NCBI GenBank assembly: GCA_965235115.1
Contig: OZ249445.1
Location: 11,160,001-11,224,000, forward strand
DNA: 64,000 nucleotides
Direction of reading: 5' to 3'
From: Laetmonice hystrix
Taxonomy: Eukaryota
Each line of letters begins with the position of its first letter. Positions within the stretch are counted from its first letter, which is position 1. Under the pieces are notes generated by a model. It ran no database searches, was not told the DNA's origin, and saw nothing but the letters and a program-made list of their open reading frames with translations. The position numbers and the translations under genes are program-made. Positions 1 through 64,000 of this stretch are shown piece after piece.

Positions 1-39
1 TTTGTTTAGCCATTAGAAGCTATGAAAGTTTCATTCCAG

Positions 40-87
40 GTTCATTGAGAGGCAGTTTAATTCCGACAGTGATGGTGACAGTGGGAG
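40..87 (+). CDS. Candidate internal exon (phase 2 to phase 2), FIERQFNSDSDGDSG, of an unidentified upstream gene
   Basis: Acceptor tttcattccag at 29-39. The frame starting at 41 is open. The possible donor GAG|gtgatg at 87/88 is weak. If unspliced, the frame ends at TGA 89-91. Confidence 0.35.
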
Positions 88-1063
88 GTGATGGATTTAC
101 AAGCAGTTTGTGTCCAATAACTGCTCCCCTGTTGTGAATGCCAAGGCCTGCGGCTCGGGCTTTGTGTGGCTCGCCAGCTCTGGTGGTGATGTATTGCTGG
201 GAGGTCTTCCCCGTGCAGCGCAGTGCAGTCTGCTGGCAACCTCCTCACCATCGTGGCTCAGTTAAAGGAAATCCTGGCCTCTGGTCTGGTCATCGACCGC
301 GCTCATCTCGGCCGCCTGATCCATCAGCGCTGGTTTTAGCTTGTGTCACAATGTCAGACTCAAGGGCAGTAGGGCCCACACCACATCTCATCAGCAGCTT
401 GATCCACTTCAAGCATACAAAGGAAATGCATATCAAATTCTTGTGTCACCTCCTTCCAATGCGTCACCCCCCTCCCGTTTTAACAGGTCCTTTTTACATG
501 CGGTAAAGCAATAATAATTTTGTGTAAGGAGCATGACCTGATTCAACAGTAACTCCATGATGAGGAGAGAAATTGCCGGTACGTGAATGAGACAAACGGC
601 CTGCCTTGACCGGTTTGTCTAAACATTTCCGTCTCTTTTACATGGCATTCAGAGGCCCTTATAATGATACAGGGCTTAGGCACAGACCTAGAACAACATA
701 CTAGGAATGATACTACTATTGGGGTTACTCAAGTGGGTGAATTACAGGGAGGAGATAGAGGATATAAATTAATGCACATTGTTTTATTCAGGAGGTGGAC
801 ATTGTTGAAAGTTTAATGATTCCAGCGAAGGGTAAAGAGACCTGTTTCTGACGTGACCACCGTGCATGGTGAGATGACTTATGATCTGATGTTCTAGGTC
901 AGCACATTCTGTTTACTAAGGGCCACAGAGAAACTCAGTAACACTAATGGTAGACCTTGGCAGGCCAACACGTGTTTACCATAATGGACACCTGATTGTG
1001 TGCTGTCTTGAAAAGCTTTCAACCTGTTTGTAGATACACAAGAGAAGGCATTTTCTCTGACAG

Positions 1064-1185
1064 TTGTATGAACACCGAGTTCTTCGTCTAAGTGCTCCGG
1101 GAGTTTGCGCTTACTTTGAGTTGGTCAGATCTCCCACGCGGTCACATCAACAACGTCAAAAAGTCGCAGTCGACTTCAGAGAAGG
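1064..1185 (+). other. Candidate cassette or alternative terminal exon
   Basis: Strong acceptor ttttctctgacag (1051-1063) and strong donor AGG|gtgagg (1185/1186). In the phase-2 frame it reads SCMNTEFFV* with the stop at 1089-1091. The phase-0 frame is open throughout. Confidence 0.3.
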
Positions 1186-2120
1186 GTGAGGCTGTTAGAA
1201 GTGCCAGTCTGTATTCTGGCCAATTTGTGGCTCAGAATTGTAGGAATAATGAGTTTATTTGTTGAGCTGACTGCCATGTTGTGTCAATTAGAGAGGTAGC
1301 CCAGTAGGTTTGATGAGAGAACGGGAGTTAAGTGACTGCCACAAGCTTTGAGCTCATTAGTGTGGTTTATTTAACTTTACACCACACCAAATTGAAACCA
1401 AAGTGGGGGTGGTTTAGTTGTGAAAGGAAATCTGTCACTCCCAGGGCATGTAGATTTGGTGGATTTAGTGAAGCATATTCACCAATCAAAAGGAGATGTG
1501 AGAACATTTTACAGACTAGGCCAAGGGGTTGAGACTTTAATGGAATGAAAGCTGCACTTTATCAGGTCGGATTTTTTACGCTATGAATAGTAGCCCGTTT
1601 CAAACTAGTTGAATCTGTCCATGAATCAAATTCTCAAACGCTGAAAAAAAAGCGATATGCGATTCTTACAGGCTTATTTTTGTTAGGATTGACACTTTTG
1701 CTCTGTAAAAGATTGATTTTAAATCAGATAAGCATAAGAGAATTCCCACACAGAATACAAAACATGTTTTTCTACCCAAGATGGCAGAAAATGAGAGAAA
1801 TCACATTTATTGCACATTGGATGATTTTGCATGGTGAACGTGTGCATGTAGTTAAGGACTTCTAGCCAAGCTGCGGCGCATTTAAAAAGTGAGACTTTAG
1901 GGTAGTTTTTACCTTTTTATTAGGTTGCCAGTTTTTGAAGGATTTTCTTTACAGTAAGGATAGGCTTTTGCGCATTAGTGTGACTATATTGCTGGCTGGC
2001 ATTCATGTTAATGAAACGTTACACCCCGTTTATTGTAGGCTCTAGGCTCACAACCGGTAACACATTACTTGACCAAGATGAATATGATGCCAAGATGGTG
2101 GCTGTGAATATGTATCTGTA

Positions 2121-2134
2121 ACCCCCTGGTGGCA
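2121..2134 (-). promoter_or_regulatory. CTCF-like motif
   Basis: The reverse complement TGCCACCAGGGGGT matches the CTCF core CCAC(C/T)AG(G/A)(G/T)GGC except at the last base. Confidence 0.5.
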
Positions 2135-2261
2135 ACGAACATGTGCTTTCATTGAAGGAAAGTGTTCTGGGCATAATTAGGGTCTTATTAGAGGGCTGTG
2201 TGCACTTGGTAATTGCCTGTATCGTGTGAGCGCACAAGGTGCCACATCGGTAGTTAATGAA

Positions 2262-2342
2262 GGGGCGGTGTCAGCCAATCAGGAGGCCTGCCAGGGCGAA
2301 GTGCAGGGTAGGAGCTGGACCCAATTAGGCGCCTGATTGGCC
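2262..2342. promoter_or_regulatory. Promoter-like module: GC box plus two oppositely oriented CCAAT (NF-Y) boxes
   Basis: GGGGCGG at 2262-2268, AGCCAATCAG at 2273-2282 and CTGATTGGCC at 2333-2342, within a locally GC-rich patch. Confidence 0.5.
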
Positions 2343-2463
2343 ACACAGAGCGCAGAGCTGTCAGGCATCATTTACGCAGCCGAGAGCCCCAATCTCTCTG
2401 TCCAGGCTCTGTCTGCACCCCTGTCTGTATGTCTGTCTCTCTGTCGGTCTTCTTCTCACTCAG

Positions 2464-2584
2464 GAGAACGGGTTACACAAGCAATATTTCGAGCGGAGGT
2501 TTTGTACTGTTCAGGCCCACATATATACATAGATCAAAGTCTGGTGTGTGTGGTAACATTCTGCCTGTAAAACATCGCACTTGA
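2464..2584 (+). CDS. Candidate alternative terminal exon (phase 2), RTGYTSNISSGGFVLFRPTYIHRSKSGVCGNILPVKHRT*
   Basis: A long AG-free pyrimidine tract ends in CAG at 2461-2463. Stop TGA at 2582-2584 is followed by AATAAA at 2590-2595. The tract could equally be TC-rich 5'UTR after the 2.3-kb promoter. Confidence 0.25.
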
Positions 2585-3741
2585 ACGAAAATAAAGACAT
2601 GACAAGACGGCGGTTTCTCTGCTCTGGAAGCGAGGCCAGAAGTAGAGAGAAATCAGTTCATTAGTGGTCTTCATGACATTACAACAACGCAGTGACATTT
2701 AGTGATTTCTCAGGTCAGTGTCCAATCACAGCAACCACTGACCGGCAGACCTTATTGACCAGCACTGACCGCAGGTCAAGCAACATCACTGTGGCTGATT
2801 TCTGACAAATTTGTTGTTAGTACTTCCAACTCGCCATGTCATTCCTTCATTGTACGGAGGTGATTTCTGAAGGAGGTTCAGCCCTGATGAGCCATTGTAT
2901 GTTTTCTCCTCACCTGTATACGCCTGACAATACCGTATAGTTGTCAGGAGTAGGTACTGATTCCATGGTGGCGCCTGGTGATCAGGTACTGGGAAGGGGG
3001 TCCGCCCCCCCCCCGGGAGATCAACACCCGGGAGAGATCTTCTCACTGACTGGCAGTAATTCAACGGCCAACGGTGTCAAACCATGGCAGCCATGTTAGA
3101 TATTATACTAGGCTATCTTTGTCTCCTTCTTCATGTCTGTGGATGAGGAAAGCAAGCCTGCTACGTTCGTCCTTGCTTCACCCGGAGGACACTTACGAGG
3201 TAGAGTAGCCTTCCTTGGAAATAGTGCATTAAAGTTGACATGATTAGTGCCAAATATGTAGCCGTCCAAAGAGAAAGGTCATGCTATCATTTTAAAGGTT
3301 GTGCAGTCTTCTTGTGCGGTCTTTATAGCTATCAGTTCTAAGAAACTATGTTCGGAGAGATCATGAAAAAAGATGTATCTCTTTGGTCAAAAGTATTGTT
3401 TGATGATGAAACAAAAGCAAAGTTTCCTTTTGTTAGGCCTGGTTTGCAGTAGAGTATTGTCTTTGCGAAGATACAGCACTACGCGGAAAAGATTAAGGTC
3501 TCAGTTCTGAATGGGGACCTGCACTCAATCAGGCACTCAGGCTTAAAGCTAGCCTGCTCCATCCATTGATCTGGATAGTGACATCTTTGATCAGGAGGTC
3601 TCCAGCTAAAGCCAGGTGTAGCCAAAAGCATGACGTTTTTTGTACTGTACTGACTGTTGTGAACCTTTATTCAACCATGTAGTGAAATGCACAATATGTT
3701 ATTAATGGTCTTGAGGTATGTGATTCTGTCATACCTACCAG

Positions 3742-3835
3742 GTACACCTTTGATGAACAAGTGCACCGTATGAGGCAGAGATTAAAGAAGACATTTGGTC
3801 TTGAGGACATCAGGCATTACTCAGCATCAAATTAA
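3742..3835 (+). CDS. Candidate terminal coding exon (phase 2), YTFDEQVHRMRQRLKKTFGLEDIRHYSASN*
   Basis: Acceptor ttctgtcatacctaccag ends at 3741. The peptide looks like an amphipathic helix. Stop TAA at 3833-3835 is followed in frame by TAG and TGA, and AATAAA occurs near 4168. The phase is compatible with exon 40-87. Confidence 0.4.
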
Positions 3836-6800
3836 TAGTGAGAAATTGCTGATGAAATTAATAGAACCAGAGTACAGACACAAAGGAGACTAGTGTAAAA
3901 AGTGAGTGCAAAAAGTTTTGAAGCGCGATTTTTTGTAGACTTGTGCAGACTGGCTCTCCCCCTTGGAAATCTTACGTCAAAATCTGTAAAAGTTTGTTGC
4001 GGCCAGAGGAGATTCCATTTGGTTTTTGTTGAAGTTGTCGTAAACTTTTCATTGCTGACCTGGCTTTCTGTTGGAGATAGACAGATTTCGGCATGATCAC
4101 TGTGACTTAGTGTTGAACAACTGTATATCTGTTATATTGTGCAGCTGTTAACATGATAGATACCAGTAATAAAAACGGTACACTGAAGTAATTGTCAGGT
4201 TTATCACACGGATGCGCCAAACTCGTCTTCCACACAAGTTTCTCAACGGGGAAATGTTACCCGGCCGCTTGAACTACTCGATGCCTCAGTGGCTTTCTTC
4301 CTAACTGAGCCATTATTTTGACACAGACCAGTTAAGCCTGGTAAACCATGCAGTGACTGTCAAGGCCTACAAGACTCTCCCTTAGAACACCGTTATTAAT
4401 GAGGGAACTTTTCGCACCTGAACTCCTACAAGAGTTTGCATGAAGCCAGACTTCATGTATGTGTCAGCCAATCGTACCAATAACATTAATCTCCACTCAA
4501 ACGTGCTACTCATCTTCATATTAAAGCCATCTTGTTTTCGTGTGTGTCTTTTTCATCATTACTACTTTAACCTTTTTTCAATATTCCTCAGCGTTTCTTA
4601 AACCTTTGAAGGTCGTCGAAGAATGCATTCACATTGGTACTTGAAATCCGTGAATGTGTGAACGAAGTTATCTTTCCGAGCGTCAGCATTTGCTGAACAC
4701 GTTATTGTACCCTCTGGCGTGTGAGAGTCTGCGGCGTCCAGAGGAGAGGGAAGCATAGGACAGGGACCTGAGACGGACGGAACACCAGCGTCATTTGCCA
4801 TTTAGTAATACCTGACAAGGGCACCGTGAGGCGGAGGGCATCACCGCCAGGTCGGCTTGGTTTACTAGGGACCGTAATCATTGACATAACTTAGACCTGC
4901 TTCACTGCCACCGTCTCTGTGACCACTCAGCTGGTTAGTGCGGTTTAACGAACCCTAAAACCAAACTGCTCCCGTAACGACTTCAGCAGCCTCAACCATG
5001 GCAGCTTGTCCTGTTGCTTATTTCAGGGTTGATCGCTGGTGGTTTTCTCCTTGGATTTCAGTTACCTGGGAGGCGGAGATTATATTTTTTAGGGATAACT
5101 AAGATTGAAGGAAAGACCTTGTACCGACCATACGTGAAAAAAAAAGTACTCGTGATTAGGCCGGGATTAAAGCGTTACCAGAGGGCCCTTGATACCCAGA
5201 AAAGTGTCACTTTGAACTCTTTATAAGTACACACGTTTTGATTTTAACAGTAAGAATTTATTAGGTATGTTTAGACTGAACGGAATATGTATGTTACTAC
5301 CGTTTTGTTGTGGCACCACTATTTTTGACCACACTATAGCAACCGCCCACAGTCACTTGCCTATGCAGCTACCTTGTTCCTCTCCCTCAGTACTGCCATT
5401 CATGACTGAAAACCTTTAAACAGTTTTGTTGTAAAGTAAATCGTAAATATTATTTCGACTATTTCCCTGATAGACCACACGGTATTACTCTTATTCCGCT
5501 CACGGGCGGCTAAAATACAGTAGAACTAATGAAGCACAATGGAATCAAGCGTTTTACCCAGGCTGTGTCATTGTTCTTTTCATAAGTTAACGGCTCGGAA
5601 GAAATGCGAGAGCTTACCGAAGGGAACTCATACTAGGGTACTGTAACTAAGGGCTGCCTCGAGCCGGACTGGTAGAAACCGTCTGGGTAGATGCTGTGAA
5701 ACACACCATATGTTGGGCCTTGGGTCAACTTGGTTAGATGGCGGACTTCCTGCTGTAAGCAGACTGCCAAAGTTTCACTAACTTCCCAAGATTCTCGCGC
5801 TGAGCCCACCGGGCGCTACCGCTAATCTCAAGGCTGAAAATTACAAATGAATACATGGCCAAAACAAAGTCTGCGGATGAAATATTTAGTTTTAAAGGCA
5901 TAGTTTTGTTGAATTCTGAGGCAAAGATTATTGAACTAGAAATGTCAAGGGTGATAGAAAAGATTCTTGGATTACCAAGTTAGATTTTTGTAAAATTTCT
6001 TGCTGTTTCATGAATATTTGACACAACTTAATCCGATATCAGATGCAGGAAGGAAAAGAACTCCTGGCAGGGTAGGTTAATATTTATTAAGTCAGAGATC
6101 AGTCTCAGAATCTGAGGAAAGCCTGAAAACATGTTGTGGAATGCTACTCACAACATTGCTAAGTCGCATTATTCGAAAGCTGACATTTTTCATGGCTAAT
6201 CTGTCCCAATATGTGTGAAAGTTTATTGATCAATGAACTGAGAAGTTGAAAGAGTGAGTCCTATCAGAACTTCAGCAGCTTATGCCTGAATCCCAGACCT
6301 GCTTTGAGTGCACTGTGATTTTTTAAGCAGTGTAAATACGCGGGTAAAATGTATATCCAGTTGTATCAATCAGACCCATCTACTTCCACCTTAGAGAGAC
6401 TGAATGGTTACAGATCATAGCAATACGTCTATCCCATGATCCACGGCTAAGGTACGGTACAGTCTACAGAGACTCTTGACTTATCCCCTATTTGTACGGT
6501 GAATTTCTCCGACAATATTTTCAATTTTATAGATGAATAATCATAGGCTGAACTTTAATCATCAATAGAATATAAATTGCATTGTCACATGATGGGACTT
6601 GACAGACTCAAATGTTGTACATGATAAGTGTAATGCGCACGTGATACACATTAATATTAATAGTAACGAAGGAAAACGCCGAAGGAAAAAGCAGAGTCAT
6701 ATAGTCATCTCTCCACCCCTCCCGCCCCACCTGAGAAAAAGCCACTTTTAATTGGAATTGACGTGATTGTGCAGGATATCTATGAGTTTCTTTTGGCACA

Positions 6801-7115
6801 TTCTGTGGTCTACCATTCGAAATGAAGCAGTGAGCAATGCCAGAGACGTGGTATCTCCACCATTTCAACAATCATTCAGCCAGGCCAAGTGATTTATTAC
6901 AGCCTTCGTTATGCATTCTACAACAGAGGCATAATCAATTTCACTAGGTAATTCATTATGAATGGATTTCATTCCAATATTTCAATTTCGCTTTCAATAT
7001 TTCATTAATCTATCCAATTACTCAGATTAGTGAAGATTGCATATGGTATTAATTTTCAGTAATTACAAGTATTATGACACATGATCTGAAATTGCTCTTG
7101 CATTGCTTCATACAG

Positions 7116-7121
7116 ATATTG
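7116..7121 (+). other. Candidate 6-nt microexon (ATATTG)
   Basis: Context attgctcttgcattgcttcatacag|ATATTG|gtaagg. There are three TGC motifs in the pyrimidine tract and the length preserves frame. Confidence 0.25.
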
Positions 7122-8545
7122 GTAAGGCAAGAAGAATTAGTCTCTCTCTCTGTTGTTAATGATATTCTGTTGATGTTCCAGCTTAATTTGTAAGCCTTGT
7201 GTTGGAACATGAATCTAATAATATTTCCAGGAAGGAACTTTATATTAATATAATATGCTTAAGTTTCCTTCTCAGAAATAGTTAGTGTGCACACGTGTCT
7301 ACTAATGTGCACAATATCATCACCGTATCATGTAGGCTTCCATGTAACCTGTATTATATTTATGAAACATGCTCAGTGTAATGAATATTTTCAATCAATT
7401 GTTTTATTGATGAGGACTCATGAGATAGTCTTCTAAGAAAGCAGTTTTACTAAATTACAAAATGTATCTGGGCCCGTGGTCTAGGGCAGCAGTGCCCGAA
7501 TTAGTCTCAGTAAGGTATAATCTCGGGAGGGTATCCTTGTATGGTTCTAGAGGTGGCGTTTCGGGCCCAAATATGATACCGGAGATAAATGGTGGTGAAG
7601 CTTGTCACTTGCCATTGGTTTGTACTGAACTTGGACTTTCCTCAACCTGAAACCTCAGGGAGCATTCGTCATCAGTCCGGATAATTGTGGATAGGTAACA
7701 TTGTACTTGTAATTCTGCATAAAGTGAATAACTATCATTGGCAGAACCTATGGGTTCTCTCACCTGGGGGAAGAGGGGAATCCTCGATTTTAATGACATT
7801 TTTCCTGGCATAGTCATGGTCGTAGCAGTAGAGAAATAAAGGTATCTACAAGGAAAGCTTGTGTGGGAGTTGTGTGGAGTGAAAGTTATTGCACTGCTTG
7901 TTATATTTTACATGTGTTTGTAACAGACGATGTGTGGAGAAGTGGATTACCGGGGGTACCTGTTCAGTTGTAGTGGATATTCTCTCAGTTATTACTATCA
8001 GTATGTGATATGGGGAAGGGGTTTTCGAGAGAAAGGAGAAGAAAGAGAGACAGTTGCGCATTGCAGCAATTATTTTACCATTTGAGCCGAAATCCTAACA
8101 CGTTACAAACGAAGTTATAACATGAAAAGAGGCATTGGCAAAATGTGAGCTGCCATTTTGCCCGGTTTTGTTTGTTTGTTTTGTTTCATGTAAAGATGTG
8201 TCATAAAAGAAACTACATGCTTTCATAATGCTTACAAATCTGATCGCAAAAAAACCTACAGATTCCAGATGCCTGGAAGGCAGCATAATGCTAAAATTTC
8301 ATCGTTAAAAGTTAAATTTGAGTCATAGCGGAAAAATATCTAGTTTTTAAAGATAATGACAGTGTATAAGATCACGTCTGTTCTCTTGCTTAACGTATCA
8401 ACTGGAGAGTAAAGTACACTACAGAACTATCCCACTAATGGGAAAAAATCACTGCAAGAAGTGGCCTGCAAATGTGCAAATGTGATTCCTTTTTGATGGA
8501 TTGCGTGATTTTTTGCCCCTGTCATTTTTCTGACTTCTCCCACAG

Positions 8546-8825
8546 GAAACCGCAAACCTGCTGCCTAAAACGGCAGTACTTTAATGATCTCCATTTGCCT
8601 GCATCCCCCACACCTTCTGCCAAATCAGCCCCTGATTGTCGGCAATTAAAACCGCAGATTTCCCCGGAGGTGTCGCAACATTCTTGCATGCTTTTCATCA
8701 AGCTCAGAAAGTTGAGTGTTCCGGTTGTTAGGGGTGGGGTTCCAAAGATTGTTATGCCGGCCTCTGAGGAAGTTGCAGGCGGAGTAGCTTTCAAGTTACG
8801 AGTAAAATGCGATGGGAGAAGTTGA
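8546..8825 (+). CDS. Weak candidate exon, open in phase 2 for 93 codons (KPQTCCLKRQYFNDLHLPASPTPSAK...)
   Basis: Branch-like CTGAC at 8530-8534 and acceptor tttttctgacttctcccacag ending at 8545. It overlaps ORF-track entry 8472..8825. No recognisable domain. Confidence 0.2.
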
Positions 8826-11800
8826 TAATTGTTGTACATGTCAGGACTCAGCAGTAATTACCAGGATGATGCAGCTGAGTTAGTGCCTAGTTTATACATA
8901 TAATTGTAACAATGATGTATCCTGGTTAGGGCCTGGGTATTGATGACAACGGTATAGTTTACATTGGTTAATTCCCGGGTTATTAGTAATATCGACATGC
9001 AACTCTGATATCATAATTGTACTAAGATCTTTTTAATTTTTCCTTTCTGAAAAGCTCCACGTTATTAGGATCCATTAAAGAAGAAAACCTCAACTGAACA
9101 AAAAAGTGGGGGATTTTTCGGAAGTTGCTAATGGCCGGTGGGAATGGAGTGCCATCGGAGCTACCAATGACCACGTATCACAGTGCGAGCTGACCAGTGG
9201 TCTGCAAGTGTTGGTAATGAGCAGGTGCCATGTTTATTTGTGGATCATTTGCTGCGGTGTCAGAGGGCCAGGGTCCAGTCTAATGAGACTAGCGACGGTC
9301 AATCTGGTCGATGTTCAGAAGAAATTGTGAGCCTTCTTCCCTGCTAGCTACCAGGCCCATATGGACGAGCACTTGGTGGTAATTGGCAATTAGACAGAGT
9401 GCACGTGGTGTGCCATACCGTGCCATAGCAATAGGCAAGGACAGCAACACACATTACCTGACCTATGTTACACCGCTATGTATACAGCTGTTGGGGAAGT
9501 GGTGAAAGCTACGTAGCAGTACGAGCCTAGCCCGGTCCTGGCCCCATTCTCTGAGGTAAACGATAACCCCTGGCCAATAGTACGTACTCACAGCACACGG
9601 GAATCATACAGATGTAGGCCTCCATTAAAACATCAGGCCCATTTTATTTTGCATCTTAAAATTTGCCATTTCTAAATACAAATGTAATTTGTGTTAACTG
9701 GCCCAATTGTCTTGAGGGGGCCTGCATCATCCCTTCTTCAGATCCTAATGGGACATGATTAAAACTTTCATTCAATTAGTTTTGTTCCAAGATATTCTCA
9801 TCAGTGTAACTAAAATCCCTTTTGATTTGCCGTTTCATGAATCAGGTCCTTATTATAACTGCCCTTTCCTCGTCGGATAAGCAGCCACAGCCAACTCTGA
9901 CAGCCATGAGTGAACATTCAAGGCACTGGTAAAGCACTCAATGGCGTCCTCTTAAGATCTTAAGAGCCAGGAGGGCGCCGAGGGATCCCTTAATGGCCCT
10001 TAATGATCTAGACAGTATTGCACTAACACGAGGTGTAAATTTTCGATGTAGTGTTGTATTTCTACCTGCTGAAGTGGCCTGCACTGATGCGGGTGTCGTG
10101 CCCACATAAGACGTGGCCTCGACGTGACGAGTGGCAGGCAGGAACACGATGACCCACTCCTGGCCTCGTACACCGACCATCCCCCTCCGGGCTCGCAGCC
10201 AGCCCCCCCCCCCCCCCCCTACCCGGACATCGACACTAGGCTACAGTTCTACACACTGTTTTCTGGGGATTACTCTACTCAGGTAAAGTGGAGGGAAACA
10301 CCGTAATGGGTCCAAGTAATACCTTGATCCCAGGCTGGGGCCACCTTAGCACTTAAGCGCTGTTGGTGGCAGACTTTGCGAGCCTTTGATGCTAATGTTA
10401 GTGTGATAATGAGTGCCACTCGCTCACAGCAGTGCATTTAGTCACTTCCAATTCAGCATCCCAAAGTTGTCTTCTCGCTGAAACCATCACAGTTACCCGT
10501 CTAATATTGTCTCGGATGTCTTTCAGAGACAGACTACGAAGAAAGCATGTTATTGCGTTTTTCGTGATTTGAATATTGAGTTTTCCTCTTTTCTACTGAT
10601 ATGATTAATTTGATTAATTTACAAAGATCTCGTTCACTGATAGACAATGTGATGAATCAGAATACATTCATGGTACGGAAAGAATTGTGGATCAAAACCT
10701 CAGCTTAGATGAGAAGAATTGACACATCTGGCAAAATGGACGCCTTCCAAGAGTTCATCTGATTTTGAACCAGCACTCGATATTGTTCTTGCATAATGAA
10801 CTGGATCGTCTTGCAAAGGCTACGTAGATAATGTTTATAACTGTTGCCGTCATTCATTATTTTCAAAAGTATTATGAGCATCAGAATAACTTGTTCAGAA
10901 CGTTTGCTGGAGTCCTTCACGACAATGTATTATGGACAACTAATTTCTAGAGAATGAATCTTTTCATAATGCAAGTCCGCCTTTATTATGCAGTCTTGTG
11001 CTTAATCCTCGGGTAACCAAACTTTCATCTTTTGTTCCATTGTGGCGTGTATCTGAAAACGTAATTTTAAAAGAATATCCTTTCTATTTGTTTGTTTGTT
11101 TTAATGATGATTCTCTATCGTGTCTTCATCAGTTTCTGTTGGGAAAAGGTCCCTGGCCTGGAGGCGATGTCCGTTTTCAGTCGGGTGTGTTGTATGGAGC
11201 TAATATGGTAGCCATTTAAATGCGGACCACACCTCCTCCACTTCAAGTGTTCGCCAGCCGAATTAGCTCTAACATGGGAGTCGACCCTGGCTGTTTACCC
11301 GGTTTTAATCGAAAATGAAAGTGACAGTCAGAAGTCTGTACCGGCCGCTGCATTCGGACCAGCAAAGAGACCATTACCTTAGCGAAGCTAGAGATTCAAG
11401 CAAAAGGTGCTTTGAACTTTGACATCGGAAAACGTGATCCCGCTGACCTTCATTCCGATATGAACATTATGCTTGTCAGGGTAGTCTGTTTTCCGGTTTT
11501 TGAGATGGAACTAGTTTAGCGGATCATAGATGCACGTGGCGGCAACCAGGGCAGATCGACCCACCATGAGACACATTTTTGTGCAGTCCTACAGGGATCA
11601 AACATGGAAAGACGGTCATATCGGGAAAATGGTATAGAAATAAACGGGTTTCAAACGGGGTTCTGACCCCACCCCATGCAGTTTGATCTGACTGAAGACA
11701 AAGTGACCATATAAATCCCTGATTGTTTTAACATATACTCGCATTATTTGATTTCTCTGATCAAGGCCCTGCTGTTCTGAACGACATAGCAAGGTCTCCC

Positions 11801-13064
11801 TCCCTCATACATAAGAGGGTGTCGGTCCCAAGACGTCAGTCCCAGCCTGGGACTCTTGTTAATTTCCACTAATTGTCATGTAGACACCTGCAAGCTCATT
11901 GGACAGGTTCAATTAGTACAATAGTTGAAGCTCATTAGGGGAATGTGAAGATTTTTAATGAGGGGGATGTTTGATCTTTAACATCACTCTGACACCTAAT
12001 TAGCCTCTGTGTCACCAATTATGTGCAATGAGCAATTACTGAAGTAATGTGATTGACTGGCCTGCATGAGGGGTAAGTAAAAACTGGTCGATGACGTCCA
12101 ATCCCAGTGTCGGGTTCTCCTGCATTCCTTCCCTCGTTCTTTCCCAGTTTCAAGTGGTATGATTAGAGACCAAATTTAACTTTTGGAGCCTATAGTGTAA
12201 ATTGTATAAATTTCTTGGTTATGACGTGAATATGTAAAACCAGACTAGAGATAAAATTACTTATTAGTCCAAATAAAGTTGACGTAAAGAAGGCCAGGAA
12301 TGTGTTTATTAAAAAAGATACTTGGTTCTGTCTTCTGATCATTTTTTTTTCGGTCGAGACGCATTAAATGCCTTTGGAAATTTAAGGTTTTCGATAACAT
12401 ATCAGGAGTAGTTGACATAAATGCGAAGAGTTCATTGTCATAGTCAGGTGCATGAGGTAAGTCATCCGTGGGGTAATTTGCGTTGAAATTCTGTGAATGA
12501 TTGTCAGTGCCTTTGTTACATAATTAACGTGTGCAGGGATGTAACTCCATAGGCTGACTTTAGAACCACTGACTGTTATCTTTACCCGTTCTGGGTGGAG
12601 TCATAACGTCTGTGGTTTTTTTCTCTCCAGTAATTGATGTCAGCGCTATATGTATGGCAGTGAGCAGGGCTCCTGACACGGGGACATGTACAACAGGACC
12701 CAAGTGTTCCACTGCCCTCGGACCAGTCCAGTCCATCACTTGTTTTTATCGAATACCAGACGTATCAGTCAGAGTGCCTGGAAATGATAGCGGCCATAAA
12801 CAATACAGGGTAAATGCCACCCATGCTGATGTGTATTTGTGAAATAGGTTACTAATGGAATACGTATCTTAGAATGGGCTTAGAATCCGTTCTCCTATGT
12901 AAGTTCTCTATCCGTTTTTGTCCGCACCCGTCTATGCTCAAGGTACAAGGGAAAGAAGCGCACGATGTGGTACGCAGAAGATGTACACCTAAATCTGCGT
13001 GCGACTGGAAATCGGTTATCAGAAAAAAACTAGGAAATGGAGTTTTTGAAATATTTTGAATAAA

Positions 13065-13135
13065 TGTGTTCCTTTTATCTTTAACAGGTAAGCGTACCCT
13101 TAGTGATCTAGCAGTTCCCGATTGGTCAGGTAAAG
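13065..13135 (+). other. Recursive-splice-site-like AG|GT junction with a 42-nt cryptic exon (13088-13129)
   Basis: tgtgttccttttatctttaacag|GTAAGC at 13087/13088, with a second donor CAG|gtaaag at 13129/13130. Confidence 0.4.
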
Positions 13136-16100
13136 CCATTTTTCCTTTAAGAGTAAACTTTTGTAAAGAAAAATGTTTAATTAATTTTTTAAGGATCAGT
13201 CAATCTAATCATGCGCATTTTATAATGTGTGAGTTGAATTTCTTGCATTCAAAATGTTATGAATATGCATAGTTGAAGTAAATTTGAATATGATATCGCT
13301 CTCTACTTTTCACAGTTTATTGACTCGGATAACAGATATAGATTTTAGGACCGAATCCCAGAATTTGTCAAATTATTTTAGTACTCTATTATACTTGAAT
13401 GTCCGGATGAGAAGTTTCCTGTTGTAAACAAGTAAAACTAGAAAATGAAGTTTGCCTCCTGTTTGTTTTATTAACGAGAAGTTGCTGGTACAAATTGTCT
13501 AGTTAAAACTAATATAACTATTCTAGACTAACACTTAAAGGTATTTCAGTCACAGATCTTTTCTGCTCAAGGATGGACCCGTCATCAACCTGCTATGTTG
13601 TAAGAGAACCGTACAAAGTCGCGGTTCTGTTTACCGGTGGTCATATGTTTCCGTCCCAATGACCTAGGGAGGGATGAGTGTGATCTCGACCTCGGAACCC
13701 TTGCTTGTAGCGCACCACCAGGAGACCTGTAATTTCTGGGTGGTCAGCGACCCTTGCAGCCAAGTCACGGGGTCTGCAATAGAGAATCCTAGATGCGTAT
13801 CATATTATTGGTTTGGGAGACACAATGGTCAGATGTAGTGTCCATAATTACGTATCCTCCCCACATTGACCTGCCCTCTAACAGCGGACAGACCAGCCCC
13901 TTCCTCCATGCCCCCAAGCCTCACACACCCAGTATATCCAAACATTTAAATGTTCTTAAATTACATGGACCCAAAGTGCTGTTCCGGCTGGGTCTACGAG
14001 GTACACACCAGCCGAAGGTTTGACACACTAATTTTAGGATGTCACCTTCAAGGCCTGTTGTAATGAACGTTTGCACCTTGAGAAAAGCTGTTTATCAACT
14101 GCCTAATTAGGCATTAGTTGACAGGCCATGGTTTGGCCGATCCGATTGGCCGGGTGCTCCACCTTTTGGTAACTGGTCACACTCAGGGGGTAGGTAGGTA
14201 GGGGGGAGGTGGGGAGGCCGAGAAGATCGTTTGATGTCTACCAGCTAACACCTCAGTCATCACCATACGGTCAGTGACATCTTTAACATCCTTCATCACG
14301 GCACCAAACGGAAATGACTTACTAACTACCACCAGCACAGGTTACAGGTCTGTGATCTGTGTGACACTGCCACAACACTCGAGCTACATTAGCGGACCAA
14401 GGTTTATTCTGTATAGCTCAGGGTAGAAACTGAAGGCGTTCTCAGTTCAGCGGTTACCCTTTGTGGTTGGCATCCTGGTATTTCTTAATCTGTTTGAATA
14501 TGTGAGTGGTGTGGAGTGGGCGGTGGTAGAAGGAGGCGAGTAGATGTCGGGAGATGATTTTGTTATTAGTGGTATACACCTCGCGGGAAGTTTGAATCAT
14601 GGTGAGAGATCTGCTCATCTCACAGGTAACAGGACAGTGGCTGTTATATCATCGAGAAGGTGGACGTAATGAGTATTACTATGAGTAGTAATGAGGCAGT
14701 ACAAAATATTTCTCAGTTGGATGATGTATCTTTTCCGACTGTCCATATTTCTGGCAGAGAACTGCTCAATTTCTTGAGGTGGCTCAGATCCGACCTGTCC
14801 TCGCGCCCAAGGTCTGGCCTGTGTGAAATATTGATTGTTGGCGTTAGTGAAGGTGGCATTCCTGACGCCAGGTGGCAGCACATGAACCTGGCCAGGTGAC
14901 TTCACGACTGGCTTTAGTCTCAGGGTCCAGATGTGGCAAGGCAGTGCAGATACCTGCTCAGTTATGACATGACAGATGTGTATGGTGTAGCTCACAAGTC
15001 AAGCTTGAAGATCAAGGATCCTCAGGCATTTTGAAAAACATTAACCGAAAACTGTTTAAAAAGCATTTACACCTATGGTCCTAACGCATCTTCCTCGGAA
15101 TTAATGGTTCTCGCTTCAAAGTCTACTGACGTTCACAATAAGTCGACGGATAACACTCAGATTGCAAGCTTAGCCCATAAGTAAGATATGTAGTAAAGTT
15201 CCTGAACACTGTAGTTTGAGAGTATATGGACCAAAGATGATGAATTCTGACAAGGCCTCCTTTGGCGGCCAGATGTACTGAAGTATTTCCGATCTGATTC
15301 AGTGTGTTTGAGAGACGTACATCAGAGAACCGGGCAGCTGGAGCTTTGCCCGGTGAGTAGGGCGGCCCGAGTGTACAATGATGAGCGTCCTCATTAGGAA
15401 AATGTGTCTTTGAGTGGATTTGTGAAGTAGACACCTTTGTGGAGTTGCTGCCTGAGACTTTGAGGCTACATTTACCCTTATAGATGACGCTCACAATTCA
15501 GGTCTTGTGGTACTTATTTATATGTACGGATGTCGTTTCCTTCCATCTTAAGTACGGTACATGGGTGGATGAGTTGTCAGTCATGACGAAACAGTTTTAT
15601 AAACACATTTGTATCTTATCAAAATGATTCAGTGATTTCATATTATAATTGTCTGATGTGTCGTACATTCCATTCTCGGCTGTTTCTCAACTGTTCTGGT
15701 TTGGACTGCTCATTGTCAAGAGATGGGATTTCATTCTTTCTGCCCTCAGTAATTAGGAAAATGACTATTTTCTTAATGACTGTCTTGACTTGAAATAGCC
15801 AGTGCATTGGTATTTTTTTTACGATCTTTCTTCTCCCCGTTTCATCAAATAGTAAAACTGCTGGTGCACTTAAAGTAAACTACCACTTATAAATTCCATC
15901 GATGAATTAGACTGGGGTGAATAAAATGTAAATGTGTAATCGAAAGGTATGAAATCAAGCATTGTTTATATATTTAAACCTTTATCAAATAAAGCTTAAG
16001 GATGAAAATAGTTTATAAGGAACATAAAGCAACAGCTGGCCATTTATGGCACCCACCTTAGGGAAGCTTTATCTCTTAATTATGGTGGGAAGCGTTGATT

Positions 16101-18163
16101 TGCCACCTAGGTGAAGGTAAGGCTAATGCTGATAATGTCTTAGCTCTGGTCTTACCACAGGTACAAATATCCTACATTGACGGGGTGGTGCCTTACCCCT
16201 GCTGTTTGCTCCATTACCCCATTATGGGTCAGTGTGTGTCGTCCGGGGGTGGGGGTAGAGGCTAGCCCCAGGGGGTAGAGAAGTTTGGGACCTGGGCCTG
16301 CTTTCCTCGGTTTCTACACGGTCCAGACCATTTGTCTCGCTTGGGGGGCTCTCTATGGGGCGCAATTACCGAAGCTTGGGACACGTGTTACTAGACGCCC
16401 CCAAGTATAGAATTGGCAGAAGACGAAGCTTTGGAGCGCCACTTGAGTGTCCCCTAGCCAACACCTGCGGGACTGGCCCATTAAAGGAAACCACCGTGAG
16501 GCCAGCCGCCGTCACCACCACCGGCAGACAGTGAGAGGGTACCTCGGCCATCCGTGCAGTACCAAAGTCGGACTGATAGATACAGACAGTATACACACAG
16601 ACACACGTCTGGTGGGTTACAGCCGGTGGGACGCAGGACACACCAGCTTACCGTAACAGGTTTTACACAGATCATTTTGTCCTGCTCACAGGAAGGTTGA
16701 TGGGTTTGATGAGGGTGAGGGTTGAGGCGGCCCAAGGAGGCCCAACGGATGGGGTTCCACTGTGCCCAGCTGTCATGACTGATGAACATTATCATCATCC
16801 AGGCTGAACGTCAGGTAGGCAGTTGTAAATTCATCGTGACGAACGACAAACAAATGGTGCGGTCGCCTGGAGCGTACAGGATCTACCTGCCACACTGGGT
16901 TCAGAGACTTTTATCGGCAGTGAGAGACAACAATAAAGGTGACAAGGCAACCCGTGGCAGAATCTCTGGAAGTGAATGCTATATAAACACGGCTGACCCC
17001 TATTTTTATACAGCACGTAAGTAAAACACTAAGACCACTGGTCAAAGAACTCGGAGGTCTGTACAGGAGTCGGCTCTTACTTTTGAAATCCTCAGCCAAG
17101 GTCACTTTTAGTTTGGAGGAGTTTTGTCGTTTTCAGTTCGTGAAGTAGGAAATTGTGATTCTTAATTACCCAAAGAAATAAAAGAGAACGAAAACGAACG
17201 GACAATTTCAGATCTTCAGTGTACTTAATCTGGAAGGGAAATCATACCATAATGGAGCATCGTTATTGACAATTGAGCAGATCTATACATTTATAAGTGC
17301 AGTCTCTGAAGTGAGGGAGACCAAGTCGGCCTAATCCTCCAACATTTCCCCATGTGACATGAATTGACACTTAGTGTTCCCACAAGAGATTGGTTCTGCA
17401 CCCTTTGCCTGGGGCCCAGATGAGTGTTATCGACAACAAGGAACCAGATAGGAACCTAGGCCGACTGAGGGGATGAGGCATTCACAACCTCTGTACCATC
17501 AGCTACAACACGGGATGTTTATTCACAACCACTTTGATGTTTCTGCCGACGTTTTCTACCATTTGATTTCTCTCTGAGTGACATTACATACCAGTGATAA
17601 TACCACCCAATGAAGGAAGAAGGAAAAAACCATGACAGTTGGTGTGTCGCTTTTTAGAAATAATGGGAAAAGTGCTCACAGAGGAGATTTGTTCTTTGAG
17701 TTGCCTGGAATCAGCGGAAGAAGGCGAAGACTAATGTCGGTGATTGTGGACTCAGGTGAGCCTGTTGCACAAATGGATGGTGGTTTTGTTAGCCGGAACT
17801 GAGGGTCTAGTGACTGACGAGCAGCAGAACAAATACACCTGTCGTCTGATTCCTGAGCCAGCTGGTGAGGAAAGCAAACTACGGCATCATCTAACCACTT
17901 CCCTGTCAAATCCTGCCCCACCACGCTCATCCCTCCATCCGTCTACCGATCACAAAGACAACGCCCAACACAAATAACATCTCAAAGGAATCAACGGAAA
18001 TCGAACTTAGAACCATCTTTTAAGTCTCCCTCTCTCGAATTAAGAAGAGTTGATGACAAAAAGAAACTGGATGAGATTAAAGTCTTTTGAAGGAGCACAT
18101 CAAATCCCAAGAAATAAGTCATCGGCTTTGGCTTCGGTTTACTGCGAGAAGGACAAGCTAGCT

Positions 18164-18263
18164 ATGGCCACCAGACCGGGAAAAGTTGGGAAAAAGAAAT
18201 CTGCCACGGGCTCCTCCACTCCGGGCAAGAGGGGCAGGCCTCGCAGAAAGGTCAAAGATCAAG
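18164..18263 (+). CDS. Probable first coding exon encoding a basic N-terminus with an AT-hook, MATRPGKVGKKKSATGSSTPGKRGRPRRKVKDQ (phase 1)
   Basis: ATG in good context (gctATGG), K/R-rich open frame, KRGRPRRK AT-hook core and optimal donor AAG|gtaagt at 18263/18264. An in-frame ATG at 18053 could extend the N-terminus. Confidence 0.65.
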
Positions 18264-18448
18264 GTAAGTGGAAACCACGTGTCAGCTTCAAGATCGTGCC
18301 ACGGTGACCGCTGGCCAGTCTATGGCAAACGGAAAGGGGAATACAATCAAGTAGCTTCCACATGCAGTTAACATAGGATACTTACACTTGTAGTACAGAC
18401 ACTATTGCGTGTAGCTATCCGTTGACGTCACATATCAAATCTTTACGA

Positions 18449-18531
18449 CAGTTGCATGACTCTCCGTTCGTTAATTTCCCTATAGATGTATTTTCAATGA
18501 GAATTTTAACGAACGGACAGTCATGCAACTG
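18449..18531. repeat. Near-perfect inverted repeat (26-bp arms, 1 mismatch, 31-nt spacer)
   Basis: cagttgcatgactctccgttcgttaa (18449-18474) versus ttaacgaacggacagtcatgcaactg (18506-18531). Confidence 0.9.
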
Positions 18532-20602
18532 GCCAGTCGTTCTCATAAGAATACGTGGGAATAACTGGATTGTTATATAAACCCGTTGGGTTTCTACAAT
18601 CCCCCATCAGCAGGCAATCCTGCCCAACATGAAACTATTGTACTTTATTTTTGTTTGGTAATAAAAAATAAATAAAAAAAACTATTATGATTGATTTCTT
18701 TATTTGGTGAAAGGTCCTGCGACTCAGAATACCGTCACGACCACGGTCATATCGAAAGTTAAACAGGTAAATAAAGCATTGACTGAAAATGAAAAGTCCC
18801 ATTTAAAAAGCAAGCCATGGACCTGTCTGAGTGACTCTGTCTCCGACCGAGGTGTTACCGGCCGTAATTGTAGGACTAGCATTCTCTAAGGTCTACCTGG
18901 CGTCGCACATGTATGGCCTTAACCCGTCTGGTGGCAAGGCCAGCAACGAAATGTCTCTCGTCAGTATCATGTTCAGTAGCCCTCCAGGTGCCAAGTATAA
19001 TTAGGACTGGATTTAGCACAAGGCTACCAACTAGTATCAGCTATTTACAATGCCTGACCAGAATACGTTATGATCTAAACTTGTGTCCATTTATAATACG
19101 GTATACATTTTGCTCACAACGCAGAACAACGTGCTAGTTCAGGTTGGACGGTTTCACCAAGCATCGGTTAAAGTTTGTAAACTTTATGTTGGAAAATTGT
19201 TTAAAATGCTTCAAAACAAACTATCCCGTTTTCAGGACTCATGCAGATGGGAAAAATATCTATGCGTGTAATGAATCCACTTCTTCGAGACATTTGATAC
19301 CTTGTATTTTATCAGTGTTGATTTTTACCAAAAAAATCATTATCAGCGTTTAAAGTCCTGATAGACATCTCGCCCTTGCCTGTGCACATATTTTATGACT
19401 TCTTGTGAGAAGTGACGATTTGAAAAGAGTTCTTGTGAAAGATAAGATCTCAGTGTATTCAGGATCGCCAGTCTTTCACCTGATAATCGTTTGGTTGCCA
19501 CACCTATATTCCTTTATAAATAAATAAAAAATACGAAGAAAGGTTTTTTGAAAGAATAATATCTTAGTATAGTGAACCTACATTACATGTTTTTCTATCT
19601 TTGTGTGTATGTTGCTTGACTACATCTTCACTTCAGTCGTCATAAAGATGAGTAGGTTTTAGACTATACTGATGGTGACCACTCCCATATTTTGTGTCAC
19701 GTAGACGCTAGGGGTATTGTTACTTAACTATACTATAAAGTGTGATAGAGTGAATAATTAAAGTTGACAAAGGATGCATTGAAAGTCATGTTAAATTGGC
19801 CTTCATTCAGTATGGCAATTCAGACAATGACTTATTATAATCATTTCTGCTAACATAAAGCCAGGAAGATCACTCATATGGAACTCCGAAGAAGGAATAT
19901 AGAAACTAAATCTTTGCTTTTGAAATAGTTCAGGTCGCTCAACAATCGGCCCAGCGTGAATCTTTTAAAAACTTTGTAGCGTAGTTTGAATATTTTAATG
20001 TTGATTACAAAGACTTTTTTGTGCTTGTTACAACGGAGAATAATTATTGCAATTGAAGGATGTACGCATTGTACATTCTAGTTGCAGGTGGGTTCACTTC
20101 GCAATATATCGCAGGCCTTGGTAGCTTTGTCGGTCTCTTCACATGGACATTTGTCAATACCATGTCGTATATTTCGTATTATCAATGGACTAATGATAGA
20201 AAAGTACCAGTTATCTGCGCCAACTCGAGCACATCCCAGATTACTAAGATATAACTTTTTTGTATTTGCTTCTTTCTGAAAGTGGCAGCATTGTTTGAAG
20301 TAGAGTGGGGTTACATTTTCAATGGCACTGTAACACTACTCTCAGAGCAGTTACCTATGAGGAGTCGGCAGACAAAAAAAACAGAGGATGTTTTACAAAA
20401 GGTGCCAATGATTTAGGTGTGGATGGTTATCAACGTGGCAATATCACATTGCTAGATGAGCGCTGAGTGATAGGGCATAAGAAACTAGATAGGGATCGTG
20501 TCACAGTGTGATTGGGATCAAATGAAGGAAAGAAAAGCAGGACAAGAAATAAATCCGTCAATCAGCACAATTCTATCTTCATCAGACTTGTGCAATCTAC
20601 AG

Positions 20603-20696
20603 CGACCGACGTCAAGATGGAATCTGCTGCTGTAGACCGCATTCGGATTTATGAGAGTGGGGCACAATATATTTGTGGATGTAATGGCCGGTCACA
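20603..20696 (+). CDS. Weak candidate exon (phase 1 to phase 2), ATDVKMESAAVDRIRIYESGAQYICGCNGRS
   Basis: Moderate acceptor gcaatctacag and donor ACA|gtgagt. The frame is compatible with the 18164-18263 exon. Confidence 0.2.
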
Positions 20697-23412
20697 GTGA
20701 GTGTGGAGTTTTGTTTCCCGTTCCTCCCATTGTTGCCCCAACCCGCCAAGGTGCTGAATAATTTGGCGCTGTCTTTATCCCGATCTCAATCAGGGCTGCG
20801 ATCTTGCTCGCTCTTACGTCAACATCTGATAGATTAAGAGGCATTAAAAAATGTTAACTGAAGAATGCCATAACTCTCATTGATGCACTGGGCTGTGTGG
20901 AGTTTGATTGTGTGCAAGTCGTGATCGCCCAAAGATGATGGAGATCCCCAGTTTGGAAAGTGTAGTGTTTTTTACTTGATAAAGGTTGTCGGCATGGATG
21001 GAGCATGATCAGATACAGGTGCTCCTGTGCAGGCCCCACAACGCTTATCTGTACGACCCACATGACTGATGTCTCCGTACATGTTGGTGGCTGCTTTTCG
21101 TAAAATGAGCAATGGCGTTAAGAACACTTAATGGGTTCACGTGGCCATCCGCTGCCGTCACTTGTGTTAAACTGACGACATTGTATGACAGTACGTCAGA
21201 CAAAGACTTGAAAGGAGCGACCTGAGGAAAACATGACCCAGGTCTCACGAAACGCCACCTTTAAGAATTTACAGTGCAAAGGAGACTGAGTCGTAAGGAG
21301 ACAGACAGGGGGAGCTTCATAAAAGGATAACAACGAGTTCTTTTTTATCAGAGGAGTCTTACATGTGATTTGTCCTGAGGCCACACATACGACGTAAACA
21401 AAATTATGATTGATCCTTATTCATGTTCTATCGCCAGTAATGTCACAGTGTGGAAGAGTCTATAGCAGAATCCTTTTAGGATGGTCTCCAGTCAGTTTTA
21501 AACCATTCAAATGACATCACTTCATGTCACTGTCAATTCACTGTCGTGGGAAGCCTTCTCCTCGAGTCTTTATATTGTGTAATTGTTCATGATTAGTTCA
21601 TTCACGATGATATGGTGTGGGAAAAAGGCCAGTGTTTGGTACGTGATGGATGCCTTATGTGATGAGCCACAGTGTCACCCCTCCCAACCTGCCTACAGGG
21701 CAGTACTGTCATAAAAACACGTACACCTTCCACATTACCCCGTTACATTCTGTCTGACAATCATAATGATTTTCTTTTCTTTTTTTTCTTTTTTTAACAT
21801 GAAATTGTCTGGATTTTTCCATATTCCGTCTTTGAACGTATCTGGTGCAAACATAATGACATCACTTCAAGGAAAGTCCTCTGACCCAGGCTCACCTTTT
21901 GTAAGTGATCTTTGACCCCGGGAGAGGGGGTGAAAATGGCAAAATCTATCCGCTTTCAGTGTGTCTGGGCACCTGTATGTGTCTGATGTCTGGGCATAGA
22001 TACCAATCAGCTCATCTCAAATTTGTAACTGTAGGATTGGGTCGGCATGACAACAGGTGAGCATATATGTGAGATGGCGATTTGGAAGTCGCTGTAAGAC
22101 AGATGGCCAGTGGTGGTGGACTAGCCCCGTCCATTCACTACCACCACCCCTAGCTCCATACCACCGTCTGAACACAACCGACACTCACCTTACCGTACCA
22201 CATACATGTGCTGTGATACCCTGTTATTGACATACCAAGTGCTATGGAAACGAAGGCAGCCGTGAAAGAAACATCATAAAACGGCCATCTTCTGTCGTGG
22301 GTAAACTTACAATTGCCAGAAATTGTATTACACTGCCACGTCATTTACCAAGGTAATTACCACAGGCTGAGGCAGGGAGGCAGCCACTACCGACGACCAC
22401 CCCACCCATATCACAAGTTAAATTGACTTCCATTAAGTCCAGTTAAACACCACCTGCCCGAGCTAAAAAGCCAGGTACTGTTTCACAATTTTTGTTGGTC
22501 CTTTCGCAACTGTAATGGAAAGGGCGTATCAATAGCCTGTGTGCGTAATAATACTTGGATCTATCGATCCAGATCCAAATATCAAGATCAGAGAGGGCAC
22601 AGTATTCAGTGAAATAGATCCATCGTCATTGGAAGTGATCAGCAGCAATTTCATTCCACCTTTTCAGAACAAACGTCTTCATTATGTATCCTTTATTGAT
22701 AATGACGTGAAAGGTTGCTCTTTTACTCGATAAAATGGCCCCCTTTTTCTCAAGGCTGGATGTGAACTTTGCTTCAATTTTCAAGCAATCAATATGTTTC
22801 AGATTTCACTTGTATTAATGTTGCAGCACAATTAAAATATCAAATGTCCACTTAAACAGTTCCGAGTCGTTTGTGTTGAAGAACTTTTAATTTTTCTTCT
22901 TGTAATGAACAAAAATAAAAATCTGCCAGAAAGGATGGGTGGGGCAAGATAGAAGGTATATTACAACGTGACTAATGAAAAATTCTGTTGGCAGTAAATT
23001 ACGACTAAGAATACATACGGGACATGCAACATGTTTTCACTCATATAATATCTTTTACCATTCTTATGTTCAGGCAACTGTCGGATGACAGCCATGTGTC
23101 GCCTTTGTAACGTACCTTGTTTTCCTACCCTTTTCCACAAGGTGCGTTTTGTCAGTTATTTTACTAATAACTTGTCGAAGCTGCCGATAATGGCCACCTG
23201 AAGTTTGTGATAATGACACTATGTGTATAATAGTACACTATGTATGGGATGTAATACGTGGTCGAGTGGACATTTAAAAGAAAGCATCTTTTGTCGAGTT
23301 ACGTCTACCAAATTGACTTGAAGAACAACAGGTTCTTGGTGGCTATTAGAGCCCCCGATACGGATCTCTCTATATAAATTGTTCTGTCAGAGTAAATAAC
23401 AGGGTGAGTGGA

Positions 23413-23526
23413 GGATTTATGGCGTGGGGGTGACGACTTTCTATGAGCGCGCTTCCCATGGTCACGTGAGACGTATCGATGCCGTTTCGTGTCCGGGTGA
23501 TTTATGGATTTCTGTCGTCCGATTGG
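23413..23526. promoter_or_regulatory. Compact enhancer-like cluster with Pbx/Hox-type sites
   Basis: GGATTTATGG at 23413-23422, CACGTG at 23463-23468, TGATTTATGG at 23498-23507 and GATTGG at 23521-23526. Confidence 0.3.
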
Positions 23527-25847
23527 TTGGATACAACAGTTGGTAGGTGAACACCGTCTGCCCGAGGCTTCAAAGGGAGTCGATCTCAGCACACGTCCTC
23601 CCCGCCACATATTCCCCTGGCCAAGTGAGCATAATGTCAGTGTCTCAGGTTCACTGAACGCCCACCATTAGTCACCACTACTCAGACACAAGGAGCAACT
23701 TACCTCCATTTTTATTCCATACTCAAAAATAAATATGGGCCTCACAGGATGAGGTGTGCGAACTTGCAATTCTTCGTATTGGTTCAAGCATTAAAAAATG
23801 TATGATTTGGTGTTGTCGAAGGGCAGATATATCCCAGGGCAAATTCAGGGGGGTCTAGGTTATCACGGACTCCACTTGCTGCCTTTTCGGGAACAGATTA
23901 CACTGCAAAAAACGACACGAGTTGAGGAGGGAAGTCGTAGATCTGTCACAGATATCTGTGATGAGTGTTCTGAAGTGGCAGGAACACGTTTCGATGACAG
24001 TATGTCAAAACAGCCTCACTTATTATCGAAAGGAATTCTTATAATGGGAACTTTTCATTGTAATTGGTTAAAAGGGCAAGTGTGAATACACAAGTAAGGA
24101 CCAACTGACCAAGAGTTTTATCAAGAGTTTTTGAATAACTTGAAGTCCTTGCGCAACCCCCCCCCCCCCCTCGGGCTTTTTGCCCTTGTCCAGGACAGGG
24201 ACAGTGCATATATACCGAGGATCACATAACGAAGGTTGGCCTCAGGATTAAACATCCTGATCTGTGCACGTTGACGAAGTGAGACATACATGTAGAAACC
24301 TTTTAGGTACTGGAGCGGCTGCGACCACCAAGCTAGATTCCTTTATACTAATTAACATGACTTTGCAGTACTGATAGGTTCCACAGCTTGTAAATTGTCA
24401 AACCTTACGGTGCTCACTCCAAAACATTCGTGGTCCCAGCCGTCAACATTAGAGTTATCTTTTTCCCCTTCTGACGACCTTTAGAAACGCAGTTATTGGG
24501 AATTAACTTTGGAGCCTGTCACAGCGGTTCTTATATACTAGCAGATTTAAAGATTTCACCTCTAAAACACTATCTAGATGATGTGTGAAAAAAATAGATA
24601 AAGAAAGATATGATTCAGGGATATAAATCTTAGGGTTACTTTTACAAAACAAGTTCGTGGTTATGGAAATGGTGTGTCCCTGCAGTTGATGAGGTATGAA
24701 GGTATATACAGGTACATACATATATTCATATGTCCGAGAAACACTTGGAGAGAATGTTAGTTTTCTTCCACGTTACACTGTTTTGTTCTTTGAATATTGA
24801 CATATATTACGACAGTGAGTGACAACAGGGAACCCTGACCAGCACGGTATCATTCATGCTCAGGTTACATGGTAGGATCATCAGTCGGGAAATTGACATG
24901 AGACGGAAGGGAAGAATTCATCGCAAATTGCTACTCCAGCCCTGCATTGATTCCAAACTGTCTCGTGGACAAGGCACGCGGGCAACCTTATCTGTACACA
25001 GATTAGTAGTAATTAAGCCCGGAGGGATGCAGACCGATATGATACTCCACAGCGGTTGTTAGTGGTGCTGAAAACGACATACCAAGGGCCCTGACTTAGT
25101 CTCCACGCTGCCTCATCATTGTCATGTCCATTGTCTTCACAATCTCAGACCTCAGCTGGCTGTCTCCCGGGAGTAATTCACCTCGGTAGCAGACACTCAA
25201 TGTTAGCGAGTCAGCCAGACAAAGCCCCCATTCCTACCATTAAAATGACTTTTTCTTGTGAAGGCCTGGCCATGTAAAGGACAGGTAGATTTTAGTCAGT
25301 GGACCTAATAAGACTGGCGGCATTTTTCGGGCTTCTTTGTTATACGGATTCAACTGTTTGAGTCAGCTTCCTCTGTGTTCTACAAAGTCGTAGGTCTACC
25401 ATTGACTTATAAAGAATCCCAAGAGAAACCCACTTATTATTAAATAGTACTAGGGCAGGACTAACGGACAGCTATTAATTACTTTCTCGACGTGTAAATA
25501 TTACTGAGATGATCGAGGATTAAGCCTATATTCTGTTACCTACTTGTATCCTCCTCAGAGGACCATGGTATTCTCACGAGAGAAGAAATTGAGTTTCCTT
25601 TGCTCTCCACTGGAGGATACAGTCAGCAGTTTCGCTTTTACCCACAAGATGGAGACTCTGTAGGGCTAGGTCACCAGTCCAAGTACATACGCTTTCTTTG
25701 ACCACCACTGCAGTGGATATGGACTTATTTAGGAATGTTAATTCCTGTGAGCCTTTGTCAGGATTGCAACTTGAATGGAATCAATTATATTAAGCTTTTC
25801 AAAGATCCTCAGTTGATCAATCCATTATATGTTTACACTTTTGCATC

Positions 25848-25970
25848 GGGTGGGGGTGGGGGGCGGGGGGGTTCTAAGAGGGGGGTTGTGGGTTTGAACC
25901 TTTCAATCGGGGGGGGGGGACTTTGAAAAGGGGGATTGCAACCCCCGTAACCCCACCTTTGGATCCGCTG
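25848..25970 (+). repeat. G-rich element with a canonical G-quadruplex motif, possibly a MITE remnant
   Basis: GGGTGGGGGTGGGGGGCGGGGGGG at 25848-25871 and further G/C runs ending in gcaacccccgtaaccccacctttggatccgc. That end resembles GGATCCGC-terminated invertebrate repeats (recalled, not verified). Confidence 0.35.
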
Positions 25971-26092
25971 TAAGAGGAGTCTTATGTATACTAGCAGCAG
26001 ATGTACCCAGTATTAATTAATTCTAGTTTGGCTTTTATAAAAAGACTGAAACTTTATGCTGGAATTTGTCAATAGGAATTTGTAAATTGAGA

Positions 26093-26161
26093 CTTTTTAT
26101 TTCTTTCACAGGTGAGTACTGGTCCTTCATGATGTGAATTGGTGTCTGTAGTTTGGTAAGT
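26093..26161 (+). other. Recursive-splice-site-like AG|GT junction with a 44-nt cryptic exon (26112-26155) carrying stops in all frames
   Basis: ctttttatttctttcacag|GTGAGTA at 26111/26112 and second donor TTG|gtaagt at 26155/26156. TGA occurs at 26113, 26130 and 26135, covering all three frames. Confidence 0.5.
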
Positions 26162-26181
26162 ACGCGTCATTTGTCAGACTG

Positions 26182-26198
26182 GTGTGTGTGTGTGTGTG
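26182..26198. repeat. (GT)8 microsatellite
   Basis: gtgtgtgtgtgtgtgtg, read directly. Confidence 0.9.
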
Positions 26199-26637
26199 GA
26201 GGGTACTTTGAGCACCTATTGTTAGAACAATTCTGGTATCATAGCTGCCATCCACACCATCAAAGAACACAATATCATTCGGCATTACACTGTCTAGATA
26301 GCTGTTAACATAACCCAAGATTAAAGCTAGAAGTTAGAGGCAAATTAAAGTTTAAAACGAATAAGGTTTTCAGAAATGTCTTATCAAGAAATGTCCATAA
26401 GCACTAAAATAATATCGGTACGATAGTATTATAAAACTTGTGACGAGAAATTATTTTCCCATAATCCCTACGATTGATAAGGTAGTGAATGTTTCTGTGT
26501 TATTGAGTGTGACATCATGTACGGGCACGGGCACAAGGTTTCATTTAACCTCAAATAAACGTAGAATATTTATTTCATTTGTATTCCCTAATGCAGTCAA
26601 GCATTCTAAGGTACCCTACGTCCAGATGCCGTTTTCA

Positions 26638-26656
26638 ACTGCCACTAGGGGGTCAG
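26638..26656 (+). promoter_or_regulatory. CTCF-like motif
   Basis: ACTGCCACTAGGGGGTCAG. The first 15 nt are identical to the site at 34945. Confidence 0.55.
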
Positions 26657-27866
26657 TGCAATCTGGGGACTTTTGTTACACTCACAACCAATAGATGTTT
26701 GAAAGAGTAGCCGGGTGCCACCCACTGCCAGTGGTCACAAGCAGGGGGTCTTCCACTAAAACCTGAACCCTGTCCAATTATTGAGCCATCCCCCAAAGCT
26801 TACAGGAGAGGTTTAACGTGTCAGACGAGCAGCGCTATGGCGAGTTCGACTATTATAGCGTGTCCCTGTTACTTTATCAGAAACACGTTTTATAGATCGT
26901 CGTGAGGCAAGGCTTCAAGTGCTCTCAAGAGTTAGTGACTTCCACCTGAAGTGAAGCTCTTTGGCCGGTTTTGTCCTCTGCTACATATACATGTGTATGT
27001 ATTTCGTTACGCAGTATAACTGTATTTCTCATTATTATTACCGTGTTATTTGCACGTGTACTGTCAGTGCAACATTTGTTTCAGCTTAGACTAGAGACCT
27101 TTAACACTGTGGAACGTCACGTTTTCTCAATAGCCGGGTAGTGGACAGTAATGTCGTGTACCTGTGTGCTTCGATCAAGGCATTAATCCTAACTCGCTGC
27201 ACTGTTACTCTGCGTTTCTCGAAAGGATCAGTGCAGCATTAAGGAAGTCACGCTTATTAAGTCATTACTAAACATCAGTCTGTTTTACACAATCATTATA
27301 ATGCTTAATGTCGGATTTTACATGAAATTGACTTTATCTAGAAAGTGTTTAATGATTCGCCTCTTTGATTCTTTTTGTAAAAATTCCGATTTTTAAGAAA
27401 CCTCAAATGATTTTATCTTTTTATGTTTTGCCGAGGACTTCAGCAACGGCCTTTGAAAAGGCAGAGGTGTGTTGTTAACTTTGAAGTAGAGGCCAAGCCA
27501 TGATCACTTTAATACAGCACTTTAATGAAGTAAATCTATTTACTTGTGGCTTCAGTTATCAAACCAAAAACTTCCCCTTGTTAATCATTTTCATACCAAA
27601 AAAGTCCCTCATTGTATTTTGTTGTTTTATACCATTCTGTTCTAACAATTCTAATTCTACAGACGTAATGTCATCCGAAATCTCGACAAATTTTATAGTC
27701 CAAGAGTTAATATTGTATAAATTGTGAGCTGAAATAACCTACTTGCCTCCTTTTCTAGTCTTTGTCCAGAATTTCCTGCGATATACAATGAATAATTAAT
27801 CGAGCTAGTTCTTTCTCTCCCCGATAATAAATATATTTATTATTTATATTCATTTACTTGCTTGCA

Positions 27867-27930
27867 TACTGTATTTTTCCGTGTATAAGCCGTGGTAATG
27901 TATAAGCAGCAGGCCATTTTTAGAGCAAAA
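27867..27930 (+). mobile_element. Possible terminal fragment of a Tc2/pogo-like (TA-target) non-autonomous DNA transposon
   Basis: TA followed by CTGTATTTTTCCGTGTATAAGCCG with a second TGTATAAGC subterminal repeat. This resembles the CCGTATTTT...TATAAG(A/C)CGC termini of such MITEs (recalled). I found no matching opposite end. Confidence 0.4.
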
Positions 27931-29851
27931 CTTATGGGGGGGGGAGAATTAATGTTTCTGATACCAGTCATAGCAAAGTTGGGCCCCAACCGTCAACCCT
28001 ATGAAACAGGCTGAGACGTGTTTTAGCAAGATGCTTCACCAGACTGGCCATAGTGTGAAACCTCACTGTCCAGACTTGTGTTACCATCACCTCCCATTGT
28101 TAATCAGGCTGTTTCTTTCCCTGGGCATTTAAAACTACAATAGGACACACCTTTATTTTTTGGAATCCATCATATATTGACATGTAAAACAATGGGTGTT
28201 AACGGGAACACCACAGCTTTTGGTATACAGCAGGCCAGTTCCCATTGGGAACCTAGGGGCCTAGGGTATATTATATTTACTTAGTTATTTAGAAGGACAC
28301 ATTCCTTAGAGTTAAACTAATTATCGAGTGTGAACATGTGGACTGTATGAAGAAGATTCCCTTTTTGGTTATAGACGGTATTGGAAATTTACAAAGAAAG
28401 CTATTCCCTTCACTATCATTATAACGGATCATGTGTCGACTTGGACGTGATAATGACGAAATAACAGTCGGCCCTGTCGTTATATCAACGTCTTCTCCCG
28501 CACTTGTAGTGGCCAGGAAGATCAATCTTTTCTCATAATGTTCATATTACATTTCAGATTCCACTGCTAAATATCAGACTATTAATTTGTGCAGGGGTCC
28601 GCAAAAATTACTTAGAATGGCAAAAGTCTGCGGTGATCTGTTGGTTTAACAATTTGTGGCAGACAGAAGCAGATGGTGCAATTTGTTGTCAATACAGCCA
28701 CCCACAGAATTGGATCTAAATAATGCAAGCAGAGGCTCAGTCTCATGGTCAAGATGCTTCTCACGTTCCTTCATGTCATTACGTCAAAATTGGCTTCTAT
28801 TAATTTATTTATTGAATGCAGCCGAGAGAGAAATCCAAGGTCTCCATATTTTAATTATATTGGAAACTCCATCCTTGAAAGCAATTATACTCAGAGGATT
28901 TGAGGGCTGCCCAAAGCCATTTTGGCCGCACTCCTGGTAATTGCCAACTGAAGTACTGTTGTCTTGGGTGACCAGGCTAATTATAGTCCAAACATTGACA
29001 AATTATCGAAAACTGAGGCTTTTGATGAGGAGAAGCACCGAGATGATGGTTTCCCACAGCAGTCGTGTCAGCGCCTGTGTCTTGTGAGCCAGCCCGTGAT
29101 TGATGGACAAACCATATTGTGTATTCGTTGCCAGCGATTCCATAACATTTATTTGCAGACATTCTATTAGCCATAATGGCAATCAGACCCCTTCAGGTGG
29201 CAGGCTTTCATTAGAATAAAACTACTTCCTCTGCCTATCGATTCACATGATGAAAACTAGAAATTAGTCGGAATGAACTTGTTTGGATTCGCATCAGGTT
29301 CGTCAGGTGGAAGTGGAGCAGCAGGTTGGTAGTTGAGCCGTTATGATTTGTCGTTTGCCGAGTGATGTGTTGGCAGCTGATCTGGTTTTTTGGCTGGAGA
29401 GGAAAGGAGGCGAAGGGCCAGGGGTGCACATTGATCTTAGGCGCGGCATTGTGGGATGATGAAATATGATGGAATATTGCATTCATTAATTGGTAGGTGC
29501 AGTTTCAACACAATGGCCGGGGATTTGGTAGTGAACCTGTGGAGGCAGCCTGAACGGCCTCAGCGTCACTGGAGTCGCTTCATTTACCTGCAGTCACCAC
29601 TGCAATATATAGAGTCATAGGGAATGTACATTTTCGTCAAAAGCAAGGCATACACGAAGGGAATCTGGGTACTGATGTATATATAAGGCCATTTGGAGTC
29701 TACAACCACCTCATATTTGCATTAATTTGGCCTTGAACCCCAGATTTGCTGCACTGTGAAAGTCAATCTCCACCAACACTTTCGAAGTCCCTGCATCTAA
29801 TAAACTTTGGTCTTGAGAATGGGGCAATTACAGTGGAACACGATGGGAGAC

Positions 29852-29868
29852 ATCACTAGATGGCGCTG
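29852..29868 (+). promoter_or_regulatory. CTCF-like motif
   Basis: ATCACTAGATGGCGCTG matches the CTCF consensus (C)CACTAGATGGCGC. Confidence 0.55.
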
Positions 29869-32800
29869 CGATCTTACAACTGGGCAAAGTAATAAAACTG
29901 GGCCTCAGTCACACGGGCGGCGAAATGGAAGGAGGTGCTGCCAGACATACTATACAAGCTAACCCTGAGTCTTGTCGCAATATTTCTAGCAAGTATGTTA
30001 CGTTGTCGGGGTAGAGTAAAAACTGAGGGCAAATTAGGTCAAGATTCCAAGGGCACGGGTTAGGAGAGATAGGGTGTTGGAGGAATTGTACATATAGACA
30101 AATAACTTGTATAAAAATAACTCGTGAAGTTTTATATATTGGAGGTCAGAACCATGGGAGAAAGCATGTCCTAACAGATCACGCCGCGGAGGAAATGGAT
30201 TTGTCTTAATTCGAGGTGATCAGTTGATGGCGAAGCATATTGCTGCTCTATAGCATATTGGGCTTGTAGTGGCCTCTGTCTGGTGGGTGTGATTTACGTG
30301 GCCGGGGCAATTCAAAGGTATTATCTCCAATTTGTCGACCAATTACATTGACACATGCCGCCATTTGGCCGGGTGAGGAGCGCCGGGTGCCAAATCAAGT
30401 GGTTATCTTTCCGAGTTGTGATTTGGTGGATTTGGCGGCGCGGGATCTCCGAGGTCGTTTATGGGCGACCATAAGTGAGCCACGATGAACAGTGGCGGTG
30501 TCTGAGCTAACGGTGCCGGGCGGCCCGCAGGGAACCGGCCCGACACTGGGGCAGCAGCCGCTGAACAGGTGATTGGATAGACAGTGGTGGATGGACCCGA
30601 TTAGCTGATTTGGGTGACTGATACTGCTAAATGAGTCAAATTAATCAGCTGCGAAGCAGTTCAATATGTCCGAAGCCGAACAGAATTCTCATGCTCTGTG
30701 GAACCGTTTCTGCCACTGCTTGCAGGACACGGCAGCTCATTGACAGAGGGTACACAGACGGAAAGCAGCAAATGCCAACATTGAATTACTTATTTATTTA
30801 TTTTGAAGGACATTGGGGTTGCTCTAATTCCCTTTGTCCCGTCAGAGACCATGTACTAATTTTGAAACCATTTTTAGGTTAAATATTTAGAGGTCACTGT
30901 TGCATTTATCCTCTTGTAATAAGATGATGATAGAATTACTGTCAACGTGAAGAATTAAGATTTCAAGTGCGCAGTAGTTCAAAACTTGAAGCTTTCAGGC
31001 TGAGAACTATTTCATTAGTCGATCGGTAAAGCTGATATCTTTAAACGGTCTTGGTTTGACATTATCCATTCTCAAGTTTATGAGTGATTGGCTGATCGTA
31101 GTAAATGTGTTCTATTCATGGGAACTGTTTTCAATTTGATTACTGCGGAACAGTGAAATGATTTGTCTTGATGCGATTTATTATCGGTGTTGAAGGGTAG
31201 TTGTCAGATTTGATTAATAGGTGATCATTGCTCACAATATAACATACCACAGATGTCAGGATGGACTGTGGTCCACGTTAACATGGAAATAACGCAGATT
31301 AGTTCGGGACTCATCCACAAGGGGGCACCACGGTTCTGTAGGGAAAGGACTGGTATTCTGATGAGAAATGAATTTATGTGCCATTTTCCGAACTTCACAG
31401 GTTTATGCATTCATAATCCATAAAACAATGAACATATGGGTCTATATTCATGATCGTGCGTAGGTTTGTAAGTTTATGGATGTTGCTGGAGAATACGATG
31501 AGAGAATATATGCATCTCCTTTATAACATTATACAGTACTGTACAAGTTACAACGGATGAAAGATATGGACAATATCAGGGAATAAAGCATATATGGTAT
31601 ATAAGTTATGAATTGTTTTTAAATTTAATACGTCTGTCTTAAAATCGCTAAGCTAAAACAGATAGAAATGCGGACCAAGTTGTTGTTTCGGACTACCACA
31701 TAATACTGAGTTTTATTTTGCAAAAGCCATGAACTGAATTGTTATATTTATTGCGTTCTTGTTATCCGGTAACAGTTGAAGTGTAAAGAAGGGACTATAT
31801 AGAGGGTTGGAACCAGACTGTGGATTATTCTCCACAGTTGGGACATTTTGCTGATGCTGGTTGCGGCCTCCTCGGGTCGTGCTGCATCAGTCGTCCATTG
31901 AACGGTCACTGATGGAGCAAGCCTCACTCAACAGTACCGGCCGCTCGCTCCCCTGGGGCATACTGACCAACCTCACCAACGGACACACGTATCTCTGTAG
32001 CTGACTGCTTTACAAGAGCTGATTGCTGATTGGTCGGTATAGAAAGCAAGGCTAGACACCGACCCCTCAGCAGCCTGTCCACACCCTCTGTTATTAGGGG
32101 ACAGCATTAGCTTTTTGTAGTTTTCATTTCCCCTTGCGCCACATGGCCATTTTGGGTGGTCATTTCCTATTTCATATATCATGACCTGTCACGCTGTATT
32201 GCTCCGCTATTTTCCTGGAAGGACGTGACACAAATCGCCGTCATTGGTGCCTCTCCGCGTCCAATGAAATGTTTGCAGCCATCTGATCAGAAGAGTTCCT
32301 TAATTTCCTCTCGGCATTTTCTGACATAATTCAACGCTGATGGAGAATCAAGCCGCCCATCTATCAAGCTTTGCTGCATTTGGCATTGGCCAGTGCCTGG
32401 CAGGTAATCGCTGCTTGCCAAGGTTGAATATGAACACTGCTGAAGGAGTGGGTCAGCCAAAGCTGGCGTTGGAATGTCACTTCAATGACTCAAAACTGCC
32501 CCAAAATGACTACAGCTGTCAGGGCAACAACAGGACCCAATCACAGTGCGGTGCAATTTGGCATTAAACTTTAATCAATTTCACAGAAACTTGAGCTGCT
32601 CGGGAAGAAATGTGCACCAATGATGCGAATGCTTGTCTGCTCTCATGCAGCCACCCATGTAATTTTGTTAAGACCAATTTCCAAGGAACCCAATGGAGCC
32701 AATTCACAAGGGCTTAGGTGGCTCATTCTCGCCCGACGGTCTCATTTTCTAGCGAGCACCAAGATCCCCGTTGTCTGCCGGATTTTGCTGCTGTTAATGA

Positions 32801-34012
32801 AACATTAATAAATCATTGCCGTACTTGTAATTGCTGCAAAGAGCCGTAATGGTGTCCTACGTGCAGTCTGCGTGCACTCGGGGACAAGGGGCGTCAATGA
32901 AGGCTAACCCTGCCGGCATTGACCGGTAGGGGGGGGGCACACCGTGCCAACGAGGCAGGATCTGTGACAAGGGTGGGATCTCGTGGGAAGGCAAGGCCTC
33001 CCCACACAAACTAGTGCCTTAGCTCACGAACCGTCATAATATTGCAGCTTCTGTGCATTTCTTTTAAACACGTAACATTATTGCAATAAACTTCTGAAAG
33101 TTTCACTGGGATTGTCATTTTGAAATGGCAATTATAAGTTAGTATTCTTTGTGGTTTGGGTATTACATTGGAGACACTACCCTCTCTAGTGTATGGTGAA
33201 CCTGTATGCTAGCTGTTGGTGTTTTAGTTATGGTATAATTTTATCCGAATTCCTCATCACCCCCCCGCCCGCACCCCCCCCCCCCCTCCACACACACACA
33301 ACCCCAAAAAACAACTTATGTACTCAAAAAAAAACCTTGCAGAAGATCACTTGAACTAGTGAGCAAGAATGCGGCAAGCCCCGAGTGCAATTTCTTCCAG
33401 TAAAACAATGAAAGAAGAACTATTACCGGTAGATTAGCATACACAGTGCCTTTTGAGCTGTGGAAGGTGAGTGATAGCTCCATTTCCTCAAACCAGACGG
33501 CTTGTAGTTAGAATATAACGTCCCCCTCCCACGCTTTCCTTGAGCGTGATCTTTGACTTTGATATACCTGTATGGCATTGAAAACACAGAATCATAGAAC
33601 ATCCGCTATACCTGTCCATCTTGTGTTCGTCATCTCCGGGTTGATTCTGCAATTAGACAGTTCTCATCAGGTCAATTGCTATCTATTGTTCGCATCTTTA
33701 TAGAGAAACAGTATGAAGGAAATCGGCCCGACCATGGACGTAGTTGGGACTTTGTTTATAGACTGGAAGGAGTGCGGTGAAGTTGTGCGCGTACATACGG
33801 CTAGGTTAGACTGCAGACAGGCGGACGGAGGTTCAGGGGGTGTGATGTTATGGTTGTCTTTTTGACAGCACGAGGACCTGGTCATCAGTCAGGTAGCAGC
33901 GCCCTGTGTCCTCGGCTTGTTAGTGGTTTCCTGGCCAACCGACGTGCACGGGCGCTAACTACAGACAGGTGACTGAGGTCAGGCCTCGGGTCAGCCCAGT
34001 CAACTGCTCTCT

Positions 34013-34026
34013 GTCACCATGGCAAC
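34013..34026. promoter_or_regulatory. RFX X-box
   Basis: GTCACCATGGCAAC is a full match to GTHNYY-AT-RRNAAC. A related site GTTGCCATGTCAC lies at 34905-34917. Confidence 0.5.
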
Positions 34027-34944
34027 TTAACAGTTGTGCTCTAGTCTTGTGAAGAATAGGCCAATTATCTGGGAACCTGGACAAAAAATAGCAGCTATAG
34101 TAATATCCTGTATTTTAAAAACTTGAAATGCCAATACACTGAACACGAGGAACTAACGATACTTGCAGGGGTAGCCTTTTATGTTTTTTTATATGGCTCA
34201 TTGCAATTAATTCCGATGAGCACGTGTCATCGCTCCAATTTGTTCAGTTGTAATGACGCTGATATCTTCTCAGATATATGTTTGCAGGTGCCTCATACTG
34301 TTCAAATTATGAGGCGATATTAAAAAATCCGACTTCATTGTGATATTGATACCATTTCTAGGTGTAACTTGAAAACTTCACTGTATGTGTTTACTTGTCA
34401 GGTAGTTGCGGCTATGGTACGTGTGAATTGTGAGTGAGGTAGCTTGCTGGCCATGATCCTGAGGTGTTTTGAGTTGAGGATCAAGGATTTCCTTCTCCCT
34501 CCCACCCATGATCCACAGGTCGCTGAGAGCCCCCCAGGCCCTGCACCAACCAGAAGACACAACCCTCCCACTCCCAGCCCAACCTGATTCCGTTTTCCTT
34601 TTATTAATCTGGCTGCAATGATAGCGGATGGCGAGAAGCCCCACACACAGCTGCCGGCAGAGACTTAATCTCGGCGGTAGAGAGCTGTTTGATACAAGGC
34701 TAATTACGTTTGACTGTGAGCCTCATTTCTACAAGAAGGGGGGACTTTTAATCCGACATGCCTTTGATGTATTATATTTCAATCATGCTGTCATGTTATA
34801 TATTGTGGGCCTGTGTCCTACCGGTGTAGTAGGATCCTGTTGTTGTACTGATTGACATCACTCTGTGGTTTCCGACGTCGTGTGTGATGAGGGTACAGGT
34901 TCCTGTTGCCATGTCACAGGCTGATGATACCTGTAGTTCCCAAC

Positions 34945-34963
34945 ACTGCCACTAGGGGGCACC
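34945..34963 (+). promoter_or_regulatory. CTCF motif (near-consensus)
   Basis: ACTGCCACTAGGGGGCACC. Confidence 0.65.
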
Positions 34964-35451
34964 CCGCTGGCTGACGACTGGGTGTCCTCGTGCGGCACGG
35001 ACATGGCACGTGGTTTGTGGCACACTTTCTCGGCGTCGCTTGCACACGTCTCCGCCACGCTTCACCGGTGCGACAGAACAGGAACAATTTGTCGTATTGT
35101 TGGAAAAGAACGCTCGAGATCACCTTGCCACAATTGCCACCGCAATTGGAAGCGTTTGTTTTGTATATGACGAAATAACATATAAGACTGGCCATATTTA
35201 TGATTCATTTTTAACTTGCGAGATTAGCTAACTGATTTAATTACAAGATTGAATGTACTGGGTAATAAAATTAATGTGAATCACTAAAAGGGGTAGGAAC
35301 GTTAACTATGTGATGCACTATAAGTTTCTGACCAGCTGGAGTATGTGATTTAGGGGCCAGAGGTGACCCCAGGCCAGTCAGAACTGTAGCAGGGGTGGTT
35401 CGGAGTTGTTATGGTTGTCCGGGGAGACAGTAACTGGGGTACGCAAATTTG

Positions 35452-35464
35452 AGGTCAAAGGTCA
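35452..35464 (+). promoter_or_regulatory. Perfect nuclear-receptor DR1 element
   Basis: AGGTCA-A-AGGTCA, the direct repeat bound by RXR, COUP-TF and HNF4-class receptors. Confidence 0.5.
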
Positions 35465-38400
35465 TTGGCACAAGGTAGAGTTACAAGGACAAGAACAAAT
35501 TTGACATGTTTAAATCCCAGTCTTGTTATGACTACTAATTTAGAGAAAGAATTAGACAGAAGTTCAAGACTAACAGTAAGTACCTGGAGAGATACTTGTT
35601 TACCTTTGTTACCCAAATCTCAGGATAACGTCATGCATACCTGGAGGGCTTAATAAATAACTTTGGTTTTTCATGTGATTTATTATAGAGTAAAAGATGC
35701 TATATAAGCTTAAGTCTACTATAGCAAGCACGATTTTATCTATGTTCATATGAACTTAGCCGTGTCGTTATAACCATTAATATTTTTATAACAATTCTGA
35801 AATATCTGCGTGTCTTCTGTCAAGTCAATGTCGCGTGGTCTCGTGCATAACCGAGCCATTTACCGACAAACAAAACTTCACAGGCAAAGTAGAGAAGCTG
35901 ATCAACTTTCAGGAAGTGCAGGAAACTGCTGGCTGGAAAAAAAATGTTGATTGCATGCATGAGCTTGGGGTTGACAGTACTTAGAGTTATCCCTGGGGCG
36001 CCTCGTCAGTGCTGCAGAAAGCCTATGTAAACATGCGTTTAATTAGCATACAAATATTTGTACAAGTGGTGCCGAAACGCAGACCAGATTACACTCAGTG
36101 GGACGTTGGCGAGGTAGGAGTTGGTTCCTTGTGGCTGGTGGTGGTAGGAGTTGGGCTTCAGGGCTCGGCTGTTTACATAGCAACCACAGTTGACAGTAAT
36201 AGGAGATCGCTAAGGAGACACACAGACACCTACCTATCGTCGGCGGCAGAGGTCAGGGCTGTGGAGGCGAGCAGTGTTTGGGACGAGGTCACACTACACC
36301 AAATGATCGGTCTCACTCATTGTTCCTGAGCATCTTGATACGTGTACAACTGCCTGGCTCCTGTACAAGGGGGACAACCATTGGGTTCTCTGGATTAACA
36401 TGGACGAGACAGACTTATGTCTGTTGTCTTCGAACTTCATTTTCAGATTGGGGGTGTCATTTCCCATTACCCGTGTCAACTGAAAAAGTCTCTTTATTGG
36501 GCCTCTACTTGTCTGAGGTGTTTCGATTGAGTGAAATCATATGAGCAAAGGTAGTTCTGGCTAATAGAAATGGAAACAGATAGCTTTTTACGATAGCTAT
36601 TTGTCTGGGGAAATGCTATCACTTCTACTCATGTGCGGAAACCCTTGCGCCGTGTTAGTATACGGTATTATTGTGATCTGAATCTTGTCTCTGTAATGTC
36701 CATCACAGTTTGGGTTCTTGTCGGAGGAGGTGCCAGTCCCAAACTGGAGAGTGGGTCTATGTTGAAAACTGACAATCACCAACACATCTATAGCAGCAAA
36801 TCATCATAACTCCCAAGGCAACATTTGTTTATCTACTGGGTAAACACGCACGCTGATCATATTTTCATGCATTTTAGCTCCATGCATCTGGCTGTGCTAT
36901 CTTTCCCAGGCAGGCAGTGGGATGGAGAAGGAAACCACGTCTCGTAATCGCCACCTCCCATCTCCAGCTAAATGCTCATGGAAATCAGTGGTTGTTCAGT
37001 GTTTCCTTCAGTACGAGAGGCAGTTAGGGATAAGACCAGACTAAATATTGATAGACGTCCGTGTTATCCCCCGCCCTTCACCTGTGAAATAGTGCCCACA
37101 GAACAAACATTAAGGATGTCGCTGATAGAGTTTGGTGGTGATCACCGAGTGTTTGTTTTTAGTATTGATCAATGGGATCCAGTTGAAAGGGATCCCATTT
37201 GAGTGTGACTTGAAACTTCCCCATCAAAGGCTTCCCCTTATTGCCTAATAAGGTCAGGCAACTGAAACGTCATCAGATAAATTCTGGTCAGAGGCGGTGG
37301 CACGCTGCTCGAGGCAAACTTTCTGTGCCAGTTCTTAAACTTTACTGAGAGGAGTAACTGTCTGTGAAAAAAGTCAAACAAAAACAGCCTTTCTTTTTTT
37401 AAAGCGCTTGAAATCATTCTCTACTTACCGTGTCTCTGAAGAGCGTTAAAAGGGAATTCCTTCCACCGTGAGGCATTGGTGACCGCCAAGAATATGTAAC
37501 ATGTGGGACTTCAAGGACGTATTGCACCAGGTTCACACAAAGTAATTGATCCCAGTGAATACATGCACTTCACATCAAAGTGAGTACCCCCAGGTTTACT
37601 CAGAAGGTCTTTTTATTAAAGATTTATCCCATTCGAGCTGTCAACTTATAATATTCGTATTGATGGTAATCATTCAATATATCAGCTGTATATGGGCGGG
37701 AGAGATATTCCTATTTCAGGAATAGACTCATATGTAACGGGCCTATTCATACTAGAGATACGCAGAAGTGTCCATTACCTAACAAGATGTTTTACAGTGA
37801 TTTACATTTTCAGATTACCTGTCTTTCAATATTTAGTAACGGTTCGATCTCATTAAGTTTGAGTTAATTGTGTTCAAGGGAACTTTGCGAACCTATTCTT
37901 TTAGGGTGCGATGTGCACGAGATCATGTTCGGATGACGAAGGACCCCAGCCACAGCCGTTTCCGAACGGTTCTGGTTTGAGCTCCCGTTTCTATAGCGAG
38001 TATAGGGCATGTCTCGAAAGCCATGCCGGAAATGTAAGAAACTCTTAGAGAGATATCACAGAAAGCCTGCGCAGTGGGAGGAAGGGATACGATTTCAAAT
38101 CGCCGTAATATAATATCGTATTTGATCAGTCAAAGTAAAAGGTGATTATTAGAAAAGAAAGTATGAAGATCTTTAAATGCTATATTTAAACATCAAAGCG
38201 CTAAATGAACTATGAAACCCGATCAGAATAAGGTCAAAATTAAAAGGGCGCAAAGAACGGTGGGGTGTGATGATACTGTCTAGGATGTCAGGCACACGTT
38301 TTCATTGTACCGTTACAGACATCAATTCCAATTTCATTAGTGAAATAATCCCCTAGCCTTTTGACTGCATTTATCTGATAAAGGCTCTGAAACCTTAGCC

Positions 38401-41400
38401 AGAATTTCATTCCGTTTCAATTAGAACAATTGGTACTTCTGAACCAGCTTTTTGTTTGTACGAAATATCCCATCAAAAGCAAGTAACACTTGCTTGTCAA
38501 GTTGCAGTGTGCACAGCCGCTTCTCAGAATGGCTGATAGGTCAAACAACATGAGTTTCATCCAAGAGCACCGTAATGTTGAGAACACATAAGGTGCGTCG
38601 TATGATCGACTATGAAACATCTTAGCGAAATTATTAGTCAGATTGTCAGAGGTCAGACGTTATGGGGTTGACGAGACGTAACTTTGTATACTTGCTCTAC
38701 GAAAGTTCCAAACAGTTGATCAGCAATGGCCAATGGTAATCAAACCAAGCTCCATATTATACTCTGGCTTTTTTCTACGGAAAAGGCTTTAACTTAAAAA
38801 AGTGTTGTATAGTTAAGCAAGCAGATCAAAATAATAGTTTGCCCAGTACGAGATTTATCAACGTCTTCTCACGGCTAGGACCTTCCCATGAGAAGTAGAA
38901 ATGCATTGTTAGTTACACTGTGTGCTGCCAAGACTTGCTGCTTTAATGTGCGCAGTCCATTCAGAACATTATCCACTAACAGCCACTCGAAGCTTCAGTC
39001 CAACAAAAGTCTTTGATGAACGTTAATTCTTCAAAGTTCACGCAAGAATATCCTTTGAAATATTGTCTGCAGGAGGAAGCTTTCAGAAACTGTATGGATT
39101 TCCTGTCATTTTGCACTTTCATAACTGTTTTATTACAGAGAGCTGACAGTTATATGCAAAGAGACCTGGCACCTCATCCTCAGCACATCTTTCACATACA
39201 AGTAATTCCATGTCAGCCACTTCCTGACAGGAAACTTTCCTGATAACATAGCATTTAATGAGTCGTCAGATTACTCATAGCTCCTTGTTAACATTCAAAG
39301 GTTTCAGATACTATCAAATGGTGGCAAAGCTGGTGGAAACGAAAAATGTAATGCTCAGACTCTAACTATATATAGACTACTGAATGGGTTAAAAATAATG
39401 TGTGGCAGAAAAAGTTTGTATTACTTCTTGGAAGTTATGTTGGCAACGTTAACGAATACTGTACGGGTCATTATTTCTTGTAGTGAATGGAAGGTCGGGT
39501 ATATTAATCTCCACCATATTCCAGAGATAGTAAAAATATTAGTAATTTCCTTCAGTCGTATTAGCAAAGACTATTAAGAAAAGTAGAAATTTCCATTATG
39601 ATTTCTCGATATACGTGATGACATGCCTGCCGGTTTGATTTGAGTATAGTACTGCCTCGCAAAGTCCTCAAAGTTTTGTCCTACATATTACAAATGCAAA
39701 TAAAAACAACGTTTGATTTTGGTACCGGTACATTCTTATAGGAGCGACACTTAATCTGAGTATAAACTAAGAACCCGATTAGAGTTAATCTGTGGTAAAT
39801 TATGGACGCGATTGTAAGAATTTTACATAGGATTAGGAGGTTGAATGCCAACAGATTATGAACACGCGCACATTGCCTGCAGCGGGCTTCCTTAAAACCC
39901 ATTCAAGGCAGTCTGCCTTGATAACAGAATCAGGCAATAGCTCTCTTAGGATCTTCCTTCAGCTTATGTCATCCTAATGAAATCACCTCCTTCAAGCTGA
40001 CATGAAAGGCGATGTGTTTTACTAAAAGTGTTTCCTGTGTAGAAACCTTAATTTCTCTGAAAGCATGACTTGTCAATATATCAATACAGTGTAAGCGTCA
40101 AGAAGGAACAAAAGTGGGAGTGAGTTTAGAAAGTGGTGAAGTGGCAGTATAGATGAAAGGTACCATAGAGGGCGTTATCATCTGTCTTACCAGATCCATA
40201 GAATGACTTGAGGATGCATACTAGTTGTGATATTGCCATGATATATTTTGCCATAATTAATTTCCATATGCTGATTGTGCAAGAAATGTCTCCTTCTTGC
40301 AACCCCCTCCCTCAGGCCAAACTTGTGTCACTGCCAACTTGTTTTATTTCTTTCATTTTCTTTCGGCCATCGTGAAATCGAAAGGATTGTCATTCCTCTA
40401 CTTCTTGTCATTTTAATTAGAACTTTTATGTCAAGGTAAATTTACATTCTCGATTTCTAATTGGTTTCATGGTTTGACAAAACAATTCAATCATCGGGGC
40501 CAAACACGATACAAGGGGATCGTTTCTCCCGCCTGCGAGCAAAATAAGTTCAGATTGAATGACAGTGCCTAATGAAAATTTAATCAAGTTCTGCTGGTAT
40601 TTTCATCAGAACAAAATTAGTTTATTGAATTAATTGACGTGGGAGGCATCACTGGTAATAACCTAGACTAAAGATTAATACAGAGTGAATGTATACCAGA
40701 TATAGCAATAGCTGGGCCTAAATCCTCTGATGTCTTATGTCCCATAAGTGGGAAATGTACAGGACAAAAGGCCGCATGTATGGATGCTTTGTAGGAGTAT
40801 TGGGTAACACAGGGACCTCTTCAAAGACAACTAAAGCTTCATGCTGCCCCCAGAGCATGAACAACATGAGAGCTGTAGTTTTTCTCTATTTTGTCATTAT
40901 GTTCTGAAAACTTAACAGATATTTCTCCTTATTATGCACTTTGCAGAGAAAGGAAAAAGAATCCTGACTTAATGCGTCTGGAATTCTTCAAACGTGGAGA
41001 TATTAGATTTAGTCAACATTCCATCATAAAGCAACGACTGTATTACGGATTCTGTTAATACAATTATAGACTTATCAGCTCTCCAAAGGGATGTTTTAAG
41101 TCATAGTTTGGTAAGAAAGATTTCCGTCTTTTTCTTCGTTTTCTTTCTTTGCCCCAAGTAACTTTTATATTCCTCTTCAGCCTCATACGCCCCATTTCAC
41201 AGATAGTTTCCAATTTCTCATTCTAGTAGAGCATACAAATAGGAGCAGTAGAATAACAAGGTATCCCTAAAGCAGACAGATAGGAGTCGTGTTTGAACAG
41301 AATTATTAACTTATCGCGGTACCTGGAAAAATAGCTCAATCTCATCGAGGATTAATTTGAGCCAAATGAATGAAAGTATTCAATTATCTTGTAACTGTGG

Positions 41401-43282
41401 GGCATTCTGTGGGACATCGCGTCGTCATTACATTCAATCTTTGAAAGTGGACTGGGGTGGCGGAGTAAAATGGGGGGGGGGGGGGTGATTTCCTCAACTT
41501 GTACGTGCATGCAGGGACTTTTCCGTCATCCTAGCGTGGACTTGTGTACTACTGAACGATCTCTAGCTGGAGGAAGGATCAGTGCCTCTGTCACACGCAG
41601 GTGTTGGATCAATGTAGACTGGATTATACCTTGCTTGTTTCTCTGTTAATGCCCATGGACAAACGGATTATACCTAACATAGATAACTGCCACTTAGAAG
41701 CTTCACAAGTTTTTTAAGAGTCCTGCCACAATTTTTTTATTCATTTATGCAGAGAGTAATGGTTATAAATATATCGGCTACTATAACTTAGGGAAGACTA
41801 TAACGATAACTGATCGTCACGTCTCCTGTTAATTGAAAATATTGTCACCTGTTATAGATATCAATATTATATTTAATGTAGAGTGCATTCCCAAAGAATT
41901 CATTCACATTTTCGAATGAATAGCCATTGTGTCAATTGGCGATTATATTGAAATGATAAAAAAAAATTACGGATATTTCTGCCTGAATTCAATTGTATAA
42001 ATTATTGTTTAAAGTTTTTGTTGTTTATATGATATATATGTATACACAGTCGTTTAATTAAAATCAAGCCAAGTATTATACCGTCGATGTTATCTCCTGG
42101 CTGTCGTTTTCTATCGATCAAGATTTTTGACAAACACCAGCATAATTTAATGATTGTCAAAATACTCATTCATTTAACGTGCAGTCATCCGTTTGTGTCG
42201 TTATTTTCTATCAAGATTGAGTATTTCACTATTTTTATGATTATTGATTTCACAGCGAAGCACTTTTTGAAATAGTTTTTGATGAGTTGAGAGAGCTCCA
42301 TGTTACCCAAGTAAGCCGTGATAGGATTGCGGATAGTAGCCACAACTTGTTACTAACGATGTTGTCCTGTTAAAAGTACCGGCATATGACGTTTAGAATT
42401 GGTTTCCATTCCCACCAGTTGATTGGCCTGAATGAAAACGTTGACTCTGGACATCCGATCGGGTGAAGTGTTATTGAGTGTTGTTAAATAAGGTTGGTAA
42501 TGGGCAGCAGGTGATGAGACCATGCACACGACCACAGGTGTTGTCAGTGTACCGGTAGGTTCTGCCTGGACAGTATAGGAGATTTGGGTTAGGCTTGTGC
42601 CGGAGGTACAACAGGTAACTACCGGTACGTCGACAAGGACAGGAGTGGAGGTGGGAGTGGGACGTGCAGGTGGGCAGGGACGGGTACAGCTGCTTGCGAG
42701 AGAACAAAAGGTGCAATTGTGTACCCTTCGGCAAGCCTCAGGGTCCCAACACTGAAACCCGTAGGCAAAGGGAGCATGAGCCGTCTAAAACAATGTCATG
42801 ACATAGCTTGAGGGGCGTTTGTATGTGGTGCTAGGTTGGGGGGAACTGGAGAAAGAGAAGGTGATGCTCAAATGTATCGAAATGGTTTGTGTAAATATAT
42901 ATTTCAGTCTGCAGTAAGCGAAATCATTCAGGGATGTGGCAAATGCCGATAGAAAAATTTCTCGTATTTTGTTTTGTTTTTGCACTCATCACATTTTGTC
43001 GCGATAATCATGATTGTCATCATCCCTGGTAGAGTTACACCTAGTTGTTAGGACGTAATATACCGGTAATAAGAGACATAAACCAGAATACAAACAAAAT
43101 ATCAAAAAGGTTCTAAACATCTTGGCTTAAACATATTGTGTAAATCACCAGTAACTTTGTCGAAGTAGAGAAAGAAGAGAGGAGAAAGCAATGATACAGC
43201 ATGAGTGCACTTAGAATCTTGTCACGATCAGGAGAAGAAGTTCTTTAATAGATTCATTATGCAATGGTGTTGTGCTGAGAGC

Positions 43283-43299
43283 TTCCCCCTGCTGGCAGC
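43283..43299 (-). promoter_or_regulatory. CTCF-like motif, reverse orientation
   Basis: The reverse complement is GCTGCCAGCAGGGGGAA. The core matches and the 3' end deviates. Confidence 0.4.
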
Positions 43300-46017
43300 A
43301 GTCAGTATAACTGGAGTGGATTACTTCACCAGTTGTTAGAAGGCATGCTATTAGGAGAGGCAATCCTTTACATCTGTTCTCATTACTAATACTGATAACA
43401 CTGTTGTATAGACGATAATTCCATTACTTTGGTTTGCATGTGAACGTCAGGATGAAAATAGTTTTAAAAGCAGAATATAGGCCTGCGCTTACTGCAATGA
43501 CTTTATCTGGGAGTCGTAATAAGATCTTAGTGCTGTGTTCTGATTGAACAAAGTGCATCTGCCACCACTGTGGATATTTATTAGCATCATAAATCCATAT
43601 ATATAATCTGTATACTGATTGTTAATTTCAAACTAGCAAGACTGGAATTATGTGTCATTAGAGTGAGGTTCGTAGACCTCCATCACGAAGTAAAAATGTG
43701 GACTTCTGAGAACAGCTTTAAAAGCAATTCATCACTGTAGTGAATTATGACGAGGAAAAACTTTATTTCATGGATTATTCAATGCGAGGATGTATGTTAG
43801 AATATCTATTCACTCATTTGTTTTGGAAGCTTCTACCTATTTTAAATGGTTAGTAATCTCCTATATGTATTGGTCGATGGAATACAAATTCTCCTCCTGT
43901 ACGTACAGAAAAAGACCTAGTCTGCGCTGACAAAAATAAGACTTGTCCCATCGCCAGGCTGTATTGTGGAAATGTAATATCTTGATATAACACATTTTCA
44001 GCTGTGTTAAAGGTGTTGGCGAACGCCTGACAAGGAAGAGAACATGTTTTATTAGTCTTATTGTAATTCTACACCATTTTGATATCTGGCCTTCGGAATC
44101 TATTAGAAAATTCCTGCGGAAAAACAAATTGAACAAAGTAAAACTTATTTTCTTAACCAGTAAATCCAGAATACAGCTTTGTTATTGAAAAATCGTAATT
44201 CACTTCAAATCTGCTTTTGTTTCAAGTTACGTAATTCATACTTTGTATATGGCAATAAAAGGGTGATTTTACGAAGACATTATATGATGTTACTGGACCT
44301 AATCGTACATGAGGTGGGAAATGGTAGGGACAACCTCCGCATTTTCTGTAAGCTATTGTAGAAAACAACAGATAATAACACAAATAGATAAGAGTTTTTA
44401 AAAAAGTAGAATAGGTTGGAGTTATCCTTTAAGACATCGGTGCAGTAGCACTAGTAGGCAGATTGTGTGTCCCATTAGGGTCGTTGTCAAGTATCTTCAG
44501 CTATCTGTCCGGTAAGGTGAGGCATGGAAACGTGCCAGTGCCAGCTTGTGAACCGCCGACCGTCTTCCACGAACCACACCCCCAGGTAATCATGATTGAC
44601 AGGTACGACATTACGGCATTATGGAATTACACAGATGCGACATTTACGTAATTGCGGCAAATATGCTTAATGCACAGCTGTTAATGCCCCTTTGCAACAT
44701 TAAATGCACTCAGAGCGTTGTCATTCTGCTCTGAAATCACTTTCCATGCATTAGAAGCTTGGCATGAAAGGTGTGCTTTTCAGGAATCTCCTTCATGCTT
44801 TGTGAGAGAGTCCTGTGAAAGGCGAGAGGTTCCTCTACGGTTTCAGAAGAAGTGGCGTCGTCTCTTCCAACATGTCCTCTGTTTAATAAAAAAAAGTCGC
44901 AAAAGTTAAAAAAAAATCAAAAGCCACTGCATTGTTATGTTCTTCAAATTGTGCATCAGTTGATGTACCAGTATTAAAAGGTAACTGCACTCAAAGCTCA
45001 AGAGTGCAGATATGCAGCATTTGATTGGTATGCTGGAGGTATGAACTGGAAACGAGGTTCCACAACATGTGATGGCAATATCAGGAGATATTATCAGTCA
45101 TCTCTTTCATATAGTTTGTAAACTTTACCGAAATCAGATACTTTATCAGATACTACTCTTCTTAAAAGATTGTTTGCATTTGTGATTAACAAAATTGGTG
45201 TAAAAAAAGGAGCAAAATAATGTAAAGTACCAGAAGACAACTAAAAAACGAGTAATCGCTAAAAACGTACATTTTAAAAGTCTACCATGAAGTAACATAA
45301 TTTCATATCATGCAACTGGCCACCTTTTCCAAACAGATCGTTCCAGATTAGATCCGAGTTCCATAAGGGATCAAAGTGCTCTAATAAAACTTTGCATTTG
45401 CAGCATTTAGGACTGCCTTCCCTCCTTTTCCTGCAGGTCATTATGTAGTGGGAAACCTGTTGAAAGTAACCATTGTGAAAGTGCATTTATTGTAATATTA
45501 CCCAAACTACGTAGGGCTGATGTTTATTGTTTCACAATGGCATTGGTTTGTGTAATAGCGCCTTTTGAGCAGGGAATTTAGTATGACTCTTTTTAGTGGT
45601 CAGATAAAATGATACCATAGTGGATGATGAGTGGACTGGGTCGGCTGTTAAACAGATTAACCTTGTACTCATGTGTGAAGACTAGTCTTATTATATTGCT
45701 AATGCCAAAAGACCCAGATTTAATTGAGTTGGGTTCAATCAAGCTATGATGATACCCTGCTTCTTATCTGTTTCTGTCACATTGCCGAAGGGGCAGTATG
45801 ACAAGTTTAACGATTACCCTTCATCGATCGTCAGATAGCTCCATTCCCAGGAGTGGGCCTGTATCCAACTATGGGGCGCCCCCCCTCCTCCCGCCTGGGA
45901 GGGGGCCGGGGGAGTCGGGGGGGGGGGAGTTGAGGGGGTCCGTGTCACTCAGCTAACACATAGATGTGGTCAGTGTCAGCGGTGTCACTTTACCGAGGTT
46001 TGTTCATTTCGACCATA

Positions 46018-46171
46018 ATGGAGTGGTCAGGCATTGGGAGTCGGGAGCGGCGCTCTCGGGTCGCGTGCCGCCACCCCCTCCCTCGGCCCCCGGCCCACCG
46101 CCTCCCGGCAGACGGGCAGGCCGTGACGCCGTCAGCGGAGTCTGCATCAAACTCTACACCAAGATGTCAGG
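46018..46171 (+). CDS. Candidate alternative first coding exon (phase 1) in a GC/CpG-rich patch, MEWSGIGSRERRSRVACRHPLPRPPAHRLPADGQAVTPSAESASNSTPRCQ
   Basis: ataATGG context and a 154-nt open frame, but only a weak donor (AGG|gtgatg). A G4-type G-rich tract lies upstream at 45897-45927. An open minus-strand reading also exists. Confidence 0.3.
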
Positions 46172-49100
46172 GTGATGAGAGCCACAATTAAATATTCACC
46201 AGAGAAAAGTGTGGGGAGCATCTTGAATGGCAATGATTGGAGTTCACGGGGACGGGCCTCTCGGGATTGATGGGCCAGTATTAGGGGAGAACGTCGTCGT
46301 ATGAACTCCACATGAAGGCAGTGTCAAACAGGTATAATTGTGTGGGGGAGGCGGGAGACAGGATAACTTCCACGCGGCCATTCTGAACGCATAATAATGG
46401 AAAGTTCAGGCATGATTTCCTGGGTTTTGATCGGTGGGGCACAGCCGGGCACTGTGTGGGGAGCATGAAAGATGCATTGCACAGACCAGGATCAAATTAG
46501 CTGACAACAAATGGAATTGCTATTCATCGCCTATTCATCGCTGTTCATACATCAAATTGCACTTACGGAGACCGGCACAAAAAGTCATTTGCACTGTGCC
46601 ATTGTTCAATCAGTCGTTCCAAAGGCCACGACAGCAGGATATTTCACCCAATTTTTCTCCTGCCCTGATCCATAAGCCGAAGAAATGCTTTCCCATTTTC
46701 CATCTCTTCTGAGCGGGAGTGAAGTGGGCTAGTCACGTCAACGAGACTCTGCCACGCGGAAAAGAAATGGCACCATCATGACTGAGCAATCTAAATGGCA
46801 GGCACATAAAACATCCTGGCTCTCCTTCCCCTTGTTCTTCATTTCTAAATGCTTTTCATCAATTGATATCAGCTGACAGCCTGGACAAATGTGATGGCCG
46901 AGGCATTCTGACAACCGTTTTGGCCGAGGTTTCCAGCAGGCCCCAGTTGTTATGAGGCCATGGCCTAAGTCTCCAAATTGGGACCAGAATTGGGTGCTCA
47001 GTGTAGTGATGGCTTCAATAAAGCCACTGCAACTGATAAAAGACACAGACTTCAGCCAAAGTATGGAGGTCTGATAGAATGTTGACTCAGTGAGAGCCTG
47101 GCTAATGGTACGGTGGTATGCAGTGCTGTGGCACGGGGCGATGGCATGCACGCGACTGGAGGTGGCAAACTGCCATTTGTTACTGGAGGAGGACAAAACA
47201 ACCTAAAGAAGGCCGAACGATTGTCTCCGTTTCCCAGATCAGAAGGTGTCAGATGAGGACAGCTTGTGTCAGAGTGACTCTAGGAATTCCAATATATAAA
47301 TGCCGAGTTTGTTCACAGGTCATTAGATATATTTCAGTTGACAAGTCATGGTCCCCTGTTTTATATCAACGCCCACACATCCCAGCTTAGCGTGTGTAGA
47401 GTACATAGACATATCTTTATTAATGAAACTTATCGTGATCATAGATTCCTATGTGTTTTTGTATATTACTGAGTGCTCAGATGACTGAGGTGCATACATG
47501 TGTTCATGCAGTTGTGTCTCCGCAACCATGCACATACCTGAACATCCTCAGGGTTTTTTAAAGGGCCGAATACAAATCGTCCTTTGGGAGGCGCTTGTTA
47601 GCGTAGTGGCTGTCAAGCATCTTTCTGGTAATTTAGCCCAAACTTCTGAAGGTAACTAATGGTAGCATCCGTTAATTGATGGCGGGAGGTCCTCCTGGAA
47701 GGACTCTGGAGGGATGCCGTGGACTCCTGTTGTTGATATTGAACGATGACCGGCTGGTTTCTCTTGATTAGCTTGGTTAGGACGTGGCTTAATTATGTCC
47801 TTATTGGGAGGGTATGACGAGGAGAACAACTCATTTCCCAACCCTACGGTGGGCACAATTCCGGTATGTGGACCATAAATAGACTGCGCGCTGGACCAAC
47901 AACCGGCGGCCGTTTCCCTTCTAAAGCCCTGGTACCCTGGTACCTGGGAGTAACTGCCGAGTGAAACTGATATCCACCTCGGGAATCGAGAATCGGGAAT
48001 GCGATTAAAAATATTTTAAATTGGGAGATTTGAGATGGTTAATTAGGTTGAAGTTTTGTGGTATTCACCAAACGTGTAACACGATCGTGAATACCTGGTG
48101 TTCATAGATGTTGTCCAGGCCAGCGGCAGTCTGACAAACAGCCGCTTCACCGAGTACTACTAAATCAGGGCCTTTCTTTTATTACCACTTAACTTGTCAG
48201 AAGAAATGACATTCTGACAGACATTCGAAATAATATATGGCTAGTTAATTTTACGAAAAGTTATGTGGTTATGGTATTATTTTGTTGTTGATTGAGTTGG
48301 TCATTACGGTGGTTGTGTTAACATGAGACGAGCAGTTGATGTTGGTCATATAGGTTTGATGAATGCAGACGCACTGATTGGCTTTGTTATCTGTTCTCAT
48401 CAGTATCGCCATTACTAACAATAGCCGAAACCTACACCTGCTTGACTCGCAGATATTAATGACTCTAGCCAAATGAGCTCCACAAACATTCATACAGGGT
48501 TCTCTTACAGTCGTCTAGTTTTGTATTATGCATTCTCGCATTCAGTACCTGTTTATATGAATGAGATACACATGTATGAAGATAAAGTTGTTTTTTTAAA
48601 TGACGCAGTGTAAAGCAGTGGCCCAAAAGGTCTGATCTTCTATGCTTTTCAGGGAGGTCGATCTTTCTAAGAATAAGGAATGTTGTTATAACCGAGAGTT
48701 GTGTGGCGCGTGGTGGCACGTTATGTTTGAACCATGAAACAAACAGCCTTTAGTTTGCAAGGGGGAAGGTTGGTACCCTCGTAAGTGCTGGCAGTGCTCT
48801 GAACATCAACAAACACAACGCCTACCTTGTGATTAGTTCCAGTGGCAGTTCGCACTGATCGAACTTTTCTACCCTTAGAAAACGACATGATGGGCTGAAA
48901 CGTGCTTGAACGGTAGTATATAGAACATAAACTTATTAGTATACAACTAGTGGATTGACTGAGATATTCAGGTTAATTCATAACGTATATAAATGAGGTT
49001 ACCCCCATGGTAGTCCTTTAAAAAATTGTTTCTTCAATCTTCCCCTGACTGCTTGATCCGTGAAAGGCATGGGCAAACACCGAAAAGCTGCTAAAGATGA

Positions 49101-52100
49101 TTTATAAGGATGGTTTGCATTAGTGTTCAACAATAGGAATTCACGAAGAACACTACAATTATCGCGTTTTTTTAATAAAATTACAGAGTCGAGGTTACTC
49201 ATAAAAGCTAGGAACAATTCAATACCATTCTAACTATACCTAAGAGTAATGGTACAAACTCAACATAATGGTTATTTCCACATGCATTGTAGGATGTAAC
49301 AGATTTGCATTAAAGTGACATCGAAATACTGAAATACAATTGCTAGTCTCACAATCCTGAGAACATTTCGCAATTTAGGTCTCTATGCATTATCTTGTAC
49401 CTGACGGATTGTTTAAATGTAATACGTTAGGGGTAAAATAAATCTTGTTAAATTCTAGACCAGTCGGTCTCCGTTGGTTGTGTAATCCATTCATAATATG
49501 CGGGCAATAAACAATGAATGCCTTGCTTCCATGATATTTTTGTTGTTGTTCCTGATTGGTTAGAATCTGTTGGATGTATCCGACAGTAAGCTGTATCTTA
49601 ATACGGAGTATCCAATTGTTCTCTAACAGGACGATCTGCTCAGTTTTTCTGTTTGTGGAAAGTTGATTTTTAGATGAAAGTGATTTTCTAAAGCTAAAAG
49701 TATAGGTACGGGTTTAAAATAAATCACAAGCTTATTGATTTTTCTGATATTACCGCTAATTCTATGTCCATGTGTGCATGTGAATACTTTAAAAAAAATT
49801 AAAACATGAGCTTTTGATCTTCTTGAAAATTCTCAACAAAGTTCTGCCAGGTAAGATTGAAGTTCTCAGGTAAGAACGTGACACCGGAATGAAACCAGGA
49901 AACCGGAATGTGACACGTATATGTAATGTAACTTTTATTTCACTTTGATGCCGAGATCGTGTCTTGTCTGTCCGATAGTGTAACCTCATAGGAGATATCG
50001 GTATATTGGGCTTTAGTCAATCATGTCTGATGGTTAACTCGGTGCTAACTCAACATTACCAACATTTCACAGTGTTCAGACGGCCATTGAGTCTGATGTG
50101 TCTGTATGTCGATATGTTAGAGGGAAGATTTTAACTCTGAGTATACCAGTACAAAAGGGATTAAAATCAATATAGCACACTACATGTTATTTTTCTTGGA
50201 ATTTTCTTCATACTGGAAAGCTGCCCACGAAGCAGACAGCAGAGGGTTTGGGAGGGTGGGAGCAAGTCAGATTCTGTTATTAAAGTCTTTTGCGTAAAAA
50301 GAGGAAATGGTTTGCGGAAGTAAAGGTGCTCAGTGACTTGCTGTTGAGAACCTCGGCTAATGTTTGAGGTGGCTTTTTGGTCCCCGGAGAGATTACCCTG
50401 CGGATCAGTTAATTGAAAGTAATGCAACAGTGTTGCCTTTCAACATGTATTCTCTGCGTAATCCAGGCAGCACTTTGCAACTTCCTTTGAAATATCCCAG
50501 AGCTGGCAAAGATGCACAAAGGAAGGTTGGGCTTAGAAGCAGATGCTGTTAGCCCCATAAGAACTTGGCTGGAATGGAGATTATGGCACTATAGCGGAGA
50601 GGAGCCATACTTGAAAACATTACAGATAATCATTCGAGGAGACAGGTTAAGACATATTACAGATGGATCACACTCAGAAAAATTTTAAAGTCTTTTAAAG
50701 GCTGTTGTACAGGTGTTTTTCTAGTTGCGAATCACCAGTCAGTGGTCTTATGGTAAGCAGGTATTCAATTGACTTTAGAGAATTCGTGTGAACAGGACCT
50801 GTCATTATGACCAGGATTTATCCAATCTCTTTGCACTTTACAGTATTATTTCTTTTCATGGAAAATTTTGTAGATGTCGGAGAGACAAAGCGAGGAATGC
50901 CGCTAAGTGATGCGTATGGTTGACCCTGCCAGCTGTGGCCAGGTGACCACAGGTGATGCTGAGACTCTAAAGTGGTCAGCTGACTCGTGTTGCTGACCAG
51001 CACAGCCCGATGGCTTTCAGGCTGCCAGCTTACAGGGTGGGGACACCAAGTCGTCCGTTGTCAACTAGAGCCACCTGACCCATCACTTGGCCGGCCCATT
51101 ACCCGGCTTTGTATTTCCGCCTTTCAGCCGCATGCCTAATCCCAAATCCACCTCCGGACCAACCTAGATTTCCTGGATTAGAGCTAAACCATAAAGTGTA
51201 CGTCGATGGTGTTTGACGAGGTATTATTACACGGTACGGGAGTGAGTGGGGTGGAGGCGGCGCTGGTTGCCTGGTTTAAACACGGGCATGATCAGGAAGG
51301 CAGATAGGTTAGCAATATATATTGCGGAACACACCCCGCCAGTTTAAGCCCAAAAGGCCCAAGTCTCGAGAAAGATTAATGTGTTACTTCTGTAGTCTGC
51401 TCCAGATGCTCTCGGAGCCTGATGCTGCCACGGTCCTGCTCCTTGTCTAGCTTGTTTCCCCTCCTGTGTATTGCTTTCCTGAGTCTGCAAATTGTGGCCT
51501 GATTGGCCTGGGGGTGCTCCTCGATGCTCCCTGATTGACTGCCATTCCAGCGTCATTATTCTGGGAGACTGCGAGTGCCACTTAGTGAAGGTATCCCCTC
51601 CCTCGTCACAAGATGTTCCCAGAGTAAGCTCAATATGGCACAACTTCATTACCACATGTCCATTGTGGTTGGCTGCTGCGGCGCCTCATCCTAATTGACC
51701 CCACCCCAGCCCAGTCATACATTGCCTGGTGACGTGTATCCACCAGAAAACCACCACTCCATCCCCATCAGCAAAAGAACAATTCTGAGTTTTCTTTAAA
51801 ACCTGCCTATGGCAGTTGCTAATTATGTGTCAGTGTTGAGTGCTATATGCAGCCATATGTTGAGATTAGCACAATTAAGACTTTCTTTTTGTTTGTCTAT
51901 GAGATATGAGGCATTGGTAGACCTGTAGTGTACAGGAGAGGGGCTGCATACAAGCTGCTACAGAGATAGAGAGAGTTGAGCCCAGCCGCCTCCGAGGGCC
52001 AGCACCACGCTCCGACAACAGAGTAGTTTGTTGTGATTGCCGCGCTGCCACCCGCAGACAGACTCCTGCACGCAAAGTGTTGGCCTTTACTCGTCCTGTG

Positions 52101-52106
52101 GTGTAC

Positions 52107-52274
52107 CTGCCATGTCAATAGTGCCGTCCGGAAATCTCCACCCCAGATTCTCCCCCATCTCCATCCCAGCCGTCACAGTCTCTGCGGTCGTCTCAGGAGA
52201 AGCAAGTGAATTCTCCTTGAGGAACTCCTGCTGGAGGGGAGGCTGGAAGTAGTGAGGCCAGCCGTAGCCGGCGC
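52107..52274 (-). CDS. Coding-like exon, AGYGWPHYFQPPLQQEFLKENSLASPETTAETVTAGMEMGENLGWRFPDGTIDMA (168 nt, phase 1 to phase 1)
   Basis: Strong acceptor ctctgtctccacctcag and many C/G-ending codons. Donors are CAG|gtacac (52107) or CGA|gtaaag (52091). It could instead be a first exon from the ATG at 52353 (ORF 52087..52353). Confidence 0.5.
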
Positions 52275-52651
52275 CTGAGGTGGAGACAGAGTTGGGTGGA
52301 CAGATAACACACGGCCGGGCACGTGATTGTCCTGTGAGCGCTGCCTGAGACATGAGATGCCAGTCTACACGGTGGTGGGAGTGAGGAGACTGAAGGAAAC
52401 CGGGTCCTCCTCATCACTGGGTGTAACTGGACTGATTGACAGACAGACGGATGGACGGACTGCTAGAGGGAGAGATGGACATTGGGGGTTGACAGGCATG
52501 GCAACCAGAGGATAAACCCCGCGTCTGAACAGCAAACGTTAGCAACCACTAAACAACCAAGCCAGGAATCGCCCACTCACTCATAGACAGACTCACTCAG
52601 ACATAGAGGACCAGGACGGTGGATCGTCGCACCCTCATCCCCGACTTCAGG

Positions 52652-52721
52652 ATGACGGAGGAAAAGAAAGGGGTTACAAGGGAGGTTACTGGCAAGGACG
52701 GTCAGGCGAACGGCACAAATG
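52652..52721 (+). CDS. Candidate alternative first coding exon (phase 1), MTEEKKGVTREVTGKDGQANGTN
   Basis: aggATGA context, purine-rich charged peptide and donor ATG|gtaggt at 52721/52722. It is preceded by UTR-like sequence and RFX-like sites (CATGGCAAC 52497-52505, GTTAGCAAC 52538-52546). Confidence 0.5.
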
Positions 52722-55700
52722 GTAGGTCCATTATTGCGGCTAAGTTCTTTTCCATGTACCAGTATCTTGGTAATAGGCTACCGTCTCTTCATGTCGTCAG
52801 TGTGCCATGGCGTATCATTTGGTGTTCAGTGGTGATGGGAGGGGCACTGTCTTGTTCACAGACACAACAGGCAATCAGAGGTTTTACACTCAGTGTTATT
52901 ACCTTGAAGATGGCACAAAGGATGAAAGCTTTACAGGCAGAGAAGGTTGTCATTGCTTGTAAAACTGATACTTTTCATGGCTCCGTCGACTTCTTCATGA
53001 AAGCGGGCGTTCCTTGATCAGGTAGGGTGGCCGGGGAGGGCCTACACACTTCTGCCGGTAAATGATAACGTAGTTATTAATATCCAGTATCTGTTGTGAG
53101 ACTTGTGTAGCGTTTTTATAGTTGACGGAGAAAAGTATGTTCTGCTGATGGCGTAGCGGAAGAATTGAAAGAGAGCTGATTTCCATCACCTGAACGCCGC
53201 CGTCAGGGTTGGGTTTTTGAGATGCGCTATTACAAACCGTCCACTCCCCCTTTCTATTGAATTCAACTGTGACATGATAGGATGTTGTTTTTGTTAGCTT
53301 TGTATTCATATAGAAGCAACACACAGAAGGAAAATATCTCAGAAGCGCAAAGAAGGCGTATTGCTTCATATATGCAACAATTAGCCATTGTCAGCTCTCT
53401 TACTTAGCTCACAATTTATGACATTCCCGGTAACAATACTCGATGTAGGCTAATTGTTATGAAGCACAGAACACACCATCAGGAACCTATTATTCACCGT
53501 CAAATTCCTCATTGCACTATTCATTACTGATACATACAGCAGATGGGGCGAGTGGAAGGGGGGTATTGAGATCCTCAGTCCTTTCAGTATAAAGTTGTGC
53601 AGCTCACTCACATAATGGATGGTATTGTTTCCGTGTATGTACCTTTACACTTGTTGCTGTAACTTTCCAGTACAGTAGATGTGGCTTGTTCTACGGCTGA
53701 TGTGTGGTGTGTTTGACCGATTCGTTTTGCGTTTCATCACCTATAAGGTACACATTTAATTGTGAAGTTCGGTATTAAAACCACATTTGGCGACGTTTTA
53801 GGCAGGATTTGTTCATATTTCATGTGTATCATAACTACACGTAGCCTCGGCAGAAGTTTACTGTGTTGTAAAACTACATCCATCCGTCTGAAGCATGTTT
53901 ATTCTATCATGTAACGAAATATTTCAAATTTCGGTGTAGGTATCTGCAAAGGCGAATACGTCCCTTCACTAAAAACGGTTTCCTGCAGTTTGATTTAGTA
54001 TTGGAATATGAAGACTCTCCGAAGTTCAGAGACGTTTTACTCAAGTTTGACAGTTGCAACTGTTTTTCAAAAGTAGGACTGGCTAGAAGTGGCAGTTTAC
54101 AACAGTGAAGTACAATAGGTCTCGTTTATATTTATCTAACATGCTATCTTGTTGGACATGGGATCCATGACAGAGCGATTCTGTTTCTGATTGGTGGGCG
54201 GCCTCCCTTCCGTCGAGGGGTCACTAATCATGATACTGTTGTGTATAGGAACTTCAACGGCTTGGCGATGTCAACCCAAGTTTTGTGTCGCGTTTTTTCT
54301 TTGACTTTCTGCCTGTATAACTTTACACGTCGCAGCGGTTCTGGTGCTGTACACAACGGCACATATTAAGCAAGGAACTTCTCACGGTAGCGAAATCATT
54401 ATGAAATGATTGAGGACTTTTGGAGTGACAAATTCTTATGGGGGAATTCGAAAGGAGGTGTCCTGCTTCAGTAATGATGAGTGAGATGAGGATGTGTGGA
54501 ATAATTGCTAACGCACGACTCGTACTGAAATCACTGCAGCCTTACTGGTGGAGCCCAGGCGGTGGCGGGGCGGCGGCAAGGGGAGCAGGAGAAGCGCCAG
54601 CAATGATTGCAGTCTCCGAGGGTCTATCCCCCCATCGAAAAGCTGAACATATTAGCTTGACTTTGCAAGTAATTGAAATGTCAGACAATTGTCAAATGAT
54701 CTGTGATGACCGGATAGTTGCAATATTACATTGCATTAACCGAGCTGGACCTCGGTCAGCACGAAGGGACCTCTCATCATTTATAGGAGACAGATTGAAG
54801 AGATAGGGAAGGCGATCTCAGCAGGTATCAGCCGCAGGCCACCGGTGCACCACTAATAATGCTCCTCTCACGCGTCATACTCACAGACTTCTCCTGTGCG
54901 CACAATTCAAGTTTCATTGCTCGGCTCTTTCCTCAAAAATAATAGGCATTCCTGTGGGACGCCATCCTTCCAACCTCCGACGAGTAAGTAAAAGGAAATG
55001 TATACACAAAAGATAGGTATTTGGTCCTCAAATGTTTATCCTGACCAATGTCTCGGGAAAAGAGGGATGAGAATATATGTATTCAAACTCTGCACAGCAA
55101 TATTGCGCTCATCTGTACCGAGCTTTGATCTATCATAGAATCGGAGTTAGGTGGGAGAAATAGAGATATTTTGTGGAGAACTTCCCGGAGAAATGGGATG
55201 GGCCCTCATTTAACTTTGAACTCAACTGCTGACTCTCAGTTGGGAGGTATGTACCGGTGCCGTCGGTGCCCAGCCCCCGCGTTCCGTGGACCGTGGGAGA
55301 CCGCCCAGGGTGAATAAAAGCCAGCCAATACACCCAACCCAGCAGCCAAGTGCTCACAAGCATTTTCCATTTTTCTGATAAATAATCACTACACAGCATA
55401 CATTACATTTGGCGTGGGGGCTGGAGCATTAGGCGCACGCCCGATGTATGACAAGCCTTTCTCATTACATGGCACAGCGAAGGGCTTGTGTTTCTGTGTG
55501 GATCCCACTCACAATCTCAGCTTACAACCTATACACCGACAGTGTCCATGTTTACACCACTCTCCGCCGGGCCATATACACTGGCAGCATTCGGCATAAA
55601 CCAGTTTCCTTGTTACATTGACCGGAGCATGGCAGCCTCAGTACATTAGCTTGCTTAATGTGGGACAGGTCTTCGTCATTATGCCTGCAGTGTCATCCTA

Positions 55701-57616
55701 CCGCTGAGTGGCCAGCTTTGCATTAGACATCCTCGAACCGGACATCAGTTGAACATGTGCACTTTCCCAGACCCGCTGGGGGCTGGCCACACACTGCAAG
55801 CCAGCCACAATTCTGGCTAGGTAATGCACGTCACATAATACTCTGATGAAATACCGGGGTGCTTCCGTTGGAGGCTAGAAACCCAGCCCCTGCTATATCA
55901 TAGACACATCCTGTCAAGTTGGGGTGCGTAACTAAGGAAATAAACGTATAATTCTTTGATTGATTGCAAACTAATAAATGTCATTTAATTGGGAACCGTT
56001 GACCAAGGGAAAAACGTGGTCCATGAGGAATTTGACAGAAGGAAACATTGCTACAAGAGACAAACCGGAGGGTTTCAGGCACGCACGAAGGACCAACAAC
56101 CTCTTATACCATTTATACAACATGCACAATTAGAGTTAGTCCTGCTAATCTATACATTCACAAAACATCATTATTGTTTTCAGCTTTCGTCTAAAAGCAG
56201 CAAGCATTTCCACAGGTTTCTTTTTATGCCATTCCCTTGGTTGTCAATTTGAATAAATGTCCTAATGCTCCTCGACAGTGCCTAATGCACCCATTCTTTG
56301 ACACTTTTGTATGGCCTTTCTATTCACTCGACGACTGCCGGCCTTCTACAAACGGGCAAAAATTGTTCTTGAATGCATGTCTCCAGCGCCAGAAGACATT
56401 GTTCCATTATAATGTGGTGGAGGTGATATGTTGGTATAGTTGATTACTCAGGCGATTGTACCTGAGCACTCCCAAGTCGGTTCACCCTTTTTAAACATAT
56501 TTTTTACAATGACGGATACTCAGATTTCTCCTAAAACACCTCCCGAGAGAGTAAGTGGAAGGGAAGAACGGTGCATTGGGAAGATTAAGAATAGGTCATA
56601 GAAGACAGAAGATTTAAGATACCCTTTCTTAGGCTTTGTTGTATTTAATGTGATGAATGCTTGAACATCATCCATCAACATTTTCACTCCATCTAGCTTT
56701 TTTTAATTTTTCTTTTATAATTCGTAGCCTACAACCACTCAGAGATGCTGTCAGCATAAGAAGCTTAATGGCAGACTGGGCAAGGGAGTCTGTCACTATA
56801 GCCACGGTGATGCACAATGACTTAGACTTAGAATATGGTCGAAGAGACAAAAAGGGTCACTGCACAAAATATGAGAAAATACTTAGGCCTTATTGTAGGG
56901 CACTCAGGCATCCATCCTAAGTTAGCGAGGCCATTTTTCAAAGTATGATCGTGTATGTAGGTAGACGAATTTCATTAACACGTTTGTATCGCAGTCGGAT
57001 TGTGGGAGGTCTATTTGGTAAATGCGCCATGAGTGTGTATACCTCAAACTGTACGTTTACAAGACCCTGGGGTTTTTTCTTGTGAAACAAATATGCCAAG
57101 CCCGGACATAATGCTGCCAATATGTCTTGTGTACCTTGCTTCCACTTCTGTGACTGGAGCTATCTTTTACCAGGTTACCCGTGGACCACTCGTCCATTCG
57201 ATCTTTGTAACTGGTAGGATTTTCAGTCAACAGGGCTTTTTTACGGTGTCGGAGCCATAAATTGAAGATCTTCTCGAAAGAGAAAACGTAATTTATAAGT
57301 GTGATGTTCTAAATGAACAATGAGAGAGGATTCACAGTGCACAAAACTTAAGCCAATTGGTTCGTTCATCCATTCATCACCTGAAAGTTTCGCGAGGATG
57401 GTGGGGAGAGTGAGAGTCATAAAGATTCTACTGCTATATCTGCGTGACAGTTGATGTCTTCTAAACCTGGAATTTTGAAGTACATGATAGAAAAAAATAA
57501 ATCAGTCAAATCTGTTGCTAGCAAAGGTCCTGTGAAGAAGCTCATATTGTACGTTAAAAGTGCGCGCATCGGCCAACTCTTAGTCAGAAGCTAAAGGGCT
57601 TTACGCTGTAAGACCA

Positions 57617-57671
57617 AAAGGTCCCAACCCACTGTGCGACGTATGGAGTCGCATCGTGGGTTTTGGCCTTT
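57617..57671 (+). ncRNA. Pre-miRNA-like hairpin (candidate only)
   Basis: A 24-position stem with 19 Watson-Crick pairs, 2 G-U pairs, 3 mismatches and no bulges, closing a 7-nt loop. It matches no miRNA family I recall. Confidence 0.3.
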
Positions 57672-59887
57672 AGTGACACTTCAGAGCCTATTATCTCCAT
57701 GTCCGAGCGAGTTGTGCAAACTCTCTAGGACTTTCAGTGGGTAGCCAACCAGATGGAAAGATCTATTCATTGGAAGTTTGACCACCCTCTCGGTCAAACA
57801 ATTTGAAGTTTGAAGATCACTAGTTAGGATATTTCAGGTGCTTGTTATTCTGTGTGGACGCCGGCGATTGGTAATCGGGAGTGGCCAGTAAAAGTGTCAG
57901 TTAAGAGAAGATTTGGGCGGTGTTTGTTAATTACTGTTAAGGCCAGAGATGGGAAGTAACGGACGCCCCAGGGGTGCAGTGGCCTGCCCGAGGACACAAA
58001 TACACTCGTGTCGATTGACAAGGCAATCCCAGAGCAAATGAGGGCAGATAGCTAGCTGCACGACGTTACGCAATCATAGAAGTCTAAATTAATGGAAACT
58101 TCAGACAATTATAGTTCAGTAGACTGACTACCTCGGTGTACAGAACGTGGTGTGACATCATTCATAACTCGGAGTCGTCACGTCGGTGAAGGGAACAGTG
58201 TAATTAAAAGTTTGCTAACACCATACGCTAATGCAAAGTAATTGAGCCATGTTAAAAGTTGTCCATCTATCTTTTGACTGCAGTCGTTTTTGTCAGAAGA
58301 TAATGTCGCAGAATGTTTGTGATTCTTGGTTTCCATGCGAATCAATACTTGTATATTTTTTATTTCACTGTAGCAGGGTGTGTGCAGTATTGTGAGGGCA
58401 CGACAAGACGATATTTTCACACCGAAAATATTGTACATCTTTCACTCTGATAACACGAATGTGACAACAAATGCCCTAATTGTAGGACATCATTATCTAA
58501 TTATAGCGATGTGAAGAAGGTTTTCAAAGAATAACGGACAGCTGAAATAAGGAAAGAATTTCGTAGATTCCATTAACTCCACTGGCAACTATTAGTGAAA
58601 GACATACTGGGGATTTTGTCATGGGTACTGCCGTAAAGGACTGCTAATTCTCCATTCTTGTCCTCAGACATGAAATGATTACAAGTACCGCACATTTAGC
58701 CGGCGTTCCTGTAGGCTCCACAATTGCCCGACGTCTGTGATCATGTTTTCCTGTTGAACATAGAACCCGTCCTTGATTGAGATTGAAGAGCCATCTCCAA
58801 AGACAAATATGTCATTATCTAAGGCACTAAGAGTTGAGAAGAGCACAGCGGAGAGAGAATCCCTGTTCCATGTCAAAGGTCAGATAGGCTTGCATCTTGT
58901 GCTGAGTGCCACCACCCTCCCATTCTACATTATCAGGCATCCTTTTGGAGTGGCAGTAGTTATTTTCCTGACATCTAGGTCCAAGAGCTGCCATGGGCTT
59001 TGTGCTAATGCATGCTGGAAGCAGATGAAAACGGTGGTCCATTTAAAATGGGCTTGGCACCGTAATGCGTTCTGCCCTTTGGTGATGCTGGGGCTGTATT
59101 TGTCCCACATGTTAACTTGATGTTTGTGTTTCTTTGTCTCTGCGGTCGCAAGAGAGAGGGAGAGGTAGAGACACATGCACAGCACAGTCACGGGGGAAGA
59201 TGGCCAGGCACAGCATATTGGCTGGCATGACATTTGTTAAAAGCTCTGGTCACTTCGGTATGGTTGATGGGTTTTGTTTGTGAAAACATTACCGCAGCCA
59301 TATTAGCCGTTACACAGGTATGCTGGCTGAGTTGTTTGGCCTATGGCGGACCTGGGCTTTGATGACCTCAGACAACATGATATCTGCTCCGAGGGCCTTC
59401 CATGGTCAGATTTCAGTGGACTTGCATCCCAACGTACGGTGTAAGATGCAGCCACATCATTGTAGAGTCTTTCAAGAAATATGCCAGGCACTCCAAACAC
59501 TGTATGTCGAATGGTCAACAATAATAACCGCCCAAATTCATTGATTGACATTTATAGGCTTAAAATAAAGGAGAAGGTATAGATATGACATCAGCCATCT
59601 GTGAATTATATAACCGCAACCAACATGTTACCAGTCAATCTGATGTTGTCCAGTGTCGACCTGATCGAGCCTGCATTATCAGAACATTATATCTTAAAGT
59701 ATGATGAAAAAATGACGCTTTAACACACTGACTGGGAACAGTATGTTGTGCCATAAGGATCTTTTGAATCATACAGCTCATTTTGGCCCTTTAAGGGCAT
59801 CCATTTTCCAGCTCATGTGGTGTGACTTCTTACCCTTACCAGTATACTACAACAAACGGGGGCGGCTGATGACGGAAAGCGAGCGCC

Positions 59888-60040
59888 CTTTGTGGCCGGC
59901 GCCACACCTGGCCACTCCCATTGTACACCTGCCACAATCCATCTCTCACTGCTCCCACCTTTGACGAGCACTGCTCCTCACAATTACCTGCCAAAAAGCG
60001 GGCAGGCACTAAACATGTGCATGGCTGTCTGCCTCACAAT
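59888..60040. promoter_or_regulatory. Sox-type and E-box motif cluster
   Basis: CTTTGT 59888, CATTGT 59919, ACAAT at 59934, 59980 and 60036, and CACCTG at 59905 and 59926. Confidence 0.3.
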
Positions 60041-60433
60041 GCCCCCCACCGCTATGGCTGAATGCAACGGAGCTCATTTTCTGCCTCCCGTTTGGGTCTC
60101 CCAATAAAGATGAACCGGCCGTTTTTGTCGAGTTGAATTCGGCCCGGGGCCACGTGGGTTTTATTTCTTCATGGAGGCGGCATTTTACTGTATATTGCCC
60201 AGAGAGTGTCAGCGTGATTGCCAGGTGACTCTTTTAATTTGTTTGGGAAAAGAATGTCGACATGGGTAGGTGTTTTTTTAACAGACATTATGTAGTAATC
60301 GATCGCAGTCTTCACGACAGGTTATTAGGGTAGTATGATTTCAGTTTTGTATAGTTTCGTAATACGAGCTTATCGGGGATATGTTATTGTATGCAGCTAC
60401 ACCATTATACTGACCTGTAAACGAGTTGGTTGA

Positions 60434-60435
<2 letters not shown>

Positions 60436-60487
<52 letters not shown>
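60436..60487. repeat. (TC)n microsatellite
   Basis: Uninterrupted TC run at 60436-60478, one substitution, then continuation to 60487. Confidence 0.95.
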
Positions 60488-61048
60488 ATTCTCTATTTTT
60501 CTCCCCCTGTCTGTTCGGAAAGTCTGGTAAGAAAATAATTCGAGACTCTTGAGATAGAATCACCAGTAGTATGGGAATATCTAACCACCCTGTCATAGAT
60601 ATCAATGCGTCTATTATAGTTGGCGGATGGAAAATGGTCATCTGTGTTCTCTTGTCATTTACTTTGGCGGATACTACCAACTGTATCATTTCCATATATC
60701 TTAGAATGTGGAATATAACGAACCAGTTGTTCCGGGTGCCTATCTCATGTCTTTCCTATTGTTCCGGCATACGTAAGCGGTAAGGAAATGTACGTACAGG
60801 GTGACATGTGATGATCCGTGAAAATAAACCGTTCTTGTTACTGTCATATCTTAGTTCAACCATGATTCCGTAGACTGTCCCACTCCCTTGTCCCAATGTC
60901 TTATTTGTTCCCGTTGTGTCATAGAGTTTCTGGTATGGATGGTTTAAACGTTGACGTCAGTGTGTCGTGCGCCTTGACATGCTCGATGCTGGAATCGATG
61001 TCACGCTTGAGGTTTCGGCGGGCGGAGCATTTGTCGTCACTTCTCCAG

Positions 61049-61106
61049 ATACTCGGCCCCTCACCATGAGCTTTAACTCATCTACAGACTTCAACCTATG
61101 TGCAAG
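61049..61106 (+). CDS. Weak candidate exon, open only in phase 1, DTRPLTMSFNSSTDFNLCA
   Basis: Acceptor tttgtcgtcacttctccag and donor AAG|gtgata. The other two frames contain stops. Confidence 0.25.
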
Positions 61107-62443
61107 GTGATAGGACTAGTGCTGAGGTTGTCAGCCATGCCCTTATTGTCTTACTTATAGACAAACCTGAGTACGGACGGCCATCATTACAATGATGGAG
61201 GCTGTAATTGTAGAGGTCTCCATTGTCATCATAACGGCCCCAACACGTAATCCGGTACGAACACGGCCTCCGATAATCCCACTGTAATGGTTTTGGACTC
61301 GGTGCCGGTGATGTGTAGGCGCTGTCATGCTGCCTTTGATACCGGCCCACACCAGCTGTGTGCCATCCCCGTCTTAATGCTCGTACGTTGTTTCTTTGAT
61401 GTCCCCCTATGCCGGTTCCAAATTACATTGCATCCAAAATTCAATTTTACACCAAATTGAATTTAAAAAGCGACGCCACCTAATGAGCACTTTTACATCC
61501 TATCCCAATTAGACGAGCTCTTATATGGAGCCTTAGTGAGAGCAGACAGTGTCATTGTCCCCTACGTTAGAGTATGAATTACATTAGTGCTAGCACCAAC
61601 AAAGTAATTAGACACACATTTAATGCTGGGTAACCGTGGAGGAGTCCTCAGTAATGGGAACGCAATCCAGGTTGTTTCTAACATTTTATCCTTATCAAAA
61701 GAAATCAGATTAAGAAAATAATGGGTCTTACCGAAACTATTTTCAGACTGAAGGCTGAAAGAAATAACAAGTGCAGGAGGAGGAAATAATGGGAATTCTA
61801 TATTGATGTTGTTTTGACATTTTCAATTAAAAGAAGTCTTAAGTACATAAGTGGTTCCTTGCATGATGGAAAACTTATTAAACCTCAATCATCAAGTGCG
61901 AGCTTTTGCCTAATGAATCTAGAAGTGGTCACTGTAATTATATTTCTCTTTGATTAGCAACATTTCTGAAACAATATCAATAAGCTTATGCAATTATAGA
62001 AGACTTTTTACCAAAGCAATTTCAATTTATCGGATCCGTGTAACAGATTCAATTTTCTCAGAGAGTCATTATGTCTAATTTATCCAGGCATGGAACTTCT
62101 AAAGTATTGATATTGCGATGCAGCATTGAAGAGGCAGAGATCGTGCCATGTTAATTAAGGCTTAATAGAATTAAGCCTGGGTAGGGATGCATTAACTGTG
62201 CTAGGAGATGTTTTCACGATCTGCAGATGTCGCCCGTCCCGCTGTAGGTGCTCTCTGTAACCATCTTGTACTGGAGTACCTGTAAAGTGATACTTGATGG
62301 TTGGGCTGGTCGGTGTGGCACGTGGTGTCTTATGTGTTCAGGCTGGCTATCATATTGGTCGAGTGTTTGTGTACAGTGACACGCGGGAATGGCAAGAGAG
62401 AAGTAGAGTGTTGTTCTTGGCCACAGGATCTGTTTGTTTTCAG

Positions 62444-62523
62444 GTGGAAAGGTGCACTTGTTGGTTGTTAGACTCCACGGTGGGATAGGAGCAAAAAGCT
62501 CCTCCTGCCCACGGCGATCTCGA
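62444..62523 (+). CDS. Candidate exon, open only in phase 1, GKVHLLVVRLHGGIGAKSSSCPRRSR
   Basis: Acceptor tgtttgttttcag and donor CGA|gtaagt, followed by a well-formed 94-nt intron (62524-62617). Confidence 0.3.
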
Positions 62524-62740
62524 GTAAGTTGTGATCATCCCTATCCATCCAGGCGCCCCAACCCCACACCCGTTTTTACCGCCATCTTTTCTGGTTCACA
62601 TTAACTGTTTCTCTCAGTCTGAATCGCTGAGCCACACAGGTGCATGATGTAAGCATAAGAGTATCGAAGTGGACTTTTGTTTCAAACACGGGGATAGGGT
62701 GCTAGTTAATGAGGGCATAATGCCACACAGAAATCTCTCA

Positions 62741-63048
62741 CCCCCCCCCCCCAATTCACTCCCGTGTGGGTCTGTTCACGTCCCCCCCCAATTCACTCCA
62801 GTGTGGGTCTGTTCACGTCCCCCCCCCACATTCACTCCCGTGTGGGTCTGTTCACGTCCCCCCCCCAATTCACTCCAGTGTGGGTCTGTTCACGCCCCCC
62901 CCCCACATTCACTACCGTGTGGGTCTGTTCACGTCCCCCCCATTCACTCCCGTGTGGGTCTGTTCACGCCCCCCCCCACATTTACTCCCGTGTGGGTCTG
63001 TTCACGTCCCCCCCCCCCCCCCCATTCACTCCCGTGTGGGTCTGTTCA
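62741..63048. repeat. Minisatellite, 8 copies of a 35-44-bp unit (Cn-(A/CA)TTCACTCCCGTGTGGGTCTGTTCACG(T))
   Basis: The core GTGTGGGTCTGTTCA starts at 62764, 62801, 62840, 62878, 62917, 62952, 62990 and 63034. Period variation comes from poly-C length. Confidence 0.97.
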
Positions 63049-63586
63049 GCAGCAGGTATGGACTGCTTGATTTAAACAGTATTATCGGTATAATGGCTTC
63101 TAAAACAATGTCACCCTGGGGTAGTGAAATTCATTCACATCAGTATTGTGTTCCAAATGAACCATTAGTTTCCAGTTAATGTGATAAGAGCAACTATGAA
63201 TATATAGCATTTAATATGTAATTGCCTCCTCGAAGCAGAATAATGACATTTATTATGATTCAATTCCGCAGATATTAACTTTTGAATTGCCTCCGTAAAG
63301 TCTAATATCGCTTTTGTCATTTATTAATGGTTGTCTTGGTGAAGGCAATATTAACAATCAACTCAGTAAGATGAACAACCGACCTGCTTTTGTCATTTTA
63401 TTGACGTTGGGTGTTGTGGAAAGCATATTGACATGCCATTAGATTCATAAGGTATCCTGTACATCTCTTATATGTTGACAGTCCTGTTAATGAAAGTAAC
63501 AAGTTGTCAATGTACCAGGGGTATAGCTACAGCCAAAGTTTATTAGTGATAAGTATACATGTAATAGTAGTCTGATTCAAGATATG

Positions 63587-63815
63587 AAACCCCAATTCAA
63601 CATTATTTACCTTAATCCCCACTTACCGGGTACCTGTCCTATTCCCGAAGTCTGAGAAGGTACGACATTGGTCGGGGGTAACAACCGATAACAGAACAGC
63701 CCTATCAAAACCAGGTCGTGTATCTGTCACATGCTGAGCTGAGAAATTGTATACGCTAGGGCATAGTACAGGTAAGTGGGGGGATTAAGGTATATTTTGT
63801 AATATCGTGGGGTTT
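63587..63815. mobile_element. MITE-like element with degenerate terminal inverted repeats
   Basis: taccttaatccccacttacc (63608-63627) versus ggtaagtggggggattaaggta (63771-63792, two extra G). The outer aaacccca/tggggttt also pair. The interior of about 140 bp is non-coding. Confidence 0.6.
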
Positions 63816-64000
63816 ATTACTTTGATTGTGTGTTGGTATCTATTCAATTAAAAAAATATTGTTGGACGTCAAAAGTTGATAAAGTATCAGATTATAGATG
63901 TTTTTCTCCGGACGTGGGATATGAAATGCAAGGCAACCAATTAATAAATTGAACTCGCATGATTCCTAACAGGTCTAATGATATGCGATGTATTAACTAA

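What the first reader, a model, noticed from the sequence alone, without database searches (positions are those of the whole stretch)
26093..26198. Full recursive-splicing exon architecture: AG|GTGAGT, 44-nt all-frame-stop exon, second donor and a UG repeat
Seen: a T-rich acceptor is fused directly to a consensus donor, a second consensus donor lies 44 nt later, the exon has TGA in all three frames, and (GT)8 starts 26 nt downstream. Known: recursive splicing in Drosophila and in vertebrate long introns uses this AG|GT junction plus a short cryptic exon, often with a premature stop, and UG repeats are bound by TDP-43 and CELF proteins that repress cryptic exons. Inference: this is a ratchet point or poison exon in the long intron after the AT-hook exon, in a lineage where recursive splicing may be little described.
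Basis: partly seen in the sequence, partly recalled or inferred. Interest (0 to 1): 0.7.

Follow-up and report, generated by a model that had tools for sequence, protein, structure and literature searches.

The report
Probable recursive splice site, LMO intron
An intron-end signal fused to an intron-start signal, followed by a 44-base decoy exon, lies upstream of this worm-like animal's LMO gene and is probably the first of three stepping stones for removing a roughly 126-kb intron in pieces, as the fly version of the gene does, but no RNA data exist to prove it.

Summary
A pyrimidine tract plus CAG ends at 26111. GTGAGT starts at 26112. The 44-nt segment has TGA in all three frames. GTAAGT lies at 26156 and (GT)8 at 26182.

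The stretch is single copy. It lies on the sense strand 118 kb upstream of the first LIM exon of an LMO1/3 (Beadex) orthologue, just outside the window.

Across 214 kb, sites of this full build occur three times (26.1, 71.9 and 116.1 kb). All are on the + strand and inside the putative 126-kb intron. There are none on the other strand or in reversed controls, and simulation expects 0.04.

Genome-wide, the strict GTGAGT form has 17 unique loci against about 4 in controls.

Drosophila Bx, the fly LMO, has an experimentally validated ratchet point in its 5'UTR.

No RNA runs exist for this organism, and conservation could not be tested. The UG repeat is unique to this site, so the TDP-43 idea is unsupported.

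Verdict: probable recursive splice site (about 0.6), a new member of a known kind. This scan had already flagged the 71.9-kb site and similar sites in other long introns of this genome.

The parts
18164..18263 (+). Candidate upstream exon. An ORF (33 codons plus 1 nt, so phase 1) encodes a basic peptide with a canonical AT-hook core (KRGRPRRK). It is followed by the donor AAG|GTAAGT at 18264.
   Evidence: Phase 1 matches the phase-1 acceptor of the LMO LIM1 exon (L020:385) and recreates the conserved Gly before MQIS. No homologue was found, so this exon is unverified.
26093..26111 (+). Pyrimidine tract plus CAG: the 3' splice site half of the ratchet point.
   Evidence: 14 of 19 pyrimidines in -20..-2. 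Positions -6/-5 are T/C, not the TT seen in 99.5% of fly ratchet points.
26112..26117 (+). GTGAGT: the 5' splice site that would be regenerated after the upstream exon is joined at 26111/26112.
   Evidence: With the upstream exon ending in AAG, the regenerated donor AAG|GTGAGT matches the MAG|GTRAGT consensus at 9 of 9 positions.
26112..26155 (+). 44-nt cryptic RS-exon. Its length is not a multiple of 3 and it has a stop in every frame. Read in phase 1 from the AT-hook ORF it gives GEYWSFMM then a stop.
26156..26161 (+). Second donor, TTG|GTAAGT (7 of 9 consensus positions). It would define the RS-exon.
26182..26197 (+). (GT)8 microsatellite. It is the only (GT)>=6 on the + strand in 214 kb, and the only one in the genome placed this way after such a site.
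   Evidence: Its role is unknown and it is not a recurrent part of the build.
26216..26425 (+). A 5'-truncated copy of a dispersed repeat (at least 40 copies, 83-93% alike) inserted about 60 nt after the second donor. This is context, not part of the splice element.
   Evidence: Other copies extend further 5' and share the same 3' end. Depth in the DNA contigs jumps here.

Best explanation
The site is a recursive splice site (a ratchet point with a cryptic RS-exon) in the very long first intron of an LMO1/3 (Beadex-type) gene transcribed on the + strand.

Proposed mechanism, which is inferred and not observed:
1. The 44-nt segment 26112-26155 is recognised as an exon, using the strong acceptor at 26111 and the donor at 26156.
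2. The upstream exon is then spliced to 26112. That exon is either the AT-hook ORF ending at 18263 or a more distal first exon.
3. This join recreates a perfect donor, (A/C)AG|GTGAGT, at the junction.
4. That donor out-competes the weaker RS-exon donor TTG|GTAAGT, so the 44 nt leave with the next intron piece.
5. The same happens at 71,922 and 116,065 (window coordinates, outside the window), before the final join to the LIM1 exon at 144,386.

If the 44 nt were retained after a coding first exon, they would shift the frame and stop translation after 8 codons.

Shown here: the motif, its rarity, its strand-specific recurrence and the gene downstream. Inferred: transcription across it, the identity of the upstream exon, and use of the site.
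For: (1) Every sequence element of an RS-exon-type site is present.

(2) The stretch is single copy and is confirmed in raw-data contigs.

(3) An LMO1/3 gene lies downstream on the same strand. Its LIM1 exon at 144,385-144,606 is 81-90% identical to the best-matching LMO proteins. Further exons are at 150,398-150,559 and 150,897-151,085.

(4) The AT-hook ORF ends in phase 1 and the LIM1 exon starts in phase 1. Joining them recreates the Gly that precedes MQIS in other species' LMO.

(5) In 214 kb, composite sites occur at 26,110, 71,920 and 116,063. A composite site is YAG|GTRAGT, a pyrimidine fraction of at least 0.65, and a second GTRAG 20-100 nt on. All three are on the + strand and inside 18,264-144,384. 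There are none on the - strand, none in reversed sequences and none in the flanks. Simulations give a mean of 0.042. The result holds across thresholds.

(6) Genome-wide, the GTGAGT-class composite has 17 unique loci against 4 in the backward control and about 3-6 loci in the 1-nt offset control. The all-donor version has about 30-44 unique loci against 13. The 2-nt offset version has 2 unique loci.

(7) At all three sites the regenerated donor matches 9 of 9 consensus positions and the RS-exon donor 7-8 of 9. This is the relation that makes fly RS-exons skipped (PMC8605326).

(8) Drosophila Bx, the fly LMO, has an experimentally dissected ratchet point and RS-exon in its 5'UTR (PMC8605326).

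(9) The intron size (126 kb), the number of sites (3) and the segment sizes (7.8, 45.8, 44.1 and 28.3 kb) fall within the fly ranges (10.1101/006163).

(10) G exceeds C on the + strand from about -18 kb to 150 kb. The skew is near zero upstream of -18 kb and in the 150-158 kb bin just past the last LMO exon, and 0.05 again in the last 6 kb fetched. This fits one + strand transcription unit ending at the last LMO exon (not calibrated for this genome).
Against: No RNA run exists for the organism, so there is no junction, saw-tooth or lariat evidence, and + strand transcription across 26.1 kb is only inferred.

The upstream exon is unverified. The AT-hook peptide has no homologue in a word-indexed search or in a full HMMER search of 1.84 billion proteins, and no listed LMO protein carries an AT-hook N-terminus.

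The site lies only 6% into the intron if 18,263 is the donor, whereas fly sites tend to be evenly spaced (PMC6110457).

Position -5 is C, whereas 99.5% of fly ratchet points have TT at -5/-6.

No YTRAY branch-point motif lies in -70..-15.

Without the second-donor requirement, the strict pattern is barely enriched genome-wide: 167 against 108, with many of the 167 in tandem arrays.

Conservation could not be tested. The closest relative's contig starts at the equivalent of about 127 kb. A second lophotrochozoan shows no such site in the 46 kb upstream of its LMO exon 2.
Confidence: 0.6

Rival explanations
1. Chance motif. The acceptor-donor junction, the second donor and the (GT)8 are coincidences in non-functional intronic or intergenic DNA, picked out because many windows were scanned.
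For: Backward and offset controls show that a few such composites arise by chance in this genome: 4 against 17 for the GTGAGT class, and 13 against about 30-44 overall. So roughly one in four sites of this build may be chance. The pattern without the second donor is hardly enriched. There is no RNA or conservation evidence. Position -5 is C and there is no consensus branch point. The first-stage scan had noted 688 windows of this genome, which creates a look-elsewhere effect.
Against: Three sites of the same build lie on one strand within one 126-kb interval upstream of a same-strand gene, where 0.04 are expected. There are none on the opposite strand, in reversed sequence or in 88 kb of flanks. 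The fly orthologue of the gene is recursively spliced.
Confidence: 0.25
2. An ordinary splice element rather than a ratchet point. Either 26111|26112 is the plain 5' splice site of an unannotated non-coding exon or alternative first exon ending at 26111, or 26112-26155 is a conventional 44-nt cassette exon of the 5'UTR that is actually included in some mRNAs.
For: LMO genes in other animals have alternative first exons and start codons in the MQIS exon. A 44-nt exon would therefore be harmless in a 5'UTR, and stops in all frames would simply close upstream ORFs. AG|GTRAGT is also the consensus of a normal exon end. Expressed RS-exons exist in flies (PMC8605326).
Against: A plain donor does not need a 19-nt pyrimidine tract ending in CAG directly before it, or a second consensus donor 44 nt later. 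A cassette exon that begins with a perfect 6-nt donor is about a 1-in-2000 coincidence. The same build recurs at 71.9 and 116.1 kb.
Confidence: 0.1
3. A regulated poison exon. The RS-exon is normally silenced by a UG-repeat-binding protein (a TDP-43/TBPH or CELF homologue) bound to the (GT)8. Its inclusion switches the AT-hook isoform off by nonsense-mediated decay.
For: (GT)8 lies 26 nt after the RS-exon donor. (GT)>=6 occurs only once on the + strand in 214 kb. Inclusion after the AT-hook ORF gives a stop after 8 codons. That UG repeats are TDP-43 binding sites which repress cryptic exons in vertebrates is established knowledge and was not tested here.
Against: No other composite site in the genome has a GT repeat in this position, and the two sister sites lack one. 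The repeat sits next to the 5' junction of a truncated repeat insertion and may be incidental. The poison effect needs the unverified coding first exon.
Confidence: 0.05

Closest known systems
Drosophila Beadex (Bx, dLMO) ratchet point with its cryptic RS-exon (Joseph et al. 2018; Joseph and Lai 2021, PMC8605326)
   Same: Both are in the same gene family (LIM-only protein). Both have juxtaposed acceptor and donor (AG|GT), followed by a short cryptic exon with its own donor. In the fly, the stronger regenerated donor decides that the exon is skipped, and the same strength relation holds here.
   Different: The fly site is proven by RT-PCR and CRISPR alleles, whereas this one is a prediction. 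The paper describes one Bx ratchet point, in the 5'UTR, whereas three candidates are seen here. Here the first exon may be coding. Orthology of the sites themselves was not tested. -5/-6 is CT here rather than TT.
Drosophila zero-nucleotide ratchet points in general (Duff et al., 10.1101/006163; Pai et al. 2018, PMC6110457)
   Same: A strong pyrimidine tract plus CAG|GTRAGT lies in an intron far above 10 kb. There are several sites per intron, segment sizes are within 2.6-64 kb, and there is a downstream 5' splice site for exon definition.
   Different: The fly sites have junction reads, saw-tooth coverage, lariats and PhastCons peaks. None of these could be obtained here. The TT at -5/-6 rule is not met at this site, although it is met at the two sister sites.
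Vertebrate RS-exons in long neuronal genes (Sibley et al. 2015; Blazquez et al. 2018, PMC6224609)
   Same: The RS-exon is defined first and then re-spliced from a regenerated 5' splice site. A stop-containing RS-exon can act as a quality-control or poison exon when it is included.
   Different: The vertebrate cases have RNA support, and many of those RS-exons are annotated and included. Here inclusion is unknown.

Membership tests
Recursive splice site with cryptic RS-exon (general, fly and vertebrate) | 3' splice site directly fused to a 5' splice site around AG|GT | tested here: met
   CTTTTTATTTCTTTCACAG|GTGAGT at 26093-26117.
Recursive splice site with cryptic RS-exon (general, fly and vertebrate) | Downstream 5' splice site a few tens of nt away that defines a short RS-exon | tested here: met
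   GTAAGT at 26156, giving a 44-nt exon. The sister sites have 39-nt and 86-nt exons.
Recursive splice site with cryptic RS-exon (general, fly and vertebrate) | Regenerated donor at least as strong as the RS-exon donor, so that the exon is skipped | tested here: met
   AAG|GTGAGT matches 9 of 9 consensus positions and TTG|GTAAGT 7 of 9. This is a consensus count only, with no trained splice-site model for this species.
Recursive splice site with cryptic RS-exon (general, fly and vertebrate) | Cryptic exon out of frame or stop-containing | tested here: met
   44 nt is not a multiple of 3, and TGA occurs in all three frames.
Recursive splice site with cryptic RS-exon (general, fly and vertebrate) | Lies on the sense strand inside a long (over 10 kb) intron of a transcribed gene | tested here: inconclusive
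   An LMO gene lies downstream on the + strand. There is a phase-compatible candidate first exon at 18.2 kb and a positive GC-skew domain from -18 to 150 kb. There is no transcript evidence, and the first exon has no homologue.
Recursive splice site with cryptic RS-exon (general, fly and vertebrate) | Exon-to-site junction reads, saw-tooth intronic coverage and lariats | not testable with these tools
   No RNA run holds this stretch. The three runs found are not on record as RNA, hold about 80% of this mostly intronic stretch, and come from one sample.
Recursive splice site with cryptic RS-exon (general, fly and vertebrate) | Evolutionary conservation peak at the AG|GT core | not testable with these tools
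   The closest relative's contig ends at the equivalent of about 127 kb. No other route to its upstream sequence was available.
Drosophila-type ratchet point (narrow sense) | TT at -5 and -6 of the acceptor (99.5% of fly sites) | tested here: not met
   -6/-5 is T/C at 26110. The sister sites at 71,920 and 116,063 have TT. This is a fly property, possibly tied to fly U2AF, so the site is filed under the general kind only.
TDP-43-repressed cryptic exon | UG repeat beside the cryptic exon, recurring at such exons, with dependence on TDP-43 | tested here: inconclusive
   The UG repeat is present (26182-26197), but it is unique among composite sites in this genome. Dependence on the protein is not testable here.
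LMO1/3 (rhombotin, Beadex) gene as host | Two LIM domains with LMO-specific sequence, in exons on the + strand downstream | tested here: met
   The LIM1 exon is 81-90% identical to the best-matching LMO proteins, with E-values down to 3e-43. The LIM2 exons were found by tblastn.

The most novel reading that the evidence does not exclude
Stepwise (recursive) removal of the giant first intron of LMO/Beadex is an old protostome or bilaterian trait. On this reading the annelid-like animal and the fly keep ratchet points in the same gene because the gene needs them. In addition, this lineage makes an LMO isoform with an N-terminal AT-hook, giving a normally DNA-blind LIM-only cofactor its own DNA contact.
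Probability: 0.1. Interest if true: 0.65.

Novelty: new member of a known kind. Interest (0 to 1): 0.4.

Why it matters
Recursive splicing is documented by experiment only in flies and vertebrates. The paper library held no study linking it with annelids or molluscs. A clean three-site series in the orthologue of a fly gene with a validated ratchet point gives a simple, cheap test of whether the mechanism, and perhaps its use in the same gene, reaches across protostomes. One RT-PCR from the upstream exon into the decoy exon would do. It also warns annotators that the 44-nt and 39-nt segments here are probably decoys, not coding micro-exons. As it stands this is a prediction of a known mechanism, one of several already noted in this genome.

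Tried and rejected
RNA evidence. The single run search returned three runs that are not on record as RNA. They hold about 80% of this mostly intronic stretch and come from one sample. Laying them only confirmed the sequence. It showed about 1% heterozygosity in the flanks and no listed variant in 26036-26445, which is too short a stretch to argue for constraint.

Homologues of the AT-hook exon. A word-indexed search found no candidate. A full phmmer search of 1.84 billion proteins gave 0 hits. No AT-hook N-terminus was seen among 120 LMO hits. tblastn with other species' LMO first exons found nothing upstream.

Conservation. I walked the closest relative's ENA contig (ERZ25767047 ctg37046). 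It is collinear, with conserved non-coding blocks, but starts at the equivalent of about 127 kb, short of all three sites. I also walked 46 kb upstream of LMO exon 2 in a second lophotrochozoan contig (ERZ25073285 ctg8239). No RS-type site was seen on either strand. This is uninformative because its first exon is unknown. The walk ended at a multi-copy ORF.

Repeat origin is rejected. The candidate is single copy, and the (GT)8 is not part of the neighbouring repeat's consensus.

A known RNA or a structured element is rejected. There is no Rfam match and the folding z-score is +0.99.

Pfam scans of seven long ORFs in the 214 kb gave no hits. An Atlas search of the 267-aa ORF at -29 kb gave only chance-level scores.

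The earlier notes' claim that such sites are 'ten times more common than chance' is only partly borne out. I found about 1.5-fold without the second donor, about 2.3-4-fold for the composite against the backward control, and more against offset controls once tandem arrays are removed.

Full report
THE OBSERVATION. The + strand reads CTTTTTATTTCTTTCACAG|GTGAGT with the junction between 26111 and 26112. A GTAAGT follows at 26156, so the enclosed segment is 44 nt. It carries TGA at 26113, 26130 and 26135, one in each frame, plus TAG at 26149. (GT)8 occupies 26182-26197, starting 26 nt after the first base of the second donor. Contigs built from three public runs of one sample carry the same sequence. 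One of them matches 25939-26164 with no difference.

WHAT SURROUNDS IT. The window is G000:C11:11160001-11224000, from a 627-Mb, 35-contig animal genome. Other notes of this scan call it a probable annelid. I did not test that. The best matches of its LMO exon are lophotrochozoan. The candidate stretch is single copy. Directly after it, 26216-26425 is a 5'-truncated copy of a dispersed repeat with at least 40 copies. The other copies extend further 5' with different sequence and share the same 3' end, so the (GT)8 is flanking DNA and not part of the repeat. There is no Rfam match and no unusual RNA structure.

THE HOST GENE. I fetched 50 kb upstream and 100 kb downstream. The region is almost free of long ORFs. 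At window coordinates 144,385-144,606 (L020:385-606), on the + strand, lies an exon encoding the first LIM domain of an LMO1/3 (rhombotin, Beadex) protein. It is 81-90% identical to the best-matching LMO proteins, with E-values down to 3e-43. The remaining LIM2 exons are at 150,398-150,559 and 150,897-151,085.

The LIM1 exon has a phase-1 acceptor, cacag|GT GCC ATG. It has a good Kozak context and an AAG|GTAAGT donor. Joining the two gives ...VKDQ-G-AMQIS..., which recreates the Gly that precedes MQIS in other species' LMO. Lingula LMO3 likewise has a short basic first exon...SGRKKRK-G-PMQIS.

That is suggestive but not proof. The peptide found no homologue in a word-indexed search or in a full HMMER scan of 1.84 billion proteins. 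A second possible first-exon donor lies at -14,664. If 18,263 is the donor, the intron is 126,121 nt.

A STRAND-SPECIFIC SERIES. I defined a composite site as YAG|GTRAGT, a pyrimidine fraction of at least 0.65 in -20..-2, and a second GTRAG 20-100 nt downstream. In 214 kb this occurs at 26,110, 71,920 and 116,063. All three are on the + strand and all are inside 18,264-144,384. There are none on the - strand, none in either reversed sequence and none in the 88 kb of flanks. Third-order Markov simulations of the interval give 0.042 composite sites on average, and none of 120 simulations reached 2. The picture does not depend on the thresholds.

| Site (window coordinate) | Acceptor-donor junction | Decoy exon | Decoy-exon donor | Reading from phase 1 |
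|---|---|---|---|---|
| 26,110 | ttcacag\|GTGAGT | 44 nt | TTG\|GTAAGT | stop after 8 codons |
| 71,920 | gtttcag\|GTGAGT | 39 nt | ATG\|GTAAGT | in frame, no stop |
| 116,063 | cttccag\|GTGAGT | 86 nt | AAG\|GTGAGG | stops present |

The 71.9-kb site is the one another first-stage note flagged as a 39-nt micro-exon. At all three sites the donor regenerated after joining an exon ending in AAG is a 9-of-9 match to MAG|GTRAGT, and the decoy-exon donor matches 7-8 of 9.

The segments would be 7.8, 45.8, 44.1 and 28.3 kb. With the -14,664 donor they would be 40.8, 45.8, 44.1 and 28.3 kb.

G exceeds C on the + strand in every 8-kb bin from about -18 kb to 150 kb. The skew is near zero upstream of that and in the 150-158 kb bin just past the last LMO exon. 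It is 0.05 again in the last 6 kb fetched. This fits one long + strand transcription unit.

GENOME-WIDE BASE RATE. All counts below come from pattern searches of the whole genome.
- Without the second donor, the strict pattern Y8-N-YAG|GTRAGT is found 167 times against 108 for the pattern read backwards, and many of the 167 are in two tandem arrays. The bare junction is therefore barely enriched.
- With a second GTRAGT 20-50 nt on, there are 118 matches. About 30-44 of them are unique loci once two minisatellites are set aside. The backward control gives 13.
- A 2-nt offset between AG and GT leaves 2 unique loci.
- For the GTGAGT class, where the list is complete, there are 17 unique loci (this site is one) against 4 backwards, and about 3-6 loci with a 1-nt offset.

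So roughly three in four sites of this build are more than chance. The earlier notes' 'ten-fold' figure is too generous for some controls.

The lists also contain the ephrin-intron sites that other agents reported (C11:18.31 and 18.33 Mb, - strand). They also show a run of four + strand sites within 80 kb at C3:8.34-8.42 Mb. Clustered same-strand series are therefore a feature of this genome.

COMPARISON WITH WHAT IS KNOWN. [quoted passage not shown] There are one to six per intron, and they remove segments of 2.6-64 kb (10.1101/006163). They are recognised through a short cryptic RS-exon with its own donor. That exon is then skipped because the regenerated donor wins (PMC8605326).

One of the two genes on which this was shown in vivo is Beadex, the fly LMO. 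Its ratchet point and RS-exon lie in the 5'UTR. The present site matches the general definition on every sequence feature I could test. It fails one fly-specific feature, TT at -5/-6, which its two sister sites meet. Nearly all fly introns above 40 kb are thought to use the mechanism, with sites tending to even spacing (PMC6110457). The 6% position of this site fits that poorly unless the first exon lies further upstream.

WHAT IS NOT SUPPORTED. A search for a composite site followed within 5-35 nt by (GT)6 or more returns only this locus in the whole genome, and the sister sites have no such repeat. The TDP-43/CELF idea therefore rests on a single coincidence next to a repeat insertion junction. 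The 'poison exon' effect requires the coding first exon, which is unverified. If the first exon is non-coding, as in fly Bx, inclusion would only lengthen the 5'UTR.

WHAT COULD NOT BE DONE. No RNA run exists for the organism. The closest relative available (an ENA contig, 90% identical in the LIM1 exon) is collinear with conserved non-coding blocks at 130-142 kb, but it begins at the equivalent of about 127 kb. A second lophotrochozoan contig showed no RS-type site in the 46 kb upstream of its LMO exon 2. That says little, because its first exon is unknown.

VERDICT. The most likely reading is a recursive splice site with a 44-nt decoy exon, the first of three in the roughly 126-kb (or longer) first intron of an LMO gene. 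My odds are:

| Reading | Odds |
|---|---|
| Recursive splice site with a 44-nt decoy exon | about 0.6 |
| Chance motif | about 0.25 |
| Ordinary alternative exon or donor | about 0.1 |
| UG-repeat-regulated poison exon | about 0.05 |

It is a new member of a known kind, in a lineage where no paper in the searchable library describes the mechanism. It is one of several such predictions this scan has already made in this genome.

Noticed in passing
L020:385-606, L020:6398-6559, L020:6897-7085 (window coordinates 144,385-151,085, outside the window): A complete LMO1/3 (Beadex/rhombotin) coding region sits on the + strand in three exons. The start codon MQIS is available in the LIM1 exon itself, as in many other species.
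   Followed up: yes
window 18164-18263: If this ORF really is an LMO first exon, the isoform would put a canonical AT-hook (KRGRPRRK) in front of a LIM-only protein. No listed LMO protein has this, and the peptide has no homologue.
   Followed up: partly
L012:7920-7966 (window 71,920) and L017:2063-2155 (window 116,063): Two more acceptor|GTGAGT sites with decoy exons of 39 and 86 nt lie on the + strand. A weaker one lies at window 114,280 (ttttctag|GTATGT, second donor +36) and another at 81,879 (gctcag|GTGAGT, second donor +25).
   Followed up: yes
L023:5334 (window -14,666) and the GC-skew domain from -18 kb to 150 kb: An AACAG|GTGAGT donor follows a GC-rich stretch containing a CCAAT-type box, near where the + strand G>C skew begins. 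Using it as the first-exon donor makes the four recursive segments nearly equal (40.8, 45.8, 44.1 and 28.3 kb).
   Followed up: partly
window 26216-26425 and 27831-28421: These are two dispersed repeats. The first is a 5'-truncated, sense-oriented copy with at least 40 relatives. The second reaches depths in the thousands in the DNA contigs and was not characterised.
   Followed up: partly
window 25850-25925: A run of G-rich tracts (G5-G12) lies just upstream of the site. It has only weak matches elsewhere in the genome and causes spurious 'joints' in the contig lay-out.
   Followed up: no
G000:C12:26313499-26316225, C1:19017247-19018041, C4:33497088-33497735, C30:17910379-17910999: These minisatellites have repeat units that carry a pyrimidine tract plus AG|GTAAGT (or a near form). 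They inflate any genome-wide count of ratchet-point motifs and must be removed first.
   Followed up: partly
G000:C3:8341141, 8365605, 8391795, 8421763 (+ strand): Four strict acceptor|donor sites lie on one strand within 80 kb. This is probably another recursively spliced long intron. The host gene was not identified.
   Followed up: no
window coordinates 130,482-142,193 against ENA ERZ25767047 ctg37046 record 8224-30257: Seven collinear conserved non-coding blocks (27-105 bp, 72-96% identical) lie upstream of LMO exon 2 between this genome and a relative whose introns are otherwise unalignable. They are likely enhancers.
   Followed up: partly
L017:5118-5522 (window 119,118-119,522): A long CAG repeat is open in all three + strand frames (polyQ, polyA, polyS), 25 kb upstream of LMO exon 2. 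It is probably a microsatellite rather than an exon.
   Followed up: no
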